Part shown: piece after piece, positions 1 to 64,000 of the stretch
How the letters are laid out: the number at the start of each line of letters is the position of its first letter
Numbering within the stretch: the stretch's first letter is position 1
IMG/VR virus record: IMGVR_UViG_3300031760_003956
Coordinates: 30,226-94,225 of that record
Source of the DNA: a virus
Lineage: Duplodnaviria > Caudoviricetes
Direction: 5' to 3' (one strand)
Length of the DNA: 64,000 bases
Notes under the pieces: model-generated
Database searches by the model: none
Told to the model about the DNA's origin: nothing
What the model saw: the letters and a program-made list of their open reading frames with translations, nothing else
Translations under genes and position numbers: made by a program

Positions 1-1
1 T

Positions 2-628
2 ATGCAGAAGAAAGGTTATTATACAGATTTTACACAGGGAGAAGATAGCGAGAAGATTGAATTTGACTTTAGCACGAATATCAGTATGCTCGGAAAAATG
101 AATTTAGTTAAGAAAACGGTTGAGCGTTGTATTATTGATGAACATTTCTTTTCTAATCTTTTACCTGTGATATTCGACTATCATATTATTATGTATTTTG
201 CAGCGATTGATTTATCAGATATTGAAGAAGCTGAAATCAATGGTATTGATAAGATGTGTGATTTTGTTCAAAACACAAATATTGCTGAAATTATAAGAGA
301 AAATATGGACGATGGCGTGCTTGATGAATTAGTTAAGGCTGTGGACGCTGATGTTGAGTTTAAGACGGGTATTCATCCGAATCCTCTTAACGAAGTGCTT
401 TCAAGACTTTTGGAAACATTTGAGAAGAAGATTGAGAACATTGATGTTGAAACTCTTATGGAATCGGCTACTAAGGTTGCCGGAATTAAAGAACAGTTGA
501 CACCTACGGGTCTTATTAATGCTTATAATGACAGCGAAGTATTTAATAAGAAATTCAAAGACTTAGAAGAACACAACAGAGAAATCAATAAAATTGTCGG
601 AGAAATAAAGAGTAAAGACGAAAAGTAG
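2..628 (+). CDS. Hypothetical phage protein, possibly tail assembly chaperone (may be 5'-truncated by window edge)
   Basis: Acidic, helical-looking 208-aa ORF upstream of the tape-measure gene; function inferred from position only. Confidence 0.45.
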   Translation: MQKKGYYTDFTQGEDSEKIEFDFSTNISMLGKMNLVKKTVERCIIDEHFFSNLLPVIFDYHIIMYFAAIDLSDIEEAEINGIDKMCDFVQNTNIAEIIRENMDDGVLDELVKAVDADVEFKTGIHPNPLNEVLSRLLETFEKKIENIDVETLMESATKVAGIKEQLTPTGLINAYNDSEVFNKKFKDLEEHNREINKIVGEIKSKDEK

Positions 629-637
629 GGTGATTAT

Positions 638-1126
638 ATGGCAATTACCAATATGTCACAATTACAAAATGCTTTGATGAAGAAGTGTTATGAATTAGTA
701 AATGAGGAAAAACGATATGCTTTGACCGTATTTAGAAATTATATAAATAAATTTTATTCGGGTTATAGACCGTTATTATACGAAAGAACGTATCAACTTA
801 TGAACTCTTTGGCAAGTACGGGAGTTAGTCGGACTACCAACGGATATAAGGCTGATATTTATTATAAGGTATCTGCATTGAGGTATTATGAAAAAATAAT
901 TTTTGATTATACGTTGGTTTATACAAGACCACATTCATCTTCTATGAATAGAGAGATATTTGAATATGCTGCTTATGGTATGTATTACGGATATAATCCC
1001 CACGGTAATTATAAGGGTGCTGATGATGATACAACAATTTGGAAAGACCCTGTTACCGATATTCAAATTCAAATGCGTCCTCAGTTAAAACGCTATCTGC
1101 AATCGAAAGGCATTAAAGTAAAATAA
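638..1126 (+). CDS. Hypothetical phage protein (tail region)
   Basis: 162-aa ORF with RBS GGGTGA, co-oriented in the structural operon. Confidence 0.6.
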   Translation: MAITNMSQLQNALMKKCYELVNEEKRYALTVFRNYINKFYSGYRPLLYERTYQLMNSLASTGVSRTTNGYKADIYYKVSALRYYEKIIFDYTLVYTRPHSSSMNREIFEYAAYGMYYGYNPHGNYKGADDDTTIWKDPVTDIQIQMRPQLKRYLQSKGIKVK

Positions 1127-1138
1127 GGAGGTGATTGA

Positions 1139-2173
1139 ATGGGAAGAAAAACATTCAGGAAGATAATCACTTCTCCTGAATTAATAGAACAAATAAATCC
1201 TGAGAATAAAAAGTTAATGGAAAGATTTTTAAAGAACTATTCTACGAAAAAATCACCGAAAACGATTATAAATTACAGGAGCAATCTAAATATATTCTTT
1301 TGTTGGAATATATTAGAGGACGGAAACACATTTTACATAGATTTAAAGAGAATGGATTTTATGGACTTCTTTGACTATGCAAGTATAGAGTTACAATGGA
1401 GTCCGAATAGATTTCATCAATGTCATTCTTGTTTATCTGCTTTTAGCACTTGGATAGAAAAGGTTATGGGTGAACAATATCCTAATTTCCGAAATCTATT
1501 ACCGTTTATTGATAAACCTGATAAAGAAGCTGTTAGAAAGAAATCTGTTTTTACACAAGAAGAAATAAACGAGTTAATGAGTATGCTTGATGAAAAAGGC
1601 AAAACTCAGCAAAAATGCTTGTTATCGTTAATGACAAGTTCGGGAGCGAGAGCAAGTGAACTTGTTAGATTTAGGACGGATATTATTGACGAAAATAATA
1701 CGGCTTATGAGGGTTTATTCTTAGAAACGACAGAGGAAATTAGAATCAAAGGTCGTGGAGTTAATGGTAAATCTGCGTTAAGATATATTCTAAAAGATAC
1801 ATTCTTACCTAATTATCATAAATGGCTGGTCGAGAGAGAAAAGATTATGAAAGAGAATAATCAAGACCACACTTATATATTCATCAAATCAAATGGTGAA
1901 CCGGCAGAATTAACAACTATTAAGAGTTGGTTTGTGAAATGGGATATATTTACTACAAAAAGGTTTTCTAAAACCTTTTATCCTCATTCCCTTAGACATA
2001 TGTTAGTCACAAAACTCCTATCTATCGGAGTAGAAAAAGAGTTGATTCAAAGTCTATTATCGTGGACTACGGCTGAAATGGTTGATATTTATTCTGACCT
2101 TAAACCGAGTGAAAGAAAATGGAAAAGTTTGGGTAAACTTAAATCTGCTTTAGAGCAAGATAATATTTTATAA
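1139..2173 (+). CDS. Tyrosine recombinase (XerC/D-like)
   Basis: Catalytic residues R (GARASEL), K (IKGRG), HxxR (HSLRH), W at the H/W position (LLSWTT), Y (VDIYSD); RBS AGGAGGT. Confidence 0.9.
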   Translation: MGRKTFRKIITSPELIEQINPENKKLMERFLKNYSTKKSPKTIINYRSNLNIFFCWNILEDGNTFYIDLKRMDFMDFFDYASIELQWSPNRFHQCHSCLSAFSTWIEKVMGEQYPNFRNLLPFIDKPDKEAVRKKSVFTQEEINELMSMLDEKGKTQQKCLLSLMTSSGARASELVRFRTDIIDENNTAYEGLFLETTEEIRIKGRGVNGKSALRYILKDTFLPNYHKWLVEREKIMKENNQDHTYIFIKSNGEPAELTTIKSWFVKWDIFTTKRFSKTFYPHSLRHMLVTKLLSIGVEKELIQSLLSWTTAEMVDIYSDLKPSERKWKSLGKLKSALEQDNIL

Positions 2174-2181
2174 TCATAACT

Positions 2182-2205
2182 ATACACCCATTGGGTGTAT
2201 TTTTT
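2182..2205 (+). terminator. Intrinsic terminator-like hairpin between recombinase and tape-measure gene
   Basis: ATACACCC-att-GGGTGTAT followed by T tract. Confidence 0.55.
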
Positions 2206-2229
2206 ATGCTCAAAAGGAAGTGATGAATT

Positions 2230-5200
2230 ATGGCAGATGAAGATTTCAGACTACAACTATCAGCGGAAATAGGTAGTGACTCTATAAGTAGGGTTAAATC
2301 TCAACTTGACGAAATACAAAAGTCAGCTAAACCGATAACCTTAACAGGTGATATAGGGGCGTTGACTAAAGAAATTGGAGAGTTGAGGTCACAGCTTAAA
2401 TCTGTTAGTGCTGTTAAAATAGACGCTAATATTAAAACGGCTACAAACTCTTATAAAGAATTAGTTAATGTTGCTAAACAAATTGGTAATAAACAAATCA
2501 AGATTGCTAAACTTGATACACGGACAAATACTAATGAAATTAAAGCGTTACAGGCTGAGATAGATACTTTAACGGCTAAGGGTAAGGCTTTAATGGGTTC
2601 TTTCAATGGTAAGTTGTCGGCTGAACAGTTTAAGCAATTAGAGAATACAATAAAGGAAATTCAAACTACGACTCAGCAGACTATAGATGTTATCAATGCT
2701 AAGATGAAAGATAAGTCTGCGGTTGAGTTTCAAAAACAGGCTTTTGAAGATTTAAAAGCTAAAATAAAAGAAGAAGAACGGGCTGTCAGCGAATATAATA
2801 AAGTTCTTGAACAAATGAAGCGTTTGCAGTCTACTACTGAAAATGCTGGATATAGGGATTCAGTAGGTACTGCGACTATTGAGGGATACAAAACAAAACT
2901 TGAAGAACTTAAAGCTAAAGAGGTAGAGGTTCGTGAGAAATTTGCTGATTTAATCCCACAGGAAAGTATAACTAAGGCTGAAACTGGTTTTGCCAATATA
3001 ACTGCAAATATCGACAATATTGTTAGTAAAGCAGAACAGGCAAAAGAAAAACTCGTAGAGGCTATTCAGGGTACTCTTGCTAATGGTAATGCTTCAAATT
3101 ATGATGTGGCAATATCAAAAGTTAGTCTTGATATGAGCAAACTTTCTGCGGTTAGTGATGAAACACGGGAGAAAGTTCAGTTACTTAGAGATACTTTAGT
3201 TGAAATGCGTACTGCGTCTGAAAGTGGTGATGTTGAAACTCTTATTGCTAAAGAAAAAGAATTTTCAGATACTTTAAAGCAAGTACAAAATGAGTTAAAA
3301 ATCACGGCAGACAGAGAAGAAGAATTAGCACAAGCGGAGAAATTACTTAATGATAGAGCGATTCTATCTAATCAAATGGGCGTGTGGTTGAAAGAAAATA
3401 CTGCCGCTACAAAACAATTTGGTAATCAAATTAAAATACTTCAAACCGAGGTTAAGTCTTGTGATAATGTAAGGCTCGGTCAAATAAGACAAGAGTTTAG
3501 AATGATTACACAAGAAGCTAAAATGGCTGGTAAAACAGGTTTGGCTTTTACTGATAGACTCGGTTATCAAATAAAGAAGTTGTCAACGTATTTTAGTGGT
3601 CTTTATATTATTATGAGTACCTATAGAACTCTTAAAACAGGTGTTGAAACTGTTATTGAGTTGGATACGGCACTCGTTGATTTGAAGAAGACTACTGACG
3701 GTACTACTGAGCAACTTAATGAATTTTACGAGAGTGCGTCTGAGATTGGTAAGCAGTTGGGAGTTACGGCGAAAGATGTAATTCAAGCAAGTGCTGACTG
3801 GTCACGTCTTGGTTGGCTTCGGCTCGACCCTATATATAGAAATATATATAAGTAAATTCAGCTTTTATCGGGAAATCTCCTGAGAAGGACAATTCCGAGG
3901 GCAAGATAGAATGTTTAGTATATTCTAAACCCGTAACGAGTAAGTTTTACATACAGTAATGTATGTTTGCACGCTGAACACCTAAATACGAAAGTACAAG
4001 GTGATGATGTACTCTGCTCTGCAACTATAATCAAAATATAATATGAAATTGCAGAGGTAGGCAGAAATGACCTACCCCTTTCTTTTTGGAAAGAGTAACA
4101 AAAGGACTCAATTAAAGACGCTATTGAAATGGCTAAAACGTCATCTATTTTTGAAGCTATCTCACCGGATTTGGATATGAATGAATCGACCGATGGGTTG
4201 GTTTCGGCTATGAAGGCAAAACGAAAGTTTATGCCCTGTTGTATAGTAATATGCAACTTGTATACATTTAACTACAGGTAATCTCTAAAGCCTTGCACCA
4301 CAATAACGGAGAAATCACGTTATGATGGCACGAAAGTAGAAACAACGTAAGGATGATATAAGGTCAAAAGCCTAAGTATTGTGATAATGAGTGTTCTGTA
4401 GCCAAGTACCCTAACGTATTCCGTAGACCATACGGTATTAGTCGAGGGTAAAGGTTCAACGACTATTCTCAGTAGAGTTATGGACTTGTGAATAAGGGTG
4501 GAAATCCCGAATATCCATAACAATAGAAGTACGGCACAATCGCAAAGGTGTGAGTGAAAACCTCTTAAATGGAAAAGGTGTACCCCTATTAAATAGGGTG
4601 AAGAAATAGTCTATTCTTATATGAAAATATAAGTACAAAAGATTTAAAATTGAAGCAGATGACGCTTTAGATGGAATTGCGAGTAAGATTAATGCTATAG
4701 GTAATTCACAAGCAGTCAGTAACGGAAATATCGTTGACTTCCTTACTCGTTCATCTTCTGCTATGGCAGAAGCTAACAATACTTTAGATGAAACTATTGC
4801 GTTAGGAACGGCAGCAACAGAAATTACGAGGGACGCAGCTTCCGTAGGTAATGCTATGAAGACAAAACATTGTCTTTATATACAGAAATGTATATATAGA
4901 ACACATTTAATTGCAGGTAATACCTAAAGCCTTGCACCACAATAGCGAGGAAACTACGCTATGATGGTTTGAAAACGTAAGGATATTACAATGGTTGTTC
5001 TGCAACGAAGCACCTAAGTTAGTAATAATATGGTGAACGCTCAACGACCACTCCCTTGTCGGGTTGTAGGTTTACGAATAAGGGTAAAATCCCGAATAAC
5101 TACAGCAACAGAGGTACGGCACAAGCTAATGGTGTGGGTGAAATCCCCTTAAATGGAAAAGGTGTGGTTGCTATTCTGTTTAATACAGAATGTGATTAAG

Positions 5201-8200
5201 AAATGGTCTACTCTTGCGTGAAAGCGTAAGTTATCAATTGTGATAAGGTGTATGTTGCGAGTACACTTAATATTTGGAATAAGTATGAGAATTAGAGGCT
5301 ATGATGAAAGCACCAATGAATTTATTGGTGGCGTAGAAGTTCTCGATGGTAAAATAGCAAATCTTACGAAGACTGCTAAAAACGGATTTGGTGGCGTTTC
5401 TTTATTTGCTGACGAAGCAAAAACAACATTTAAAAGTACAACACAAATTTTAAGAGATATATCTGAGGTTTGGGATGACCTTACCGACAAAAATCAGGCA
5501 AAATTACTCGAAGCTCTTGCCGGTTATCATACGTTAGCCGGATTGTGTAGTAATACACAAAATAGTACATATTTAATTGCGTTGGTTGCCTAAAGCCTTA
5601 TACTACAATAATCGAGAAATCAGATTATGAGAGTTTAACAACATAAGGATATTACAATGGCTAATTCGCAGCGAAGTACCCTAACATTATTCTTAAAACA
5701 AAAGAACAGTTAAGCTGAGGGTACACGTTCAACGACCATTCCCGATAGGGTTGTAATAATAGAATAAAGGTGGGAATCCTGAATAGTTACAACAACAGAA
5801 GTACGGCTCAAATATATGGAGTGAGTGAAAACCTCTTAAATGGAAAAGGTATGCCCCTATTTTAAATAGGGTGAAGAAATGGTCTAAACTTATACGAGAG
5901 TATAAGAATGGTTATATATAAAAAATATGAGATATACTTATACGAATGATGATATTGATTTTTTAAGAAAATATTATCCAAACGGGGATTGGGAGAAAAT
6001 TGAACAAAGATTCCCGTTTTTATCAAAAACAGCAATATATAGAAAATGTCAAAAATTAAATATTGCTTCAAATAATACGCATAGAAAAGATTTTGACAAT
6101 ACTAAAAATAGACGTAAGTGGACGGAAAAGGAAACTAAAATATTAATGCAAAATTATAGTTATATTCCTTTTGACGATTTAATGAAATTATTACCAAATC
6201 GCACTAAAGATATGATTAATAATAAAGCAAAAAGATGTAATTTATTATCTTATCAAAAAATTACATCAAAATGGAAAGACTGGGAAGTTGAATATATACA
6301 AACTAATTGGTTTTTAATTCCCGATGTGATTATTGCGAAAAACATAGGAAGAACACAAAGGGCGGTCAAATGGAAACGAGAGCAAATGGGATTGTATAGA
6401 CAAAATTTTGAAAGTTTTTCTTATCCAACGATTTCAAAATATTTACGAGGTCAAAATCAACAATGGAAAAAAGAGTCTATGGAGAATTGTAATTATAAGT
6501 GTGTATTAACCGACAGTAAAAGTTTTGAGATACATCATTTATATGGTGTGAGCAATATTATAAATGATATTTTTGATTTATACCCTAAATACAAAGATAA
6601 ATCTTTTAAAGACTACTCTGAAAAAGATTTATCTTTTTTATTAACTGAATTTTTAAGAATACAGAGTTTATATCCGCTTGGTGTATGTGTGGATAAAAAA
6701 TTACACGTTTTGTTTCACAGTATGTACGGTCAATACTTTAATACACCTGAACAATGGTATAGATTTTGTGAAGATTATAAGAAAGGAGTGTATGAAGAAT
6801 ATATATAACCATTAACAGAAGTTGTGACTCTGTTTAATAAAATTGAAACGTCAAGGTCAAGTTGTTGCAGCTATGCTCAACAACTTCCAAACAGTAGAAG
6901 ATTCTCTTAATACAATGCAGAATAGTGCTGGTAACGCTATGCAAGAAATGTCAATTATTCAAGACAGTATTGAGTATAAAATGAACGCATTTTCTCAAAC
7001 TGCAACAGGAATATGGCAAAACCTTTTCAAGCGTGGCGATATTGGTGCTGTTATTGATTTATTTACAAATTTCTTATCAATAATAGATAAGATTACAGAC
7101 CACTTTGGTCTACTCGGCACAGCCGTAGGTATAACCGCTGGTATATTATCAGCAAAATTTGGCGTGGGTGAACTAATTAAACAGTTCTGTTTACTTATGA
7201 CACTAAGGAACGAATACGCTCACGAAACCTTTAACTAATAGTAATATAAACGAGATTGTGTTTGCTCGTATAACGGTTTATCGTTACACAATCAAGAGGG
7301 GTTTAGAAAAATAGGATAAACTGATATAAGTTAAAATTCTTATATCAATAGACTAAGACGTTTTATATGTTAAGCTACATAATACATATAAAACTATTAG
7401 CAGCCATTACCTTACGAGAGGTAGGTTCAGAGGACATAAACCTACACGGTGAGAATCGTGAATGAATGTTGCAAACTGTACCCGACAGTAGTTATGAGTT
7501 GGGGTAAAAATTTAACCATTGGCTAAATGGTGTGTCAAAAATAGTGGGATACTTCTTCCCTGTTACCTGAGCAAAAGAAGTTAAAATAGAAATTTTATGT
7601 ATCATAATGCACAAATAACACTTGAAAAACGTGCGAAAAGTGTAGTGAAGTAGGTTGAAAAAAGTGCGAAAAGTGTGTTTTGACGTATTTTGTTCACTTT
7701 GTATTTGTGCAATATGACGAATAAATAGCAACCAAAAAAGGTTGCATATAGAAAACGCAACCAAAAACGGTTGCGTTTGTTATTATACTGAAAGGGTATA
7801 ATTTGATTTTTACGATTCGGATTATACCTTAACGGGATATTTCCCATTTCGGCAATTTTTTCGGATTTGGGGAATAGATTGCCGATTTAAAAAGAAAGGA
7901 TTGGTAAAATGATATTTTCGGTTGATAGGTTTATTGAATTATCAAAATCAAAAATAAAAAAGAAATTTAAAAAAGTATATCTTTATGATGAATATAATAA
8001 TGCAACTGGTAGAAACAAAGAAAGGCGTTATTATTATAATAAAGAAATTATGTTATTTTTAAAAGAATGGGAGATTGAATTAACATATAAAACATTGATT
8101 CATAAGGGTGTTTTTACGGAGAAAGAATTGTCTTTTGAACAATTTATAAAACTATTTTATATAAAAATATTTGAGAATCGGTATTTATGTAGATTTATAG

Positions 8201-11200
8201 ATATAAAACCGATGATAGATTTTATTAATAGAGTTCGGCAAAATAATGATTAATCATTCTCCATAGGTTATTGCAGAGGTATAATTTTTGCCTTAATTGT
8301 TGTTTCTTTGTTTCATTAAATTCATTCTTGACTTCATTAGAAAGAATATTATTACGCTCTTTCAAACAAAGGACAACAAAAGGTGCGTAGAATATTGCGT
8401 CTGATATATTTATAAATGTATTATTATTCATTTTATTTATTATATCTTGGCGATAAGAAAATTCTTGCATAATAAATATACCGTCTATTTCTACGGATTC
8501 TTTGATTAGCTTAAATTCTTCTTCTGTTAATTTTCTATCTACAAAATCACTCATATTCTTCCCTACCTTAAAACTTATAACCACAATTCCGGCAAACAAA
8601 TTGACTTCTTGCGGTTTAATTAGTAACTAATCTACTTTATATTCATATAAACTTGCTTTCCAAGTACCATTTTCACGGCGTTGACAACTAACACTTTTTA
8701 TTTGAGGTTTACCGTTAATAGTCATATTGAAATCAAGATAAACGGTATCTTCATCTATTATATTGTAATCTCCTGTATAGACCACACTACTTACTTCTCG
8801 ATATATGCTCATAACTCTACTACAGTATGACATAGCTGCTCTTTCTGCTTTTTTGAGATAGTATGTACTCATTTGAGGTTTTGTATATTCTTGTTCGTAG
8901 TCGGTGTCGGAATAAGAATTTGTATTAGTCGGGTTATCGGTTGTATTGCTTTTCTTACAAGTAGTAAGAGATATAACTATTCCAATTACTACGATTATTA
9001 TTATTACTATTATTGAAACAAAAAATACGATTGAATTTTTCTCGGATTTATCTTTATTTTGTAGCATAATATAGCCTCCTTTGGTATTTAAACCAATTAT
9101 ATATTATCTTTATACACAATTCAAGTAATTTTGATAAATTCAGGTTACGTCTTTATATTCAGTTTGATATTCAAAACCGTTGAAGACGAATCGAAATTTG
9201 CTGGAATTAGAATAAAGAATAACTTATTAAGTGGTATAAAAGCAATAGCGAGTGAAGCCCCGAAGATTGATTTGGGTAAGAATTTTTCTGCTAATTTAGA
9301 TAAGCAAACAGAGTATTTTACTTCATTTAGAAATGCAGTAAATGAAGGTATGGCGGTTGATGAGGCTAAAACACAGTATTTATCAAGTGCTATGCAAGCA
9401 ACTCGTGATTATGTAAATGCGACAAACTTAGCAGAACAAAGCGAAGAAGGACTAAGAACCGCCGTTACTCAAAGTCAAGTGGCTTTAGTGGCACAAGGTA
9501 ATAGTCTTAGTAATACAAGGTCGTTGATTGCCGAGTATAACTCTGGTTTAAACACTACAGGTAATGTATGTAAAGAAACGGGATTAAATCAAACACAATT
9601 TGCACAAGCGGTAGCACAATCACGAACTGGTTTAGGTAATTATTTAAACAATTTAGACGGTGCGAAGGCTTCTATGGGTGGTTATATCGCTCAACTTGTA
9701 GGTGCTAAAATTGCTACGTTTGCTTTAAACGCTGTAACAACATTACTTAATGCTACTATTAGTATGGGTATTGGGCTTATTGCGTCAATGCTTGTAAGTG
9801 GAGTAGTTAGTTGGATTGATGATATAATTCATCATACTGAGAAACTTATTGAAGCCGGTGAAGAAGCTGAAAATAAAGTTAAGGAAATTAGCGAAACTTT
9901 TGAAAAACAAAAGTCTGTTATAAGTGAATCAACAACGCAATTTGCTGAATTGGCTCAGGGTGTTGATATGGTTACTGGTAAAAACAAATCATTGTCAACG
10001 TCTGAATATGAGGCGTTTTTATCAATTAGTAAAGACTTGGCAGAACAATTTACCGACCTTCCTGTTATTTACGATGAAAATGGCAATGCTATTGTTCAAC
10101 TTAACGGTAATGTCAATGATGTTACAAATTCTTTAAAGGAACTATTAGAGGTTGAAAGAGAAATAGCCAATCAAAAAATTGCAGATGAATTACCAAAGAT
10201 TTTTGATAAAACTAAGGCACAAAATGAAGTTTTAGAAGACGAATTATACGATATACAATCTAATTTATGGTATAACAAGTTAGATAAAGCTGGTGAAAAG
10301 CGACTTTCGATAGATGTAAATGGTTTAGATTTAGATGAAGTAACGAAGATACGAGAAAAATACGAGGCTTTATTTAAAAAATATAATATCCCAGCTTTAT
10401 TTAATAAAGGACAACAGGTTTGGAAAGATGATAAACTTGTATTTGATACTTTGTATTTTGATTTAAACGGAACTGTAAATGTTACTGATAAATTGAAAAA
10501 AGAATTAGAAAAAGGTACTTACGAAATTCAAAAAGAATTTGAAAGTAAATTAAGTGGAAATACTTTTCAAACACTTGTTAATAATGTTAATAAAAAATCT
10601 GCTGATAAACAAAACGAAATAAAGCAGAATTGGAGCAATTTAACTTCTAATATAAATAAATGGCTACCTACCCAAACCGACTATTCTGCTCTTTCGGAAG
10701 AAAGACAAAACCTTATCCAACGGTCTATTAACTCGTTGGATTATACTGCATTAAATTTTGATAAATGGGAAGACGCTGAAAAATATATTAAAGACCATTT
10801 ATTAAAGGTATTAGGTAAAGATGAAAACGGTAAATTTAATTTTGATATTGAAAAATATACAGATTTATCGGAAGCCTTTGACTCATTTAAAAAAAATAAA
10901 ATATCTCTAAAAAAATATCAAGAGTATTATAATACTGTTAAGACAAATCTTGAAGGTATTAAGGGCATTACAAAGGAAACCAAAAATGCTATATTAAATG
11001 ATTTTAATACTATTGGTTCATCGGGAGAAACTTTAGATAATGCTTATGAAAGAATTTTTAAACTTTCTAAAGGCGTAATATCGGTAAAAGACGCTGAAAA
11101 AGAGTTAAAAAATTGGAAGTACGATGATATTTCAGCTTTATTTAAAATTGACGCTAAAACTATAAAATCTTGGGATGATTTAAAAAACAAGATTAAAGAG

Positions 11201-14200
11201 TTTAAAGAAACCGATACAAGCAATTTTGATGAAAATGCTTTTATTGATGATGTTAAAAGGAGAGCAGACGCTTATTCTGATTTTCTTAAACAGTCAGCAC
11301 AACAAGGCGGTATTAATTATAAAACTGAAACTGATGAAAAGGGTAATGTAAAATCTCTTGGTGTAGACGCTCTTGCTTCTTATTATAGTCAAATTAAAGG
11401 TTATGATGAGGACAAACTTATTAAACGTACTGCACAAGGTATTAAACTTAATACACAAGAACTTACAAGATTAAATAATGAGGTTGCTAAACAAGAAAAG
11501 AGCAAAGTTGATGAAAGGATTGAAAAGTTACAAAAGAAACTTGGAAATCTAAATGAAAAGATTAATTCTTGTACGGACGCAGAAGAAAGATTAAACCTTG
11601 AAAATGAACGTAGTGGTATTCTTGATGATATTGAAAACACCGAACTACTTGCAGCCAATTATGAAGCACTAACTTCTAAGTATCAGGCTTGGCAAGACGC
11701 TTTGAGTAATGGAGAAGAAGGAGATTCTTATGACGCTATAAGAGATAAACTCAAAGATATTAAAGAACTATACGACAAGGGTTTGGTTGGTACAAATGAG
11801 TTTAGAACTTATGTTGATTTACTGACGTTTAAGGATTTATCAACGGCTAATGTTGATGATATTGTTAAGGCTTATGAGAATCTTGACAATAATATTAAGA
11901 ATACAAGTTATAGCGTAAAAGACTTCCTCAAAGAAGATGAACAGGGTGTAAATAACTTCTTGTCTGCTATGAAAGAATTAGGTTACTATACACAAGGTAA
12001 AGATGGTGAATGGACTCTTAAAATTGCAGATAAAGAAAGTCTTGCAAAACAGCTTGGTATTAGTACGGAATTTCTTGAAAACATTGTACAGAAGTTAGAT
12101 GACTACGATTTCACCGTAGATATTGATATTGGTGGAATGTCAGATAATGACTTACAAAATGCTTTTGATGATGTTCGTAAGAAATTAAAGAAAGCAAAAC
12201 TCACCGATATGACATTTTCGTTCGATGAGAATACTACTGAATCACAGGTTGACGACCAACTTAAAGAGATTCGTAGGATTATTCATAAGAAGTGGACTAC
12301 CGTAAATGGTGAAGGTCAAGAGGTTATTAAGTTTGACATTGATGATGAAAATGCTAAAGCTGCTCAAATTATTCTTGCTAATCTTTTAAAGAAAAAGCAA
12401 GAATTTCAAGATAGCGGAGCGTTGGCGTTAAAGGTTGATGTTGACAAAGACTTAAAAGACCCGAAATCTGACGCTGGTAAGGCTATTAATAACATTCAAT
12501 CCTTTAATAAAGGTATGAATAAGTATCAAGTTGATATTCAAACAGGTACGGATACGAAAAAATCGACTAAGAAAATTACTAAGGCTGTTGATGGTCTTAA
12601 TAGTATTAAAGACAAAAAAGTTCGTGCTGAACTTGGACTTGATGATAAGAAATTTAAGAAGGCTGTTAAGAATATTAAGGCTAAAGTTAAAGCTGGTGCT
12701 GATTTAGACCAAAAAGATATTGACATTGTTAAATCCAAAATCAAAGGTATTGACGCTAAAGCACTCGTACATCTTGGAGTTGATAACAAGGACGTAGCTG
12801 AGGAAAAGAAACGTCAAGAAGGCGAAGTTATCAATAAAAAAGTTCAATTTAGCGTTGAAAAAAGTGAAGTTCTTAAATTTGAGAAAGAAGACCACGATGT
12901 AAAGGCTATTCTTAAATATGCTCCACAGATTGATGAAGACGCATTTACCCGATTAGTTAATCAGGCTAAAACGAGATTACAAAATCAGTTAAAAAATGTT
13001 AATCCTACGCCAAAGTCAAAGAAAAAGAAGAAAGCTAAAGTCAATGGTACTGCATTTGCAAGGGGTAATTGGGGTGCTAAAGACTCCGGTAGGGCTTTAG
13101 GTGGAGAACTTAAACCTGAAATTCACGTTTTTGCTAATAGTGGACGTTGGGAACTTATTGGCGAACGCTCTCCTGAGTTCTTTAATTATCGTAAAGGCGA
13201 TATTATTTTCAACGGAGAACAGACCGAACAGTTACTTAAATATGGTAAGATTAATTACGGTAGTAAACGTGGTAATTCATTCTTAGGTGGTACTGCGTTT
13301 GCTGGTTCTTCTGCTCGTGGTGGTATTAATCTTAATAGTCAAGGATTAATACCTAAATCTAAATCTACGAAGAAATCTTCATCGAGTTCTAAATCATCTT
13401 CTTCATCTTCTAAAAGTAAGAGTAGTTCTGATAGTAAGAGTGATAAGGACACACCACTTGATAAGTTTAAAGATTGGTTTAGTAAACTGTTTGATTGGAT
13501 TGAGGTTAAACTTGAACGACAAACTGATAAAATTAGTGACTATATTACTAAGGCTGAACGTGCAACAGAGCGTGGTAGTTATGACGCTTCTGTTAAGAAT
13601 TATCGTAAAGCTATAAACACAACAAGTGGGCTTGTTGAAACCGAGGGTAAAGCAAGTAGGCGGTATAAGAAACAAGCTAATAAAACATTGGACGTTGCTG
13701 TTAGCAAAGGCGTTATTAGCAAAAAGAGAGCAAATTCGATAAAGAAACTTGTTAAGTCGGGTAAAATTGATATTAGTAAGTATAGCGAAAGTGTTAGAGA
13801 AGTTATAGGTGATTATCAACAATGGTATGACAAAGCCAAAGAAGCTAAAAAATCTATCGGTGAACTTCATAATAATATTCGCACTTATATCAAAGACCTC
13901 AAAGATGTTCGTGACGCTCAACGTCAAGCAAAACTCGATAAACAGAGTACATTCACGGGTATTGGTACAAGTGGTTTTGCTTATACTTCTGCGTTTAAGA
14001 ATAGTCAACTTAATTATCAAAACTCACAGCTTAATGCTCAAAATTCTGCTTATAAAACTGAAACTGATAAAGTTGTAAGTGATTCTAAGAAAATTGGTAG
14101 TAGTGCTACTTCTGCTCTTGGTAAGTTAAAGCCGAAGAAGAATCAGAAGAAATATAAGCAAGCTATTAAAAATGCTAAAAATGCAATTAAAGCTAAAAAG

Positions 14201-16759
14201 AAAGTTAAAGACGCTGACTTAAAAACTATTAAAAAGCATAGTGTCAAGACATATGAGAAATTATATGCTTATAATCTTTCTTTGGATAATGTTGAAACGG
14301 CTAAACTTGAACAAGCGGCTAATTATGCTGAAACGAGTAATCAAAAATTTGCTAATCAAGAAGCTAAATATGAGAACGACAGGCAAAAGAGCGAAGACAA
14401 TATTAGTCTATTCCGTCAAAGAGCCGATAATGCTACTTCTGCAAGTGGTAAGAATACTCAGTTAGATAAAGTTGTTGCTCAGTACAATAAACAACAAACA
14501 GATAGACAAGCTGAGATTAATGATTTTGCGAATCAAGCAACGGCTTTTGGTAAAACTATTTCTAAACAATCTACTAAGGGTAGCGGTGATTATAGTCAAT
14601 ATATTACTCAGGCAAAGAATAACGTAACTGCTGGTACTACAATTAGTGCTTCTGTTCTCGCTAAACTTGCTGAGGGTTATAGTAAAGGTAAGATTACCGC
14701 TGGATTCTATCAGGCTTGTGTTGATTATAATAACGCACTTCAATACAAGAAACAAGCGGAAGACCAACAAGAGATTGAAAACGAAACAATTATAGCCGAA
14801 AAACGTGCTATTGGTGAAGAGAAGATAAGCAATATTCAGAAAGATTATCAAAATAAACTTTATAATAATAGAGTAAATGGTTTGACCTCTGAACAGTTAG
14901 GTGCTATGCGTGATATTAAGACCGCAAAAGGATTATCGCTTGACGCTAATGACTATCAACAGCAGATTCAGCTAAGTCAACAACAGAGAAATATTTTGAT
15001 AGCAGAACAACAAGATTTAATAAATCAAATGAATCAAAATATTGCTGATGGTTTGTGGACTTATGATTCTCAGGAATACATAGACGCTTCAAAAGCACTT
15101 GATGAAATCGGTGTTTCGATTGCCGGTTGTACAAAGAATGAAATTGAATGGAATAATGCGATTATAAACTTACCATTTGAGAAATATGAGAAAGCACTTC
15201 AAATCATCGACAAAGTTAAAGGTGCTTGGAGTGCATACGCAAGTATGATGAAGACGATTGGTAAGGATTTAGATAAGAGTGTTGAAACTGCTTATCTCCA
15301 ACAGATAGCACAAGAAACCGAACATTATCAAACCACAGTAAAGCAAACTGCGGAGGCTTGGGCTAATTATCAAAAGGCGTTAGCTGATTCTGAGGGTGTT
15401 TATGGTGGTAAGACTGCTGAGGAATGGTTTGGTGAGTATAACGATTTTGCGGCGGCTCAATATTCTTCTTATGAGAATATTAAGAAAATTAAAGATGAAC
15501 TTCGTGATGAGTTCTATCTTAAACCTTTTGAAAAAGCTATTGAAAAAGCCGAGAAACTTAATGGTTTGTTGGAGGGTATCGCTGAATTTATTGACGAGAG
15601 TATGTACTATGATAAAGACGGTAAGATAACCGAATATGGTATTGCACAGGTTGGTCTTTTGACTGCTGGTTACGAAAAAGCAAGAGAGCAAGTTGGCAAT
15701 TATCAAGCAGAACTTGATGAAGTCAACAGACTGTATGCAGAGGGTTATTATACTGCCGATGAGTATGCTGATAAGGTTAATGAAGTACAAACTAATATGC
15801 TTAACTCAGCTAAAGATATGAAGTCTTCTATGAATAGCATAGTTAATATGTATAAAGATATGGCTAAAGCTGAGTTAGATAGTTTGTTTAAGTTAATCGA
15901 AACTCGCCGTGAGGCTATTTCAGCGAAAAAATCTTACTATGACTTAGACAAAACGCTCCGTGATAAAAACTCAGAAATTCAAAATCTTGAAGCACAGATA
16001 GCAGCACTTGAAACTATGGACGATTTAGAGTCTAAGGCTCAACGTGCAAGATTACAGGCTGACTTAAAAGAGAAACAGGATGACCTTAACGAAACTGTAA
16101 ACGACCACTTAATTGAGATTAGTCAGAACGCTCTTGATGACTTGAAAGACAGTTTACAAGACGCTTTTGATGATAAGTGGGAGCATATATTTACTGATTT
16201 AAGTCAAGTAACACAGCTTATGAGTGCTGCTAACGCACTTACTAAGGGTTCGACTTTAACTATTAATAATGCTCTTAATAAGTTACTTGGTTATTATGGT
16301 ATTGACCCGAACAAAGCACAATTAAGTGATGTTGTATCTACGGCTTCTGCCGGATACGCAAGTGGTACAAGGTCTGTATCTCAAAGTGGGTTAGCTTGGA
16401 CTCAGGAAGGACGTAAACCTGAGTTTATTGTTAGAAAATCTGATGGTGCTATTCTAACTCCTTTAAGCAGAGGTGACGGTGTAATTCCTAACGACCTAAC
16501 TGATAACCTGTTTGCTTGGGGTAAGATTACACCCGAAGAATTTATCGGTAAGACGGGTGCTGATTATAACACACCTGAAACCAATGTCAACAATAATGTT
16601 TACAATAATTACGATAGTTTGATTAGAGTAGACGGTAATGTTGACAGTACAGTAATTACAGATTTAAAGGCGTTTGGCAAACAATTTTACGAGGACTCTT
16701 ATCAATACACACACAGACGTATTGTAAGTGATTTGAAGAAAATTGGTGTTAAACGATAA
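2230..16759 (+). CDS. Tail tape-measure protein, ~3360 aa after splicing; join(2230..3814,4106..4217,4642..4863,5278..5524,6846..7169,9167..16759)
   Basis: Exons sum to 10083 nt (3361 codons). Junctions restore tape-measure-type sequence: ADWSRLG-Y-SIKDA, VSAMK-A-FKIEA, GNAMK-T-ISMRIRG, LEALAG-KRQGQ, KFGVG-IFKT. Long coiled-coil; followed by Dit-like and tail genes. Confidence 0.88.
3815..4105 (+). ncRNA. Group I intron 1 in tape-measure gene (291 nt, no ORF)
   Basis: Exon ends in U3814 paired with G3826 in P1 (UUCG-capped); P3 TTCAGC/GCTGAA; P7 GAGTA(3938-42)/TACTC(4010-14); terminal G4105; splicing gives T|AC = Tyr in frame. Confidence 0.88.
4218..4641 (+). ncRNA. Group I intron 2 in tape-measure gene (424 nt, no ORF; C-G at 5' splice site)
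   Basis: R motif GGTTCAACGACTA; P7 GACTA(4461-65)/TAGTC(4607-11); P1 GGC|A with TGCC and a GAAA tetraloop; terminal G4641; GC|A = Ala in frame. Confidence 0.88.
4864..5277 (+). ncRNA. Group I intron 3 in tape-measure gene (414 nt, no ORF; C-G at 5' splice site)
   Basis: P7 GACCA(5046-50)/TGGTC(5204-08); P1 AAGAC|AA with TTGTCTT; terminal G5277; AC|A = Thr in frame; strongly similar to intron 2. Confidence 0.88.
5525..6845 (+). mobile_element. Group I intron 4 in tape-measure gene (1321 nt) encoding an HNH homing endonuclease
   Basis: P1 CCGGT|/GCCGG with U5524-G5537; P10 ACGTT(5531-35) pairs exon AACGT; P7 GACCA(5734-38)/TGGTC(5880-84); ORF looped out by a perfect 12-bp stem 5908-5919/6801-6812; terminal G6845. 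Confidence 0.9.
5927..6808 (+). CDS. Intron-encoded HNH homing endonuclease with N-terminal Myb/SANT-like repeats
   Basis: Repeats YTNDDIDFLRKYY / WTEKETKILMQNY / WKDWEVEYIQTNW; C-terminal CVLT...EIHHLY...GVCV..KLHVLFHSMYG. Confidence 0.82.
   Translation: MRYTYTNDDIDFLRKYYPNGDWEKIEQRFPFLSKTAIYRKCQKLNIASNNTHRKDFDNTKNRRKWTEKETKILMQNYSYIPFDDLMKLLPNRTKDMINNKAKRCNLLSYQKITSKWKDWEVEYIQTNWFLIPDVIIAKNIGRTQRAVKWKREQMGLYRQNFESFSYPTISKYLRGQNQQWKKESMENCNYKCVLTDSKSFEIHHLYGVSNIINDIFDLYPKYKDKSFKDYSEKDLSFLLTEFLRIQSLYPLGVCVDKKLHVLFHSMYGQYFNTPEQWYRFCEDYKKGVYEEYI
7608..7886. repeat. Cluster of direct repeats and hairpins inside intron-5 cargo
   Basis: TTGAAAAA(C/A)GTGCGAAAAGTGT at 7622-43 and 7655-76; GCAACC-N6-GGTTGC at 7728-45 and 7757-74; long stems TGCACAAATA/TATTTGTGCA, GGTATAAT/ATTATACC, TCGGCAAT/ATTGCCGA. 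Confidence 0.8.
7909..8253 (+). CDS. Hypothetical basic protein (intron-5 cargo)
   Basis: 114-aa ORF with RBS GAAAGGA; Lys/Arg/Tyr-rich; no motif recognised. Confidence 0.6.
   Translation: MIFSVDRFIELSKSKIKKKFKKVYLYDEYNNATGRNKERRYYYNKEIMLFLKEWEIELTYKTLIHKGVFTEKELSFEQFIKLFYIKIFENRYLCRFIDIKPMIDFINRVRQNND
8225..8554 (-). CDS. Hypothetical protein (intron-5 cargo, antisense to tape measure)
   Basis: ORF 8225..8599 on the track; more likely start ATG at 8554 (MSDFVDRK) after AAGGTAGGG. Confidence 0.55.
   Translation of the reverse strand: MSDFVDRKLTEEEFKLIKESVEIDGIFIMQEFSYRQDIINKMNNNTFINISDAIFYAPFVVLCLKERNNILSNEVKNEFNETKKQQLRQKLYLCNNLWRMINHYFAELY
8627..9067 (-). CDS. Single-pass membrane protein, moron/superinfection-exclusion-like (intron-5 cargo)
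   Basis: N-terminal hydrophobic helix IVFFVSIIVIIIIVVIGIVISL, then Thr/Asn-rich linker and small extracellular domain; RBS AGGAGG. Confidence 0.7.
   Translation of the reverse strand: MLQNKDKSEKNSIVFFVSIIVIIIIVVIGIVISLTTCKKSNTTDNPTNTNSYSDTDYEQEYTKPQMSTYYLKKAERAAMSYCSRVMSIYREVSSVVYTGDYNIIDEDTVYLDFNMTINGKPQIKSVSCQRRENGTWKASLYEYKVD
9096..9124 (-). promoter_or_regulatory. Sigma-A-type promoter driving the antisense cargo genes
   Basis: TTGAAT (9124-9119), 17-nt spacer, TATAAT (9101-9096), upstream of RBS AGGAGG and ATG 9067. Confidence 0.75.
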
Positions 16760-16761
16760 TT

Positions 16762-16783
16762 GGTGGGGAGTTTTCTCCCCACC
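16762..16783 (+). other. GC-rich hairpin after tape-measure gene
   Basis: GGTGGGGAG-tttt-CTCCCCACC; no clear U tract, so possibly a stability or processing hairpin. Confidence 0.5.
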
Positions 16784-16814
16784 TCTATTATTATAAGAGA
16801 GGTGAGAAAAATAA

Positions 16815-17681
16815 ATGGTTGGTTTAGATTTTACTTATAATGGAAAGAAACTAAGTGACTTTGGTATGATTATGGCTAAACCGAGTGATACAACTAATAT
16901 GGGTTTAAATAAAGAAATACTTAAAGGCACTACGACAATAAATAAAAAGCGACCGATTCATTATGGAGTAAAGTACACCGATACTCTTGTTGAGCCGTTT
17001 TTTATTATTAAAAATCCAATTTTAAAAAATAAATCTCACACCGAACAATATCATAGAATTAGCGAAGGACATTTGCGAAAACTCTCTGCGTGGCTGACTT
17101 CACCCTCTACAATGCGTAAACTTGAAGTATTGTATGACAATCAAAACAAGATAAAAATGAACGGCGTATTTAATAATATCACGCCGTATTATGTTAATGG
17201 ATTAAATGGATTGAATTTAACTTTTACTTCTGATTCACCATTTGCTTATAAAGAAAAACAGGTTAAGGTTTCGGCACAATTATATACTCCTATTACCAAA
17301 ATTATTAATTGTGATTCTGACGAATTAGAAGATTTAATATATCCCAAGATTATTGTTAGACCACATAATGTAAGTACAACAGGTAATTATTATGTAAAGA
17401 ATAAGACTACGAACAAACTAATGGAGTTTAGTTTACCTTCTTGTACCGAAGCTGTTATTGATACACAGTTAAAACGTGTTACTGCTGACGGATTCCCCGT
17501 GACAATGGAAGATTTAGGTTGGAATATAAACGAGATATATAATTTTAATGGAGTGGGTACAGGTACTTATGAGATATATTGGTTTTCCCTACTTCCGAAA
17601 ATGAACGAAATTGTATTTGCTGGAAATGCTGATTTTATAGTTGATATTAGTATTCCGATTAAGGTAGGTGGCTTGCCGTAA
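16815..17681 (+). CDS. Distal tail protein (Dit)-like
   Basis: Directly after tape measure; DFTYNGKKLSDFG start, SDSPFAY motif, C-terminal LLPKMNEI. Confidence 0.75.
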   Translation: MVGLDFTYNGKKLSDFGMIMAKPSDTTNMGLNKEILKGTTTINKKRPIHYGVKYTDTLVEPFFIIKNPILKNKSHTEQYHRISEGHLRKLSAWLTSPSTMRKLEVLYDNQNKIKMNGVFNNITPYYVNGLNGLNLTFTSDSPFAYKEKQVKVSAQLYTPITKIINCDSDELEDLIYPKIIVRPHNVSTTGNYYVKNKTTNKLMEFSLPSCTEAVIDTQLKRVTADGFPVTMEDLGWNINEIYNFNGVGTGTYEIYWFSLLPKMNEIVFAGNADFIVDISIPIKVGGLP

Positions 17682-20600
17682 TGTTTGATTTTAATTTATA
17701 CGATAACCCGAAGCCTTTGAAGATATTTCTTTGTAGACCTGATACGCATAAAGCAATATGTGAATTGAACGGAATTGTCGAGGATACTTGTAGATTGAAA
17801 TTGGCTGGTAATAATCAATATGAATTAAATTTCGATTATTATAGGTATATGGATATAAATGGTGAGCGAATAGAAACTAACGGGTATGATAAGTTGTTGA
17901 TTGATACCGAGTTGTTTGTAGAGAAATTTGGATACTTCAAGTTAAAATATCCTCCTTATACAGATGATGGCGATAAGGAAATGAAAAGTATCACAGCACA
18001 TTCTATTGATTGTGAATTGGAAAACAAAGAACTTGTTAATTTTAAAGTGAATACAGGTGAAAAGGATTCTGCGGAATATCTTGTTACCTATGATGATGGA
18101 GAAACCGAAAGTCTATTAAACGAATACACAGGACTTCCTTACGATTATATTGTATTTTATAATACTTTCCCTGAACAGCTTACTGCTTTTAAAAGTTTTG
18201 TATTAGGTGGCGGTGCTATAGATGACGCAACCCGAAATGTTACTGACGCTACGAGAATTGCGAAATTTATGGAAATGATAAAACTCATTCCTCGTCTTTT
18301 TAGCAAAGTTGTTTATGATTCAACTAACGATGAACATTCATTAATTGAATATATGAAAATTTTTTATAAGCAAGACGGTGTTACGGTTGACAAAATACAA
18401 TATAAACGAAGTGTACTTTGTGCGAGAATTGATGAACTATTTACCTTTTATACTAAATATCGTAATCAGCTTAGTCTTTTGACTTTGGCTATTGAAAAAT
18501 GTAATTGTAATTGGTCTGTAGGTGATATAGATAGCAGTTTAGTGAATAAGAGATTTCAATTTAACGTGAGTGAAAATATATATGCTTTCTTAACGAATGA
18601 TTTAGCGTCAAAGACTAAGGCAATCGTTGATTTCGATAGAATCAATAGAAAGATTAATGTTGTGTTGATTGAAAATTTAGGGAACGATTCGGGTGTATTT
18701 TTATCAAAAAATTCCCTAATTAATTCTGTCAATATAACTTGTAACGAAGAAAAGTTATGTACACGATACAATGTTACCGGCGGTAACGATATTGATTTAA
18801 GGTATGTTAATTTCGGTCATTCACGAATTGACAATATTGATTATTATTTAAGCGTTCGTGATGATAGTGGCAACTTAGTTTATGTATCAGAAGAATTAGC
18901 GGAGAAATACAGGCAGTATAAGACAGATATAGAAATAGCAAGAGAGAAATACATTGAATATACAAAACAATACAATCAACTCAATCAAGATATTCGGGCG
19001 TTTAAATATCGTTTGCCAAATGATGAAGTTAAGAATGACTGGGATACATATAGACTTGACGAGTTAGAGGGTCTTGTAACGGTTTATAACAATCTTCTTT
19101 GTACTCTGAAAACTTTATATAACGAAGACTACGGCGATAGGGGTTATACCAATGGTGAGATAAACGAAAACTTTATGCGTACTACTGAATATTGGTATGA
19201 TTATTACGCATATAAACAAGTTTTAGACCAATTAGACGAGGCTAAAAATTGTAAATTGAATGATGAACGATATAGTGAAATAGATAATGAGCAAATTATA
19301 GCAAAGATTAAAGCCTTTGAAACTGAGTGGAGTTTGTATGGAACGGTAGAATTAGAAAACAAAATTAAGTCATATATCGAACGAATGAATGTAATGATTG
19401 ATGGTGGTTCTATCATTATTCAAGCGAATACTGATTATACTCCTAAAACTTGGTCTAATTTAAGCGTTGAGGAAAAGAAAAATTATAATAGTTTAGAGAT
19501 AAACTATTATTATACCGAGTATTATAAGATTTACTCTGAGTATGTTAGTTGTAAAACTTATCTTGATAGCTTATATCCTCAATTAACGCAAATGGAAAGC
19601 GACCTTGCTGACGTTACTGAGGATAGAAACAACCTTTTAAAATATGTAACTTTAGAGGGTTATGATAGAGATGAATTAGCTGATTTGGTTGATTTGGATA
19701 CTATAACAAGCGAAATACAATATAGTTTTACTGCGACCGAGATAGGTATTATTACGTCACTATATATTGATAGTAATTACAGTAATGAGAATATTTTAAC
19801 TACTTCTCTTGACGATACCGTTAGTACCGTTGATGTTGAAAAAGAGTTGTTAGAGGACGCTGAGGAAGAATTATCAAAAGTAAGTCAACCTCAGCTAACG
19901 ATAACTACGAGTATTGATAATCTTCTCGCTATTCCTGAGTTCAAAGGTTATAATTTTGATATTTATAACTATGTAATGCTTGAATATTATAAAGATTACT
20001 ATGTTAAACTGAGGTTGTATGAGATAGAATTTAACCCTGTTATGCCCGAAGATGAAATTAGTGTTGTGTTTACTAACTATATTAATTCTGCTTCTGAGCG
20101 TAGTGATTTATCATATATTCTACAACAATCCTCTGGTGGCGGTAGTAGTTCGGGTGGTTCTGGCGGTGGTTCTGATGGTAACTTTGGCGAGTCTGATGAT
20201 ATTGATGTAACCATAAGTAATACTATGTTGGCTAAACTATTGAATACAGAAATGTTTGGTTCAAGGGTTACTGACGTTGTATTGGATACTATTAATATTA
20301 AAACATTAACTGCAAGGACAGCTACATTTAAGGATTTAGCAAACGGCACTACAACTATTGATGGTGGCTGTATTACTACGGGAGTAATAAAATCTGATAA
20401 TTATAACGGTACGAGTACCACGAATAGTAACGGATTGAAAAGTTATGATATTGATAATACGACAGGTAGTATTATTATTCTAAAAGACCCGAGCAATAAT
20501 AATGTGTCACGAAACGGCACATTCAATTTCGGTGGAGGCAAATTGAAGTGGGATGGTTCAAATCTAACGGCACAAGGTAGGATTACCGCACATACGTTAT

Positions 20601-22375
20601 CAACTGGTTCAAAAACTGGATATTATGACGCTCACGATGGTTTGTTTATTGATAAGGACGGTAATATAGCTGTCGGTAGTGCTAATACTGTTGAAATTAA
20701 TAAAGACGGTACATTTAATTTTGGTAACGGACAGATAATTTGGAATGGTACTGCATTGTCTATAGGTGGATATAATACAGATAATTCGTATAGTGGATAT
20801 GTAGTTGATACTACTGGATATGATAATATTATAAATTTATATGGTTATGGTACTCCTACTAATGTAGGCTATTCAGCAAGTGAACATAATGGAAAAGTAT
20901 ATCTTAATACAAGTAGTGGATATTTATATCAATCCAATGGTAATAGTTGGGTATTCTATCGACCACAGGGGGCTGAAACCAATATTGTATTGCCTATGAT
21001 TTCTAAAGGAGCAAAGTTAATAAAACAAATCAATCTAACTGCGGAGAATTTATCTATTAACGCAAACAAGATAGATTTAACTGGTTATGTAACAATTTCA
21101 AGTCTTGGAGCTAATGGTACGACTACGATTGATGGTGGACGTATTCAGACAGGTGTAATTAAATCAAGAAATTACGGCAATCTAAGTAATGCTAACGACC
21201 CATTATCAAATACCACGGGCAGTATTTTGGTGTTAGATGATGGTACGTTTAGTTTTGGTGGCGGTAAACTGAAATGGGATAATACCAAACTTTCAATAGC
21301 TGGTGAGTTAAGTGCTGGCGGTAAAGATAGCCAAACATCAACCGTAGAAGGAACTTTTATTGATACAAATGGTAATATTTTTGTAGGTGGTTATGATACA
21401 AATTATAGTGATGTTCAAACCAATGGCTGTGCAATTAAGATTTCTAACTCAGGAACAATTTACACACAAAATTATATAATGGACAGTAATAGTAATGTGT
21501 TATATACTCAACAGTCACAATTAACTGGCGGTACTTTGACTTTTTATCGTAATGGTATTAGACACGGAAGAATAAACGCTGGTATTATGGGTACGACAAA
21601 AACACTTGGCTTAGTAACAGACAACAATGCTATTTTGGGTATAGGTGGTTTTAAATCTAATGGTGATGTTGGTCTGCATACTCTAATTAGTTCAACTACA
21701 AATTCTAATGGTGATTTAGTTGGTAAAGTAGAAACAGATAATGTTTATGCGGATAATATATATACGGATTACATTTATTCTCAAACTTCGGGAGTAGCTT
21801 TAGATTTCAAGTCAACTTTACATATTGGATATTACGATATACAAGCTTTTAATTACACAACATTTGTTAAGGTTGAAGCAAATCCTGATAAATTATATTT
21901 GGGAACACATAAAGATAATGATATTCCAACATATATTAGAGGTTCAAAAATATATTTAGATGGCGATTCAGGTGTTTACTTGGCTACAGGCGGTGCAGCC
22001 ACTACGGTTTCTGATGAAAACGTAAAAACTTTATATGAAATTACTTCTAAATATGAAAACTTTTTTAAACGATTAAATCCCACGCTATACAAGTATAATC
22101 AAGGCGGTCATAGATTGCATATGGGATTTGGTGCAAGAGCCGTTGAACAAGCATTATTATCATCTGGTCTTACTACGGAAGAATTTGCCGGTGTTGTAAT
22201 TGAGCGAGAACATACTATTCCATCCGAGGTTTCATATTCGGGCGAGGATGAATATTATGAAGCGTTATATTCTTTGCGTTATGAGGAATTTACTGCTCTC
22301 AACACTTATATGATACAGAAACTTATGACAAAAATTCAAGAATTAGAAACAGAAATAGAACAATTAAAAGATTAA
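17681..22375 (+). CDS. Tail hub/spike protein with C-terminal intramolecular chaperone (peptidase S74-like)
   Basis: Follows Dit; coiled-coil, beta-rich repeats (NGTTTIDGG..GGGKLKWD twice); SDENVK...HMGFGA...LRYEEF plus terminal coiled coil. Confidence 0.78.
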   Translation: MFDFNLYDNPKPLKIFLCRPDTHKAICELNGIVEDTCRLKLAGNNQYELNFDYYRYMDINGERIETNGYDKLLIDTELFVEKFGYFKLKYPPYTDDGDKEMKSITAHSIDCELENKELVNFKVNTGEKDSAEYLVTYDDGETESLLNEYTGLPYDYIVFYNTFPEQLTAFKSFVLGGGAIDDATRNVTDATRIAKFMEMIKLIPRLFSKVVYDSTNDEHSLIEYMKIFYKQDGVTVDKIQYKRSVLCARIDELFTFYTKYRNQLSLLTLAIEKCNCNWSVGDIDSSLVNKRFQFNVSENIYAFLTNDLASKTKAIVDFDRINRKINVVLIENLGNDSGVFLSKNSLINSVNITCNEEKLCTRYNVTGGNDIDLRYVNFGHSRIDNIDYYLSVRDDSGNLVYVSEELAEKYRQYKTDIEIAREKYIEYTKQYNQLNQDIRAFKYRLPNDEVKNDWDTYRLDELEGLVTVYNNLLCTLKTLYNEDYGDRGYTNGEINENFMRTTEYWYDYYAYKQVLDQLDEAKNCKLNDERYSEIDNEQIIAKIKAFETEWSLYGTVELENKIKSYIERMNVMIDGGSIIIQANTDYTPKTWSNLSVEEKKNYNSLEINYYYTEYYKIYSEYVSCKTYLDSLYPQLTQMESDLADVTEDRNNLLKYVTLEGYDRDELADLVDLDTITSEIQYSFTATEIGIITSLYIDSNYSNENILTTSLDDTVSTVDVEKELLEDAEEELSKVSQPQLTITTSIDNLLAIPEFKGYNFDIYNYVMLEYYKDYYVKLRLYEIEFNPVMPEDEISVVFTNYINSASERSDLSYILQQSSGGGSSSGGSGGGSDGNFGESDDIDVTISNTMLAKLLNTEMFGSRVTDVVLDTINIKTLTARTATFKDLANGTTTIDGGCITTGVIKSDNYNGTSTTNSNGLKSYDIDNTTGSIIILKDPSNNNVSRNGTFNFGGGKLKWDGSNLTAQGRITAHTLSTGSKTGYYDAHDGLFIDKDGNIAVGSANTVEINKDGTFNFGNGQIIWNGTALSIGGYNTDNSYSGYVVDTTGYDNIINLYGYGTPTNVGYSASEHNGKVYLNTSSGYLYQSNGNSWVFYRPQGAETNIVLPMISKGAKLIKQINLTAENLSINANKIDLTGYVTISSLGANGTTTIDGGRIQTGVIKSRNYGNLSNANDPLSNTTGSILVLDDGTFSFGGGKLKWDNTKLSIAGELSAGGKDSQTSTVEGTFIDTNGNIFVGGYDTNYSDVQTNGCAIKISNSGTIYTQNYIMDSNSNVLYTQQSQLTGGTLTFYRNGIRHGRINAGIMGTTKTLGLVTDNNAILGIGGFKSNGDVGLHTLISSTTNSNGDLVGKVETDNVYADNIYTDYIYSQTSGVALDFKSTLHIGYYDIQAFNYTTFVKVEANPDKLYLGTHKDNDIPTYIRGSKIYLDGDSGVYLATGGAATTVSDENVKTLYEITSKYENFFKRLNPTLYKYNQGGHRLHMGFGARAVEQALLSSGLTTEEFAGVVIEREHTIPSEVSYSGEDEYYEALYSLRYEEFTALNTYMIQKLMTKIQELETEIEQLKD

Positions 22376-22394
22376 ATGAAAGAAGGAAAATAAT

Positions 22395-22631
22395 ATGCAA
22401 AAACCCATAAGTATGGTAATAGATGAATTTGAGAAAAACCTTGCTAACTGTATAAATCAGGCTATGAATCAGTCAGGTTTACACGTTAGTATTGTAAAGT
22501 CGATACTTGGCAATTTCTATAATGAAGTTTGTTCTGCTTCGGAGCAAGTAACTAAAAATGATATTGCTATGTATAATCAAAAAATAAAAGAAGAAACAAA
22601 AAAATCTGAAACAGAAAAATCTAAGGAGTGA
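22395..22631 (+). CDS. Hypothetical protein
   Basis: 78-aa ORF with RBS in tail operon. Confidence 0.6.
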   Translation: MQKPISMVIDEFEKNLANCINQAMNQSGLHVSIVKSILGNFYNEVCSASEQVTKNDIAMYNQKIKEETKKSETEKSKE

Positions 22632-23026
22632 TTTATATGAAATCTATTATGAATCTTGCAAAGTTTTTATATGAAAACTGGACTGTTATTTTAATTTTGG
22701 TATCTCTTGTAATAGGAATTGTGAAGAAGACGATTGATTTCAAGAGTCAACCGAGAGAGAAACAGGTTAAGGCTATTAAGACAATACTTAAAAACACAAT
22801 GCTTGATTATGTAACAAATGCAGAGGTTGAATATTCAGAATGGCGTAAGTCTGGTGACATTAAGCGTTCTCAGGTAATTAAGAAGATTTATGAGGATTAT
22901 CCTGTTTTGTCAAAAGTAGTAGACCAAAAAGGGTTAGAGGAATGGATAGATGATACTATTGATGAATCTCTTGATAGTCTTAGAGATATAATTGAGGAAA
23001 TTGATAACAAAACAGATGTTGAGTAA
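22628..23026 (+). CDS. Holin-like membrane protein
   Basis: Single N-terminal TM segment; AEVEY...SGDIKRSQV pattern like LL-H-type holins. Confidence 0.55.
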   Translation: MIYMKSIMNLAKFLYENWTVILILVSLVIGIVKKTIDFKSQPREKQVKAIKTILKNTMLDYVTNAEVEYSEWRKSGDIKRSQVIKKIYEDYPVLSKVVDQKGLEEWIDDTIDESLDSLRDIIEEIDNKTDVE

Positions 23027-23114
23027 TTAGAAAGAAATAAAAAGAAACCTTGTCGTATGCAATAGCATACGGTTTTTTGTTTATGCAAGAAATAATTTAT
23101 GGAGGAATCTTAAA

Positions 23115-23456
23115 ATGAACTTTTATCAAATTATTAGTCTTGCGTTAAGTCTTGTGGGTTTCCCTACATTATTCTCAATATTTATAACCTATCGTAACAA
23201 GAACAGAAGTGAAAGAGAAAAAGACAGAGAGAGAGCTGAGGCTACAGAAATGGGTATTAAGGCTTTACTTCGTGCTGAGATGATTAAAGATTATAACAAA
23301 TGGCACGAAGATAGGGGCTTTGCTCCGATATGGGTTAAAGATAATTTTGAAAATGTATGGAAACAATATGAATCTTTGGTTGGTGAAAATGGTGTGATGG
23401 AAGATATACACGATAAATTTATGGCACTTCCTACTATACCACCGAAAAAGAAATGA
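23115..23456 (+). CDS. Small membrane protein (holin-associated)
   Basis: N-terminal TM; GIKALLR...Y...GENG pattern common in Firmicutes phage lysis modules. Confidence 0.55.
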   Translation: MNFYQIISLALSLVGFPTLFSIFITYRNKNRSEREKDRERAEATEMGIKALLRAEMIKDYNKWHEDRGFAPIWVKDNFENVWKQYESLVGENGVMEDIHDKFMALPTIPPKKK

Positions 23457-23483
23457 TTTTTTATTTTGTAAAGGAGTGATAGA

Positions 23484-26400
23484 ATGATAGATTTAATATT
23501 CTATGACGGGAACGAACAAGAAATACCGAGTCTAACACAATGGGATTTAGGTAGAGTCTTGTATATTCGTAATACAGAGAATTTAGTTCAAACACCTGTT
23601 TTCCATTTTTACAACAGGTCTGTTGATGAATCGACTCCTGTATTATCAGAATTTGTAACTATCAATTCTCATAGCTATATCAAGGTTGATGTGCCAAATG
23701 AAATTTTGCAGAAATCGCTTGCTATACACGTTCATATGGGCGTGGCTAATAATGCTAACGAACTTGAAACTATTGGCACAGGCGTGATTACTGTTATTCA
23801 AAAGGCTAAACCTTCATACTATGAGTATGTTCAAAATATAGCTGATATTTTTGATGAAACTATTAGCCGTAAATTAGAAGAAGAATTAGAGGGTGGTAGT
23901 CCGAAGGGCGTATTTGCGACAAAAAGTGATTTAACAAATGAAAATAGTGGTTTATATGTATGTATGACCGCTAATGATGATACGTCTGCTACGCCGCCTA
24001 TTAAGAGTGGTTATTTGTATTACTGGGATAGTGAAACCAATACTTTAAGTTATCTTGGTATTCAATATCAATCTACGGGTATTCCCGATGGTAGTATTAC
24101 AGAAGATATGCTTTCTACTGCATTAAAGAAACTCGTTATTGAGGATTTAAGAAAATTTGAGTCTACTGCTGATTTAACTACTTATATGGAATCAGAAGAC
24201 GCAGAAGCCGGTCAGCTTGTAAGAGTAAAAGAAACCGTTAATGGCGAAGACATATATCAGGTTTATATTCTTCAAAACGGTACTAATAATACTCTTATTA
24301 AGAAGAAGATAAATTCTAACGAAGAAGCGTTGAGAGCGTTAGAAAATACTGTATCTGCGTTGAGTGAAGATTTAGATAATTTAGAAAATGATAACGATAC
24401 TACACATACGGATATTATCAATAGGTTTAATAATAATGCTGCTGGTGGTCTTGTTTACAACAGTAGTACAAAGGCACTTCAATTAGTAAGTATTGGTGAT
24501 GATACCGAGAACAGTAGTCAGGCTATCGGTAGTCCAGTTATTATTGACACGGGTATTACTGGTGTTCAACTTGCCGTAGAGCCTGATAAGAATGATAATA
24601 CCAAAAACTATTTATTCTTGCGTGATAGTGGCGGTACTGATTTGGCTTATGTAGAGTTGCCAGCAACAGGTACAGGAAACGCTGGTTATGTAGTAATGAG
24701 ATTAAAGAATTTGTTATCTTCTACTACATTTACTGTACCGTATAATGAAGTTAATGGTTGTGAATGTTTGCTTGTTTATAACTTTACGTCTATAGATACT
24801 GGTGATAATAATAGTCCTACTGGTAATGGTACTGCTTATTATTACGTTAATAATACTTTGGTATTAACTACGCAAAATTTAGTACAAGGCAATCATACGG
24901 TGGATATTGGAAGTTATCTCACACCTAATTCAACTAATAATATAAGAGTGATGGTAGTTGATAGCGAGGGTAATAGAAAAACACTCTCTTATACTATTAC
25001 GGTTGCTTACAATTATCTTACTTCTGATTTTGACGCTCTTAGTGTTCAAAATGGTGCGTTTTCGATTCCTTATACACCTAATGGTAGCGGAGATAAGATT
25101 ATTTATTGTGTAATAGATGGTGATACCGCACATAAATTAAGTTATCAGACAAACAAGTCTGCTCAAACATTTTATTTTGATATATCAGGATTATCTCACG
25201 GCGGTCATTTTATAGAGATTTATATGAGTACGTTATTAGAAGGACAAAGTGAACGTGTAACAAGTAATGTTTTGACATTTGGTGTTGTTATGATTAGTTC
25301 TAATACACCTGTTTTATATGCTAAACCGTCGAATACAACGATTCAACAATATTCATATAATAATTTGGATTTTATTGCACACAGTTCAAATCAGCAAAAT
25401 ACCGTATCTGCTGTCGTAGACGAATGGGTTGAAACACAGATACCCGTTTCGACAATCGAAATAGACGGTGATGACGTTGATTGTATTACCGTTGCTGACG
25501 CTACAACTTATGAAATTACCGTTGATGAAAATGCTGAAACAATAACAAGTAGCGGTGTATCATATTACAAATTAAGCGATACTAATGTTATAATAAACGG
25601 CACAAAGAAATATATAACAACAAGAGAATATGCAACGTCATTGACAGCAACTACAGATGAAGTAACCTCATTCCCATATAGATTTGTTGATTCGGGAATT
25701 TTTGGGGTTACTCTTACTTTTGGAGAATTATCACAGACTGTTGTTTATACAGTAGAATCTATAGATGTTGCCGAAGCTGAAACAAATGGATTGAAATATT
25801 TGTTTGACCCGTCTAATAGAAGTAATAAAGAAGATATTTCAACAAGAGGTACACATAGTTATACTAACGGCGATAACGAAACATACAATACAATATTTAG
25901 CGGTATTGATTTTGAAATTTATGGTTGGACTGGTACAAGTTTAAAGATACCTCACGGTGGTAGTATGACAATTCCGTATAAGCCGTTTTTGACCGATACT
26001 AATACTACAAAGGGTAAAACCATTGAATTTAGTTTCAAAATTAAAAATGTTTATGACTATGCTCAAAATATTATTTCTTGTATTGCTAATAATATGGGTA
26101 TTAATATTCTCGCTAACAAGGGTAACTTTACAATGGGTTCGTCAAGTGCTGTTGAAGTACAGTATGTTGAAGATGAAGAAATAAGACTGAGTTTTGTAAT
26201 CGCTAAAAGAAACTCTGCGAATGATTACAGAAGTCAGCTTGTTTATGTTTTCGTTAATTCTATTTTATCAGGCGTATTTCAATACGGACAAGCCGATAGT
26301 TTTGTTCAAAATCCGGCTGCTGGTATTACCATAGGTTCTAACTATGCGGAGATAGAATTATACAAGGTTAGATGTTATGATATTGAATTATTCAATGTTC

Positions 26401-29400
26401 AGCAAGGAAACACAAGCAGAAGTTACAAGATACTTAATAACTTTATAGCAGATTCACCTGATGTTAATGATATGATTGAACGTAATGCTCGTAATGATGT
26501 ATTTGATGAAAGCAATTCAATCGACAATTCTTTACTTCCCGATGATTGCCCGTATATGGTAATTGAGAGTGACGCTTTGCCGTCTGCTCGTACCGATGAA
26601 TTTGTTATTAGTGGTTATTTCGTTGATAAAGCAGATTCAAGTAAAGCGTTTGTTTTCTCTAATGCAAAGATAAAAACACAGGGTACGTCTTCGCTTGACT
26701 ACTTCATTAAAAATTTCAAAATTACATTTAAAAATGGAGTTTTATTTGAAATTGGTGCTAATATTGTACCCGTTGAAGTAAATGGCGAGAATGTTGATTG
26801 TGTTCTTAGTGACGATATTACCACATATGGAATTACATTATCAAATAATGCAGAAGTCATAGAAGTAGTTGATGAGGGTACGACAAAAACATATTATAGA
26901 ATTTCAGATACTAATATCGTTGTTGATGGTGGAATTAACTATATTCGTGTAGGTAAATATCAGTTATTCTCTGATAGTATTCCAACTAATAAATTCTGTC
27001 TTAAAGCCGATGTAGCTTCTTCTGAGGGTGCTAATAATACCGTTCTTATGAAGATATGGGATGATATTACAAGAGCATTATATAGAGATGGTTATGATAC
27101 TTTAACACCACCTCAGATTGAAGACGAAAGAGTAAGACAGAGTATTGATAGCAGACCGATGGTTCTCTATTGGAGAGATATTTCTAACCCGAATAATCCT
27201 GTTTTGAAGTTTTGGGGTAAATATAATTTCAATAATGATAAGGGTACTCACGAAGTATATGGGTTTAATGAAACGAAGTACCCTGAATGTCAATGTTGGG
27301 AATTTAGGGATAACGGTAAAGCATTATCTCAGTTTAAATCAACTGATTTTGATACACTTGTACCATTTACCGATAAAAAGACACAAGATACTTTTGACGC
27401 ACCTCGATGGTATGATACTTTTGAACCTCGTTTTCCTGAAATAGATGATGAGCTTCCAAATCCATACACACAGGTAAGCGTAGCAAAATTGAATAAACTT
27501 AAAAGAGTTATTAGTTGGGTATGCTCTACAGATACGACTCAGGCTGACGATTCTGTAACTTTAGCGAACTCTGTGGAATATGATGGCGTTACATACACGA
27601 CTGATAGTGTTGAATATAGATTGGCTAAATTCAAAAATGAGTTTACTGATTATTTCAAAAAGGATTTGACATTATTATACTATATCTTTACAGACGTATT
27701 TCTTATAGCCGATAACAGAGAAAAAAATCAGATGATTACTACATTCGATGGTATCCATTGGTTCTTTATACCTTATGATGGTGATACTGCTTTGGGTATT
27801 AATAACTCTGGTAAGTATGGTTTTGAATACTGGCTTGAAGGAGATAGTGTATATAACGGTGCTAATGTATATAACGGTAGACCGTCTGTACTATGGAATA
27901 ACGTAGCCACAGTATTTGCACACGATATTCAGCTTTTGTGTACTGCTTTATTGAGTGCAAGGATAACTAATAGAGATAGTGATATTGTATCCCACTTTGG
28001 GTTTGAGTATGTACGAGATAGATTCAACAAGTATCAATCTGCTTGGTCTGAGGCTATTTTCTGTGCTGACGCTGAACATAAATATATTGTGCCTTATATT
28101 GAACTAAATGACGCTCGTTATCTTTCTATGGCACAAGGTTCTAAACGCTTGCAGAGGGAATATTGGTTAAGAAATAGATTCAAATATTGGTGTTCAAAAT
28201 ACAAAATTGGTGACGCAACTGATGTTAAAAATGGTATTAATATCCGTATGACTACGCCGGAAGGAATGAGTGATGAAAGATATGTAGAAGTCTACAATCC
28301 TTGCGGTAATCCGTCAACTTCATATTATTATGAAAAGACTGGTAATACCTATTTTGCTTCGACCGATACTTCGGTTGATAGTGAGAAAACCTATTATGTT
28401 AAATGGAATACACTAATTGTAACTTCATTGACTAATACTTATGTTTTAGTAGGATTCGGTCAAAACCTAATTCCTTACAGATGTAATGCTAATGAAAGTA
28501 TAGCTGCTAAGGGTAATTTGGATAGTAATGGTGATAGTCCGTTGAATTTCTATAATGCAAGTGAAATTAAAAATGTTGGTGATTTGTCGCAGAGTTATGT
28601 TAGTAACTTTACGATTGGTAGTAATGTTAAGAATCTTGAAAGTATTGTAATTGGTAATGAAGATAACAGTTACGAAAATACCGCAATTACACAGTTATCT
28701 ACAAGTAGTTGCGAGAAACTTAAAGTCCTTAATGTATCTAATTGTAAGAATTTGGGCACTGGTAATGTTAAATACATAGATATTTCTAAATGTTTTAATA
28801 TTCGAGAAGTATTGGCTAAAGGCACAAAGATTACTGCGGTCAACCTTGCAAGCGGTAGTCAGATTAGAACATTAAAACTTCCTAATACAATAATGAATCT
28901 TGAATTGATTAATCAAACTCAACTTTCGACTTTTGAGATGGAGGGTTATTCTAATCTTCTGACTTTAAAAGTTCAGAATACACCTATTGATGTTCTTGAT
29001 ATTGTACAGAACGCTACAGGTCTTACCAATATCAACTTAATAGATATTAATTGGACTTTTGAAGATACTGAATTACTTGATACTCTTGTAAAAAAGAATA
29101 AATTAGATACTTGTACGGTTCAGCTTACGGGTAGGGTTTATGTACCCGAATTAACTTCCAAACAATTATCTGATTATACTGCGGCTTGGGGTAATGGTCT
29201 GTTAGTTGATTATAGTAGATTGATAGTTCAATATCCCGTTACATTTAAGAATTATGACGGAACGGTTCTTAAAAATGACGACAATGAATCAGCTATTCTT
29301 TATGTAAATGAGGGCGAAACTCCTTATGACGCAATCGTAATTGACTCTAATGGTGATTATTACACCAAAGACGAGTTAGGAAATGCTGATGAGTTGTTAT

Positions 29401-31031
29401 TCAGAAAACCGACTAAACCTTATGCTTGGGATGAAACTTATGAGTTTGATTCTTGGGATAATAACCTATCTTCAAGAATTAGAGAAGCGGTTGATTATAC
29501 TGCACAGTATACAACGACTGCAAGACAATATGAGGTTCAATTTAAATTTACTGTTGCAGGACAAGCGGTACAGACCACTACTGTTACTGCCGGTGATACA
29601 GTTACTTATGATAGTTCAAACGGTCAGCCGAGTAAAGCAAGTGACGGAAATAACTGGTATCTCTGTCGTGGTTGGACTGATACAGGACAGGAATATATTA
29701 TTTCTACTACTGATGAGAGTAGAATTTATGGCTTGTTTGCGACTATTACATTAAATGAGGCGTTGTTAGCTGATTTTGCAGCTACAGTACCCACAGTATT
29801 AAAACCAACATTGGTATTCAATACTATTTACAATGAGTGTAGTCTGCCTACAAGCGGTATTCCTCGTAATCCGACTAAGACCGATATTAAGAATTACCTT
29901 GATAACTACAGATATGTTTATACTAACGACCCCGAATTGCAAGAACAGAGTGCTTATACTTTGGGTGAGTTATATGCTATTTCTATGTCAGAAAAATATA
30001 GCCTGTATCTCCCTCTTGGTTCAAGAGCAAGAATCATTTGTGATACCGATACTTATATTGGCGGTGATACGGCTGGTGATGGTAAGGGTAAATTTGAAAT
30101 AGAAGTTATGGGATATAACGTATATGAACGTGCTGACTCAGGATTTGCTGGTGTTGGTGATTGTGGCGGTGCTACAAACGCTATGATAAGTGGCGATTAT
30201 CAAGGACAGAAAATCAAGGGTATGATTAGTAGTCCTACGGCTATGAGTGAACTTAGTGGTAAATCTGCTGGTCTGTATATCTGCAATACACAAGGTTATC
30301 AATGTGATACTGACGGATTTGTATGTGATACTTCTACTGGTAATCTTTATGATAGTGATGGTTGTGTTTATTATTATAATGGCGAAACCTCGCCTACTAA
30401 AGTAGGAGCATACTTCTCTCACGTTGTTTGGTCTTGGGTATTCTCAGATTCTACTGGTGCTGGCGGTCAGTATATGGACGCTACATATTGTATGAACAAT
30501 ACTGCTCCTAACCCACATACAATTAACGGTTGGGGTAATGACGAAGCAGAAGATTATAAGAAATGTGTAATGAATAATTGGCTTAACGGTACTGTATTCG
30601 GTTACTTACCTTCTGAATTACAAGGTGTTATTACGCCTGTTAAGGTAGTTTCGGGTAGAGGTAGAGCAAGTGCAAGTGATAATACATTTAAGATAACTCC
30701 TGTTAGTAGTGTATCGAGATTGTTCTTACTGTCTGCTGGTGAAGTATTTGGTAGAAATGATACTCCGTATGTTAATGAAATTAGTAAATGGTCTTCTCTT
30801 GCTGTTCGTAATGCAAATGATGAGATTAGTTCTATTTCGAGATATTGGAGATTAACTTCAAATAATGTAAGGCTAAAACACCCATACTACGGTACGGGAA
30901 GTAGCAACTGGTACTGGTTGCGTTCGCCGTATTCCACTTCCTACTTCGTCAATGTGAACGGCACTGGCAACTTCAACAACGGATATGCTAACGGTACTAG
31001 TGGCGTTTCGCCGGCTTTCTGTACGGGGTAA
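23484..31031 (+). CDS. Large tail fibre/receptor-binding protein and DGR target (BppU-like N-terminus, Ig-like, CotH-like, LRR, C-terminal CLec-type variable domain)
   Basis: LTQWDLGR...VDVPNEIL N-terminus; QGTSS, GKYNFNNDKG, DNREKN, PYDGDTALG; LRR-like LKVLNVSNCKNL; ends WYWLRSPY...GVSPAF, which is the VR. Confidence 0.85.
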   Translation: MIDLIFYDGNEQEIPSLTQWDLGRVLYIRNTENLVQTPVFHFYNRSVDESTPVLSEFVTINSHSYIKVDVPNEILQKSLAIHVHMGVANNANELETIGTGVITVIQKAKPSYYEYVQNIADIFDETISRKLEEELEGGSPKGVFATKSDLTNENSGLYVCMTANDDTSATPPIKSGYLYYWDSETNTLSYLGIQYQSTGIPDGSITEDMLSTALKKLVIEDLRKFESTADLTTYMESEDAEAGQLVRVKETVNGEDIYQVYILQNGTNNTLIKKKINSNEEALRALENTVSALSEDLDNLENDNDTTHTDIINRFNNNAAGGLVYNSSTKALQLVSIGDDTENSSQAIGSPVIIDTGITGVQLAVEPDKNDNTKNYLFLRDSGGTDLAYVELPATGTGNAGYVVMRLKNLLSSTTFTVPYNEVNGCECLLVYNFTSIDTGDNNSPTGNGTAYYYVNNTLVLTTQNLVQGNHTVDIGSYLTPNSTNNIRVMVVDSEGNRKTLSYTITVAYNYLTSDFDALSVQNGAFSIPYTPNGSGDKIIYCVIDGDTAHKLSYQTNKSAQTFYFDISGLSHGGHFIEIYMSTLLEGQSERVTSNVLTFGVVMISSNTPVLYAKPSNTTIQQYSYNNLDFIAHSSNQQNTVSAVVDEWVETQIPVSTIEIDGDDVDCITVADATTYEITVDENAETITSSGVSYYKLSDTNVIINGTKKYITTREYATSLTATTDEVTSFPYRFVDSGIFGVTLTFGELSQTVVYTVESIDVAEAETNGLKYLFDPSNRSNKEDISTRGTHSYTNGDNETYNTIFSGIDFEIYGWTGTSLKIPHGGSMTIPYKPFLTDTNTTKGKTIEFSFKIKNVYDYAQNIISCIANNMGINILANKGNFTMGSSSAVEVQYVEDEEIRLSFVIAKRNSANDYRSQLVYVFVNSILSGVFQYGQADSFVQNPAAGITIGSNYAEIELYKVRCYDIELFNVQQGNTSRSYKILNNFIADSPDVNDMIERNARNDVFDESNSIDNSLLPDDCPYMVIESDALPSARTDEFVISGYFVDKADSSKAFVFSNAKIKTQGTSSLDYFIKNFKITFKNGVLFEIGANIVPVEVNGENVDCVLSDDITTYGITLSNNAEVIEVVDEGTTKTYYRISDTNIVVDGGINYIRVGKYQLFSDSIPTNKFCLKADVASSEGANNTVLMKIWDDITRALYRDGYDTLTPPQIEDERVRQSIDSRPMVLYWRDISNPNNPVLKFWGKYNFNNDKGTHEVYGFNETKYPECQCWEFRDNGKALSQFKSTDFDTLVPFTDKKTQDTFDAPRWYDTFEPRFPEIDDELPNPYTQVSVAKLNKLKRVISWVCSTDTTQADDSVTLANSVEYDGVTYTTDSVEYRLAKFKNEFTDYFKKDLTLLYYIFTDVFLIADNREKNQMITTFDGIHWFFIPYDGDTALGINNSGKYGFEYWLEGDSVYNGANVYNGRPSVLWNNVATVFAHDIQLLCTALLSARITNRDSDIVSHFGFEYVRDRFNKYQSAWSEAIFCADAEHKYIVPYIELNDARYLSMAQGSKRLQREYWLRNRFKYWCSKYKIGDATDVKNGINIRMTTPEGMSDERYVEVYNPCGNPSTSYYYEKTGNTYFASTDTSVDSEKTYYVKWNTLIVTSLTNTYVLVGFGQNLIPYRCNANESIAAKGNLDSNGDSPLNFYNASEIKNVGDLSQSYVSNFTIGSNVKNLESIVIGNEDNSYENTAITQLSTSSCEKLKVLNVSNCKNLGTGNVKYIDISKCFNIREVLAKGTKITAVNLASGSQIRTLKLPNTIMNLELINQTQLSTFEMEGYSNLLTLKVQNTPIDVLDIVQNATGLTNINLIDINWTFEDTELLDTLVKKNKLDTCTVQLTGRVYVPELTSKQLSDYTAAWGNGLLVDYSRLIVQYPVTFKNYDGTVLKNDDNESAILYVNEGETPYDAIVIDSNGDYYTKDELGNADELLFRKPTKPYAWDETYEFDSWDNNLSSRIREAVDYTAQYTTTARQYEVQFKFTVAGQAVQTTTVTAGDTVTYDSSNGQPSKASDGNNWYLCRGWTDTGQEYIISTTDESRIYGLFATITLNEALLADFAATVPTVLKPTLVFNTIYNECSLPTSGIPRNPTKTDIKNYLDNYRYVYTNDPELQEQSAYTLGELYAISMSEKYSLYLPLGSRARIICDTDTYIGGDTAGDGKGKFEIEVMGYNVYERADSGFAGVGDCGGATNAMISGDYQGQKIKGMISSPTAMSELSGKSAGLYICNTQGYQCDTDGFVCDTSTGNLYDSDGCVYYYNGETSPTKVGAYFSHVVWSWVFSDSTGAGGQYMDATYCMNNTAPNPHTINGWGNDEAEDYKKCVMNNWLNGTVFGYLPSELQGVITPVKVVSGRGRASASDNTFKITPVSSVSRLFLLSAGEVFGRNDTPYVNEISKWSSLAVRNANDEISSISRYWRLTSNNVRLKHPYYGTGSSNWYWLRSPYSTSYFVNVNGTGNFNNGYANGTSGVSPAFCTG
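30917..31020 (+). repeat. DGR variable repeat (VR)
   Basis: 104-nt ungapped match to 32058-32161 with 13 mismatches, 11 of them at TR adenines. Confidence 0.95.
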
Positions 31032-31050
31032 TCACATAATCCTATACAAT

Positions 31051-31070
31051 CCCCACCCGTAAGGGTGGGG
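31051..31070 (+). promoter_or_regulatory. DGR target-recognition hairpin downstream of VR/IMH
   Basis: CCCCACCC-gtaa-GGGTGGGG about 30 nt after VR; absent after TR. Confidence 0.75.
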
Positions 31071-31104
31071 TATACAATAAGCCGTTAAATACAATTAATT
31101 AAAT

Positions 31105-31144
31105 TTACGACCATAATGGAATCAAAAACACATTATGGTCGTAA
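31105..31144. other. 14-bp inverted repeat upstream of avd
   Basis: TTACGACCATAATG...CATTATGGTCGTAA; terminator or operator. Confidence 0.55.
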
Positions 31145-31198
31145 TTATTATTCTAATATAGAACTAAACTAAAATTAAATATATCAAGGAGTGATAAT

Positions 31199-31951
31199 AT
31201 GAGTACAGTTTATTCAAGAAATAAAAAAGAAACTCAGGTTGTCTTTTTAAATAAAACACAAGAATTGGTTAAAGATATTAATGATTATATAAAGGGTCAG
31301 AAGAACTGGGAATATGATGGAATTTTAAGAAAATTCTTAGATTTAGCCACATCTGCTTACATTGAAATGACTAATGGTAATAACATTAAGATTCAAAGTT
31401 TATATACTTATTTTCAAAGGACAAATCATTTTATAGATAGTCAAAAAATATTAAGAACAATGAAGGATTATATTAGTGTTGTTGTCACTACTCACGAAAT
31501 AAAAGATAGTAGAAGTGGTAAATGGTGTTTATTAATTGAGGCTATTATCACAAAAATAAATGCTATTAAATCTTCTGACGCTAAATTAATTAAGAAAAAC
31601 ACAGGAGATAGATTTACCAGAGTAGAAATTCAGCGATTTATTGATGAATGTCAATTAGATACATATGTAGAAAAAATGGAACGATATAAGAAAATTGCGA
31701 TATTAAATGCTAATAAGATATTAGAAGAAAAAATAACTGCTAATATGTTAGATGATTTTTTAAGAAAGATTAAGCATATTTATTTTGTTATGAACGAAAA
31801 GAAAAAGCAAATAATAAGTCTAAATAAGAGTTCTGAGAAACTACATAATAATAGTAAATCTACGAGTAATAAAAAGACAACTAATAATAGCAATAAGTCT
31901 TCTAAAAAACAAGAAATTGATAATTATAATAAACTTGTTAAGAAGACATAA
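31199..31951 (+). CDS. avd: DGR accessory protein (Avd-like four-helix bundle) with C-terminal extension
   Basis: Lies between target and TR; N-terminal ~130 aa with Avd-like pattern (MSTVYSRNK...GNNI...QR...W...SD); extra ~120 aa basic tail. Confidence 0.65.
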   Translation: MSTVYSRNKKETQVVFLNKTQELVKDINDYIKGQKNWEYDGILRKFLDLATSAYIEMTNGNNIKIQSLYTYFQRTNHFIDSQKILRTMKDYISVVVTTHEIKDSRSGKWCLLIEAIITKINAIKSSDAKLIKKNTGDRFTRVEIQRFIDECQLDTYVEKMERYKKIAILNANKILEEKITANMLDDFLRKIKHIYFVMNEKKKQIISLNKSSEKLHNNSKSTSNKKTTNNSNKSSKKQEIDNYNKLVKKT

Positions 31952-32057
31952 ATTTTATGTTGAATAAATATAAAAGCTATAAATATAAAAATCATCTATG
32001 TTAGCATTATTTTTATGTTTTTTATATTTATTTTGGCTTGTTTTCTGTTTGGTTGTT

Positions 32058-32161
32058 GTTGCGTTCGCCGTATTCCACTTCCAACTTCGTCAATGTGAAC
32101 AACAACGGCAACTTCAACAACAATAATGCTAACAATACTAATGGCGTTTCGCCGGATTTCT
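32058..32161 (+). repeat. DGR template repeat (TR)
   Basis: AAC/AAT-rich non-coding copy of the VR between avd and RT. Confidence 0.95.
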
Positions 32162-32437
32162 CTACATTGAGATTGTTTTGTTGAGATAGTGTCTTGTCTA
32201 TCAAAAAGCAAATTATTATATATTTTTTATTATTGGTGTTTAGATTGAAGTAAATTCAAATAGGAATAAATGCTGAGATAAAAGTCAAGTATATTATAGT
32301 TTCAACAAGAGAAAGGAGAAAACGAGCTTTTTATCCTGTTTGGGATAAATAAATTAGTGCCATATCCCCGATTAACGCGTGCGTTAGTATCGGATAAGGA
32401 TGGCAACAGCGAATAAAGAATTTAGTGAGGTGTAGAG

Positions 32438-33769
32438 ATGAAGGGCAGAAAGATACATTTGTTAAATCATATAACAAATAAACCAAAAAATAAGAAGTTG
32501 AATGATGAAGATAATAATGCTGCCAACAGCAGTCTTCACAAGACATATAGTTTTAAAAAAGTTTTTACAATGAAACATTTATTAAAGTCTGCTAAATTAT
32601 GCAAGAAAAATGTTGGTTGGAAATCAAGTGTTCAAAACTTTATGAGGACTGTTTTTTATAATTGTATAATAATTTTATACGAGTTAAGAAAAGGAACATT
32701 TGAGTTCAAAGAAACAAATGAATTTGATATTTTTGAAAGAGGTAAAAAACGACATATTAAAAGTATAAAGATTCGTGACAGAGTAGTTCAAAAGGTACTC
32801 TGTCAATTTTTATTATTACCTTTATTTCGTAATTCATTTATATATGATAATTGTGCGTCACTTAAAGATAAAGGTATATCTTTTACTTTTAATAGAGTTA
32901 CCGCTATGTTACAAAAATATTATCGTAAACACGGAAATAAAGGATATGTTCTTAGATATGATTTTTCTGATTACTTCGGAAGTATCGACCATCAAATTGC
33001 ATTAAAGATGATGGCGAAGAAAGTTGAGGATAAGAAATTATTAAAACTAATTGGTGACGCTATGGCTGTGTATGCTGATGGTGATAAATGTGTAGGTATT
33101 GGTTTGGGTAGTGAGTTATCTCAATTTGTTGCTTTATTATATGCAAATCCTATAGACCATATGATAAAAGATAAATATAAAGTCAAATTTTATATTCGTT
33201 ATATGGACGATGGATTGATAATTTGTGAAGATAAACAGTTTCTTCACGATTTATTAAAGGAGATTGAAAAGATGTGTGATGAACTACATCTTAAATTAAA
33301 TAAAAAGAAAACAAATATCTGTAAATTAGATAAAGGATTTAACTTTTTAAAGAAAAGGATTATCTTGACTGACACAGGACGTATTATTATGAAAATATCA
33401 AGAGATAGTGTAACTCGTATGAGAAGAAAACTTAAAAAATTTAAAATAAAGGTAAAAAACGGAGAAATGTCAATAAAAGACGTTGAAAATGCTTATGTTT
33501 CTTGGCGTGGGTTTGTAAAACAATTCAATTCATATTTTACTGTTAAGAATATGGATAACATCTATAAGGAATTATATAATTACATACCTAAAAGTAAAAA
33601 ACAAATTGCAAAAGAACATAAAATAGCAACAGAAAAAGAGAAAGAAATAATGTATAGTTTGGCAGAAGATTTCTTTACAAGTATTGACGAAAATCCGTAT
33701 GTAACATATCGAGAGCAATATTACTCTCAAAAAGAAACAAATGGAGGTAATGTAGATGAATTTCTATAA
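32438..33769 (+). CDS. DGR reverse transcriptase
   Basis: RDRVVQ, YDFSDYFGSI, GIGLGSELSQ, YIRYMDD, GFNFL motifs; adjacent to TR and Avd; true start may be downstream of 32438. Confidence 0.93.
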   Translation: MKGRKIHLLNHITNKPKNKKLNDEDNNAANSSLHKTYSFKKVFTMKHLLKSAKLCKKNVGWKSSVQNFMRTVFYNCIIILYELRKGTFEFKETNEFDIFERGKKRHIKSIKIRDRVVQKVLCQFLLLPLFRNSFIYDNCASLKDKGISFTFNRVTAMLQKYYRKHGNKGYVLRYDFSDYFGSIDHQIALKMMAKKVEDKKLLKLIGDAMAVYADGDKCVGIGLGSELSQFVALLYANPIDHMIKDKYKVKFYIRYMDDGLIICEDKQFLHDLLKEIEKMCDELHLKLNKKKTNICKLDKGFNFLKKRIILTDTGRIIMKISRDSVTRMRRKLKKFKIKVKNGEMSIKDVENAYVSWRGFVKQFNSYFTVKNMDNIYKELYNYIPKSKKQIAKEHKIATEKEKEIMYSLAEDFFTSIDENPYVTYREQYYSQKETNGGNVDEFL

Positions 33770-34556
33770 GATAACAGAAAATCAAAACATTATTGATGTA
33801 AACACAAGTGAGGATATTACATATGTTTGTTATAATGAACGATTAAAAACATTTGTCGCTTGTAGTAGAGATTACAACCCCATAGGTATAGTATCATCCG
33901 ATGGAGATAGTATCTATCACATTAGTGGTGCTGATTCTATGCCTAATGATGTTGTTCTTAAAGTTAAGGGTACGGATATTGATGTTTATATTACAGAGAT
34001 TTCCGAAGAAGATTATGAAGTATTTAAAAAGGTGTTGGACGAGCAAAAAGAGGTTATAGACCCTGACCCGTATATCCCTGAGCCTGAACCCGAACCCGAA
34101 AAATCAGACGAAGAAAAAGCAGCCGAGGACGAATATAGACGTTCTTTACAGTTTGTTAAAGACACTAAAATTGCATATATGAGTAGAGTTTGTCAAAGTG
34201 TAATTGAAAATGGAATAACGGTAATTCTTACAGACGGCGAGGCGTATCATTTTGCACTTACCAAAGAAGACCAAATCAATCTTATGGAATGTAAGGAAGA
34301 ATTGGCTTTAGGTGCGGAATGTGTATCATATCACGCCGATGGTGGACTTTGTACTTATTATAGTGCAGAAGATATGATGAGAATTATATCTGCTGGTATA
34401 TACCATAAGAAATATCAAATTACATATTTCAATTCTTTGAAGAATTATATCAATAGTATGGATAATATGGTTGATATATCAGAAGCATTTTATGGTATGG
34501 CTATTCCCGAAGAATATCAGTCAGAACCTTTAAAGGACATTTGGAGTCAAAGTTAA
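33756..34556 (+). CDS. Tail-fibre assembly-like protein (DUF4376-like)
   Basis: PEPEPEP linker; F.LTKEDQINL...YHADG..C..YS pattern. Confidence 0.55.
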   Translation: MNFYKITENQNIIDVNTSEDITYVCYNERLKTFVACSRDYNPIGIVSSDGDSIYHISGADSMPNDVVLKVKGTDIDVYITEISEEDYEVFKKVLDEQKEVIDPDPYIPEPEPEPEKSDEEKAAEDEYRRSLQFVKDTKIAYMSRVCQSVIENGITVILTDGEAYHFALTKEDQINLMECKEELALGAECVSYHADGGLCTYYSAEDMMRIISAGIYHKKYQITYFNSLKNYINSMDNMVDISEAFYGMAIPEEYQSEPLKDIWSQS

Positions 34557-35008
34557 TGAAAAAAGTAGTGCTTAAAAATATAGTTTTATTCTACTTCGGT
34601 TTTTCTACTTACATAACATTGGAGGTCTGTTTTAGAGGTTATTCAAGTTGGCTAATGGGAATTTGTGGAGGTCTTGCCATTGTCATCTTGGATAAACTCA
34701 ATAGTAGAATATCGTGGGATATGGATATACTATTACAAGGTTGTATAGGTTCGGCGTTGATTACTGGAATGGAGTTGGTTATTGGTGAATGTATGTTAGC
34801 CGGACTTGTACCAAAGATATGGGATTATAGTAATATGTGGTTAAACTACAAAGGTATTATTTGTTTACCATACAGTTTAATATGGATAGGGCTTTCGATA
34901 GTTGCGATTATATTCGCAGATTTAATTAATTACTACGTTTTTTGCGAACAGCCTTGTCCTTATTATAGATTATTTGGAAAAATCATTTTTAAATTAAAGG
35001 AGAAATGA
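34556..35008 (+). CDS. Multi-pass membrane protein (putative ABC-permease-like family)
   Basis: About 4 TM segments; LEVCFRGYSSWLM..CGG and WDYS....NYKGIICL motifs; ATG overlaps upstream stop. Confidence 0.65.
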   Translation: MKKVVLKNIVLFYFGFSTYITLEVCFRGYSSWLMGICGGLAIVILDKLNSRISWDMDILLQGCIGSALITGMELVIGECMLAGLVPKIWDYSNMWLNYKGIICLPYSLIWIGLSIVAIIFADLINYYVFCEQPCPYYRLFGKIIFKLKEK

Positions 35009-35011
35009 ACT

Positions 35012-35494
35012 ATGCAGAATTTAAAGAAAATTTCACCGTGGGTAGAGTATTACAGAAAGTTGGTGGCGTTATTTAAGAAAGACCCTGATATTAAGATTAT
35101 TTACGATGAGGGAATCAACGTCATCAAAATGTACATTAACGGTCAGGATAAGTATGAGGCTCTTAGTCAGCTTCTTCCCTCAGAAAAGAAATTCGGTAAT
35201 GTAACATTGGAGATTGAACTTATACCGTGTAATGATTTAAAGTTATCTCAGACAGATTTATTCCGTAGAGCATTTAGCGGTAATCCTGTGGTAACAGATG
35301 TAATTACAGTCGGACAGGAGATTATCGGTTCTACAAACGATTTCAATTACATTGTATTTGAAAAAGAAGTCGTGCAGTATTATGATGATTCTCTTGGCGA
35401 CCCTCACGGCAATCGTTCAACTCTCTATCAGGAGATTGCTAAAGAAGTATTTGGAGAACAGGACGGTATTTATTTCTGTACTGATAAAGAATAA
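35012..35494 (+). CDS. Hypothetical protein
   Basis: 160-aa ORF with RBS AAGGAG. Confidence 0.65.
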   Translation: MQNLKKISPWVEYYRKLVALFKKDPDIKIIYDEGINVIKMYINGQDKYEALSQLLPSEKKFGNVTLEIELIPCNDLKLSQTDLFRRAFSGNPVVTDVITVGQEIIGSTNDFNYIVFEKEVVQYYDDSLGDPHGNRSTLYQEIAKEVFGEQDGIYFCTDKE

Positions 35495-35554
35495 AAATAA
35501 TATTTTGATTTTAACAGGCTATCACTTTGGTGATAGTCTGATTTATTTTAAGGA

Positions 35555-36538
35555 GTGATATTTATGGCAGCTATTGACGGAAAAATATTATTGACACATA
35601 ACCCTTGTTACAAAACGTATCAGAAAATGACACCAAAGGGTATTGTAGTACATTCAACAGGAGCAAACAATCCTTATATTAAAAGATATGTTGCTCCCGA
35701 TGATGGTGTAATCGGAAAGAACGATTATGGTAATGACTGGAATCGTAGTAGCACAGAAGTATGTGTACACGGTTTTATTGGAAAAGATAAGAATAATAAA
35801 GTTAAGTTCTATCAAACACTTCCCTTTGATATTTGTTGCTGGGGAGTTGGTGGAGGTTGGAAAGGTTCATACAATTACAATCCTGCCTATATTCAGTTTG
35901 AAATGTGCGAGGATGGTTTGAACGATAAGGCTTATTGTAAGGCTTGTTATGATAAGGCAGTTGAGGTTTGTGCTTATCTCTGTAAAAAGTATGGAATAAG
36001 CGTATCTAATATTGTATCTCATCACGAAGCGTATCTCAAAGGCTATGGCTCAAATCACGGCGACCCTCATAACTGGTGGGATAGATTTGGTTATACTATG
36101 GACGGATTCAGAAAAGCTGTTAAGGCTAAGATGAAGACTACTACCAAAGTAAAGACTAAAAGAAAATGTAATCTTTATAACAAAGACTATAAAGACCCTG
36201 TAGGTAAAACTTCGGGTAGTATTTCTGTACCCAAAGGTACTGAACTTGTTTGGGTATCGGACGATAAGTACGGTTGGAGTAAAGTTAAATTCCATAATGT
36301 AACTTATTGGATTATTAATAGCAATCTCAATAAATCTAAACTTTCGTCTTGCCCGACTATGAAAATGTCAAAGAGCGTTAAAGGTAAGAAAGTTAAGAAT
36401 GGAAAGTTTGTAGCCGAGAAAACTATTAAGAAAGGCGAAACTGTAAAAGATATTTGCGTAATTGAGTCAGGCAAGTATGCTGGATATTCGTATATCAAGA
36501 GAGTGAAATACGGTACATATTATTATGTAAAATTATAA
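35555..36538 (+). CDS. Endolysin, N-acetylmuramoyl-L-alanine amidase (Amidase_2) with SH3-like C-terminus
   Basis: GIVVHSTG, IQFEMCED, IVSHHE, HGDP motifs. Confidence 0.88.
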   Translation: MIFMAAIDGKILLTHNPCYKTYQKMTPKGIVVHSTGANNPYIKRYVAPDDGVIGKNDYGNDWNRSSTEVCVHGFIGKDKNNKVKFYQTLPFDICCWGVGGGWKGSYNYNPAYIQFEMCEDGLNDKAYCKACYDKAVEVCAYLCKKYGISVSNIVSHHEAYLKGYGSNHGDPHNWWDRFGYTMDGFRKAVKAKMKTTTKVKTKRKCNLYNKDYKDPVGKTSGSISVPKGTELVWVSDDKYGWSKVKFHNVTYWIINSNLNKSKLSSCPTMKMSKSVKGKKVKNGKFVAEKTIKKGETVKDICVIESGKYAGYSYIKRVKYGTYYYVKL

Positions 36539-36553
36539 GAAAGGACTGATAGT

Positions 36554-37540
36554 ATGAGTGAATGTTATGCAAGTGAATTAGTAAAAGTCGCTAAGAAAGA
36601 ACTTGGTTATATTGAAAAGAAGACTCGTCAGAATCTTAGCGATAAAAAAGCAAATGCTGGATACAACGATTGGAATAAATACGCAGAGTTTTTTGACAAA
36701 AACCACCCTGAATTTTATAACGGTGCTAAAAATGGATTTTGGTGGTGTGATATTTTCGTAGATTGGTGTTTTATTAAAGCGTTTGGATATGAAAAGGGCA
36801 GACAACTTCTTTGTCAGCCGTTACATTCTTGTGGGGCTGGGTGTACATATTCTGCTCAGTATTATAAGGATAAAGGACAATTCTATCCTCGTAGTGCAGA
36901 GCCTAAAGTTGGCGACCAAATTTTCTTCGGACAAGGAGAGCCTTATCATACTGGAATTGTAGTTCAAGTAGATAAGACTTATGTATATACTATTGAGGGT
37001 AATACAAGTAGTTCATCTGTTGTAGTTGCAAACGGCGGTTGTGTAGCTGCTAAAACTTATGTGAGAACATATAGTGAGATTTATGGCTACGGTAGACCTA
37101 AATTCGATAAAGAACCTGTTAAGAAGAAGAAAAAGTATTATAAACTTTTAAACAGAACAGGACTTTATAAGAAAGCCTACAAGGATATAGTTGGTGGTAC
37201 ATCTGTACCTGAAAAATATCTTGATAAGGGTACTACGATTGAATGGATTTCAGATGATAACTTCGGTTGGAGTAAAATTAAATATAGAGGTACTTCATAT
37301 TATATTTTCAATTCTCATATTCCTGATGAAAAATTATCGCCTTGTAAGTCAGGCGTTGTATTGAATACGGATACTTTTGGTTATCGTGTTTACAAGGACG
37401 GTCACAAGGGTAGTAGAAAACAATTTCGTAAAGGACAGAAGTTTACTGCTATCTGTGTAATCGAGGAAGGTAAATATAAAGATTGGACTTATGTTCGTAT
37501 TAATAATAAGAAATATTATTTGAAAGCTAAACTGTTATAA
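36554..37540 (+). CDS. Endolysin, CHAP domain with SH3-like C-terminus
   Basis: WCDIFVDWC, PKVGDQIFF, HTGIV, TIEGNT motifs. Confidence 0.88.
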   Translation: MSECYASELVKVAKKELGYIEKKTRQNLSDKKANAGYNDWNKYAEFFDKNHPEFYNGAKNGFWWCDIFVDWCFIKAFGYEKGRQLLCQPLHSCGAGCTYSAQYYKDKGQFYPRSAEPKVGDQIFFGQGEPYHTGIVVQVDKTYVYTIEGNTSSSSVVVANGGCVAAKTYVRTYSEIYGYGRPKFDKEPVKKKKKYYKLLNRTGLYKKAYKDIVGGTSVPEKYLDKGTTIEWISDDNFGWSKIKYRGTSYYIFNSHIPDEKLSPCKSGVVLNTDTFGYRVYKDGHKGSRKQFRKGQKFTAICVIEEGKYKDWTYVRINNKKYYLKAKLL

Positions 37541-37548
37541 AAGAATTA

Positions 37549-37580
37549 AGGGTAGAGAGAAATTCTCTACCCTATTTTTT
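37549..37580. terminator. Terminator between convergent lysis and integrase genes
   Basis: AGGGTAGAGA-gaaat-TCTCTACCCT plus T tract. Confidence 0.75.
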
Positions 37581-37585
37581 ACGAT

Positions 37586-38734
37586 TTATAGATTATCCAA
37601 AGACTTGACAGCTAAATATCCCTCAGCTTCGGCAAAATGAATGTAAGTATCAAGAGTAATTTGAACGCTTGCGTGACCTAAAAGTGTAGATATTGTCTTA
37701 ATATCGACTTTGTTTTTGAAAAGCATATTGGCAAAAGTGTGTCTAAGGGAGTGTGTACTACCTTTGTTGATTTTTGTGTTCTTGATAACTCTGCGGAAAG
37801 TTCTATCATATTGTTGTGGGGCAAGGATACCACCGTTCTTAGCACAAACAATATATTCACTTTCGGGGTATTTATCGCACATTCTTTGTAAAGCTGTTTC
37901 TGCGGTTTCATTTAAAGGTATTTTCCTATCTCCTGAGTAGGTTTTAGTTGTTGTTACAATAGTTTCGTAACCTGTAGCTTTACCGGCAGAATCCCTTGTT
38001 TTTACGGTCTGAGCATTTTTGCCGATATGAAGTGTATGATTTTCTTTATCCCAGTCTGATTTCTTTAAAGCTATTATCTCACCTCGCCTTGCTCCTGTGT
38101 TAAGCTGCAAGATATACGCTTCACCATATAGATAGACGGGTGTTTCAGCGTTTGGATAAATTCTACGACATTCTTCTATAATTAATCGGGATTCTTTTTC
38201 TGTGTAATATACCATCTCGGATTTTGCAAAACTGGATTCTGATGGCATTTGAATCCCCTCAATAGGATTATGAGAGATATGTTTCTGAGATAAAGCATAT
38301 TTCATAACCATATTTACGCCATCTCGTGCTTTCTTTACTCTTGAATAAGACAATCCTTTTGCTTTGAGGTCGTTAAGCATATGTTGAATATCTGTAGTTT
38401 TAATTTCGGATATTCTTATTATACCGAGATAGGGGAATATCTGATTTTTAAAACTTGTTTCAAGAGCGTCATAGCTGGACGCTTTTATTGTGGGCTGTTT
38501 AAAAGTTACTAACCAATTAGTTGCGTATGTTTCAAATGATGATGTTACGGGGCTGATATGTGTTTCAGCGTTAAATTGTATCATTTGTTTTTGAACTTCT
38601 GTTTTTGTATTACCCGAAAAATATACGACTTCGGGCTTACCATTGGATTTGTAGTTGCCTGTGCGGATTCTACCATAGAATTTATTTCCACGTTTGTAGA
38701 TATTTCCCGTACCTTTTGGTCTTCTGTTAGCCAT
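37586..38734 (-). CDS. int: Phage integrase (tyrosine recombinase)
   Basis: N-terminal arm-binding RRPKGTGNIYKR; TGARRGE, TKTYSG, HSLRHTF, LGHASVQITLDTY. Confidence 0.93.
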   Translation of the reverse strand: MANRRPKGTGNIYKRGNKFYGRIRTGNYKSNGKPEVVYFSGNTKTEVQKQMIQFNAETHISPVTSSFETYATNWLVTFKQPTIKASSYDALETSFKNQIFPYLGIIRISEIKTTDIQHMLNDLKAKGLSYSRVKKARDGVNMVMKYALSQKHISHNPIEGIQMPSESSFAKSEMVYYTEKESRLIIEECRRIYPNAETPVYLYGEAYILQLNTGARRGEIIALKKSDWDKENHTLHIGKNAQTVKTRDSAGKATGYETIVTTTKTYSGDRKIPLNETAETALQRMCDKYPESEYIVCAKNGGILAPQQYDRTFRRVIKNTKINKGSTHSLRHTFANMLFKNKVDIKTISTLLGHASVQITLDTYIHFAEAEGYLAVKSLDNL

Positions 38735-38970
38735 TTTTAAACTCCTTTTTTTAACTATATTTCAAGATAGTGCTACATTTTAGTGATTTGTAGCACTATT
38801 GTAGCACTATTTTTTGATATTAAATGATACTAAATGGTAAAACTCTAAGTTTGTATTTAAAGTAGAATATATGTTCTATATTCAATTATATCATAAAAAA
38901 TAAAAAATGCAAGTTTAATAAAGATTTTTATATTATGCTCAAAAATGGCTTGTCTATGCGGTTTTCAAAG

Positions 38971-39005
38971 AAAAATCACCTTGATTTCAAAGGAAATCAA
39001 GGTGA
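38971..39005 (-). terminator. Intrinsic terminator after tRNA-Cys
   Basis: 13-bp stem TCACCTTGATTTC/GAAATCAAGGTGA followed by T5 on the - strand. Confidence 0.75.
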
Positions 39006-39010
39006 AAAAT

Positions 39011-39085
39011 TGGAGGCGACTGGCAGATTTGAACTGCCGAATCAGGCTTTTGCAGAGCCGTGCCTTACCACTTGGCTAAGTCGCC
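39011..39085 (-). tRNA. tRNA-Cys(GCA), complete with encoded CCA
   Basis: GGCGACTTAGCCAAGTGGTAAGGCACGGCTCTGCAAAAGCCTGATTCGGCAGTTCAAATCTGCCAGTCGCCTCCA folds to a cloverleaf. Confidence 0.93.
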
Positions 39086-39196
39086 TTATATGCAATTTTA
39101 GGTTTTGCAGACCTTAATTCCCTTTTCAATTTTTGGCTTACCGCCTATGTTTTTTAATAATATTTTTTAAAGTGTAGCACTATTGTAGCACTATCG

Positions 39197-39400
39197 TCAA
39201 TAAACAAATGTTTTATTGGTATATTTTTCAAGCCATTTTTCAAAGTTTTGTTTAGTGATATACAGGCGATTATTTAATTTAAAAGAGGGAAACCCGTCAC
39301 TCCGCATAAGTTCATACGCCTTAGTCTTCCCCAAAGATAACAAAACCTGTATATCCTTGACTGTGTAAATAGTTATATCATATTCTTTTTTATTTGTCAA
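39197..39400 (-). CDS. Excisionase-like HTH protein
   Basis: YTVKDIQVLLSLGKTKAYELMRSDGFPSFKL pattern; adjacent to attP and int. Confidence 0.8.
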   Translation of the reverse strand: MTNKKEYDITIYTVKDIQVLLSLGKTKAYELMRSDGFPSFKLNNRLYITKQNFEKWLEKYTNKTFVY

Positions 39401-39423
39401 TGTGATTTCTCCTTATAAACGTA

Positions 39424-39445
39424 GGGGTAGTTTTGAAACTACCCC
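39424..39445. terminator. Hairpin upstream of xis
   Basis: GGGGTAGTTT-tg-AAACTACCCC. Confidence 0.5.
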
Positions 39446-39451
39446 ATTTTT

Positions 39452-39649
39452 TTACTTTCTTTTTTTCTTCTCAGCTTTTATACCAAGTCGAAGTCTACGT
39501 TGAATAGTATGTACAGATTCCTCATCAAGAACCGTAAGACTTATCTTCGTATCGTGTTTTGATTTAAGATTACCAAGAAATTGAGTAAACTCGTTTACTA
39601 TTTCTTCGTTATCATTTTCAATATCGACAACATACCTTGTCATTGACAT
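39452..39649 (-). CDS. Hypothetical protein
   Basis: 65-aa ORF with RBS GAGGTGG. Confidence 0.55.
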   Translation of the reverse strand: MSMTRYVVDIENDNEEIVNEFTQFLGNLKSKHDTKISLTVLDEESVHTIQRRLRLGIKAEKKKRK

Positions 39650-39711
39650 TCCACCTCTGTATTATTTTGATACTACATTTTGATTGAGAGTGTAGCATAA
39701 AAGTAAAATAA

Positions 39712-39921
39712 TTATGTTTTATTGCTATGGTTTGCAATATAATCAATCATTTTTTCGTAGCAATTTTTACATATTTCGATTTTCTTACCCACCGAAACAT
39801 CTGTTGCTAACAACGTATCATCTACTTTGTCATATACTCTTTTATAAGTTATTTTTTTAAATTTTACTAAATTTGATTTGCTTACTTCTTTTTTACAAAA
39901 ATCACAAAGTATTACTTTCAT
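39712..39921 (-). CDS. Small Zn-finger-like protein
   Basis: CDFC...CKNC. Confidence 0.55.
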   Translation of the reverse strand: MKVILCDFCKKEVSKSNLVKFKKITYKRVYDKVDDTLLATDVSVGKKIEICKNCYEKMIDYIANHSNKT

Positions 39922-40462
39922 TACTAACCTCTTTCAACGCAATCTCAATATCGTTCTTATCTATATTCCGTAAGATAATATCATCTCTATACCAAGCCCA
40001 GTTACCACTCTGATTCAGTTCACCAAACTTAGCCCAAAATTCATCATCAGCGTCCGGAGATGGATTATTATAGGATTTTACCAATTTGATTTTTTCAAGT
40101 AAATCCATTTTGTATCTTGACGTATTATAGAAAATCTTAGGCAGAGAAATAATATGTGACTTAGCACTCGGAAACTCTGCTTTAAGTATTTCAATAAATT
40201 TACTTTCAATTTCTTTGAATTTCTCTTTGCTTTCAAAGAATCCGAAAAACTCAAAAGTACAAAACGCTTGATGTTCTACAGTTACACCGAATTGCAATCT
40301 CATCGGGATATTTGTTTCTTTGGTATGCTCATTATTGAGAGCGTAATCACATAAATCCTCAATTCTTTGTTTATGGTCTTCAAGGAAAGATTTATGGTCG
40401 TATATATTGTCGGCTAATATATAATAGCCTTTTGAATCATAATATTTTAATTCGTTTTCCAT
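39902..40462 (-). CDS. Hypothetical protein
   Basis: 186-aa ORF with RBS. Confidence 0.6.
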   Translation of the reverse strand: MENELKYYDSKGYYILADNIYDHKSFLEDHKQRIEDLCDYALNNEHTKETNIPMRLQFGVTVEHQAFCTFEFFGFFESKEKFKEIESKFIEILKAEFPSAKSHIISLPKIFYNTSRYKMDLLEKIKLVKSYNNPSPDADDEFWAKFGELNQSGNWAWYRDDIILRNIDKNDIEIALKEVSNESNTL

Positions 40463-40497
40463 TTGTTTCTTCCTTTGTTTATTATTATTTGAATTGT

Positions 40498-41432
40498 TTA
40501 AATATCGTTGATAATATTTTTTAAAAGGTGTTTAATAACTTCAATAGTCCAACCATCGCCACACATATTATAAATATGACTATCAGCAAAATCCATTTTA
40601 TACCATTCAGGTACAGTTTGCAGCTTTCTATATTCGTTGGGAGTTAGTTTTCTACATCTGCCATTATCAAACACTTTTTTCTGTAAATTACCACCTCTAC
40701 AAGCTGTGAGCGTAGGGGATTTAAAATTTGGATTGTTGACACGTTTTAATATATCGTGTCCTTTTATATGTAATGTAGCACAAACCTTTTTATCATTACC
40801 GTGAAAATCGAAATCTTGTTTATAATAATACTTATCATCAACCTCATTATCCATTATATCTTTCAATACCAAAGGATTGTTGGACGGTAAGGGAGATATT
40901 GGTATATTAGTCCAATAATTTCGTTTTCTGTCTTGTGCGGAAAATATGTTACTGTTTATTAAGACCGGCTCAACACCAAGAATATCGCTCATTTCTTGAA
41001 TATCTTGTGTTTTATTACTATCTACGTTCTCAACTAAAAACTTAACATTTGGATTGTTGTGCTTTTGAATCCAATGTAAAATTTCAGCACAAGGATAAAA
41101 TAACCACGATACTCCCTTTAATCCTTTATTATATTTTTCACGCCCACAGGTCGCTTTTGTTAGTGAACGGCAAGGACTACCAAACATAATTAAATCTATT
41201 TTGGGGAGTTTATGTAACATTTCTTCCGTAATTTCCGTTACATCTCCAAGTTGTATTGTATTTGGAAAATTCTCTTGTGTGCATTTTATAGCATTTTTGT
41301 CAATCTCGCTTGCATAATAATTATCAATTTTTATTCCTAATTCATTAAGGGCGATTTGACCGCAGCTCATTCCATCGCACAAACTGAGTACGGAAATACC
41401 CCCCCTACTTTCTTATTGAGTATATTATTCAT
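40498..41432 (-). CDS. C5 DNA cytosine methyltransferase, frameshifted at G7 tract (41399-41405); ~311 aa if G8
   Basis: Motif I VLSLCDGMSCG, motif IV GSPC, motif VI ENV, SAQDRKR; RBS GGAGG plus ATG 41432 is out of frame by 1 nt across the G tract. Confidence 0.85.
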
Positions 41433-41492
41433 CAAATTCCTCCAAATTTACTATTTAAAATCATAATTTTATTATTCTATATTAGAATTATA

Positions 41493-41877
41493 TTATTCTT
41501 TCAAGTTTTTGAATAACTCACTTTTAAAAAATATATCGTGTACACCGTGGGAAAACAAAACAGAATCATAGTTTTTATCAGGGATATAGCCGTGTTCTTT
41601 ATACCATTCCTCCGTAATAATCGTTACGAAACCTCGTTTTGATACGCCTTTCTTCAATTCTATTGGTATCTCCCAACTTTCTACATCGCCAAACTCTCCA
41701 ACCTTTTTAAAATCAAGACTGTTGGTAACTTTCTTTACTAATTCTTCGATTTTTTTCTGTTCTTTATCGTCTACGACAGCAAGTAATAGCCAATCAATTT
41801 TATAATCTGCCATACGTTTTAACTCTATTTTTAACCACGCTTCATTAATCAGATGTGTTAACTTTGCTTTTCCCATT
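41493..41877 (-). CDS. Hypothetical protein
   Basis: ORF in the operon; likely start MGKAK overlapping the MFS gene end. Confidence 0.5.
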
Positions 41878-43092
41878 TTTCTTCCCCACAATCATAGAAC
41901 ATATTAATAAAGCAACTATATAAAGTGTTGCTCCCGTACAAAGAATAAACTCATAATTATTATTTGTTGCATTTAAAATAATCTCAGAAGTATTATTACC
42001 TGTAAGACCAGCTATAGCCCAAGCTGATAATGCAAGACCGTGAATTTGAGATATAGACTTCATACCATATCTTTCAGAGAGTAGTGCCGGAAGTGTTGAA
42101 AAACCACCGCCGTAGCCAGCATTTATTATTAATAAGAAAGCAATTACAATTATTGCTAATACAATATTTGCCGCTCCTAAGACCGAATGTGTTAAAACCG
42201 TTAAACCCGTAATTAATATACAACTCGTAAATATAATCTTATAGATTGTATTACGTTCTTTGAGTTTATCGGATAATGTTGAGTAGCCGATTCTGCCGAG
42301 AGCATTAAACGAAGCTGAGATTGAGGGAATCACACTAACCATAATTCCTAAACAAGCCATACCTGTAAATGCTGTTGTTAGTATCTGCTTTTCGTAGGAA
42401 ATAATCATCAAACCACAATGGATATTTAAGAAGAACATTAACCATATACCTATGAATTGCTTATCTTTAAAGAAGTGTAATCTGTTGAATTTTGTGGATT
42501 GTGGTTCTTCAACCCAACCATCAGGCTTTTTCAAAAGCAAATGACCGATAAACATTATCACGAAATAACAAGCACCCAAAATATAAAACATATTTGAGAT
42601 ACCATAATTAGTTTGTAGTGTTTCCATAATCGGAGTGGCAATAGCTTTAGCAAGACCAAATCCCATAATCGAGATACCCGTAGCAAGACCTTTGTTCTCA
42701 CTAAACCACAGCATTAGCGTTTTTACAGGAGTTAGATAACCAACACCTAAACCAATTCCCATTATTACACCATAAAAAAGATAGATACCAAGTAGTGCAG
42801 CCCAACCTTTAAAGAACATTATTGAGAATCCTGTACCGACCATACCTGTTGTAAAACAGATACAAGCGATTAACGAGGATTTATGTATATCTCGTTCAAC
42901 AAACTTACCAGCAAAAGCAGCAGACATTCCTAAAAAGAATATCGCCAATGAGAACGCCCAACCAACAGCGAACGGACTCATATTTATCTGTTCTGCAATA
43001 GTTTGTTTAAAGGTAGACCAGCAGTACACAGTACCTACTGATATATGAATTAATAAAGCCGGAATTGCAGCCCTTAACCATTTATTATTCAT
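41845..43092 (-). CDS. MFS transporter, oxalate/formate antiporter (OFA)-like
   Basis: About 12 TM; GTVYCWS, GIGLGVGYLTPVKTLMLWF..NKGLATG, YGGGFSTLPALLSERYG. Confidence 0.85.
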   Translation of the reverse strand: MNNKWLRAAIPALLIHISVGTVYCWSTFKQTIAEQINMSPFAVGWAFSLAIFFLGMSAAFAGKFVERDIHKSSLIACICFTTGMVGTGFSIMFFKGWAALLGIYLFYGVIMGIGLGVGYLTPVKTLMLWFSENKGLATGISIMGFGLAKAIATPIMETLQTNYGISNMFYILGACYFVIMFIGHLLLKKPDGWVEEPQSTKFNRLHFFKDKQFIGIWLMFFLNIHCGLMIISYEKQILTTAFTGMACLGIMVSVIPSISASFNALGRIGYSTLSDKLKERNTIYKIIFTSCILITGLTVLTHSVLGAANIVLAIIVIAFLLIINAGYGGGFSTLPALLSERYGMKSISQIHGLALSAWAIAGLTGNNTSEIILNATNNNYEFILCTGATLYIVALLICSMIVGKKNGKSKVNTSD

Positions 43093-43095
43093 TTA

Positions 43096-43270
43096 TTATT
43101 TCCTTTCATCTGTATTTTCTATACTCTTTAATATTAAGTCTGCACACGAAGGGCAAACTATAAAACTTTTTGAACTATGTAAATGTACAATTCCTTGAAT
43201 AGAAACTGCATATTTAAGCCCATATGGTAGAATCCCACCACACCTATCACAATGTTTAATTGTCGGCATT
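43096..43270 (-). CDS. Small Zn-ribbon protein
   Basis: CDRC...CPSC; likely start near MPTIKH (approximate coordinate). Confidence 0.45.
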
Positions 43271-43453
43271 ATCATTCTCCTTTTCTTTCGGATAACTATT
43301 TTGTTTCTTACAAATATGAGGTAATCTACAGATAGGTTCATACCATTCTCCGCATTTCTTACACTCAACAACCGTAAAACCAAAGTACGGTGGATAATTA
43401 GGATTTTTTCTATCGGGGAGAAAGCGAGGATTATATTCTTCTTTGTTGTTCAT
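43256..43453 (-). CDS. Small Cys-containing hypothetical protein
   Basis: CKKC...HIC. Confidence 0.5.
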   Translation of the reverse strand: MNNKEEYNPRFLPDRKNPNYPPYFGFTVVECKKCGEWYEPICRLPHICKKQNSYPKEKENDNADN

Positions 43454-43454
43454 A

Positions 43455-43715
43455 TCAATACACCAACATAGACGTAGTTGCTATTGACGGACAAACTTGC
43501 ATATCCATCAAAGTTTTATTTTTAACATCAGCCGTAGAAACAAATTTATTAGCCAAGATAGGTTCTAAATAATCGGGAATAACAAGATATTTCGGATAAC
43601 ATTTAAACATTAACCAAAATGTATTGCGTTTTATTGCGATAATTTCTAAAACCGTATCAACGTCAATATTAATTTCTCGCTTCATTATGGCAGCTTCTTT
43701 TTTGATTACATCCAT
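43455..43715 (-). CDS. Hypothetical protein
   Basis: Overlapping, co-oriented ORF. Confidence 0.5.
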   Translation of the reverse strand: MDVIKKEAAIMKREINIDVDTVLEIIAIKRNTFWLMFKCYPKYLVIPDYLEPILANKFVSTADVKNKTLMDMQVCPSIATTSMLVY

Positions 43716-44026
43716 CTCTCAATACCTCGCTTGTCTATCTCGGTTTGTAAATCAGCTAAGAATCTCATCCAATCAGGTTTATCAATCTTCTCGTTACCGT
43801 AACCACCGAATTTTTCAGCGTCACGAATATCACGCTCCATACAACAAAGAGTCTTGTCATCAATCTCGGAGATAAGAGGACGGATAAAACCAATTACTAT
43901 ACTCGGCATATACGTCTGTCTACCACAGGCATAACGTACCGCACAATTAAGGATTGTACCGAAATCTTCATTATCGGGAGTGATAACAATGTTCGCTTTT
44001 AGGGGTATATTTTGATTATTTTTCAT
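43706..44026 (-). CDS. Hypothetical protein
   Basis: CAVRYACGRQTYMP motif typical of small Firmicutes phage proteins. Confidence 0.6.
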   Translation of the reverse strand: MKNNQNIPLKANIVITPDNEDFGTILNCAVRYACGRQTYMPSIVIGFIRPLISEIDDKTLCCMERDIRDAEKFGGYGNEKIDKPDWMRFLADLQTEIDKRGIERWM

Positions 44027-44069
44027 TTTATGACCTCATAAATTAATAAAATATAAAATCTCATTTTTA

Positions 44070-44405
44070 TTATATCCATTTTACAGAATACCCAATTTGT
44101 TTTTTAGGTTTCCAAAATTGCCACCATTTCTTTGGTTCATAATAAATCTCTGAAACAACAGCAGGATAATTCATAAACTTATCACCCAACTTAACATCTT
44201 TGCCTGTGTTAGATACATAAATAACATCACCAGATGTTAATTCACGTACCCTTATAGTACCATTTGGATATTCATCAGCTTTAAACTCAGCTTTATAAAC
44301 AACACCTGATTTTTTCGGGCAATCAATATTTAGTTTCTCAATAATATCTTGACAAGTGGTTGGTTTAGCACTGTCAAATACAAAGACACAATTATTGTTT
44401 TCCAT
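44070..44405 (-). CDS. Hypothetical protein
   Basis: 111-aa ORF, KKWWQFWK motif. Confidence 0.55.
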   Translation of the reverse strand: MENNNCVFVFDSAKPTTCQDIIEKLNIDCPKKSGVVYKAEFKADEYPNGTIRVRELTSGDVIYVSNTGKDVKLGDKFMNYPAVVSEIYYEPKKWWQFWKPKKQIGYSVKWI

Positions 44406-44429
44406 TATTACACATCTTTCCTTTAAAAT

Positions 44430-44906
44430 TTATCTTTTATCATTTATAATTTCATACAAATAACTGTCTACAAGATTTCCATTCAAATCTCTACCTGAGT
44501 CGTGGAAATGATGTATATAACCATTATATTTTTTACAAAATTTATCGTAATGTTTCTTTACAGGATTACCACCTACAACACGCCATTCAATCTTGTGATG
44601 TTGATTTACCAATTCTCTTAATTTCTTAAACAAATCCCTACCTATAATCGGGTTGCCTTTGTCAAAAGAGATTAAGCCAAAATTGTGTACCGTATCAGTA
44701 ACACAGTAAATTTGATATGACAAATAACCAATTACATTATCATTATCATCAACAAACGCATAACGATAAGTTCCTTCTTCTGGTTGTAGATTAGGAATCT
44801 CTGTTCCACAATCGTATCCTATATAAAAGTAATAATCTTCTGTATATAGCAACTCTGTAAATTTTGTTAGAATAATATCTTTATATAATAGAGCTGGTTT
44901 TAACAC
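44430..44906 (-). CDS. GNAT-fold-like hypothetical protein
   Basis: YAFVDDNDNVIGYLSY...KIEWRVVGGNP; start probably near VLKPALLY after RBS GAGGTG (approximate). Confidence 0.5.
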   Translation of the reverse strand: MLKPALLYKDIILTKFTELLYTEDYYFYIGYDCGTEIPNLQPEEGTYRYAFVDDNDNVIGYLSYQIYCVTDTVHNFGLISFDKGNPIIGRDLFKKLRELVNQHHKIEWRVVGGNPVKKHYDKFCKKYNGYIHHFHDSGRDLNGNLVDSYLYEIINDKR

Positions 44907-44943
44907 TATTTCACCTCTTAAAAGACTTATTTTAAATATAAGA

Positions 44944-45070
44944 TTATGTGGGTGGGGATTTGCACCCCACAGGGTAGTTCTCAAATCAAAGTTTAGACAG
45001 CTACTTCTAAAGTTGTTAGATGAGATTATAACTACCTATAAATAACGTCTACCTATTCCGTCACCACATA
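44944..45070 (-). ncRNA. tRNA-like RNA with expanded anticodon/variable domain
   Basis: Acceptor TATGTGG/CCACATA; D-arm GACGGAATAGGTAGACGT; T-arm GTGGGG-TGCAAAT-CCCCAC; ~70-nt central hairpin domain; no CCA. Confidence 0.65.
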
Positions 45071-45235
45071 AAATTTATCTCCATCGTTCTATCTTCTCAG
45101 CAAGACACCTTTGACAATTTACGAATATCCTGTCACAGCAATCGTATCTCTTACCGTTAGCCCATTCGATGAATCGTCTAAGCCATCTTGCTATCTTATG
45201 ATGTATCGGTTCTTCTATTTTTCATTACACCGCCT

Positions 45236-45718
45236 TTAGAAATTATCTGTTATATGCTGCTTGTGTTTATTTCCAAAATACTTTGATTTCGGAGATTTTA
45301 ATATTTCAATAGATGAGCCGTTCTTAAATCCAACAAAAGCACCATTTTCATCACTTTTTGCTAAACATATTTCATCTTTAGCTTTATCAGATATTTGTTG
45401 AATAAAATCAAACAATACTTGTATTTCTCTATTGTTATATGGAGTCATAACAAAATGGGTTTCGGGTTCTAAAACACATTTACTATATATCCAAATATAT
45501 CGAATAAATGATTTCCCTAATCTTCCTCGGAAAGACATAACATTAGAGTCTTTCTTACTGATAATTTTAAGAATCATCTTCTGATATGCAGTTAGGTCAA
45601 TTCCTAAATAGTTTTTGACAAACTCATCAGGACGAGATAAATATTCATCTCTGATTTGTAAGAGATACCCACTATCCATATAAATATCACCCCTGTCTAC
45701 GAGAAAAGGATTTAACAC
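45236..45718 (-). CDS. Short protein resembling the N-terminal ATPase part of a terminase large subunit
   Basis: FVKNYLGIDLTAYQKMIL...FRGRLGKSF...FKNGSSIEI; ends before any Walker B or nuclease domain. Confidence 0.55.
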   Translation of the reverse strand: MLNPFLVDRGDIYMDSGYLLQIRDEYLSRPDEFVKNYLGIDLTAYQKMILKIISKKDSNVMSFRGRLGKSFIRYIWIYSKCVLEPETHFVMTPYNNREIQVLFDFIQQISDKAKDEICLAKSDENGAFVGFKNGSSIEILKSPKSKYFGNKHKQHITDNF

Positions 45719-46019
45719 TTTTTCTAATCCAACCTCCTAACCCATCTGAACGCATATGTGATTGATTATTTCGCCTCTGTATTTGAACGATTTTAATTTC
45801 TTTGTCGTCTAAAGAACAAATACGAATATAATGTGAAAGTAGAATTTTGCTTGATTTAAACGCTTCTAAGAGTTGTAATTTAATTTCTTCTTTAGACTGT
45901 TCAAATAACTTAGAAAAGTAATAATAAACACCAATCTCAAATCCATATCCAATTTCAGGGTGATGAACAATATAAATATCATTCACAGTTTGAATAGTAT
46001 CACCATACATTAAAAGCAT
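45687..46019 (-). CDS. Hypothetical protein
   Basis: 110-aa ORF with RBS GGAG. Confidence 0.55.
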   Translation of the reverse strand: MLLMYGDTIQTVNDIYIVHHPEIGYGFEIGVYYYFSKLFEQSKEEIKLQLLEAFKSSKILLSHYIRICSLDDKEIKIVQIQRRNNQSHMRSDGLGGWIRKSVKSFSRRQG

Positions 46020-46029
46020 TTACTTTCTC

Positions 46030-46215
46030 CTATTCTATAATTTCTATTCCAAGTTCGTTACAATGTTGTTTGATGTATTCATATTCCTCATCGGTTAGTA
46101 TGAGGCAACTGAGTGGAGTATCGCTTGAATAAGTTTGAGTAAACCTTATACTTTTATCCGGTAATACTTCGGAAGTGATTTCGTCTTCAAGCACTACTTT
46201 AATTGGCTTACCCAT
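46030..46215 (-). CDS. Hypothetical protein
   Basis: 61-aa ORF in operon. Confidence 0.5.
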   Translation of the reverse strand: MGKPIKVVLEDEITSEVLPDKSIRFTQTYSSDTPLSCLILTDEEYEYIKQHCNELGIEIIE

Positions 46216-46217
46216 CT

Positions 46218-46604
46218 TTAGACTTCCTCCAAGAAATCAAAACCACTCATATACTTGTTATACTCATCAATCAATAAAGGCAACACATTAGGTATACTAC
46301 TCAGTTCACCATTCATAAAATCATAGAACGGGTAATAGGGCTGACAGTAATCAGAATCAAGAATCATCACATTATCAACATCATTCCAATTCTGAATATC
46401 ATCGGCAAACACAATATCAATCTCAAAATCATAATTTAGAGTTCTGCTCTTATTACGTCTTTTGACTTCAAGTTTTACTGTTACTGTCTTTGATAAAACA
46501 AGCGTAGCCTGTTTATGTACCCAAGTACCACCTTCGTGGAATCCGTATTTGAGTAAGTCTTCTTTTGTTGTGTTTTCTTTTAATTTAAAGTGTTTAATTT
46601 TCAT
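46218..46604 (-). CDS. Hypothetical protein
   Basis: 128-aa ORF in operon. Confidence 0.55.
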   Translation of the reverse strand: MKIKHFKLKENTTKEDLLKYGFHEGGTWVHKQATLVLSKTVTVKLEVKRRNKSRTLNYDFEIDIVFADDIQNWNDVDNVMILDSDYCQPYYPFYDFMNGELSSIPNVLPLLIDEYNKYMSGFDFLEEV

Positions 46605-47163
46605 TTAAACCTCGTTTCCCCAACAATCCCAATTTGGTCTTGTATTACGGGCATACATTTCAATTTTGTTTAAATCGGGGTAAAGTCGCTCAATTATTTG
46701 ATAAGCTATCTCAGGTTTTTGACTATGTTTTTTTACTTGCTCACGAAATACCGTGTGTATCTTACCTCGTTCATTTTTAGCAACAGGCGTTAGTTTACCT
46801 CTATACATATACAATAAGTATTCGTGACCGTATCTAACCGTAAACGCAGCCGGAATACCCGTAACTTTATCCCAAATCATTCGTGCGTGGAGTTTAAATC
46901 CAAGACTCTCAGCTATTTCTTGTGCTTCAAATAAATATTTATCTATAGTCCACAAGAAAAGTATCTGATTGCCCCCCCCCTCGTCCGCATACTGTTTCAA
47001 GATGTTGTTTGATTTCATCGAGTGAACATACGGGATAATCTAAGGGTTTACCACTACTGTTTTTTCTAACAGATTTTTTACCGCCTTTAGATTGTCGCCA
47101 CGGTGGGTCAGCATAAATTAGATTGTATTTACCACTTACCGAAGATAAATCACTTACTACCAT
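46605..47163 (-). CDS. MT-A70-family adenine methyltransferase, frameshifted at G9 tract (46972-46980); ~185 aa if G8
   Basis: First frame: KYNLIYADPPW; second frame: LFLWT, MIWDK, HEYLL, HSQKPE, IEMYARN..PNWDCWGNE; frame switch coincides with the G run. Confidence 0.85.
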
Positions 47164-47726
47164 TAAAACTCATACTCCCTTTTAACAAAATCAACTGCTG
47201 TGTAATACAAATCATTTATATCACCATCATTTTCAATGTGGTAATCATATTCAAAATTCATAACATCAGCGTCAGCCATATTCGTTGTAATTAAGGGAAT
47301 ATTGCGGTTAGTGACAAGAATTGTTTTACAATCCTTTATCTCAGCTTTGAGCCGAGCAATATCTTTCGATTCACGAATATGTATAAACAACATACAATTC
47401 ACAGGATTGTTAATAAATGATTTAATCTCCTGTAAAACAGACTGATGTGGTAAATCATTGTAAGCAGAAGACAATTCTTTGAGGTCAGATAAAAACTTTC
47501 GACTAATATCTAACTTATCGCCCTTCCAACCGAGAACCTTTGCAGCTTCTTTAATCTTGTCAACCGAAGAAAAACTATAAGCAAATTTAGCATAAGGATT
47601 ATTGAAATTAAAGTAATCCTGTAACGCCATATTTACCTGTTCGACAAAAGTATCTTTACCACAACCGCCTGAGCCGTTAATAATAAAAATCCTTTTTTCT
47701 TCGGGTCTTACCTTAAATATTTCCAT
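47163..47726 (-). CDS. P-loop nucleotide kinase (dNMP kinase-like)
   Basis: INGSGGCGKDTF Walker A; FIHIRE; YDYHIENDG. Confidence 0.7.
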   Translation of the reverse strand: MEIFKVRPEEKRIFIINGSGGCGKDTFVEQVNMALQDYFNFNNPYAKFAYSFSSVDKIKEAAKVLGWKGDKLDISRKFLSDLKELSSAYNDLPHQSVLQEIKSFINNPVNCMLFIHIRESKDIARLKAEIKDCKTILVTNRNIPLITTNMADADVMNFEYDYHIENDGDINDLYYTAVDFVKREYEF

Positions 47727-47738
47727 TTTTTCTCACCT

Positions 47739-48050
47739 CTAATCTACTAATCGTATATCAATATCATCAAGTGTATTCATTAAATCTATCTTTTCAGACA
47801 AACTCATTTCTTTAAACATTTGATTAAGAGTTTCTTCTAAACATTCTTCGCATAGTGCCGACTCTCCATAAGAATCGTTTAAGTAATAATCAGCATATAC
47901 ATCAGATACGTCAGCACAATCATCACAAAATTCAATTTCTCTCGGAGAGTTCGGACAAGCACTTCCCAAACAAGGTAAACCCACAGAAGTACAACCTACA
48001 CAATTATCGTCAATTCGTTTCATATTACAAGCCTCTGAGGAATGACACAA
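47739..48050 (-). CDS. Cys-rich hypothetical protein
   Basis: CVGC..GLPCLGSACP..CDDC..CEEC. Confidence 0.6.
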   Translation of the reverse strand: MCHSSEACNMKRIDDNCVGCTSVGLPCLGSACPNSPREIEFCDDCADVSDVYADYYLNDSYGESALCEECLEETLNQMFKEMSLSEKIDLMNTLDDIDIRLVD

Positions 48051-48219
48051 ACGTAAGACCCCATACGAAAATAATAAAGATACCGGCTATTACGATTCTT
48101 GTCATATTTCCATTGTTTTTCGGAGTATTTGCTATTCTGAAAAATTGTATTTCGTGATATAAAGCATAAAACCAATCAATACTTAGAATCACAGCAAGTA
48201 TTAAACATACAATTCTCAT
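48025..48219 (-). CDS. Small membrane protein
   Basis: Two hydrophobic segments. Confidence 0.5.
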   Translation of the reverse strand: MRIVCLILAVILSIDWFYALYHEIQFFRIANTPKNNGNMTRIVIAGIFIIFVWGLTFVSFLRGL

Positions 48220-48941
48220 TCTGATACCTCTTTTTTGTATTTACCACAGCTTCTTGTTTCAGGACAATAACCGAGGACTTCACATTTAGGCTTCATAGTA
48301 ATTTCAATAAGCGTCTTCCATTCATCTGAGTATTCTGCAAGTTTATTGGTATACATTCTAAATAACTCTCTGTATTCCCAATACGCTCTTGAACACATAC
48401 GTTGCCTTGACATATCAATTACATTACGAACATTACGTCTATCTACAATCTTTGTAGTCATTCCAAGAGGTAATATCATTCCTATATCTTCTCTCGGTAT
48501 ATTGTGACTCTCTAACATTCGAGCCGTTGTGCTGATTACTTCCATAGTAGCTTTGTAGACTTCTTCAACTTCCTTATCTTTAGAAATCGACTCAGGTGTA
48601 ATATATCCAAAGTCTTTATAATCAATATATCGTGTACTTGCCTGTAATCTCGTTGGAGAGCCACCTATATGGGTGTACCATTCTCGAATTACTCTTGCCG
48701 AGAATCCATCAATCACAGCTTCAATATTTACAAATTCAAGAACTCTACCGTGATTAGCTTTAATACAATCCATACCACGCTTGTAATTCTTTTCATCATC
48801 TGTAATATCTGCTCCCCAACATACGCCAGCACGTTTACCTATTAATGTAATAGGGTTTGTCGTAGTTTCGGGTAAAATTGTTACTGTTTTCAAATCAATC
48901 ACCCCTTCCGAATAAAAGTAATTCCCACAAATCTTTGACAT
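48216..48941 (-). CDS. thyX: FAD-dependent thymidylate synthase
   Basis: HGRVLEF, SARVIREWYTH...LQASTRY, PREDIGMILP, QRMCSRAYWEYR, PKCEVLGYCPE; true start probably about 15 codons downstream. Confidence 0.82.
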   Translation of the reverse strand: MSKICGNYFYSEGVIDLKTVTILPETTTNPITLIGKRAGVCWGADITDDEKNYKRGMDCIKANHGRVLEFVNIEAVIDGFSARVIREWYTHIGGSPTRLQASTRYIDYKDFGYITPESISKDKEVEEVYKATMEVISTTARMLESHNIPREDIGMILPLGMTTKIVDRRNVRNVIDMSRQRMCSRAYWEYRELFRMYTNKLAEYSDEWKTLIEITMKPKCEVLGYCPETRSCGKYKKEVSE

Positions 48942-49269
48942 TTCTCAAAGGGTGTTCATCGCCATCAATAGTAACGTCACCCTTTTTATATTTCTCACCG
49001 AAATTCAAATCATAAATATAATATGAAATCCAATGATTTTCTAAGTCGTTCATAATCATTTCAAGTAAATCAACCACATCATCAATCATCGTAGGATAGA
49101 AAAGAGTAAATTCGTCTTTATCTGTAGGCTTATTCAGTTTGGCTAATTCGCTTTCAAAATCAAAAATTGCCTTAATTCGTCTAAGGTATGTGCAGAAATC
49201 CTTATAAGTAACAATTACTTCTTTGTTTAAAAATGAATTAGGTTCAAACTTAACTTTCTTAGGTTTCAT
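48895..49269 (-). CDS. Hypothetical protein
   Basis: WISYYIYDLNFG motif; RBS AGGAG. Confidence 0.6.
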   Translation of the reverse strand: MKPKKVKFEPNSFLNKEVIVTYKDFCTYLRRIKAIFDFESELAKLNKPTDKDEFTLFYPTMIDDVVDLLEMIMNDLENHWISYYIYDLNFGEKYKKGDVTIDGDEHPLRNVKDLWELLLFGRGD

Positions 49270-49464
49270 TCATAAACTCCTTTAGTTTCTTTAAAGTTAT
49301 AGCTTTACCATTAAGTCTAAATTTATATGGGATTCTCGCCTTACTCATAGCGGTCAATTCTTTTATATCAGGAATACAAGACTTTTCCTCAGTCCACATA
49401 TAAACCTTGCCCTCTTTGATAATTTCAAATTTCATTATTAGTATTTACCTTGTTTAAACAATAA

Positions 49465-49965
49465 TTATGTAATGGGTATATCTTCGCTACAATCAATAAA
49501 GTAAGATACTGTACCCTCATATTCACCAGCAACAGCACGACTATCAATATTAGCGTTCAGCGGAGAAGTAGCAGAGCCATTCTGAATATCATCATCAGTA
49601 AACTTTACAATTACGTCCGGCTCTTTGTTGAATCCCCAGTTACCGCTTAGTGTCATTTCCGCTGTCACATTTGGCTGCGTCTTATGTGTCATCTCAATAC
49701 AATGACGATTATTAAAGTTACTTACTGATACCTTAATCGCATAACCATCTTCAATACTTGCATTTGTAACAGCGACTTCACCGCCTACAGAAGTATCAAG
49801 CGTTTCGGGAATCGAAATGTCAAAATGACTATACAGATGTGAAGTTACTGCAATCTCGCCCGAACCTACATTCTGATTATAGGCATTAAATTCAGTAGCC
49901 GAAGCTGAGAACGTACAACCTACGATAAGCATTACTGCCATAAGCAAACAAATTATTTTCTTCAT
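49465..49965 (-). CDS. Secreted/surface beta-protein with signal peptide
   Basis: MKKIICLLMAVMLIVGCTFSASA signal peptide; C-terminal AGEYEGTVSY strand. Confidence 0.7.
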   Translation of the reverse strand: MKKIICLLMAVMLIVGCTFSASATEFNAYNQNVGSGEIAVTSHLYSHFDISIPETLDTSVGGEVAVTNASIEDGYAIKVSVSNFNNRHCIEMTHKTQPNVTAEMTLSGNWGFNKEPDVIVKFTDDDIQNGSATSPLNANIDSRAVAGEYEGTVSYFIDCSEDIPIT

Positions 49966-49981
49966 ATGTATTTCTTCCTTT

Positions 49982-50470
49982 CTAAATTGATTTTATTTCT
50001 ATTTTCATACTTGCGTTATTCAACGCTTTTTTATCAGCTAAACTATAACAATCATAGACAATTTTGCAGTTCTTATAAGTGCCTTTTGCTAAGATTGTGT
50101 TTAACTGAATATCTTTTATTCGATGGTCGGGTTTAAGTAAACCCGACCTATATATAAGAGTATTGTCGGAGAGATAAATAGAAATTCTAATATAGCAGTT
50201 ATTTGTTTTAGGATTGTAGAAGTCTACTGATTGATTCTTCTCTCCCGATACTAACTCTAACCCGTTTGATGTGGGTATTATTATTTGTTTTTCATTACTA
50301 CTCGGAGTAAAATCAAGACTTTGCGATTCTGTGGTGTTTTGCTTATTTGAAATTTGCGATTCTGAGTCTGTTACATATATAATGCTACAGAGAATTATAA
50401 TACAAATTCCCATAAGCACCATCATTATATTAAACAGAACCGAAGAAGACTTATCTGATTTCTTTTTCAT
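49982..50470 (-). CDS. Membrane-anchored Ig-like partner protein
   Basis: N-terminal TM; FYNPKTNNCY...IYRSGLLKP...LAKGTY. Confidence 0.65.
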   Translation of the reverse strand: MKKKSDKSSSVLFNIMMVLMGICIIILCSIIYVTDSESQISNKQNTTESQSLDFTPSSNEKQIIIPTSNGLELVSGEKNQSVDFYNPKTNNCYIRISIYLSDNTLIYRSGLLKPDHRIKDIQLNTILAKGTYKNCKIVYDCYSLADKKALNNASMKIEIKSI

Positions 50471-51006
50471 TTCTTCTCCTTATCTGTACTACCAAAACCA
50501 CCGTTACGTTCTTTCTCAACATTATCATCGTCAACAGTAAAATACTGACTAAATATACCTTGACAGAAAGCCGAGCCTTTTGTTAATACTACGGGTTCAA
50601 TACCATAATTAACAAGTTTAATCATAATATGACCTTCATTATCAGACTGTGCGTAGTCACTATCAATAATACCAACCGTATTACGAAGTACCAGTCCTTT
50701 TTTCGCCCCAAGCCCCGAACGAGGATAGATTTTCAGAACGATATTCTCAGGCATATCAACACATCTAATACCTGTAGGAATAAGCTGCGATTCACCAACT
50801 CTAATATGTACTCCAAACGGAATATAAAAGTCATATCCGGCAGAACCCTTAGTAGAGCGTTTCGGAAGAATTATATTATCATAGTCTTTTTTCACACTAT
50901 TCTCAAAAGACTTATAATCATATTGATTATCGTCAAAGCCTATAGAGGTATAATACTTTTTTAACGACTGTTCAAACTGTTTTAAAGATACTTTTTCAAA
51001 TCTCAT
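50467..51006 (-). CDS. dut: dUTPase (trimeric)
   Basis: SAGYDF, PRSGLG, GIIDSDY, QGIF, RNGGFGST. Confidence 0.93.
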   Translation of the reverse strand: MRFEKVSLKQFEQSLKKYYTSIGFDDNQYDYKSFENSVKKDYDNIILPKRSTKGSAGYDFYIPFGVHIRVGESQLIPTGIRCVDMPENIVLKIYPRSGLGAKKGLVLRNTVGIIDSDYAQSDNEGHIMIKLVNYGIEPVVLTKGSAFCQGIFSQYFTVDDDNVEKERNGGFGSTDKEKK

Positions 51007-51009
51007 TTT

Positions 51010-51618
51010 TTACTCCTTTAGTAATGTGATTTCTTTATTTTTAAATGTTTCTTTAACATCAATAATGCGTTGATTTGTACTACCACGAAAAGCAAGGGTT
51101 AAGTCACGTTGAGATTCTATATATCTACCATCTACGATATAATCAACATAAGTCAAAATATTTAATTGTTTGGAAAGAAAATCAAAATTCTCCAAAAACC
51201 TTTTAGGCTCATTTTTATCAAAATATTTTTGTTCTTCTAAAATGAATAATAGTAGATTTGCTTCATCATCTTCCGTAGGTTTATAAAATTCACCGTAAAT
51301 TGTTCTTCCTGTATATAACCATATTTTTTTATCAGGAAAAATTTCTTTTACCATTTGGACTATCAGCAATACACCTTCAACATTTTCTTTGGCTAAAGGC
51401 TCACCACCCAATATAGTTAAACGTGTTATGTAAGGCTTATTTAATAATTCAAGTATTTCGTTAAGAATCTCGTTCGTAAATTCTTTACCACCGTTAAAAT
51501 CCCACGTTTCTTGATTAAAACAACCTTTACAATGCAAATCACAACCTTGAACAAAGATTGATATTCCTAATCCCTTGCCATTAGTAACATCTAATTCATT
51601 AATCTTCGCATATCTCAT
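51010..51618 (-). CDS. nrdG: Anaerobic ribonucleotide reductase activase
   Basis: Start MRYAKI at 51618; GCDLHCKGCFN, LGGEP, FRGSTNQR. Confidence 0.92.
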   Translation of the reverse strand: MRYAKINELDVTNGKGLGISIFVQGCDLHCKGCFNQETWDFNGGKEFTNEILNEILELLNKPYITRLTILGGEPLAKENVEGVLLIVQMVKEIFPDKKIWLYTGRTIYGEFYKPTEDDEANLLLFILEEQKYFDKNEPKRFLENFDFLSKQLNILTYVDYIVDGRYIESQRDLTLAFRGSTNQRIIDVKETFKNKEITLLKE

Positions 51619-53881
51619 TCTTTTCACCGCCTGTATATTCGTGGTTGTCAAGATGAACATATCTATCTTTGATTTCCTCGGTTCTACCAGCGTTCCAAAA
51701 ATGAGAGCCAATGTAACCGCAAGTACGTCTTGCTACATTCATTTTGTCTTGATTTCTGTTTCCACAATTAGGACATTCCCAAATTAATTTACCGCCCTCA
51801 TCAATAATCTTTATTTCACCATCATAACCGCAAACCTGACAATAATCGCTCTTAGTATTTAATTCAGCATACATAATATTCTCGTAAATGTACTGCATTA
51901 ATTTAATTACTACATCAAGATTATTTGATAAATCTACAGCTTCAACATATGAAATAGCACCACCGGGGGATAACTGCTGATATTCACTTTCAACCTTTAA
52001 TTTTGTGAACGGGTCAATCTTTTCTCTTACGTTAATATGATAACTATTTGTAATATAATCGTGGTCTGTAATTCCCTCAATAATACCAAATTTCTCTTTA
52101 AGACATTTAGCAAATTTATAGGTAGTTGATTCAATCGGAGAGCCGTAAACTGAATAGTCGATATTTTCTTCGGCTTTCCATTTAGCACAAGCGTCATTAA
52201 GTGCTTGCATAACCTTTAAACCAAATTCCTTGCCTTTACCACCTGAGTGAGATTCACCAGTCATATATTTAACACATTCATATAAGCCAGCATATCCAAG
52301 AGAAATTGTTGAGTAACCATTATATAACAGTTTATCTATTTTCTCGCCCTTTTTAAGTCTTGCAAATGCTCCGTGTTGCCAAAGGATAGGTGCAACATCA
52401 GATGTAATACCCAAGAGTTTCTTGTGTTTACATTTTAAACCTTTATGACATAACTCTAATCTTTCATCAAGTAAATCCCAGAACACATCAAAATCACCCT
52501 CGGAAGATAAAGCAACGTCAACCAAATTAATTGTGACTACACCCTGATTGAATCTACCGTAATACTTGTGTTTATTCGGAATATAGTTTTTAGCATTAGC
52601 AATATTACCAATACCATTATCTGTAAATCTGTCGGGGGTAAGGAATGACCGGCAACCCATACAGGGATATACGTCACCTTTGAGTTCAAGCATTTTCTTT
52701 TCAGAAATCGGGTCAGGTGTCATTCTCTTTGCCATACATAAAGCTGCAAGTTTAGTGAGATAATAATACTTTGAATCTTCAAATATATTATCTTTCTCTA
52801 AAACATAAAGCAATTTAGGAAATTCAACAGTAACATATTCACCAACTTCATTTTTCATACCGAGGATTCTCTGTTTAAAAAATTCTTCGATAAGCATAGC
52901 AAGTTCTTCTTTGTATTCATCGGTTTCACCTAAATACATAAAAACACTCAAAAATGGTGCTTGTCCGTTGACTGTGAACATTGTATTAATTTGATAATTG
53001 AAAGTCTGTACAGAATCTTCGATTTCTTTCTTTAATCTTTGCTTTGCGTTCCGAATAATTATCTTTTCAATCTCATCGGATTTATTAGTTGTAGAGAAGA
53101 AATCAATAACTTCTGCAAATTCTTTTCTTACATCTTCTAAATGTTTATTATAACTATCTCTTACAAAAGGAGCTAAATGCGTTAAAGTAATCGTTGTACC
53201 ACCATACTGAGAAGAAGCGACAGCCGTAATAATCTGTGTAGCTATTGTTGTTGCAGTAATCAATCTATGTGGTTTCTCAATAGTCTTACCGTTCATTACT
53301 GTACCATTCTGTAATTGGTCGTCAAGATTAAATACACAACAATTGTTCTTAGCTTCTTCGGCATAATAATCTACATCGTGAAAATGAATTGCTCCATTGT
53401 CGTGATTTTCGATTACATCAGGTGGTAAGTCTTTTCTCGCAATATATTTACTTACAATACCAGCCATATAATCACGCTGGACTTTTATTTCTTTTACGTT
53501 CTTATTGGAATTTTCTGTGTTCCAATATTCGTTTTTACCGCCAACCATCTCTTTGATTTCGTCTTCAATAGAATTATGTTCTCTCTGAAATTCTCTAATA
53601 CTACGATAATCTTCATATGATTTTGCAGTTAATTTTTGACGCTTAGTTATCAATTTATTGAAAACCTGAGTTTCAATATCTGAAATTGTAACGAATTTAG
53701 AATCTCTGTTTTCTTCGTAGATTTCATCGGCTATACTCTGTGCAATCTGCGGTTTATAAATACCACTACCGTTTTTCATAGCCTTTGAGATAGCACTAAC
53801 AATCTTGTCTTTGTCAAACTCAACCTGTCTGCCATCTCGTTTGATAACTTTCATTCTCATCACTCCTTTATTATTATTCAC
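51599..53881 (-). CDS. nrdD: Anaerobic ribonucleoside-triphosphate reductase with ATP cone
   Basis: VIKRDGR ATP cone; NCC, MGCRS, YITNSYH, CQVC..CPNC, RRTCGYI glycyl-radical motif. Confidence 0.95.
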   Translation of the reverse strand: MNNNKGVMRMKVIKRDGRQVEFDKDKIVSAISKAMKNGSGIYKPQIAQSIADEIYEENRDSKFVTISDIETQVFNKLITKRQKLTAKSYEDYRSIREFQREHNSIEDEIKEMVGGKNEYWNTENSNKNVKEIKVQRDYMAGIVSKYIARKDLPPDVIENHDNGAIHFHDVDYYAEEAKNNCCVFNLDDQLQNGTVMNGKTIEKPHRLITATTIATQIITAVASSQYGGTTITLTHLAPFVRDSYNKHLEDVRKEFAEVIDFFSTTNKSDEIEKIIIRNAKQRLKKEIEDSVQTFNYQINTMFTVNGQAPFLSVFMYLGETDEYKEELAMLIEEFFKQRILGMKNEVGEYVTVEFPKLLYVLEKDNIFEDSKYYYLTKLAALCMAKRMTPDPISEKKMLELKGDVYPCMGCRSFLTPDRFTDNGIGNIANAKNYIPNKHKYYGRFNQGVVTINLVDVALSSEGDFDVFWDLLDERLELCHKGLKCKHKKLLGITSDVAPILWQHGAFARLKKGEKIDKLLYNGYSTISLGYAGLYECVKYMTGESHSGGKGKEFGLKVMQALNDACAKWKAEENIDYSVYGSPIESTTYKFAKCLKEKFGIIEGITDHDYITNSYHINVREKIDPFTKLKVESEYQQLSPGGAISYVEAVDLSNNLDVVIKLMQYIYENIMYAELNTKSDYCQVCGYDGEIKIIDEGGKLIWECPNCGNRNQDKMNVARRTCGYIGSHFWNAGRTEEIKDRYVHLDNHEYTGGEKNEICED

Positions 53882-53970
53882 GTTGTTTAAATAACAAACA
53901 TTACAATCTCAAAAACGAAATTGTAATATTTGTTTTACACTATTATTATACAATAAACAATATAAAAAAT

Positions 53971-56900
53971 TTAGTGTGTTTCTGATTTATTTTTATTTTC
54001 TTCAATTCTTTTTGTCATCAATTCAACCATATTAGTATCACGTTTTAAATGTGCTTTTTTCATAACAGCTTGATTCACGGTTTGAACCGAACCGAAATGA
54101 TAACACTTTTCTTTCATTCTCGTTAATCCTGTGTAGATTAAATTAGAATTTAGCATATAAATATGGGATTGAGGGGTAATTAAAATTACAGTTTTAATAC
54201 TGCTTCCTTGCGACTTATGTATCGTAATACAGTACCCTAACTGTATCATTTTGAGATTTTCTTTCGTATATCTTACAAGTTCACCATCAAAATCAATAAC
54301 AACTATATTATTTTTAATTAAACGGATATTACCCGTTTCGCCGTTAGCAATTAAAACTTCTATTGCTTTACCTTCCGGCGTATACCTCAATTCACCATTT
54401 TTCAAACACTTATGAGCCTTGTAATTATTGACGTTCTGTATAACAATGTCATCAACATAGTAAGTGGTATCACCATATGTAATATTCATTGGACTACCAT
54501 ATCTTTTGTTAGCAACCTTTTGAATAATCTCATTAAGTTTTTGTGTACCTAAATCGCCTTTCTTTTGAGAACTCAAAACTTGAATATCCTCAACTTCATT
54601 ACCATTCTCTAATAATTTACGATAAAGCCCAACAACTTGATTTGTAATCATTTCAGGTGGTAAGTCAATATAAGTATAATCTTTATTGTTACCAAAAGTA
54701 GTAATCTGTCGTTTCATATCATCGGTAAGATATTTTCGATTAAGTCTTGTGTCAGTAGCGACTTTCATCAAACCGCCATCTGAGTACCTAAATACTTTCG
54801 TCAATACCGTAGTAGGAATACAATCAATCTCCATAAAATTATGAAGTAGATTACCACAACCGACAGAACACAACTGAGCATTATCACCAATCAAAAGAAG
54901 TCGTGTTATATTGAAATCAATAGCGTCAATCAAATGTGTAAACAAGTCAACGTCTACCATAGAAAACTCATCACAAATAACAACATCTGTATCAATCTTG
55001 TTTTCTTTATTTAAACCCCAACCTGTTTTCGGATTGTAACATAATCCTCTGTGAACTGTACTTGCCGGTCTATTAGTGTAACCTTTGATAACTTTTGCAG
55101 CTTTACCCGTGGGAGCGAAAATGGAATACGATAAACCATTGTCATCAAGCATATTAATAATAGCTTGTGTGGACGCACTTTTTCCTGAATTACCAGTAAT
55201 AAAAATTCTATTATTTCTACGAAGTACAAGCATATGACTGGGAACAGTAAAACAATATTCATACCCATCTTTTGTTATATATGGCGTTATTGGAGTTTTA
55301 ATATGATTAGGTCTATTGTCGACACACATCTGTATTAAATTTCGCTTTGTATGGTGAACAACGTATTCTATTGCTTTTCTAATATATATTTTACCATTTG
55401 TTGTATAAGGTTGATTTTGTCTGTCGATTATTGCAATAGTTGCTCTATACCCCAAAGATGAAAAAACAAACTGAACAAAATCTGCGTCATTTTTACTTGT
55501 AGTAGAATACCTATTTTTCTTTAAATAATCGCTATCCCAATAATTTATTTCATCGGCTATTACTCTTAATTGATGTTCGTTGCAATTATACCACTCTTTA
55601 GGAAAATGTTTATACCTAAAAGGTACTGTTACATAATAATCATCATACCCTTTTTCTGCTGATTGTGTTGTTCTATACTCATAACCGAGCCTATTAACAA
55701 TTTCTATTAATCTTTGTTTTTTTCGTTTCTTTTTTAAATGGAATCTCGCTTGTCTATATGTTGAATCGGAATAATTCATTTGAGATTTATAAAAACTACC
55801 ATCAGCAAAAGTGGCAATCATTAATCTTATTTCATCATCTGATAAATCAATACCCCTACCGCTATAACAAAAAGAAGTAATAAATTTACCCCTAAAGCCA
55901 TTTTTTTCGTGCCGTTCTCGCAATTCTTTAAAACGTATTATTTGTATATTCCCTCTTGACGTAATGTAAACGCAGTTATGATTATCTGATAAACATTGAT
56001 TTAAACCATATTTGGTTTCAAACAACCATAGTTGATTATTTTTATGTTTTATGTAGTTATAAGGATATACTAATTCAGCCGTTCCGTCTTCATTATATTG
56101 TAACACTCTTTCTCCTTCGGTATAATCTGATATTTTCTTCCATTCTCTACCATTAAAATATTCAGTATCACAATCTACACAACCGGCTGCTCCGATAAGC
56201 ATACTAATATTATACTTACACAGATTCTTAATACCACCAAGCTGTTCTTCGGATAAATCAAATCCATCTACCTTTTTATATTTTTCAACGTCAAAATCCC
56301 ATTTATTATCGGTTTCAACATTGTCAATTATTGTTTCTGCTATATACTTTTCTTTATCATAAGTAGACCGCAACGCAATCATCAATGTATCTTTGTTATA
56401 GATAATATCAGAATCTTGAATTGCAGACGGAAATTTATCACAACAGGACGGTACTAACTTAATACATTGTTTTCGTATCTGTATGATATTTGCTTTAGTA
56501 TTACCTTCTTCTTCATTTTGTTGAAGCAGATATTTAACACAAGCAGCACAGCGATACTCAGAAGTTTTTAAGTCATATTCAAACTCAACAACATCATTGG
56601 CTTGCATTTCAATTAACAAGGTATCAGCCTTAGAGAATCCTACAGAAGCAATAGAGCATAAACACTTATAGGGATTCTCTCTGAGTTTCTTTCTCAACAT
56701 CTCAACGGAAGTATATTTTTCATAAATTCGTTTCAACATTGTAAAACTCAAATAACCTTTAAACTCAATAATTAAATCAGCAAGACAGAAATTCTCGATA
56801 ATTTTATTTACAATCTTATCAAGACTTTTCTCTCCAATACCTTTAAGATTATTAACATTAATCTCTTTGACTCGCCCATTCTTTACTAATTGAATAATAT

Positions 56901-57246
56901 CAGGATATTTAGTAAAGATTTCAGTAGCTTGATTAATAGTAAGAATCCCACATAAGAACTCAAATATATCTTCGGGAGCAGTTAATTCATCTCTTGAAAT
57001 ATTAACCACCTCATATGAAGTGCCGTATTTTGTTTCTTTCGGAATAGCAGCAATAGTATATTCAACACCACCATCTAAATCAATTAACTCACCACAAATA
57101 CTTACATTACCGTATCTATTAACTTTTATATCGGGGTACAAGTTTTTATTTACTCTCATACCATAAACTTTAAAATCATCTGAATCGTAAACCTTACGCT
57201 CCATTACTCCTTTAAAGTTTATCATCTGTTCTAAATCTTTACCCAT
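53971..57246 (-). CDS. RecD2-like SF1B helicase containing an intein
   Basis: HhH N-terminus; Walker A GAAG|SGKS split by intein; APTGKAA, DEFSMVD, GDNAQL, TIHKSQGS, YTGLTR. Confidence 0.9.
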   Translation of the reverse strand: MGKDLEQMINFKGVMERKVYDSDDFKVYGMRVNKNLYPDIKVNRYGNVSICGELIDLDGGVEYTIAAIPKETKYGTSYEVVNISRDELTAPEDIFEFLCGILTINQATEIFTKYPDIIQLVKNGRVKEINVNNLKGIGEKSLDKIVNKIIENFCLADLIIEFKGYLSFTMLKRIYEKYTSVEMLRKKLRENPYKCLCSIASVGFSKADTLLIEMQANDVVEFEYDLKTSEYRCAACVKYLLQQNEEEGNTKANIIQIRKQCIKLVPSCCDKFPSAIQDSDIIYNKDTLMIALRSTYDKEKYIAETIIDNVETDNKWDFDVEKYKKVDGFDLSEEQLGGIKNLCKYNISMLIGAAGCVDCDTEYFNGREWKKISDYTEGERVLQYNEDGTAELVYPYNYIKHKNNQLWLFETKYGLNQCLSDNHNCVYITSRGNIQIIRFKELRERHEKNGFRGKFITSFCYSGRGIDLSDDEIRLMIATFADGSFYKSQMNYSDSTYRQARFHLKKKRKKQRLIEIVNRLGYEYRTTQSAEKGYDDYYVTVPFRYKHFPKEWYNCNEHQLRVIADEINYWDSDYLKKNRYSTTSKNDADFVQFVFSSLGYRATIAIIDRQNQPYTTNGKIYIRKAIEYVVHHTKRNLIQMCVDNRPNHIKTPITPYITKDGYEYCFTVPSHMLVLRRNNRIFITGNSGKSASTQAIINMLDDNGLSYSIFAPTGKAAKVIKGYTNRPASTVHRGLCYNPKTGWGLNKENKIDTDVVICDEFSMVDVDLFTHLIDAIDFNITRLLLIGDNAQLCSVGCGNLLHNFMEIDCIPTTVLTKVFRYSDGGLMKVATDTRLNRKYLTDDMKRQITTFGNNKDYTYIDLPPEMITNQVVGLYRKLLENGNEVEDIQVLSSQKKGDLGTQKLNEIIQKVANKRYGSPMNITYGDTTYYVDDIVIQNVNNYKAHKCLKNGELRYTPEGKAIEVLIANGETGNIRLIKNNIVVIDFDGELVRYTKENLKMIQLGYCITIHKSQGSSIKTVILITPQSHIYMLNSNLIYTGLTRMKEKCYHFGSVQTVNQAVMKKAHLKRDTNMVELMTKRIEENKNKSETH
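55189..56181 (-). mobile_element. Intein (331 aa) with LAGLIDADG-like endonuclease in helicase Walker A
   Basis: N-terminal CVDCDTEYF, block B LSDNHN, LMIATFADGSF, block F YCFTVPSHMLV, C-terminal ITGN followed by Ser+1. Confidence 0.9.
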
Positions 57247-57248
57247 AT

Positions 57249-60200
57249 CTACCTCTTTACAACTTCATATTCGGTCAATACCTGTTCGGTTTCTTCGACT
57301 TCAACCCATTTATCATTTACCAATTTTCTTTTGTTCTTATTATCGAATTTATTGATTTTCAAAATTGAGTATAATCCAAATGGATTTTGTTTATAAACCT
57401 TGCTCTGCGAAATTTTGGTTGATACTTCTTCTCCTGTACGGAGATTGTGTACTACAATATACGGTTTTGTATCTGATTTATAGGTCGTGTATGATACTAC
57501 AATATAAAGGTTTTCTTCTGATTTATTATCTTTATATGTACTATAATCAAGGTATTCTATCTCGGCTCTAACATACTCTTGTATGTGAAGCGATTTATTT
57601 GGTATGTTTTTAATAAGTGCTTTTAACAAACCCTTATTATCAATTTCTCGGTATTGTTTAGCGGTTTCTTTATTTGAATACTGTCTTACAATACATTCTG
57701 TTACTCCATAATCTTCATAAGCTGGTAAACCCTTATCTCTATCTTTATCGGGTTCTCGTAGTTTTTCTTTGTTAATTTGACTACAAGTTAATATAGAGGG
57801 TAAAACCGTTTTCAGAGTTGATTTTACTCCTACTGTCATCTTAACGCCAAAATATAAATCAACGATTCGCAATAGATAAGCACTTCTACCAAAATCAGAA
57901 AAGTAATTCAAAGAAATCAAAATTTTTAATTGCTTTATATTAATACTAATCTTGTTCTCTTTATCAGAGATACAATTTAATAACTCAACAAAATCTTTAA
58001 ATTTTCTTGATTGAGATAACTCAAATAATTCCTCAGCCATTTGCTCATTACAATACTTGATTGAACCAATACCTTTATATATAGCATTGTGTTCTTTATC
58101 TATAGTGTACTTCGCAGAAGATTTACCGAATTTAATCGGATAGAGTGTAATACCGAAATGTGATAACTCATTATTGAGTTTATTGGTACGTTTTAAATCA
58201 CCCGAATAAACCGTTAAAGCAACAGTATAATATTCAAGAGGATAATGAACCTTTAAGTACGCTCCATATAGACAATCAATAGCCGTTGCAACAGCGTGGG
58301 GACTCGCAAAACCATAACTCATACAACCTTGTATCATTTCCCACGTTGTATCAAATGCGTCCATAGAACCCGTGTTTTTCAACCACGTTGTTTTGATACG
58401 TTCTTCGAGGTTTTTGAAATCTTCGGGCTTAATCTTTTTCTTTGAAATCTTTTTTATCAATCCAATTGACTCAGCCGGAGTTACACCCAGCCATTCAAAG
58501 TATTGCATAAGATTCTCTTGGAATAAAATATAGCCATTTGTAGAAGATAAAACCTCATCTAAATATTTAGAACCCGTTGTAAAATCTTCTCTTGCTATAA
58601 ACCCATCACGCCAAGCATTAAAGAACGGTCTTAGACAAGCTACGAACATAGCCATATCAGAGTAGTTCTTAGGCTTAAACGATTTAAGTAACGAGGTAGC
58701 CCAATCACCATCGACCTGATTAAGAGTACAAGTCAATTCTTTTGCGAATATATCCCATATTCTCTTATCATCTTTAATAGAATCTAATAATTCTTTTACT
58801 GTGATAATAGGCTTACCAATTAATTTAAAGGTTTCATCAATCAATTTATATACTGTAACAATAAGAAAATCATCTTTGAGCATTTTAAACTCATCGGCTT
58901 CACTTGATGTTACCATTACACAAAAGCTATCACCGATTTTTACTACACCATATTCTTCTCGTAAATCTTTGTTGTCAAGAACGTGGGCACAAGGGTGTGG
59001 AGAAACCGATACTATAACATCAATATATTTCTTAGCTTCTTCGATATACGGTTTCCACTTTTTATTTTCGGAATAATCTTCAATGTTTTTCGCAACCTCA
59101 TTATACTCATCATAAGGTAAATCGTGAGTACGGCAAACATTTCTAAACGCTTCACCCATCTGCATAGTACCGTATGCAATCATAGGATAACAGCCGTGTT
59201 CACCGAGAAGTTCTTTAGCAGCTTTAACAAAAGGCTCTTGTGATACAACATTGAAATCTATATCCGGCAAGGCTCTATTTTCAAGAAGTCTTGCCGTACT
59301 CATAAATCTCTCAGGATATAGTTTAATATCCAATCTAAACCTATCGAGCTGAGTCATACCAAGAATCTTATTAATATAGAAAGCACCGCAACTACCACGA
59401 CCAGTACGAGTAAGTACGCCTTTGTATTTATTAACAGCTAAATCAACTAATTTCTCATTAAATAAGAAGTAATCGGCTGTGTTTATTTCTTTTGTCTGCT
59501 CAATTACTTTCATTTCCTCACGAATACCTTGTTTATATATTGGTAATTCTTCGGCTGTTATCTCGTCTGTTTTAATAATCTCTTTAAATCGTTTAGAAAC
59601 GTGAGATTTTAACTCAACGATTTTTTCATCAGCAGATAAATTAGGATAGATACTCGGCATTTTAATACTGTAATCAATATTTATATCCTCACAATTCCTA
59701 AATATCAACGTGTTTCTTATGGCGGTTTCTATCTGTAACGGGGATAACACACCTTGTTTCATAAACCGATTATAAAAGGTATCATAATCAGGATAATCTA
59801 AAATATAAGTATCTTCATCGCCGTAATTCATACCCTTACCTTTAAGAAATTCAAGTCTATCTTTAGCTTGTTCAGGATAAATATAATGACTATCATTAGC
59901 AGCTATCAATTCAAGATTGAATTTATCAGCTAATTTAAGACAGGTCTTATTAATTATCTTCTGATTAATTTCATTATGATTCTGTACTTCAAGAAATAAG
60001 TTTTTGCCAAAGTGTTTCATTAACGGCATAAAGATATTCAGAATTGCGTTTTTATCTCTTAGGATACCGGCAACACAAGCAGTAGTAATAAACACATCAT
60101 CGGGATTTAACTTCAATAAATCTTCAATAAAAATACGAGGTTTATAATAATAACCCTCCATATTTGCACGACTGAGTATCAAATTAACCTTTTTTCTCGC

Positions 60201-60488
60201 TACATTGTCTTTTGGAATAATTACAATATGATAGTTACGACTATCTTTTTCATAAGGATTTTCAACAATATAACCCTCAACTCCAAATATACATCTAATA
60301 TCGTGTTTTCTACATAAACTTAAAGACTCAAATACATCACCGCCTGTGCCGTGATTCGTAGTAAAATAACACCCGTATCCGAGTTCTTTAATTCTATTTA
60401 TATAATCAATAGTAAAGATGTGACTATCAGGAGTAAAGATATTCGATACTCTGTCGTGTTTATGATAGTTTTCATATTCTGCTATCAT
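57249..60488 (-). CDS. dnaE: DNA polymerase III alpha subunit (family C)
   Basis: PHP NYHKH..TNHG..ANDSHY; GRGS, PDIDF, HPCA, KDDFL, LFQE, YGF..HA. Confidence 0.92.
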   Translation of the reverse strand: MIAEYENYHKHDRVSNIFTPDSHIFTIDYINRIKELGYGCYFTTNHGTGGDVFESLSLCRKHDIRCIFGVEGYIVENPYEKDSRNYHIVIIPKDNVARKKVNLILSRANMEGYYYKPRIFIEDLLKLNPDDVFITTACVAGILRDKNAILNIFMPLMKHFGKNLFLEVQNHNEINQKIINKTCLKLADKFNLELIAANDSHYIYPEQAKDRLEFLKGKGMNYGDEDTYILDYPDYDTFYNRFMKQGVLSPLQIETAIRNTLIFRNCEDINIDYSIKMPSIYPNLSADEKIVELKSHVSKRFKEIIKTDEITAEELPIYKQGIREEMKVIEQTKEINTADYFLFNEKLVDLAVNKYKGVLTRTGRGSCGAFYINKILGMTQLDRFRLDIKLYPERFMSTARLLENRALPDIDFNVVSQEPFVKAAKELLGEHGCYPMIAYGTMQMGEAFRNVCRTHDLPYDEYNEVAKNIEDYSENKKWKPYIEEAKKYIDVIVSVSPHPCAHVLDNKDLREEYGVVKIGDSFCVMVTSSEADEFKMLKDDFLIVTVYKLIDETFKLIGKPIITVKELLDSIKDDKRIWDIFAKELTCTLNQVDGDWATSLLKSFKPKNYSDMAMFVACLRPFFNAWRDGFIAREDFTTGSKYLDEVLSSTNGYILFQENLMQYFEWLGVTPAESIGLIKKISKKKIKPEDFKNLEERIKTTWLKNTGSMDAFDTTWEMIQGCMSYGFASPHAVATAIDCLYGAYLKVHYPLEYYTVALTVYSGDLKRTNKLNNELSHFGITLYPIKFGKSSAKYTIDKEHNAIYKGIGSIKYCNEQMAEELFELSQSRKFKDFVELLNCISDKENKISINIKQLKILISLNYFSDFGRSAYLLRIVDLYFGVKMTVGVKSTLKTVLPSILTCSQINKEKLREPDKDRDKGLPAYEDYGVTECIVRQYSNKETAKQYREIDNKGLLKALIKNIPNKSLHIQEYVRAEIEYLDYSTYKDNKSEENLYIVVSYTTYKSDTKPYIVVHNLRTGEEVSTKISQSKVYKQNPFGLYSILKINKFDNKNKRKLVNDKWVEVEETEQVLTEYEVVKR

Positions 60489-60498
60489 TTTTATCCTC

Positions 60499-61065
60499 TC
60501 AGTTTTCTATAGTTTCTCTTTTAATTAAACTATTCTGTATTGGTAACATACAAACCATTCGTACACCATTGTTCAGTTCTTTGCCGATGATAAAATCACC
60601 TACTGTAACTTCTATATCATTCTCAATATAAAAATCTTCGGGGATTTTATTGTTATAAGTTCTCAAATTGATTAGTTTAACAAATAAATCAGCAATCAAC
60701 TTATAAGCATTAGTGTAAATACCTTCTCGTGTTTTATATGTATCTTCAACACTTGTATAATACTGAAAATCAGCATAACCATTATATTTCAGATACATTG
60801 TAAACTCAGATTTTTCTTTATCGTCATCTCCTGTAACGATTGTATATTCAAGAGTTTCGCCCTTTTTAAGTTTATCAACAACATCAACAAGCGTTTCGAC
60901 TGATTTACCCTCAGAATAATGACTAAGGATTTCAAGCGAATTAATAAACGGATAAGTCGCCAGCGACCTCATAAATCCACCGCTTACATTTGTTTTATTT
61001 GCTTTTAATCTCTGTTGAATAAACTGTTTTGAATTTGGTTTTAATCTACATTTCAATTTAACCAC
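60499..61065 (-). CDS. Hypothetical protein
   Basis: 188-aa ORF in replication operon. Confidence 0.55.
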   Translation of the reverse strand: MVKLKCRLKPNSKQFIQQRLKANKTNVSGGFMRSLATYPFINSLEILSHYSEGKSVETLVDVVDKLKKGETLEYTIVTGDDDKEKSEFTMYLKYNGYADFQYYTSVEDTYKTREGIYTNAYKLIADLFVKLINLRTYNNKIPEDFYIENDIEVTVGDFIIGKELNNGVRMVCMLPIQNSLIKRETIEN

Positions 61066-61066
61066 C

Positions 61067-62299
61067 TCATTCTAACTCATTAAGCCAGCTTAAATCATCG
61101 TCTTTTGCAGAAGTGGTGGTTGTATTACCGCCAACTCCTTTGAACGTATTACCAAAAGCACTATCAGATTCTTCAAGCGTTTTAAGATATTCATTATATG
61201 GCTTGTGTAATTCTGCACTATAACCGCATAAATTAGCGAAATAATAAGAATTAGCTTTGACCTGTTCTTCGGTATCAAAGAAAATCATTTCGTTACCAGT
61301 TTCGTTATAATCTTTCTCTCGTAACTCAATATCCTTGATTGTGGCAATTACAAGGTCAGTCCACTTCTCAATTAACTTATCGGATAACGGTATGTAAACA
61401 TAACAATCGTCAACCTCAAACATATCCTTTACTTCATCAGGTAGACAATTAATATCGTTAGTATCTATAAGTCGTTTCAAATAATAATCAACCTGTAATG
61501 AATAACCGAGTTTTTTAAGCCACATTTTAGCATTTGACTGTAATTTCTCACCCAACTCTCTACGCTCAATATCACGATACTTCTCATTACCTTTGGAATC
61601 GTGGTATTTGACCGTAACATATTTTAAGAAATTCCAACAAATTTTAATATTCTCTTTCGCTATACCTTTCTGTATTAACGCAAGAGCATATAATACAAGC
61701 TGCCCCGATAATTCCTCAACCTTTTTACCACTATATTTAGTAGAGGTCTTCCAATCTATGATTCGATAGATTTGTTTAGATTCTTTAGATTTCTCATCGC
61801 TTTTTTCTTCGCTCGTTTCAGGTGTCGTCTTTGGCTCTTTATAGATAACATCAATATAGCCTTGTAAATACGAAGTGCCGGTTTTGATTGTAACAAATTG
61901 CTCATTCTTCACTCGCTCCTTTTCAAGTGGTTTATGGTGCAAGAAAAATTCTTTAAGATTCTCATAATATCTATCGCCAATCTTTTCATTTTTCTCGCCA
62001 TCACACCTGTCAAATTTCAATCCCGAAATATCAATAGCATTAGTCCAAGCGTCAACGAAATAATCTTCCATATCTTCGTACTTGATTTCGCCATTGTAAA
62101 ACTTTTCAAGAATACTATGACAAATACCACCCATAATCGGATAGACAGAATTTGTGTTATCTTCTTTAGCCCTCAATACATATTTTAAGAAATACTCATA
62201 CGGAGAACTTATAAACTTATCAATTCTCGACCAACTATAAAGAGTATCAACGCCTAACTTAGCTTGAATTTGATTAAGTTCTTCTTTGGATAACTTCAT
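61067..62299 (-). CDS. PD-(D/E)XK nuclease (RecB/AddB-like)
   Basis: SWSRI, GGICHSILE, LQGYIDV...IIDWKTS...QLVLY. Confidence 0.82.
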   Translation of the reverse strand: MKLSKEELNQIQAKLGVDTLYSWSRIDKFISSPYEYFLKYVLRAKEDNTNSVYPIMGGICHSILEKFYNGEIKYEDMEDYFVDAWTNAIDISGLKFDRCDGEKNEKIGDRYYENLKEFFLHHKPLEKERVKNEQFVTIKTGTSYLQGYIDVIYKEPKTTPETSEEKSDEKSKESKQIYRIIDWKTSTKYSGKKVEELSGQLVLYALALIQKGIAKENIKICWNFLKYVTVKYHDSKGNEKYRDIERRELGEKLQSNAKMWLKKLGYSLQVDYYLKRLIDTNDINCLPDEVKDMFEVDDCYVYIPLSDKLIEKWTDLVIATIKDIELREKDYNETGNEMIFFDTEEQVKANSYYFANLCGYSAELHKPYNEYLKTLEESDSAFGNTFKGVGGNTTTTSAKDDDLSWLNELE

Positions 62300-62301
62300 A
62301 T

Positions 62302-62664
62302 TTACCTCGCAAACTTGCTAATCTGATTATAAATATCCTCGTCACACTCAACGTAAACCGTATTCCAATCAGCCTTACCAATTGAATTAGCAATCTCCTT
62401 AGCGTGAGCAAATTTCTCTTTGTTGTTAATAATATTAGCAATACCTAAATTACAAAGAAGACTCTTAGCATTAGTATTCCATTCTTCTACGCCGTTTTCA
62501 TCAACACCGCAAAGTCTTATATCGGCTGAAATACTATTACAAATATCAGTAAATTCCTTAACATCGTCAGAAGTTTGCAGTTCAATGTAAATCTTTTTCT
62601 TAGCTTTTTCTGCAACTTTTTCGACTGATGGTTTCTTTTTTCTCTTAAAAATTCCCATAATCAT
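62302..62664 (-). CDS. HPr-like protein
   Basis: IELQTSDDVKEFTDIC..ADIRL...NAKSLL..L, resembling the HPr family around Ser46; RBS AAGGAG before 62664. Confidence 0.55.
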   Translation of the reverse strand: MIMGIFKRKKKPSVEKVAEKAKKKIYIELQTSDDVKEFTDICNSISADIRLCGVDENGVEEWNTNAKSLLCNLGIANIINNKEKFAHAKEIANSIGKADWNTVYVECDEDIYNQISKFAR

Positions 62665-62799
62665 TTCTCCTTTTAATTTTGTTTTGACGTACATTAATTA
62701 TCATAATTACTATCTGAATAATACCAACTACAAGAATCGCAAAAGAAAAATTACCCTTAGTCATTTCAAGTAGTATGGTATTTAAAAAGTCCATAGTAA

Positions 62800-63912
62800 T
62801 CACTTCCTGTTCATTTCTCGTTCATATATTTTATGTTCTTTTTCGTCATACTTGACTTTGTGTTTCATAAGATAATTGAATATTTTATTTGAAGCGTCTG
62901 CCGGACTATCTTTATCACCGATTAAATTGTATTTATCAACGATATAATAAACATTTTTTCGGCGGTAAAATTTCTCACACATAAATCGTACTTCTGTAAG
63001 CGAAACGTCCTTATCCATAGCGATAATAATATCAACATCGTTTAAATAACTTGTTAATATCCTTACTTGCTCATCGGATATTGAGTGTCCTTGTAATGCA
63101 ACTCCCGTAGAATCATTTAAAGAATCACGTTTTAAAACCGATTTTTCAGCTTCATAAACAACTACATATCCGGCTTTTCTTATACTCTGTTCATTCTCCC
63201 ATAGACCGTATAAGTTAGCACTTTTAGGATAAGAAGGGGTAAGGTAATACTTTTTAATACCCAAATCTTCATAGTTATTTATAACCGTCCGAGCATTAAT
63301 TCCAAGTAATTCGCCATTCGCCCAATATCTTAAAGGAATAATCACTCTTTTACGCCGATAAGAATACTGTAAATCAAATTTTTTTCTCGTCCACGGCATT
63401 ATACCTTCTTTATACCACCCTATATATAACAAAGGGGTATAATCATTTAAAACATCATTTCTTAGATATTCCAAGTCTTTAACATCTGAAAAAGTATGAT
63501 ATTTATATTTAGTAAAATGTTTAAAAACAATATCCGCAGCGGTATTAACCCTTTTAACAGGTCGGGTTAGATTAAAAGGCAAATCCAATACATTATGCAA
63601 ATATTTAACAGCGTCAATAAACTTACAATTCTTAACTCCCTCAACTAAGTCGATAATATCTGCTCTATCGTCCTCGTCAAGTCCAATATTTCGTGAATAA
63701 CTACGGTAGTTTAAATAAGAGTTATCATATATGACAACACCCATTGGATTATCCCCATCAGGCTGAGTTGCAGAATAATATTCTTTATTAACGTGATATT
63801 TAATCTTTTGGCAACCTAAATTTGTCAAGATAAATTCAATTTTACTGTTGTTATAAATGTACTTTTTTAAATCTACTACAGTCATAATTACCAATCCTGT
63901 GGTACATAACAA
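62800..63912 (-). CDS. DNA primase (TOPRIM)
   Basis: RVIIPLR, GINAR, NLYGL, VVVYEAEKS, IAMDKD. Confidence 0.8.
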   Translation of the reverse strand: MLCTTGLVIMTVVDLKKYIYNNSKIEFILTNLGCQKIKYHVNKEYYSATQPDGDNPMGVVIYDNSYLNYRSYSRNIGLDEDDRADIIDLVEGVKNCKFIDAVKYLHNVLDLPFNLTRPVKRVNTAADIVFKHFTKYKYHTFSDVKDLEYLRNDVLNDYTPLLYIGWYKEGIMPWTRKKFDLQYSYRRKRVIIPLRYWANGELLGINARTVINNYEDLGIKKYYLTPSYPKSANLYGLWENEQSIRKAGYVVVYEAEKSVLKRDSLNDSTGVALQGHSISDEQVRILTSYLNDVDIIIAMDKDVSLTEVRFMCEKFYRRKNVYYIVDKYNLIGDKDSPADASNKIFNYLMKHKVKYDEKEHKIYEREMNRK

Positions 63913-64000
63913 ATACCCAAATCACGACAAACATTTCTGCTTAAATCGCACTCTGAAATTATTTGGTATGGGTCTGTATCACCAAATCTATTTTTTAAGA

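Follow-up and report, generated by a model that had tools for sequence, protein, structure and literature searches.

Introduction

Group I introns are found in phage genes such as td, nrdB and sunY of T4, and orf142 of the Staphylococcus phage Twort contains three of them in a single gene. IStrons (e.g., CdISt1 of Clostridioides difficile) are fusions of a group I ribozyme and an IS200/605 element; the ribozyme is located at the 5' end and is followed by ~1-1.5 kb of foreign genes and a short tail with the 3' splice site. The tape-measure genes of Bacillus cereus-group prophages are also interrupted by group I introns, TMP-IVS1, TMP-IVS2 and TMP-IVS3 (Tourasse & Kolsto 2008, PMC2504315). These introns are of IA1/IA2 type, occupy several sites, and vary in presence between related prophages; related introns have adapted to neighbouring sites via P1/P10, different introns share one site, and a complete endonuclease gene is missing from many copies (PMC2504315). 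The locus described here resembles them in all these respects. It differs in number, since only three sites and at most two TMP introns per gene are described there and five introns are present here, and in cargo, since no non-endonuclease or antisense genes are described in the TMP-IVS introns, unlike in intron 5 (PMC2504315).

We analysed a stretch of 64,000 nt (hereafter the window), which corresponds to positions 30,226-94,225 of IMGVR_UViG_3300031760_003956, from a tailed phage (Caudoviricetes). The initial annotation proposed that positions 2230-16759 are one tape-measure gene split by five group I introns. Its structural part was supported at all five sites, but the implied novelty did not, because group I introns at several tape-measure sites of prophages had already been published (PMC2504315). 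What is new is the intron 5 variant, and the five-intron load is an extreme case of a known arrangement. Our preferred reading, to which we give a probability of about 0.75, is one tape-measure gene with five group I-type introns, of which intron 5 is a divergent carrier of a gene cassette.

Results

A tape-measure gene in six exons

The raw ORF map of the gene is broken just as the initial annotation had described. Joining the six exons (Table 1) gives 10083 nt with a single open frame of 3360 codons plus a stop codon (3361 codons in the earlier count) and zero internal stops. Each intron ends in G (4105, 4641, 5277, 6845 and 9166), and exons 2-5 sum to 905 nt, in agreement with the earlier statement that about 1 kb of exon holds the five splicing events.

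Table 1. Features of the tape-measure locus, in window coordinates
Feature	Position	Strand	Size	Description
Exon 1	2230..3814	+	528 codons + 1 nt	ORF 2230..3855; aligns with L003 tape-measure protein
Intron 1	3815..4105	+	291 nt	IA-type group I, ORF-less; absent in L002
Exon 2	4106..4217	+	112 nt	Frame restoration, L003 alignment
Intron 2	4218..4641	+	424 nt	Group I, ORF-less; Rfam Intron_gpI 36.3 bits, E 1.2e-6
Exon 3	4642..4863	+	222 nt	PhageMin_Tail profile positions 68-139
Intron 3	4864..5277	+	414 nt	Group I, ORF-less; Rfam 47.8 bits, E 4e-10; absent in L002
Exon 4	5278..5524	+	247 nt	PhageMin_Tail profile positions 146-201
Intron 4	5525..6845	+	1321 nt	Group I; Rfam 39.8 bits, E 1e-7
Intron 4 ORF	5927..6808	+	293 aa	Putative HNH-type homing endonuclease
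Exon 5	6846..7169	+	324 nt	C-terminal end ...FGVG; frame restoration, L003 alignment
Intron 5	7170..9166	+	1997 nt	Group I-like ribozyme (~7170-7540), accessory cassette, short 3' tail
Intron 5 internal guide sequence	7212..7224	+		Pairs with both exons
Intron 5 core	7433..7478	+		P7 5' strand 7433-7437; P3 3' strand 7441-7444; P8 7445-7460; P7 3' strand 7466-7470; J7/9 7473-7478
Terminator-like hairpins	7728..7778	both		Inside intron 5
Cargo ORF	7909..8253	+	114 aa	No family; 30% identical to L002 counterpart
Cargo ORF	8225..8599	-	124 aa	Antisense, no family; 34% identical to L002 counterpart
Cargo ORF	8627..9067	-	146 aa	Antisense, Sie-like; N-terminal membrane anchor or lipobox-like segment
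Intron 5 3' tail	9160..9166	+		9160-9165 pair with J7/9 7473-7478 (6-bp P9.0); terminal G 9166
Exon 6	9167..16759	+	2530 codons + stop	Starts IFKTVEDE; ORF open from 9131

The product is assigned as a tape-measure protein by domain, homology and position. Exon 1 matches PHROG 4211, tail length tape measure protein (E 3e-17), and the two halves of Pfam PF10145 (PhageMin_Tail) lie consecutively on exons 3 and 4 (26.9 and 20.4 bits, each below the cut-off of 33.2). Exon 6 is homologous to the downstream continuation of uninterrupted tape-measure proteins, and the gene is located just upstream of distal-tail genes, the first of which encodes DUF6558, a phage tail protein N-terminal domain. A search of GenBank phage DNA with the tape-measure region returned a single 158-nt match.

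Uninterrupted homologues support the exon joins. L003 (4547..11917) encodes an uninterrupted homologue of 2456 aa, which aligns in one segment with spliced residues 332-1372; this alignment spans all five joins and is gap-free at joins 1-4. At join 5, another homologue, P0005, runs on ungapped (...NIG/IFKK...). The alignment to intronless homologues that had been proposed as a check runs across the joins, and the junctions restore tape-measure-type sequence as had been claimed. Furthermore, introns 1 and 3 are missing with base precision from the 97%-identical relative L002: window position 3814 joins 4106, and 4863 joins 5278. The boundary of intron 3 was fixed from this intron-less allele. 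Thus, precise removal of the introns restores the host gene and intron-less alleles exist, as is characteristic of group I introns. The initial annotation also suggested that five splicing events could act as a rate-limiting checkpoint on virion assembly. This is unsupported because introns 1 and 3 are absent in L002, which fits selfish, dispensable mobile elements better than a device for regulation. Their presence and absence between such close relatives lets intron gain, loss and ectopic spread be studied in a natural setting.

Introns 1-4 are conventional group I introns

Introns 1-4 are conventional IA-type group I introns, and this is strongly supported. All core helices are present in canonical order. 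In intron 1, these are P1 (3811-3814/3826-3829, with U3814.G3826 at the splice site), P3 (3857-3862/3973-3978), P4 (3868-3873/3893-3898), P7 (3938-3942/4010-4014), P8 (3979-3983/3999-4003) and P9 (4017-4024/4049-4056), a complete set, although its Rfam Intron_gpI score is just 17.1 bits. In the covariance-model check suggested earlier, introns 1-4 all gave matches, at 17.1-47.8 bits and thus below the gathering score of 50 bits for Intron_gpI (RF00028), and intron 5 gave none. At the gathering threshold, the sole Rfam match in the whole window was a tRNA.

Introns 2-4 are paralogues, with a compensatory change in P7 between them, and the Rfam Intron_gpI alignments place their 5' splice sites as in Table 1. 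P1 is well formed in introns 2 and 3, but the pair at the 5' splice site is C-G rather than U.G (C4217 and C4863, from the Rfam alignment); intron 4 has the U.G pair. In intron 4, the ribozyme core (5525-5906) is followed by the ORF and a 37-nt 3' tail. The C-terminal third of the ORF product shows by eye an HNH-like pattern (CxxxC...EIHH...H) with no match to Pfam HNH families, and its N-terminal half matches PHROG 323, 'D5-like regulator'. In L002, intron 2 carries an ORF of 451 aa, placed between window positions 4633 and 4639, which is a clear HNH homing endonuclease (E 1e-58 in a PHROG search). Introns 2-4 have probably colonised adjacent sites in the conserved PhageMin_Tail region, with an endonuclease-like ORF retained here in intron 4 only.

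Intron 5 has a probable divergent group I-like ribozyme

Judged by its conserved pairings, intron 5 is best read as a group I intron of a separate, divergent lineage, for which the support is good but indirect. Eleven copies of this type (type A; ten aligned copies and L002) were found at the same tape-measure site. The host tape-measure proteins are only 29-37% identical, and the ribozyme retains 73-77% nucleotide identity. P1 is formed by 7218-7224 with 7163-7169 of the 5' exon, with U7169.G7218 invariant, and P10 by 7212-7216 with 9168-9172 of the 3' exon, which is kept in the 11 copies. Both helices are retained in every copy and show compensatory changes, C-G to U-A in P1 and A-U to C-G in P10 (L028/L037). 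The guide sequence would therefore reach both exons, pairing with the final 7 nt of exon 5, where U.G marks the cleavage site, and with nt 2-6 of exon 6. The core is invariant in the ten aligned copies, a double compensatory change was found in P3 of L015, and covariation supports P2-P6, P8 and P9. The ~370-nt fold is 93.6% paired versus 33-44% in slid controls, and 33 pairs are altered on both sides versus 2-11 in the controls. The remote 3' splice site would be marked by P9.0 and the terminal G: the tail is kept in 10 of 11 type-A copies, with a U.G variant in L025, and the G in all 11.

Intron 5 also has unusual features. In the usual register of P7, a G.U pair or a bulged G takes the place of the expected guanosine-binding G-C pair, and an additional hairpin lies between P3 and P4. 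P3 had been drawn as GGGGTT with AAACC after P7; this was rejected and P3 was reassigned to 7312-7315/7441-7444, because covariation pairs GGGGTT with AAACC downstream of the guide sequence (P2). A group II intron was ruled out for 7170-9166, because it lacks a GUGYG start, a domain V and a reverse transcriptase. Rfam gave no Intron_gpI match to intron 5 in the window scan or with 7150-7640 alone, and therefore an entire lineage of phage introns goes unrecognised. The ribozyme had no match in GenBank phage DNA, and a search of viral contigs for an intron-less type-A allele returned chance matches only, outside tape-measure genes. With its 2 kb, lack of an Rfam match and antisense accessory genes, intron 5 differs in kind from the other four, a point that the initial annotation did not stress.

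The cargo of intron 5 is a predicted accessory cassette

By its predicted genes, intron 5 carries no homing endonuclease but an antisense accessory cassette, in which one gene encodes a Sie-like lipoprotein. The product of 8627..9067 weakly matches PHROG 8545, 'superinfection exclusion Sie-like' (E 1.7e-4). A strong ribosome-binding site precedes its ATG at 9067, and a promoter-like -35/-10 match (10/12) lies on the minus strand at 9124-9096. PADLOC assigned none of the three cargo ORFs of the window to a defence family. No transposase family (TnpA/TnpB) was found among the cargo ORFs of the window or of the relatives, which gave only marginal zinc-ribbon matches; in lineage A relatives, the cargo consists of antisense double zinc-ribbon genes. 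The stretch between ribozyme and tail reads as a swappable cassette, which would be transcribed mostly antisense from its own putative promoter. The terminator-like hairpins on the sense strand, together with the antisense units, could impede the making of the 2-kb intron 5 RNA. All five introns would have to leave the late transcript by splicing for the 3360-aa protein to be made, and intron 5 may let accessory genes occupy an essential gene without destroying its function.

Other insertions occupy the site of intron 5

Two more intron lineages were found at the intron 5 site, one in L017, L018 and L007 and the other in L004, each with a guide sequence matching both exons. P10 of these lineages, B and C, is 9 bp in L018 and 8 bp in L004. 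In L004-L006, the guide sequence flanks a 7.7-kb insertion with Kiwa-like and ATPase defence genes and a repressor-like gene. The halves of the tape-measure gene are 7.7 kb apart in G001 and G005. Rfam matched neither group I nor group II introns in L018 480-1000 or L004 8290-9130, and gave nothing at E <=0.01 for four relative loci together. We tentatively propose that the site after ...F-K-N-V-G is a 'safe harbour' for at least three unrelated group I-type lineages carrying accessory cassettes exchanged between phages, although the odds lean slightly against it. If so, splicing lets a defence or moron island live within an essential structural gene.

Discussion

Splicing and the alternatives to it

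The alternative that fares best accepts introns 1-4 and regards 7170-9166 as an unspliced island, which splits the gene into cooperating products of ~852 aa and ~2531 aa as in other phage 'genes in pieces'. It would account for the missing Rfam match of intron 5, for an island with its own promoter-like and terminator-like signals and opposite-strand genes, for the exon 5 frame entering the insertion for 22 codons to a stop at 7238, and for the distance between the halves in G001/G005. A TTG formed by the intron tail adjoins exon 6, and gene callers begin the C-terminal part of relatives there. However, no Shine-Dalgarno motif was found ahead of it in any of 13 cases, whereas such a motif precedes 32 of the window's 36 long ORFs. 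Furthermore, a guide sequence complementary to both exons, with compensatory changes, would serve no role in an unspliced island. The final 7 nt ahead of exon 6 are conserved and show complementarity to J7/9, the initial 370 nt are a covarying structured RNA, and the exon phase is kept in every copy. We consider a split gene unlikely.

It is much less probable that this is a decaying gene in a defective prophage and that the insertions are mere disruptions. The source contig (94 kb) is incomplete (CheckV estimate 68%), and one relative with a huge insertion was classed as a provirus, but the six exons remain open across 10 kb with in-frame joins, the tail genes downstream are intact, and the same architecture with intact long ORFs is present in more than 13 diverged phages. 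Excision of 7170-9166 as DNA, ahead of late expression and through site-specific recombination that might involve the Phage_integrase-family tyrosine recombinase encoded directly upstream of the tape-measure gene (1139-2173, likewise in L017), is hardly credible, since the boundaries have no direct repeat or shared core, the recombinase gene lies outside the element, and the logic of the guide sequence is specific to RNA.

Comparison with known elements

Read as a spliced tape-measure gene, the locus resembles Twort and T4 in having several self-splicing IA-type introns per phage or per phage gene. In those phages there are fewer introns per gene, and ORFs, if any, are sense-strand homing endonucleases. 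Intron 5 has the same layout as IStrons, but its mostly antisense cargo has no TnpA/TnpB match and is exchanged between relatives, and the intron occupies one fixed site in a single host gene. The cassette is also similar to morons and Sie lipoprotein genes (e.g., Ltp of S. thermophilus phage TP-J34, PMC3952083), which are small membrane-protein or lipoprotein genes with their own promoter and terminator, located in the late region in an orientation that allows them to be expressed independently of the late genes. Known morons sit between genes, whereas this cassette sits in an intron within a gene. In the literature searched, we found nothing relevant on introns that carry defence or moron genes. 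The cargo of intron 5, a predicted autonomously transcribed antisense cassette in place of a homing endonuclease, suggests that introns can act as platforms on which accessory or defence genes insert into essential genes, an idea that is directly testable at this locus. Five introns per 905 nt of exon is also an extreme load for a gene of a bacterial virus, and standard gene callers report this tape-measure gene as six or more fragments, with proteins of relatives begun at intron tails.

The tape-measure gene and its uninterrupted relatives

The ORF map of 2230–16759 is fragmented. When five intervals (predicted introns 1–5) are removed, each of which ends in G, the six joined exons make 10083 nt, i.e., 3360 codons plus stop without an internal stop, as the initial annotation had proposed. 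Three results identify it as a tape-measure gene: tape-measure PHROGs match exon 1, the Pfam PhageMin_Tail profile falls partly on exon 3 (profile positions 68–139) and partly on exon 4 (146–201), and the gene that follows encodes DUF6558, a phage tail N-terminal domain. The viral contig L003 has a continuous 2456-aa homologue, which aligns in a single segment with spliced residues 332–1372 and is gapless at joins 1–4 (...WSRLG|YSI..., ...MKAFKIE..., ...MKTISMR..., ...LAG|KRQGQ...). The claim that the junctions restore tape-measure sequence is borne out here, and also at site 5, through which L003 and the protein homologue P0005 (...NIG|IFKK...) are continuous.

The L001/L002 contig, with 97% nucleotide identity to the window, lacks introns 1 and 3 exactly to the base, so the boundaries of both are set by natural alleles. 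L002 has intron 4, carries an additional 1.4-kb HNH endonuclease ORF in intron 2 between window 4633 and 4639 (PHROG E 1e-58), and shares the first 740 nt of intron 5, followed by different cargo. The alleles also mark the introns as mobile elements that the phage can do without. It had been suggested that splicing is a rate-limiting checkpoint on virion assembly. That a full-length ruler requires every splice is true by construction, but nothing supports a regulatory role, and the absence of two introns from a near-identical phage argues that they are tolerated parasites rather than regulators.

Introns 1–4

An Rfam Intron_gpI search with permissive filters gave full-length alignments at 4854–5230 (47.8 bits), 5515–5906 (39.8 bits) and 4233–4633 (36.3 bits), all below the gathering score of 50 bits. 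Introns 2–4 are paralogues (mean column identity 73%), and their P7 shows a compensatory change between paralogues. Intron 1 scored only 17 bits; its core helices are nevertheless complete and canonically ordered (P1 with U.G, P2, P3, P4, P5, P6/6a, P7, P7.1, P8, P9, P9.1 and P9.2), and it has the final G. The P1/IGS and P7-type pairings claimed for each intron were found in introns 1–4; in intron 5, P1 stands and P7 is deviant.

The U.G wobble is near-universal at the group I 5' splice site. Intron 4 has it, whereas introns 2 and 3 have C-G (4217/4218 and 4863/4864). No other register is possible for these two, because the terminal G is required and an intron-less allele exists for intron 3. 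The context GCTATGAAG(G/A)C|A is common to both C-G insertion sites and points to the spread of one intron to a look-alike site.

Intron 5: intron or gene split

The intron 5 interval has no Rfam match, even when scanned alone. It holds three ORFs (one sense, two antisense), terminator-like hairpins and a site resembling a minus-strand promoter. Therefore, an insertion that splits the tape-measure gene in two was a serious alternative. Four homologues in the protein database start with M-(I/F)-F-x-T-(I/V)-E-D-E, precisely at the first residue of exon 6, and their contigs all have an antisense-gene insertion at the intron 5 site. There is no independent translation start at such junctions: a Shine-Dalgarno motif is present in the 25 nt upstream of exon 6 at 0 of 13, whereas in the window 32 of 36 long ORFs have one. 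What looks like a TTG "start" is just the conserved end of the insertion.

We found 11 copies of intron 5, in the window, L002, the related contigs or loci L015 and G006, and seven metagenome contigs retrieved by an 18-nt core motif. Conservation of the first ~400 nt greatly exceeds that of the host gene; nucleotide identity of the putative ribozyme is 73–77%, whereas the flanking tape-measure proteins are 29–37% identical. A single guide sequence aligns both exons: 7218–7224 pairs with the final 7 nt of exon 5, placing U7169.G7218 at the cut, and the adjacent 7212–7216 pairs with nt 2–6 of exon 6. Every copy retains the two pairings, and each pairing shows a compensatory double change. The six nucleotides before the terminal G (9160–9165) are complementary to 7473–7478, directly 3' of the P7 3' strand, and this is a predicted extended P9.0 that marks the 3' splice site.

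The fold was tested as a pseudoknotted structure of 88 pairs (P1, P2/P2a, P3, P4, P5, P6/6a, P7, P8, two P9-type hairpins and a long-range helix) on A4, an alignment of 10 copies, several closely related. Pairing was 93.6% versus 33–44% in slid controls, and 33 pairs changed on both sides versus 2–11 in controls; P7 and P8 are invariant in A4, so the covariation bears on the other helices. Because exon 6 lacks an independent start, the ribozyme region is conserved, the guide is shared, the 3' site is marked, the fold covaries and L003 and P0005 are unbroken at the site, the evidence favours an intron over a gene split.

Intron 5 also has segments that resemble the Q and R elements of classical group I introns. 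It is non-canonical in three respects: P7 has G.U or a bulged G in place of the expected guanosine-binding G-C pair, an additional hairpin separates P3 from P4, and a helix joins the loop of P1 to the stretch that follows P9. It is therefore likely, but short of proven, that intron 5 belongs to group I.

Nucleotides 1–5 of the intron pair with internal 7183–7187, a near-copy of its 3' tail (7170–7187, 9158–9166). The copy could be a rival of the true tail in pairing with J7/9 or with the intron 5' end, and a conformational switch would then be possible. A stop cluster (TAA C TAA TAG TAA) at 7233–7250, just after the guide, is conserved in most copies and would release ribosomes reading in from exon 5 before the ribozyme core.

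Cargo of intron 5

Introns and features of intron 5 cargo (window positions unless a contig is named)
Feature	Location	Strand	Remark
Intron 1	3815–4105
Intron 2	4218–4641
Intron 3	4864–5277
Intron 4	5525–6845
Intron 5	7170–9166
-35/-10 promoter-like match	9124–9096	-	sequence match
146-aa membrane-anchored, lipobox-like protein	window cassette		weak Sie-like PHROG match, E 1.7e-4
124-aa ORF	window cassette	antisense	without family
114-aa ORF	window cassette	sense	without family
Terminator-like hairpins	7728–7778	both
Double zinc-ribbon family	L002 9757–10257	-
Double zinc-ribbon family	L015 3652–4419	-
Double zinc-ribbon family	L022 1233–1736	+
Double zinc-ribbon family	L028 1582–1989	+
Double zinc-ribbon family	L037 9103–9447	-

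Five other copies of intron 5 encode instead small, homologous double zinc-ribbon proteins, always antisense and adjoining the 3' splice site; in the window this gene is replaced by the lipoprotein-like gene, and in the related contig L031 by another lipoprotein-like ORF. L002 has two of three cargo gene families in common with the window, with only 30–34% protein identity, while the flanks are 97% identical. No homing endonuclease or transposase likeness was found among the cargo of intron 5 copies. We infer that the cassette is a moron-type accessory unit riding in the intron.

Window 7911–9118 corresponds to L002 9070–10247, where cargo was replaced or diverged between phages 97% identical on both sides. 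Within it, a 72-nt block (8544–8615) is identical in L002, and looks like a recombination joint.

Other occupants of the site

At the identical codon, three related contigs (L017, L018, L007) have a ribozyme of another lineage, with P1 containing U.G and two compensatory pairs, and P10 of up to 9 bp. In L004 (8323–16050; identical in L005 and L006), a 7728-nt insertion occupies this site of the tape-measure gene. The last nucleotide of the 5' exon is U, an 8-nt guide-like segment (8344–8351) is a perfect complement of 16051–16058, which directly follows a G at the far end, and the frame stays open when the exons are joined. It carries KwaA/KwaB-like proteins, an NsnB/AriA-like ATPase, an HTH-S24 repressor-like protein and a zinc-ribbon protein. 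No ribozyme core was recognised in this insertion; it is possibly a giant intron with a defence island as its cargo.

Relation to known introns

Group I introns have been described at three sites of prophage tape-measure genes in the Bacillus cereus group, with paralogous introns at neighbouring sites, single sites used by different introns, and endonuclease genes that have often been lost (PMC2504315). Therefore, introns in an essential tail gene are not new. The text of that study describes at most two tape-measure introns per gene, compared with five here, and on that basis five introns in one gene appear to be new. The layout of intron 5, a ribozyme with an antisense accessory cassette, also appears new. 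In layout, intron 5 comes closest to the IStron, from which it differs in having no transposase. A literature search for introns with accessory cargo of this kind returned nothing relevant, which is weak evidence of absence.

Other features of the contig

The window belongs to a 94-kb viral contig. A tyrosine recombinase gene (Phage_integrase family; 1139–2173) lies directly upstream of the tape-measure gene, an unusual location. L017 has an integrase-family gene at the same position, and the ORF there in L002 (77% nucleotide identity) is a putative counterpart by position. A tRNA gene is present at 39014–39085 on the minus strand (Rfam 62 bits). Outside the window, two same-strand ORFs (486 and 358 aa) are separated by a gap in which G000:C1:13107-13366 (L042 1501–1760) matches Intron_gpI weakly (20.3 bits, E 2.8e-4). 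This is a possible sixth intron of the phage, located in a different gene.

Follow-up and report, generated by a model that had tools for sequence, protein, structure and literature searches.

[quoted passage not shown] With a G-C pair in place of the G·U, this ribozyme binds less well, is less reactive and has lower fidelity (Pyle et al. 1994, cited in PMC3923125). Tourasse, Stabell and Kolsto (2014, PMC4227781) described the last exon base as 'virtually always a U (or exceptionally a C)'. A natural C(-1):G pair thus has precedent, both in this wording and in the Leu.3Cg introns of a 2020 preprint.

The window analysed here, a 64,000-nt stretch of viral DNA, carries at 2230-9100 the tail tape-measure gene of a rumen phage, which is interrupted by several group I introns (Table 1). 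Intron 1 gives only a weak match to the Rfam model RF00028 (3809-4034, 17 bits); its P1 (GGUUGG/CUCGACC) and its join (U|AC UCA AUU) were read from the sequence. Introns 2 and 3, for which the span given in an earlier note on this DNA turned out slightly short, are the subject of this analysis. Their sibling intron 4 contains an ORF at 5927-6808, and an ORF-less version of it is present in the bovine-gut run X13, which is probably DNA.

Table 1 Predicted features of the tape-measure gene and its introns (window positions).
Feature	Position	Strand	Description and basis
Tape-measure exon 1	2230..3814	+	ORF 2230-3855; ends ...LG + U3814; join gives LGY-S, cf. homologues RLGYS, KLGYN
Intron 1	3815..4105	+	different type from introns 2-4; canonical U3814·G3826 pair; terminal G4105
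Exon 2	4106..4217	+	...STDGLVSAMK + GC; translation and homologue alignment
Intron 2 P1 exon strand AAGGC	4213..4217	+	pairs with 4233-4237; C4217 is the final exon base
Intron 2	4218..4641	+	group I ribozyme, 424 nt, without ORF; RF00028 E 1.2e-6; length from junction script
Intron 2 internal guide GCCCU	4233..4237	+	G4233 is the partner of C4217; 13 nt upstream of P2 loop G4246
Intron 2 P2	4238..4257	+	8-bp stem, GUAA loop; adjoins P1, no linker
Intron 2 P7 5' strand ACGACUA	4459..4465	+	guanosine-binding helix; aligned to RF00028 consensus; pairs with 4607-4612
Intron 2 P7 3' strand UAGUCU	4607..4612	+	RF00028 alignment
Intron 2 terminal G (omega-G)	4641..4641	+	register test; next exon base A4642
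Exon 3	4642..4863	+	A + FKIEADD...VGNAMK + AC; translation; PF10145 profile positions 66-140
Intron 3 P1 exon strand AAGAC	4859..4863	+	pairs perfectly with 4872-4876; C4863 is the final exon base
Intron 3	4864..5277	+	group I ribozyme, 414 nt, without ORF; RF00028 E 4.3e-10
Intron 3 internal guide GUCUU	4872..4876	+	G4872 is the partner of C4863; 13 nt upstream of P2 loop G4885
Intron 3 P2	4877..4896	+	8-bp stem, GAAA loop
Intron 3 P7 5' strand ACGACCA	5044..5050	+	RF00028 alignment
Intron 3 P7 3' strand UGGUCU	5204..5209	+	RF00028 alignment
Intron 3 terminal G (omega-G)	5277..5277	+	register test
Exon 4	5278..5524	+	A + ISMRIRGYDE...LEALAG; translation; PF10145 profile positions 146-201
Intron 4	5525..6845	+	sibling of introns 2 and 3; canonical U5524·G5537; terminal G6845; RF00028 E 1e-7

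The predicted joins read AAGGC-AUUU for intron 2 (C4217|...G4641|) and AAGAC-AAUAAG for intron 3 (C4863|...G5277|), and the resulting proteins align without gaps to uninterrupted tape-measure proteins, LVSAMKA|FKIEADD with TLQGFGLL and TIKGFGVE, and VGNAMKT|ISMRIRG with GTALKTVSMRLRG. Uninterrupted alleles have AAG GCA TTC and AAG ACA ATT TCC at the two places, and a contig in run X13 is precisely without intron 3 (GCT ATG AAA ACC ATA AGT ATG). With the joins fixed by homologues and the intron-less allele, the earlier proposal that introns 2 and 3 carry C-G instead of U-G at the 5' splice site holds for both C4217-G4233 and C4863-G4872; the P1 5' strand of either intron contains no U, and no U·G pair stands at the 5' splice site. 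The P1 of intron 2 comprises G4215-C4235, G4216-C4234, C4217-G4233 and A4218-U4232, as read from the sequence, and runs on to a GAAA loop with A4214 and C4236 mismatched, while the relative L101 has a perfect AAGGC/GCCUU helix. In intron 3, AAGACAA (4859-4865) is fully paired with UUGUCUU (4870-4876), C4863-G4872 included, and the 3' exon can form P10 through the pairs A5278-U4871, A5279-U4870 and U5280-A4869. Insertion site and P1 pairing of intron 3 recur in the family members L002, L005, L022 and L068. The U·G rule could be kept by a 5' cut after an upstream U, such as U4857 or U4211, together with another 3' site and a slightly shorter protein, and with G5277 as the terminal base, the join GCU AU|A AUA AGU would be in frame. 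We regard such a cut as extremely improbable, since it loses two residues of the motif G-x-A-[LMF]-K-[TS]-[ILV]-S-M, whose gapless alignment in all homologues led us to reject this site, since the partner of U4857 would be A4878 rather than G, and since the intron-less allele retains AMKTISM.

The register of the joins was assessed independently on 30 junctions, for which the P1/P2 rule supplied the 5' site and protein alignment the length of the intron; the junction script gave no junction for 64 of 129 viral copies, owing to truncated loci or distant references. The terminal intron base was G in 29 of the 30 junctions, compared to 6 one base upstream and 1 one base downstream, and the sole miss, L046, is a one-base slip in the guide position. 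In the family, the 3' ends are ..AAAAG|AUUU and ..AUUUG|AUUU. Registers shifted one base upstream were rejected for both introns: in intron 3 (A4862|...G5276|) the terminal G is kept but Thr becomes Arg (Lys-Arg-Ile), in conflict with both the homologues and the intron-less allele, and in intron 2 (G4216|...A4640|) the resulting Lys-Gly-Phe matches some homologues but a terminal A is needed. Uninterrupted MKAF alleles are common, with 29 Ala versus 16 Gly at the join residue of intron 2.

A shift by one base downstream leaves the mRNA of introns 2 and 3 identical and, as the earlier note had already pointed out, requires a terminal A; the same is true of a shift by two for intron 3. With the shift by one, the exons would end at A4218 and A4864, paired A-U with U4232 and U4871, and the introns at A4642 and A5278. 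The mRNA is blind to the choice, because A4218 equals A4642 and A4864 equals A5278, and most C:G members likewise yield the same mRNA from the A-U pair with a terminal A as from the C:G register; moreover, A occupies the shifted position in 29 of 30 junctions and is thus conserved as strongly as the G at the unshifted one. We nevertheless consider this register quite improbable. The guanosine pocket in P7 is canonical, and two departures from the rule would be required instead of one. In addition, the cleavage pair would lie one base pair off compared to unambiguous siblings of identical P1/P2 geometry, namely intron 4 and L101, in which the shift introduces a stop codon; the register is anchored there, and that of intron 4 is unambiguous for this reason. 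Finally, family member L024 (GAGGGC|UGAC...AUAAUG|GCAG) allows no A/A reading, and its first exon base G pairs with a guide C. These results support C-G at the predicted 5' splice sites, combined with a terminal G, as the only reading that fits the homologues, P7, the P1/P2 geometry and the register test.

Comparison with RF00028 gave matches spanning the full model for intron 2 (4233-4633, 36.3 bits) and intron 3 (4854-5230, 47.8 bits), both under the gathering threshold of 50 bits. An RNAalifold consensus of 10 family members, from which P2-P9 of intron 2 were placed, comprises 81 pairs, 46 of them with compensatory changes and P2, P3, P4, P5, P6, P8 and P9 among them, and introns 2 and 3 retain all of its helices. 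P7 has the form ACGACYA/URGUCU and is conserved in C:G-using and U·G-using members alike. Between the P7 5' strand and P3' lie about 95-110 nt with conserved hairpins (alignment columns 283-397, appearing as an insertion in the Rfam alignment), which is the P7.1/P7.2 hallmark of subgroup IA (IA2-like). Judged by their predicted fold, introns 2 and 3 are real group I ribozymes.

A search with one exact 18-base core motif placed the family in at least 117 viral contigs plus bacterial genomes, leaving out 113 of 213 motif hits without recognisable P4 or P2, many of which are chance hits in bacterial genomes. A blastn search of intron 3 against 50,697 phage records returned one match only, an uncultured gut phage. 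In total, 98 intron copies were resolved, carrying 66 different P1 helices. The survey of the -1 nucleotide that the earlier note had called for shows C:G as the commonest state of the cleavage-site pair among the 66 P1 variants (C:G 39, U·G 14, U:A 11), proportions which do not estimate population frequencies as the variants are mutually related; in two further variants, whose P1 and P2 are separated by a 1-nt linker, the automatic assignment missed the pair by one base. In all 66 variants, the guide purine precedes the P2 GNRA loop by 13 nt. P1 adjoins the 8-bp GNRA-capped P2 without a linker, and the guide is paired to the final five bases of the exon, the exon:guide pairs co-varying across the 66 variants. 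Guides follow exon changes, as in AAGAC/GUCUU, CGCAC/GUGCG and AGGAC/GUCC. P10 amounts to 2-5 bp, the first 3'-exon base pairing with the guide base beside the purine, where L024 shows G:C covariation. Two or three pair states were found in 8 of 18 exon contexts, for example CUGGU/ACCAG, CUGGU/GCCAG and CUGGC/GCCAG, and the cleavage-site pair thus evolves like an ordinary helix pair. The expected wider range of insertion sites was also supported, in that 30 of the 39 C:G variants interrupt an Ala (GC|N) or Thr (AC|N) codon after its second base, a place at which the protein forbids a U; even at third-codon positions, which leave U free, Watson-Crick pairs make up 20 of 32 variants. The 5' strand of J4/5 did not covary with the pair type, GCAGG-UAA occurring with all three types, and only the small GCGUUGGUUG variant (intron 4 of the window, L101 and L012) was all U·G; in most copies the J5/4 strand could not be located. 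The idea of introns 2 and 3 as a special subfamily is not supported in that form, since their core, including the J4/5 5' strand, is common to the U·G-using intron 4 and to U:A siblings.

Our preferred reading, to which we assign a probability of about 0.7, is that introns 2 and 3 are working members of a large subgroup-IA-type family in which a pyrimidine in the exon paired with a purine in the guide suffices at the 5' site. This family appears to colonise several conserved sites of the tape-measure gene in phages of gut and rumen Firmicutes. The flanking pair at the cleavage site would need only be pyrimidine:purine, i.e. C-G, U-A or U·G, and exogenous G would attack the C4217-A4218 and C4863-A4864 phosphates. 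Instead of wobble-specific contacts, the fixed P1/P2 geometry may select the site, acting as a helix ruler in concert with P10 and the terminal G. Such a ruler would open Ala and Thr codons, whose second base cannot be U, to insertion directly after that base. The P1 docking of introns 2 and 3 may be altered, as the earlier note proposed. A stronger version, which we hold only tentatively and at somewhat less than even odds, pictures the family as a natural lineage freed from the wobble and cutting equally well after C or U, the site being found by the 5-bp exon:guide helix stacked on the GNRA-capped P2.

Introns 2 and 3 may also be slow or need helpers, because G-C for G·U impairs the Tetrahymena ribozyme (Pyle et al. 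1994). According to the corresponding alternative, the boundaries are right but self-splicing of the C-G introns is poor or absent, so that a protein or translation-coupled folding is needed or tape-measure output is throttled, and the pair is merely tolerated. Such a mutation inactivates the Tetrahymena intron (Williams 2020, 10.1101/2020.01.27.920355), and the three short contigs from the RNA runs X19 and X20 hold intron cores only, with no spliced join and no intron ends among them. This alternative seems unlikely to us: tail formation needs the tape-measure protein, yet C:G is the commonest pair in the P1 variants and is kept at 9 sites where a synonymous U is available, compensatory changes are maintained in the cores of C:G-using members, and guides track the exon changes.

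In the preferred reading, one conserved core paired with C-G, U-A or U·G, interchanging on the same exon context, constitutes a comparative system for the contribution of the wobble and for its substitutes. The family also illustrates how introns gain access to codon positions closed to a U-requiring ribozyme. The value of introns 2 and 3 for trans-splicing is speculative; if their activity is confirmed, the limit that the target must be a U would be lifted for such designs, and, if the wobble-free version is true, the family would offer a natural scaffold for trans-splicing ribozymes targeting C as well as U. Experiments on the family are made practical by two cultured hosts carrying members, Anaerovorax sp. 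IOR16 (C:G) and Coprococcus ammoniilyticus H1_22 (U:A).

Among the known systems, the engineered Tetrahymena G-C ribozyme has the same substitution at the reaction site as introns 2 and 3; it is, however, an IC1 mutant with reduced function, whereas C-G is the natural majority state in the subgroup-IA-type family described here. Group B IStrons such as BcISt1 resemble introns 2 and 3 as bacterial group I ribozymes with a non-U last exon base (PMC4227781). BcISt1 was experimentally shown to splice after a G, one base before a U·G pair with an internal loop after it (PMC4227781); introns 2 and 3 have no U·G in P1, no transposase, no IS element and no ORF, and are not IStrons. The introns TMP-IVS1 and TMP-IVS2 (IA2) of Bacillus cereus-group prophages (Tourasse and Kolsto 2008, PMC2504315) share the tape-measure host gene, the presence of related introns at several sites with P1 retuned per site and a conserved P3-P7 core, and the existence of both ORF-bearing and ORF-less copies; the cleavage-site pair is not a topic of that paper, and the likeness is one of host gene and subgroup. 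A parallel at the splice site itself is offered by the Leu.3Cg tRNA-Leu introns (Williams 2020, 10.1101/2020.01.27.920355), for which a natural Watson-Crick C(-1):G pair and a terminal G were predicted computationally, as in our case. These introns reside at one fixed site, in the anticodon loop of tRNA genes of Proteobacteria, whereas the IA-type phage family occupies many sites in protein genes and, in contrast to Leu.3Cg, interchanges C:G, U:A and U·G within one family.

The exon joins of introns 2 and 3 of the tape-measure gene were fixed with two uninterrupted homologues spanning both sites, L001 from an uncultured gut phage and L003, the tape-measure protein of Brevibacillus phage Sundance, to which the window aligns without gaps at both positions. 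At intron 2, LVSAMKA|FKIEADD of the window aligns with TLQGFGLL and TIKGFGVE, and at intron 3, VGNAMKT|ISMRIRG aligns with GTALKTVSMRLRG, so that the mRNA reads AAG GC-A UUU and AAG AC-A AUA AGU, respectively. Related contigs without an interruption carry AAG GCA TTC and AAG ACA ATT TCC at these sites, and intron 3 is precisely absent from a contig of sequencing run X13 (GCT ATG AAA ACC ATA AGT ATG). The residue at the intron 2 site in uninterrupted relatives is more often Ala (29) than Gly (16). With a terminal G assumed, the boundaries are C4217|A4218...G4641|A4642 for intron 2 and C4863|A4864...G5277|A5278 for intron 3, and the pairs C4217-G4233 and C4863-G4872 sit in clear P1 hairpins (5'-exon:guide), whose 5' strands, as read from the sequence, contain no U. 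The claim of the earlier note that both introns have a C-G pair instead of the U-G wobble at the predicted 5' splice site is confirmed. The only mismatch in P1 of intron 2, A4214xC4236 at exon position -4, is an A-U pair in the near-identical relative L101, which points to a recent U-to-C change in the guide of the window copy.

P1 and P10 (3'-exon:guide) form on neighbouring positions of the guide, so that in most cases both the intron and the 3' exon start with A, and a register shifted by +1 would therefore yield an identical mRNA. Three lines of evidence speak for the C-G register over this shift. When the 5' site was placed by the P1/P2 rule and the length of the intron was obtained, independently, from the protein alignment, the last intron base was G in 29 of 30 junctions, compared to 6/30 for a shift of -1 and 1/30 for a shift of +1; the sole exception, locus L046, was due to a one-base slip in the guide position picked. 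A terminal G is also expected from P7, whose sequence (ACGACYA/URGUCU) is canonical throughout the family. Third, some members leave no ambiguity of register: with a +1 shift, window intron 4 and L101 would acquire a stop codon, and both are cut after a U.G pair at the same position as the C:G pair of introns 2 and 3. The A/A reading is impossible in the related locus L024 (GAGGGC|UGAC...AUAAUG|GCAG), where a guide C pairs with the first exon base G, the sole informative P10 covariation. In the C-G register, exogenous G would attack after C4217 and C4863, and the cut site would be set by the linker-less P1/P2 stack, P10 and the terminal G rather than by wobble recognition.

The first 3'-exon base was A in 29/30 junctions, including synonymous third-codon positions (e.g. 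window 4642 and 5278), whereas all four bases were found there in uninterrupted alleles, so that the exon is under constraint from the intron, via P10 or the homing site. At a Gln-Ala site shared by four related loci (CAGGC|AAAAUG...; L020, L038, L084 and L109), the best protein match, QAN, would place the cut in the P1 loop, and the P1-consistent register gives QAS; either the residue has changed or splicing is unusual in this clade.

A search with an 18-base core motif matched at least 117 viral contigs, and 109 of the motif-bearing viral loci also matched tape-measure references by tblastn. The motif further occurs in 84 stretches of genomes of bacteria and archaea, in many cases by chance; the genuine genome matches come from assemblies of Clostridia, Lachnospiraceae, Ruminococcus and Erysipelotrichaceae and include the cultured carriers Anaerovorax sp. 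IOR16 and Coprococcus ammoniilyticus H1_22. In every resolvable copy, P1 is directly followed by an 8-bp P2 with a GNRA loop, and in all 66 distinct P1 helices, the guide purine facing the last exon base precedes this loop by 13 nt. The survey of the -1 nucleotide suggested in the earlier note revealed C:G as the most frequent cleavage-site pair (39 of 66 P1 variants, representing 98 copies), but also U.G (14) and U:A (11); in the two remaining variants, P1 and P2 are separated by a 1-nt linker, and the scored position is off by one base. Neither a purine as last exon base nor a C.A pair occurred among these variants.

The other four exon:guide pairs covary like ordinary helix pairs, and so does the cleavage-site pair: 8 of 18 exon contexts occur with two or three pair states and four with all three, e.g. 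CUGGU/ACCAG, CUGGU/GCCAG and CUGGC/GCCAG. In 30 of the 39 C:G variants, the intron is inserted after the second position of an Ala or Thr codon, at which the protein rules out U. The other nine follow a third codon base, mostly of Gly GGC, where U was possible, and at positions free for U the pair is Watson-Crick in 20 of 32 variants.

RNAalifold, applied to ten compact members (eight of them C:G users), predicted P2, P3, P4, P5, P5a, P5b, P6, P6a, P8 and P9, with compensatory changes in 46 of 81 pairs and every helix kept in the window copies; judging from such sequence comparison, the ribozyme is under selection. Members of all three pair types share this core and the J4/5 5' strand GCAGG-UAA. 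Introns 2 and 3 thus do not form a structurally distinct subfamily, and the interpretation in the earlier note, a subfamily with altered P1 docking, finds only partial support. P5 of intron 3 (4922-4930 with 4990-4995) contains the motif CCUAAAG...AAUGG, which may resemble the 11-nt GAAA tetraloop receptor. P9 carries a GAAA cap in both introns (5213-5230 in intron 3), which would fit L9-P5 docking.

The source record is a 94-kb uncultivated virus, and the window DNA is present in bovine-gut runs of 11 studies. The exon pieces match PF10145 (PhageMin_Tail) at profile positions 66-140 and 146-201. All RF00028 matches in the gene are below the Rfam gathering score of 50 bits for this group I intron model, yet they span the full model.

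Tape-measure gene and matches to RF00028 in its introns
Feature	Positions	Strand	Remark
Tail tape-measure protein gene	2230 to about 9100	+	interrupted repeatedly
RF00028 match, intron 1	3809-4034	+	weak, 17 bits
RF00028 match, intron 2	4233-4633	+	36.3 bits, E 1.2e-6
RF00028 match, intron 3	4854-5230	+	47.8 bits, E 4.3e-10
RF00028 match, intron 4	5515-5906	+	39.8 bits, E 1e-7

Intron 1 (3815-4105) is a shorter, different group I-like element of 291 nt with a canonical U3814.G3826 pair and terminal G4105. After the last intron, an ORF of 2542 aa (9131-16759) appears to extend the gene, which would bring the mature protein to well over 3000 residues. The intron 4 ORF (5927-6808, 293 aa) gave only a weak Myb-like DNA-binding match (PF00249, E 4e-4) and no nuclease domain in Pfam; its product is presumably a homing endonuclease. 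In run X13, intron 4 of a related phage lacks the 889-bp ORF segment (window 5912-6802), indicating that intron cargo is gained or lost among close relatives; 8624-9079 is missing from this phage as well. Contigs from the metatranscriptome runs X19 and X20 cover a 5.9-kb stretch only at the cores of introns 3, 4 and 5 (4887-5126, 5616-5807 and 7289-7486), with no exon coverage and no spliced join over the same stretch, and might come from excised introns that persist as stable RNA, from relatives or from carried-over DNA.

According to the passage of PMC3923125 citing Pyle 1994, binding, reactivity and fidelity all drop when the Tetrahymena cleavage site carries a G-C pair; by analogy, the C-G introns could be slow or helper-dependent. 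Multiple group I introns in the tape-measure gene are also known from Bacillus cereus-group prophages, where subgroup IA2 introns occupy several sites with P1 retuned per site (PMC2504315). The last exon base is described as 'virtually always a U (or exceptionally a C)', with BcISt1 splicing after G (PMC4227781). A natural C(-1):G pair like that of introns 2 and 3 was reported by Williams, from sequence alone, for 72 tRNA-Leu introns (10.1101/2020.01.27.920355). Within the searchable literature, the predominance of C:G in a large phage family, the additional U:A state and the interchange of three states on a single core with fixed P1/P2 geometry appear to be new.

Follow-up and report, generated by a model that had tools for sequence, protein, structure and literature searches.

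In phage T4, the nrdD (sunY) intron carries its ORF 3' of the complete catalytic core, in a peripheral loop of the P9 region, and a long-range pairing acts with P9.0 and P10 to return the distant 3' splice site. This ORF lies on the sense strand and encodes the homing endonuclease I-TevIII. IStrons such as CdISt1 and BcISt1 reportedly associate a group I ribozyme with a transposon of the IS200/605 family, which is said to move the element. Organellar group I introns can house a gene unrelated to mobility, such as rps3 in the intron of fungal mitochondrial LSU rRNA. Prophage morons and superinfection-exclusion genes, e.g., those of the Ltp-type lipoproteins of Streptococcus thermophilus phages, are small and have their own promoter; classical morons often encode membrane proteins or lipoproteins, differ among otherwise similar phages, and occupy sites between genes, within late operons or adjacent to them. 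Finally, the tape-measure protein (TMP) genes of prophages of the Bacillus cereus group contain the group I introns TMP-IVS1, IVS2, and IVS3 (Tourasse and Kolsto 2008, PMC2504315).

The locus analyzed here is positions 7170-9166 of the window (the whole stretch of 64,000 nucleotides under study), which we read, with a probability of about 0.6, as a group I intron in a TMP gene whose loop would be a neutral slot for exchangeable moron-like genes. It resembles TMP-IVS1-3 in being a self-splicing-type intron in the TMP gene of a probable Bacillota prophage, with several insertion sites per gene, different introns fitting the same site via P1 and the internal guide sequence (IGS), and some introns having no complete homing endonuclease gene (PMC2504315). 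While TMP-IVS1-3 are of the IA1 or IA2 type and either are compact or retain endonuclease remnants (PMC2504315), the family of the window has no P7.1/P7.2, is missed by the Rfam model RF00028, and carries variable non-endonuclease cargo of 0.5-3 kb in the P9-region loop, partly antisense and with its own predicted promoters. The distant 3' splice site is returned to the core as in T4 nrdD, but the loop has three genes, of which two are antisense and none is endonuclease-like. As in IStrons, the ribozyme would render foreign coding DNA harmless, and the intron has its added DNA in the 3' direction; it has no tnpA or tnpB, however, and stays at one homologous site. The loop genes are unrelated to intron mobility, like rps3, yet they are variable, multiple, and partly antisense, whereas rps3 is one host gene, fixed and on the sense strand. 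Like morons, the cargo genes are small and have a predicted promoter of their own; unlike classical morons, they are inserted into an essential gene's coding sequence, which we propose is tolerated only because the ribozyme removes them from the mRNA. The interpretation in the earlier note is supported in part, but its label of a candidate new system goes too far: the novelty lies in the kind of cargo and its arrangement, whereas the TMP genes of prophages were already known to contain group I introns (PMC2504315).

The intron is the fifth in a single TMP gene, the giant tail-length gene of an SPbeta-like phage of gut Clostridia. The genome encodes a homologue of YonO, 49% identical to that of SPbeta, and its SPbeta-like genes, one tyrosine recombinase ORF, and a relative classed as a provirus in IMG/VR suggest that the phage is probably temperate. 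Homologues of exon 5 (45-94% identical) are located within long TMPs. The predicted excision fuses ...FGVG to IFKTVED..., which aligns with the continuous TMPs P0004-P0008 (...KGQG IFDV...), and intron-less homologues are uninterrupted exactly at the 7169/9167 junction. The full-length TMP would comprise about 3,360 residues. We compared eight introns at this site: those of the window, L005, L006, L081, L082, and L083, which are of the window type (n=6), and those of L007 and L008, L007 defining a second type. The equivalent junction was in frame in all eight, with 600 codons free of stops, while unspliced read-through reached a stop within 22-35 codons. The earlier note had set against splicing the independent translation of 9131..16759; there is a TTG at 9131, but neither a Shine-Dalgarno sequence (SD) nor a credible start codon was found upstream of exon 6, and the only start candidate common to the eight introns is a UUG containing the terminal G. 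At the level of sequence, the locus is confirmed as having group I intron anatomy, and the assignment to the group I type is supported by covariation, by the junction relative to intron-less homologues, and by the co-variation of IGS and exon.

Table 1. Positions of the intron, exon, and cargo features in the window.
Feature	Position	Strand	Description
TMP exon 5	6846..7169	+	ends ...SAKFGVG; start approximate (3' end of intron 4); ORF 6843-7238
P1 5' strand, CGUGGGU	7163..7169	+	pairs with 7218-7224; 5' splice site after U7169
Internal guide sequence	7212..7224	+	7212-7216 form P10 with 9168-9172; 7218-7224 form P1; alignment A1
P2 domain	7225..7304	+	closing helix AAACCUU/GGGGUUU and inner hairpins
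Catalytic core	7312..7472	+	compensatory pairs in P3, P4, P6, P8
P3	7312-7315 with 7441-7444	+	
P4-P5-P6	7321-7425	+	
J6/7 and P7 5' strand	7426-7437	+	UUCAGAGGACAU
P8	7445-7450 with 7455-7460	+	
P7 3' strand	7466-7472	+	
P9.0 to long-range helix	7473..7570	+	P9.0 5' strand (7473-7478), P9 hairpins, long-range helix 5' strand (7561-7570)
Conserved non-coding module	7580..7908	.	96.6% identical to L005 up to 7911; 81-92% to L006
Promoter-like site	7581-7608		in the non-coding module
Two 22-nt direct repeats	7622-7643 and 7655-7676		in the non-coding module
Bidirectional terminator hairpins	7728-7778		in the non-coding module
Inverted repeat with TATAAT, and ORF A ribosome-binding site			in the non-coding module
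ORF A	7909..8253	+	114 aa; ribosome-binding site upstream
ORF B	8225..8554	-	109 aa from ATG 8554; longest frame to TTG 8599
Conserved island	8544..8618	-	ORF B start, ribosome-binding site, and upstream region
ORF C	8627..9067	-	146 aa: N-terminal membrane helix, linker, alpha-plus-4-strand (NTF2/cystatin-like) domain
ORF C predicted promoter and SD	9076..9124	-	TTGAAT-17-TATAAT (9124-9096) and AAGGAGG; consensus matches
3' tail	9140..9166	+	long-range helix 3' strand (9140-9149), linker, P9.0 3' strand (9160-9165), G9166
TMP exon 6	9167..16759	+	begins IFKTVEDES...

P1, P10, P9.0, the long-range helix, and the loop ORFs can each be read from the sequence where the earlier note had placed them. 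P1 has 7 bp (C7163-U7169 with G7218-G7224), including U7169.G7218 at the splice site, and its seven pairs were kept in six sequences. Exon and guide co-vary, from UGUGGGU/GCCCACA in L007 to GGCGGGU/GCCCGCC in L032. P10 has 5 bp (G7212-A7216 with U9168-C9172), extended to 6 bp by the guide GAAUAU of L006 and L081-L083. In P9.0, AAACUG (7473-7478) pairs with CAGUUU (9160-9165), next to the terminal G9166; P9.0, P10, and this G were kept in all six window-type introns. Of the ten positions of the long-range helix (7561-7570 with 9140-9149), nine pair, around the core ACCUGA/UCAGGU; the helix covaries, with three versions at one place (ACCUGA/UCAGGU, GCUUG/CAAGC, and CUGACCA/UGGUCAG); its register is shifted in L082 (GCAAGCAC). 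The 3' tail kept the motif TCARGY - 11-18 nt - CAGU(A/U)UUG in the six window-type introns, between unrelated flanks. In a single-sequence control, helices as long as the best one occurred in 4-96% of random cargo windows; short long-range helices in one sequence are not above chance and become significant only by comparison, because they are in register and covary in relatives. By this comparison, the long-range helix together with P9.0 returns the distant 3' splice site to the core, leaving between its strands a 1.57-kb terminal loop whose content is free to change.

By sequence comparison, the first 400 nt of the intron form a conserved ribozyme-type core with P1-P9. RNAalifold and a count of pairs in six related introns, with slid pairings and shuffles as controls, gave a fold of 102 pairs in which 97.4% of cells were paired (36-46% in slid controls). 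Compensatory changes affected 29 pairs, against 3-8 in slid controls, a value matched by none of 500 shuffles. They were present in each of P3, P4, P6, P8, and P9, in six of the seven pairs of an inner helix of P2 (columns 103-109 with 145-151 of alignment A1), and in 2, 3, and 2 pairs of the P9 hairpins 7481-7503, 7515-7531, and 7546-7560. The core motif GGUUCAGAG.ACAUAA is common to window-type and L007-type introns. By sequence comparison, the intron is conserved more strongly than its host gene, the core being 72-76% identical among relatives (nucleotides) versus 27-30% for exon 5 (amino acids). The intron of the window did not match RF00028 (gathering threshold, 50 bits) at an E value of ≤10, even when the 481-nt core was searched alone (7140-7620), and the L007-type intron of the same site gave a weak match in P4-P6-J6/7 (13.9 bits, E = 0.53). 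Introns 2-4 of the same TMP gene scored 36-48 bits; intron 4 contains an ORF of 293 aa that is HNH-like by motifs alone and has only a sub-threshold Myb match in Pfam. P7 consists of five pairs plus G7430-C7472, with no variation in six sequences. At the position of its guanosine-binding G-C pair, G7432 is opposite G7471 in all six window-type introns, which leaves their catalytic competence uncertain, although G7432 might instead pair with C7472 in a register where G7471 is bulged. In the L007-type introns, the guanosine-binding G-C pair is canonical.

The loop (7571-9139) contains a non-coding module, one sense ORF, and two antisense ORFs. Terminator-like sites are in excess (4 observed versus 0.9 expected), with minus-strand terminators at 7762-7728 and a sense-strand terminator-like hairpin at 7753-7778, within the intron. 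ORFs A and B, which are convergent and overlap by 29 nt, form a fast-diverging pair, as their alleles in L005 (that of ORF A being at the same place) are only 30% and 23% identical, respectively. ORF A had only 3 protein matches among 1.84 billion representatives and no fold match, its AF2 model being poor (pLDDT, 61). ORF B is predicted to form a helical bundle (ESM Atlas pTM, 0.79), with generic helical structural matches only. ORF C would be a membrane-anchored surface protein with its own predicted sigma-A-type promoter and SD. Its AF2 model has a pLDDT of 74 overall and of 77-93 per 10-residue block over most of the C-terminal domain, for which cystatin-fold and NTF2-like domains led the Foldseek matches at E values of only 0.04 or weaker. 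ORF C had no significant match in Pfam or PADLOC and weak matches to "Sie-like" PHROGs (phrog_8545, E = 1.7e-4, 22 bits; phrog_4980, E = 2.5e-3), both including the membrane helix. Its homologue in L006 (64-67% identical) is fused to an N-terminal zinc ribbon. All eight same-site introns have an antisense, near-consensus host-type promoter, an SD, and an ATG located 26-54 nt from the 3' end. The antisense genes thus have host-type promoter matches and ribosome-binding sites of their own, in line with the earlier note.

Searches of Pfam, PHROGs, and PADLOC found no homing endonuclease of the LAGLIDADG, GIY-YIG, HNH, His-Cys box, or PD-(D/E)xK families in ORFs A, B, and C, and the same search of the relatives' cargo returned a single sub-threshold HNH row in PHROGs (L082, E = 9.4e-3). 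PADLOC gave no defence match for the cargo. The fold models of the cargo ORFs had no endonuclease or transposase signature, so that the structure search that could have contradicted the view of the cargo as neither one nor the other agrees with Pfam, PHROGs, and PADLOC. We rejected ORF B as a transposase, since its Y1_Tnp match in Pfam covers 33 residues (E = 0.013) and its model is an all-helical bundle. An IStron was also rejected given this short match and the absence of tnpA/tnpB. In relatives, the similarity of the zinc-ribbon cargo to TnpB and IS1595 models is confined to the zinc fingers of these models.

The comparison of relatives showed the pattern anticipated by the earlier note, with a conserved core and 3' end and a loop that differs in every lineage. 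The same codon is occupied with other cargo of 0.5-3 kb, and the sets of ORFs differ among all eight introns. Even L005, 96.6% identical to the window over 6843-7911, has further matches only in the island 8544-8618 (98.7% identical, between unrelated sequences) and at 9160-9228. The cargo of L007 includes HicB_lk_antitox and SocA_Panacea (E = 2e-9 and 9e-17), and that of L081 a lipobox protein (lipoprotein). Both intron types share a double zinc-ribbon ORF whose position and orientation do not change (L005, L082, L083, L007, L008, L010, and L028/L050). Its family comprises >700 clusters, and the examples examined lie outside introns, adjacent to genes for HTH repressors in integrative elements and also in a chromosome; its similarities are weak (Zn_ribbon_IS1595, E = 1.4e-5; Cas12f1-like TNB domain, E = 9e-5).

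The cargo might instead consist of early or lytic-phase genes, implicated in host takeover, anti-defence, or competition with co-infecting phages and transcribed by the host RNA polymerase before YonO acts, and not of lysogeny morons. Sigma-A-type promoters fit early expression equally, the zinc-ribbon genes outside introns are divergent from HTH repressor genes, usually the early-gene side, and the alleles of ORFs A and B diverge very fast between conserved flanks, as in an arms race. We nevertheless find this account doubtful, no point being decisive on either side: antisense placement avoids a conflict with the late operon only while the latter is silent, and cargo of the membrane or lipoprotein kind (ORF C; L081) and the toxin-antitoxin module of L007 are typical of genes expressed in prophages. 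It is unlikely that the intron owes its mobility or maintenance to the recurrent antisense gene of the 3' end, as an unrecognized kind of homing or RNA-binding protein, which would make the element an ordinary selfish mobile intron with hitch-hiking genes. This gene encodes the double zinc-ribbon protein in most relatives and is replaced by ORF C in the window. Its constant position and orientation across both intron types and its weak similarity to nucleic-acid-binding zinc ribbons agree with such a role, as does a core much more conserved than the host gene, which implies horizontal spread, while a known endonuclease is lacking. Yet the protein has no nuclease motif, its middle part is charged and of low complexity, and the examined members of its large family lie outside introns. 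Moreover, the window, L006 (which has only an N-terminal ribbon, joined to the ORF C domain), and L081 have no double zinc-ribbon protein, and their intron is intact and covarying.

We consider very improbable a dead relic in which two separate polypeptides (stop at 7236-7238, start near 9131) make up the TMP around an intergenic moron island. The G.G at the expected guanosine-binding pair, the lack of an Rfam match, the sense-strand terminator-like hairpin within the element, and the TTG that opens the downstream frame would suit it. However, the 29 compensatory pairs over six lineages imply that the RNA fold is under selection, and conservation or covariation extends to P1, P10, P9.0, and the long-range helix, with exon and guide changing together. 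The frame is also kept across the junction in 8/8 introns with no candidate start preceded by an SD, and intron-less homologues are continuous at the exact junction.

The late genes of SPbeta are transcribed by YonO as one operon with little pausing (PMC5467207). During lytic growth, a YonO-type phage RNA polymerase would read through the entire late operon, and the intron would then splice itself out of the late transcript together with its cargo, so that an intact TMP would result. The host RNA polymerase would transcribe the antisense cargo from the cargo's own promoters, either in the prophage or at an early stage of infection, and the terminators of the non-coding module may shield the ribozyme core from this transcription. 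Through splicing of the late RNA and separate antisense transcription, the loop could thereby act as a neutral slot for moron-like genes, for which exclusion, toxin-antitoxin, or surface functions are plausible. Such cargo may be swapped by recombination within the conserved flanks, and it would not easily be lost, since a deletion that was not precise would disrupt a gene essential to the phage.

The phage is, judged from its sequence, SPbeta-like. YomN, YomU, YomW, and YomX are matched by neighboring genes of related contigs, the genome encodes a homolog of YonO (49% identical to this SPbeta late-gene RNA polymerase), and the closest isolates by protein similarity have hosts among Clostridia and Bacilli. 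The source record, an IMG/VR virus of 94 kb of which the window is a part, is estimated to be 68% complete. Its tape-measure protein (TMP) gene carries five interruptions, all in the first 5 kb, and the one at 7170-9166 is the fifth and largest. TMP introns 2 to 4 scored 36 to 48 bits against the Rfam group I model RF00028, slightly below the 50-bit threshold; intron 4 encodes a 293-aa ORF that is HNH-like by motifs only, the sole Pfam match being a sub-threshold one to Myb. Introns 1 and 3 are missing in the close relative L005, whose frame is uninterrupted there, and intron 2 of L005 holds a 451-aa ORF not present in the window. At the position of the tyrosine recombinase ORF of the window, L005 has a different ORF. 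At L004 (G000:C1:11607-14866), a further intron seems to interrupt the gene of a YonO-type RNA polymerase: the N-terminal 486 aa share 49% identity with SPbeta YonO, and a weak RF00028 match (20 bits) comes next.

Features of the tape-measure gene and of its fifth intron (window coordinates)
Feature	Position	Strand	Remarks
Tyrosine recombinase ORF	1139-2173	late-gene strand	Immediately 5′ of the TMP gene; Phage_integrase, E 8e-20
TMP gene	2230-16759		Exon 5 ends at 7169, exon 6 starts at 9167
P1	7163-7169 with 7218-7224		7 bp, U·G at the junction
P10	7212-7216 with 9168-9172
P7	7430-7472
P9.0	7473-7478 with 9160-9165		Adjoins G9166
Long-range helix	7561-7570 with 9140-9149		9 of 10 pairs form
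Cargo loop	7571-9139
Noncoding module	7580-7908		Direct repeats, terminator hairpins, RBS of ORF A; 96.6% identity to L005
Direct repeats (22 nt)	7622-7643, 7655-7676
Terminator hairpins	7728-7778		Bidirectional
Minus-strand terminators	7762-7728	antisense
ORF A	7909-8253	sense	Only 3 matching proteins among 1.84 billion representatives
ORF B	8225-8554	antisense	Convergent with and overlapping ORF A
ORF C	8627-9067	antisense	Predicted membrane helix and NTF2/cystatin-like ectodomain

Removal of 7170-9166 fuses ...SAKFGVG to IFKTVEDES... in frame, and five uninterrupted TMP homologs (51 to 56% identity over exon 5) read ...KG(Q)(G/N) IF(D/N)V... exactly at the junction. Four other homologs end a few codons past the same "VG"; an insertion lies at that point in all three of the truncated-homolog contigs read (L007, L008, and L009), and the fourth shows the same layout in its gene table. 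In eight introns at this site, excision opens 600 stop-free codons, unspliced read-through ends after 22 to 35 codons, and the downstream exon has neither a Shine-Dalgarno sequence nor a credible start codon, which makes independent translation of 9131-16759 unlikely. The pairings that the earlier note had drawn around the two splice sites, P1, P10, and P9.0, were recovered at the positions it gave, as was its long-range helix save for one pair.

The fold was assessed by comparison. A search of IMG/VR with a 16-mer core pattern returned 71 loci, mostly chance matches, with about 11 real introns, several of them on the same contig or duplicates. Five window-type introns at the same codon (L005, L006, L081, L082, and L083) formed the comparative set; their cores are 72 to 97% identical to that of the window, while exon 5 proteins of the more distant hosts share only 27 to 30% identity. 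In the alignment of the 5′ 430 nt of all six, RNAalifold predicted 103 pairs, and compensatory changes support 27 of these. Once P3 and P7 had been added as pseudoknot partners, 97.4% of the cells of this curated structure were paired, against 36 to 46% when partners were slid by 1 to 3 columns, and 29 pairs had changed on both sides, against 3 to 8 in the slid controls; none of 500 shuffles equaled the observed value. Compensatory pairs occur in each of P2, P3, P4, P6, P8, and the three P9 hairpins. Three versions of the long-range helix occur at one position: the window, L005, and L006 have ACCUGA/UCAGGU; L081 to L083 have GCUUG/CAAGC, lengthened to 7 to 10 bp; and a second intron type found at the same site, named after L007, has CUGACCA/UGGUCAG. 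Within the L007-type family, exon and guide covary (UGUGGGU/GCCCACA versus GGCGGGU/GCCCGCC). In the single sequence, random cargo windows of this AT-rich DNA gave helices as long as the best that join the P9 zone to the 3′ tail, so that the long-range helix is supported by its register and covariation only. Together, the fold, the covarying helix, and the exon-guide covariation are marks of a putative ribozyme under selection for splicing.

The intron drew no Rfam group I match, at the gathering threshold or at E ≤ 10, whether the search covered the whole window, 6500-9700, or the core alone; the L007-type intron reached only 13.9 bits against RF00028, across P4-P6-J6/7. The intron had no match by megablast and blastn among 50,697 phage records. 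P7 is invariant in six lineages otherwise rich in compensatory changes, and in all six window-type lineages G7432 stands opposite G7471 at the expected guanosine-binding G-C pair. P7 of the L007 type is canonical (GAGCAU/GUGCUC, with a bulged A). P7 may instead pair in a shifted register that leaves G7471 bulged; if the intron splices, the question would arise whether catalysis is compatible with G·G at the guanosine site.

The earlier note had described the cargo as resembling neither homing endonucleases nor transposases, and sequence and fold searches bear this out for ORFs A, B, and C. For ORF A, the fold search gave no match; its derivation from a decayed endonuclease is unsupported, a weak negative given the poor fold model (pLDDT 61). 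ORF B is confidently predicted to be a helical bundle; its candidacy as a decayed transposase was rejected, the Y1_Tnp match covering 33 residues at E 0.013. ORF C has weak "Sie-like" PHROG matches and is preceded by TTGAAT-17-TATAAT and AAGGAGG. On the minus strand, the frames 7492-7764 and 7602-7847 were discounted, being translations of the ribozyme and terminator hairpins. PADLOC found no defense-system match among ten cargo proteins. The scanned region contains four terminator-like sites, against 0.9 expected. A stretch at 7581-7785, kept in L005 and L006, is headed by a promoter-like TTAAAA-16-CATAAT, followed by both direct repeats and the bidirectional terminator; its minus strand weakly matches Rfam fstAT (18 bits, E 8.7). 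Candidate roles for the stretch are a gene for a small RNA, a module resembling type I toxin-antitoxin systems, and a mere insulator.

Each relative carries a different cargo set around a conserved core, as the earlier note had anticipated for related phages, and intron lengths range from 982 to 3,509 nt. L005 has the same flanks, with alleles of ORFs A and B and a double zinc-ribbon gene instead of ORF C. L006 lacks the A/B pair and has an ORF C homolog fused to a zinc ribbon. The cargo of L081 is one lipobox protein, that of L082 one zinc-ribbon protein, and that of L083 a zinc-ribbon protein with two multi-pass membrane proteins. L007 encodes a clear HicB-SocA antitoxin and an ORF weakly resembling HicA, together with two more ORFs and a zinc-ribbon protein, and L008 has another distinct set. 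The zinc-ribbon family comprises more than 700 clusters and also adjoins HTH repressor genes of integrative elements, and a member lies in a chromosome; its size and presence outside introns mark it as an accessory gene of general occurrence, not one peculiar to introns. An antisense promoter was recognized in all eight introns, by consensus matches only (9 to 12 of 12 positions, at least 10 in seven of them), and in each it is followed by a Shine-Dalgarno sequence and an ATG, 26 to 54 nt from the 3′ end. The window and L005 diverge from 7912 to 9566, a patch that reaches 400 nt into exon 6 (9167-9566), and identity is back to 95% from 9567. The alleles of ORFs A and B (window 7909-8554, L005 6776-7451) share 30% and 23% identity, respectively, between flanks that are 97 to 99% identical, a pattern that recalls cognate pairs under diversifying selection.

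Three different introns share this one TMP site, as L009 carries from position 3544 a group I-like sequence unrelated to the window and L007 types. Its P1 is a perfect 8 bp (AUGUCGGU/GCCGACAU) with U·G at the junction. In L028 and L050 (provirus G005), an L007-type intron at this site has some 300 extra nt in its P6 loop, besides an antisense zinc-ribbon gene after the core. Hitchhiking on the endonuclease-like ORF of intron 4 was rejected as a general route of spread, given that in L082 and L008 the TMP site is not preceded by any intron.

The alignments show a conserved ribozyme-type fold whose distal helix encloses a loop that is free to vary in content. The interpretation in the earlier note is supported in part: a group I intron and its variable nonendonuclease cargo are well supported by covariation and by the relatives. 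We assign a probability of roughly 0.6 to the combined explanation, a spliced group I intron whose loop hosts exchangeable, independently transcribed cargo. During lytic growth, a YonO-type polymerase would read through the intron along with the whole late operon, and splicing would restore the TMP. The antisense genes would be expressed by the host polymerase in the prophage or in early infection, with the minus-strand terminators halting antisense transcription short of the core. Cargo would be swapped by recombination in the conserved flanks, and it may also move with the intron itself, since the latter is far better conserved than its host gene.

More tentatively, and taking all its parts jointly, the intron may belong to a horizontally spreading group I family acting as a platform dedicated to gene cassettes in SPbeta-like phages. 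Such a platform would combine a ribozyme with a noncanonical guanosine pocket, a P9-region loop built for foreign genes, an antisense host-type promoter at a fixed position near the 3′ splice signals, and a core insulated from cargo transcription by terminators. Exclusion, toxin-antitoxin, and surface-protein cargo would be expressed while the prophage late operon is silent, would be exchanged by flank recombination or intron movement, and would be shielded from loss by its location inside an essential gene.

Phage group I introns are usually viewed as selfish elements carrying at most a homing endonuclease, and accessory ("moron") genes as intergenic. The ORF of the T4 nrdD intron lies 3′ of the core, as do those of the window intron. 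TMP genes of prophages with group I introns have already been published (PMC2504315), and in IStrons (PMC4227781) a group I ribozyme renders foreign DNA harmless, a neutralization that the window intron would share. A full-text literature search returned no account of phage group I introns whose accessory genes vary, have promoters of their own, and are partly antisense. If the family splices, it would represent a third arrangement, in which a ribozyme turns the interior of an essential structural gene into a slot where variable genes with independent transcription can reside safely and stably, and one would have to ask how the ribozyme copes with kilobases of cargo, with antisense transcription, and with terminators inside the intron. 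Such an arrangement would account for the tape-measure genes that gene callers report as "split" in many gut phages, the halves being separated by odd small genes, and would provide a pool of unannotated exclusion or defense candidates.
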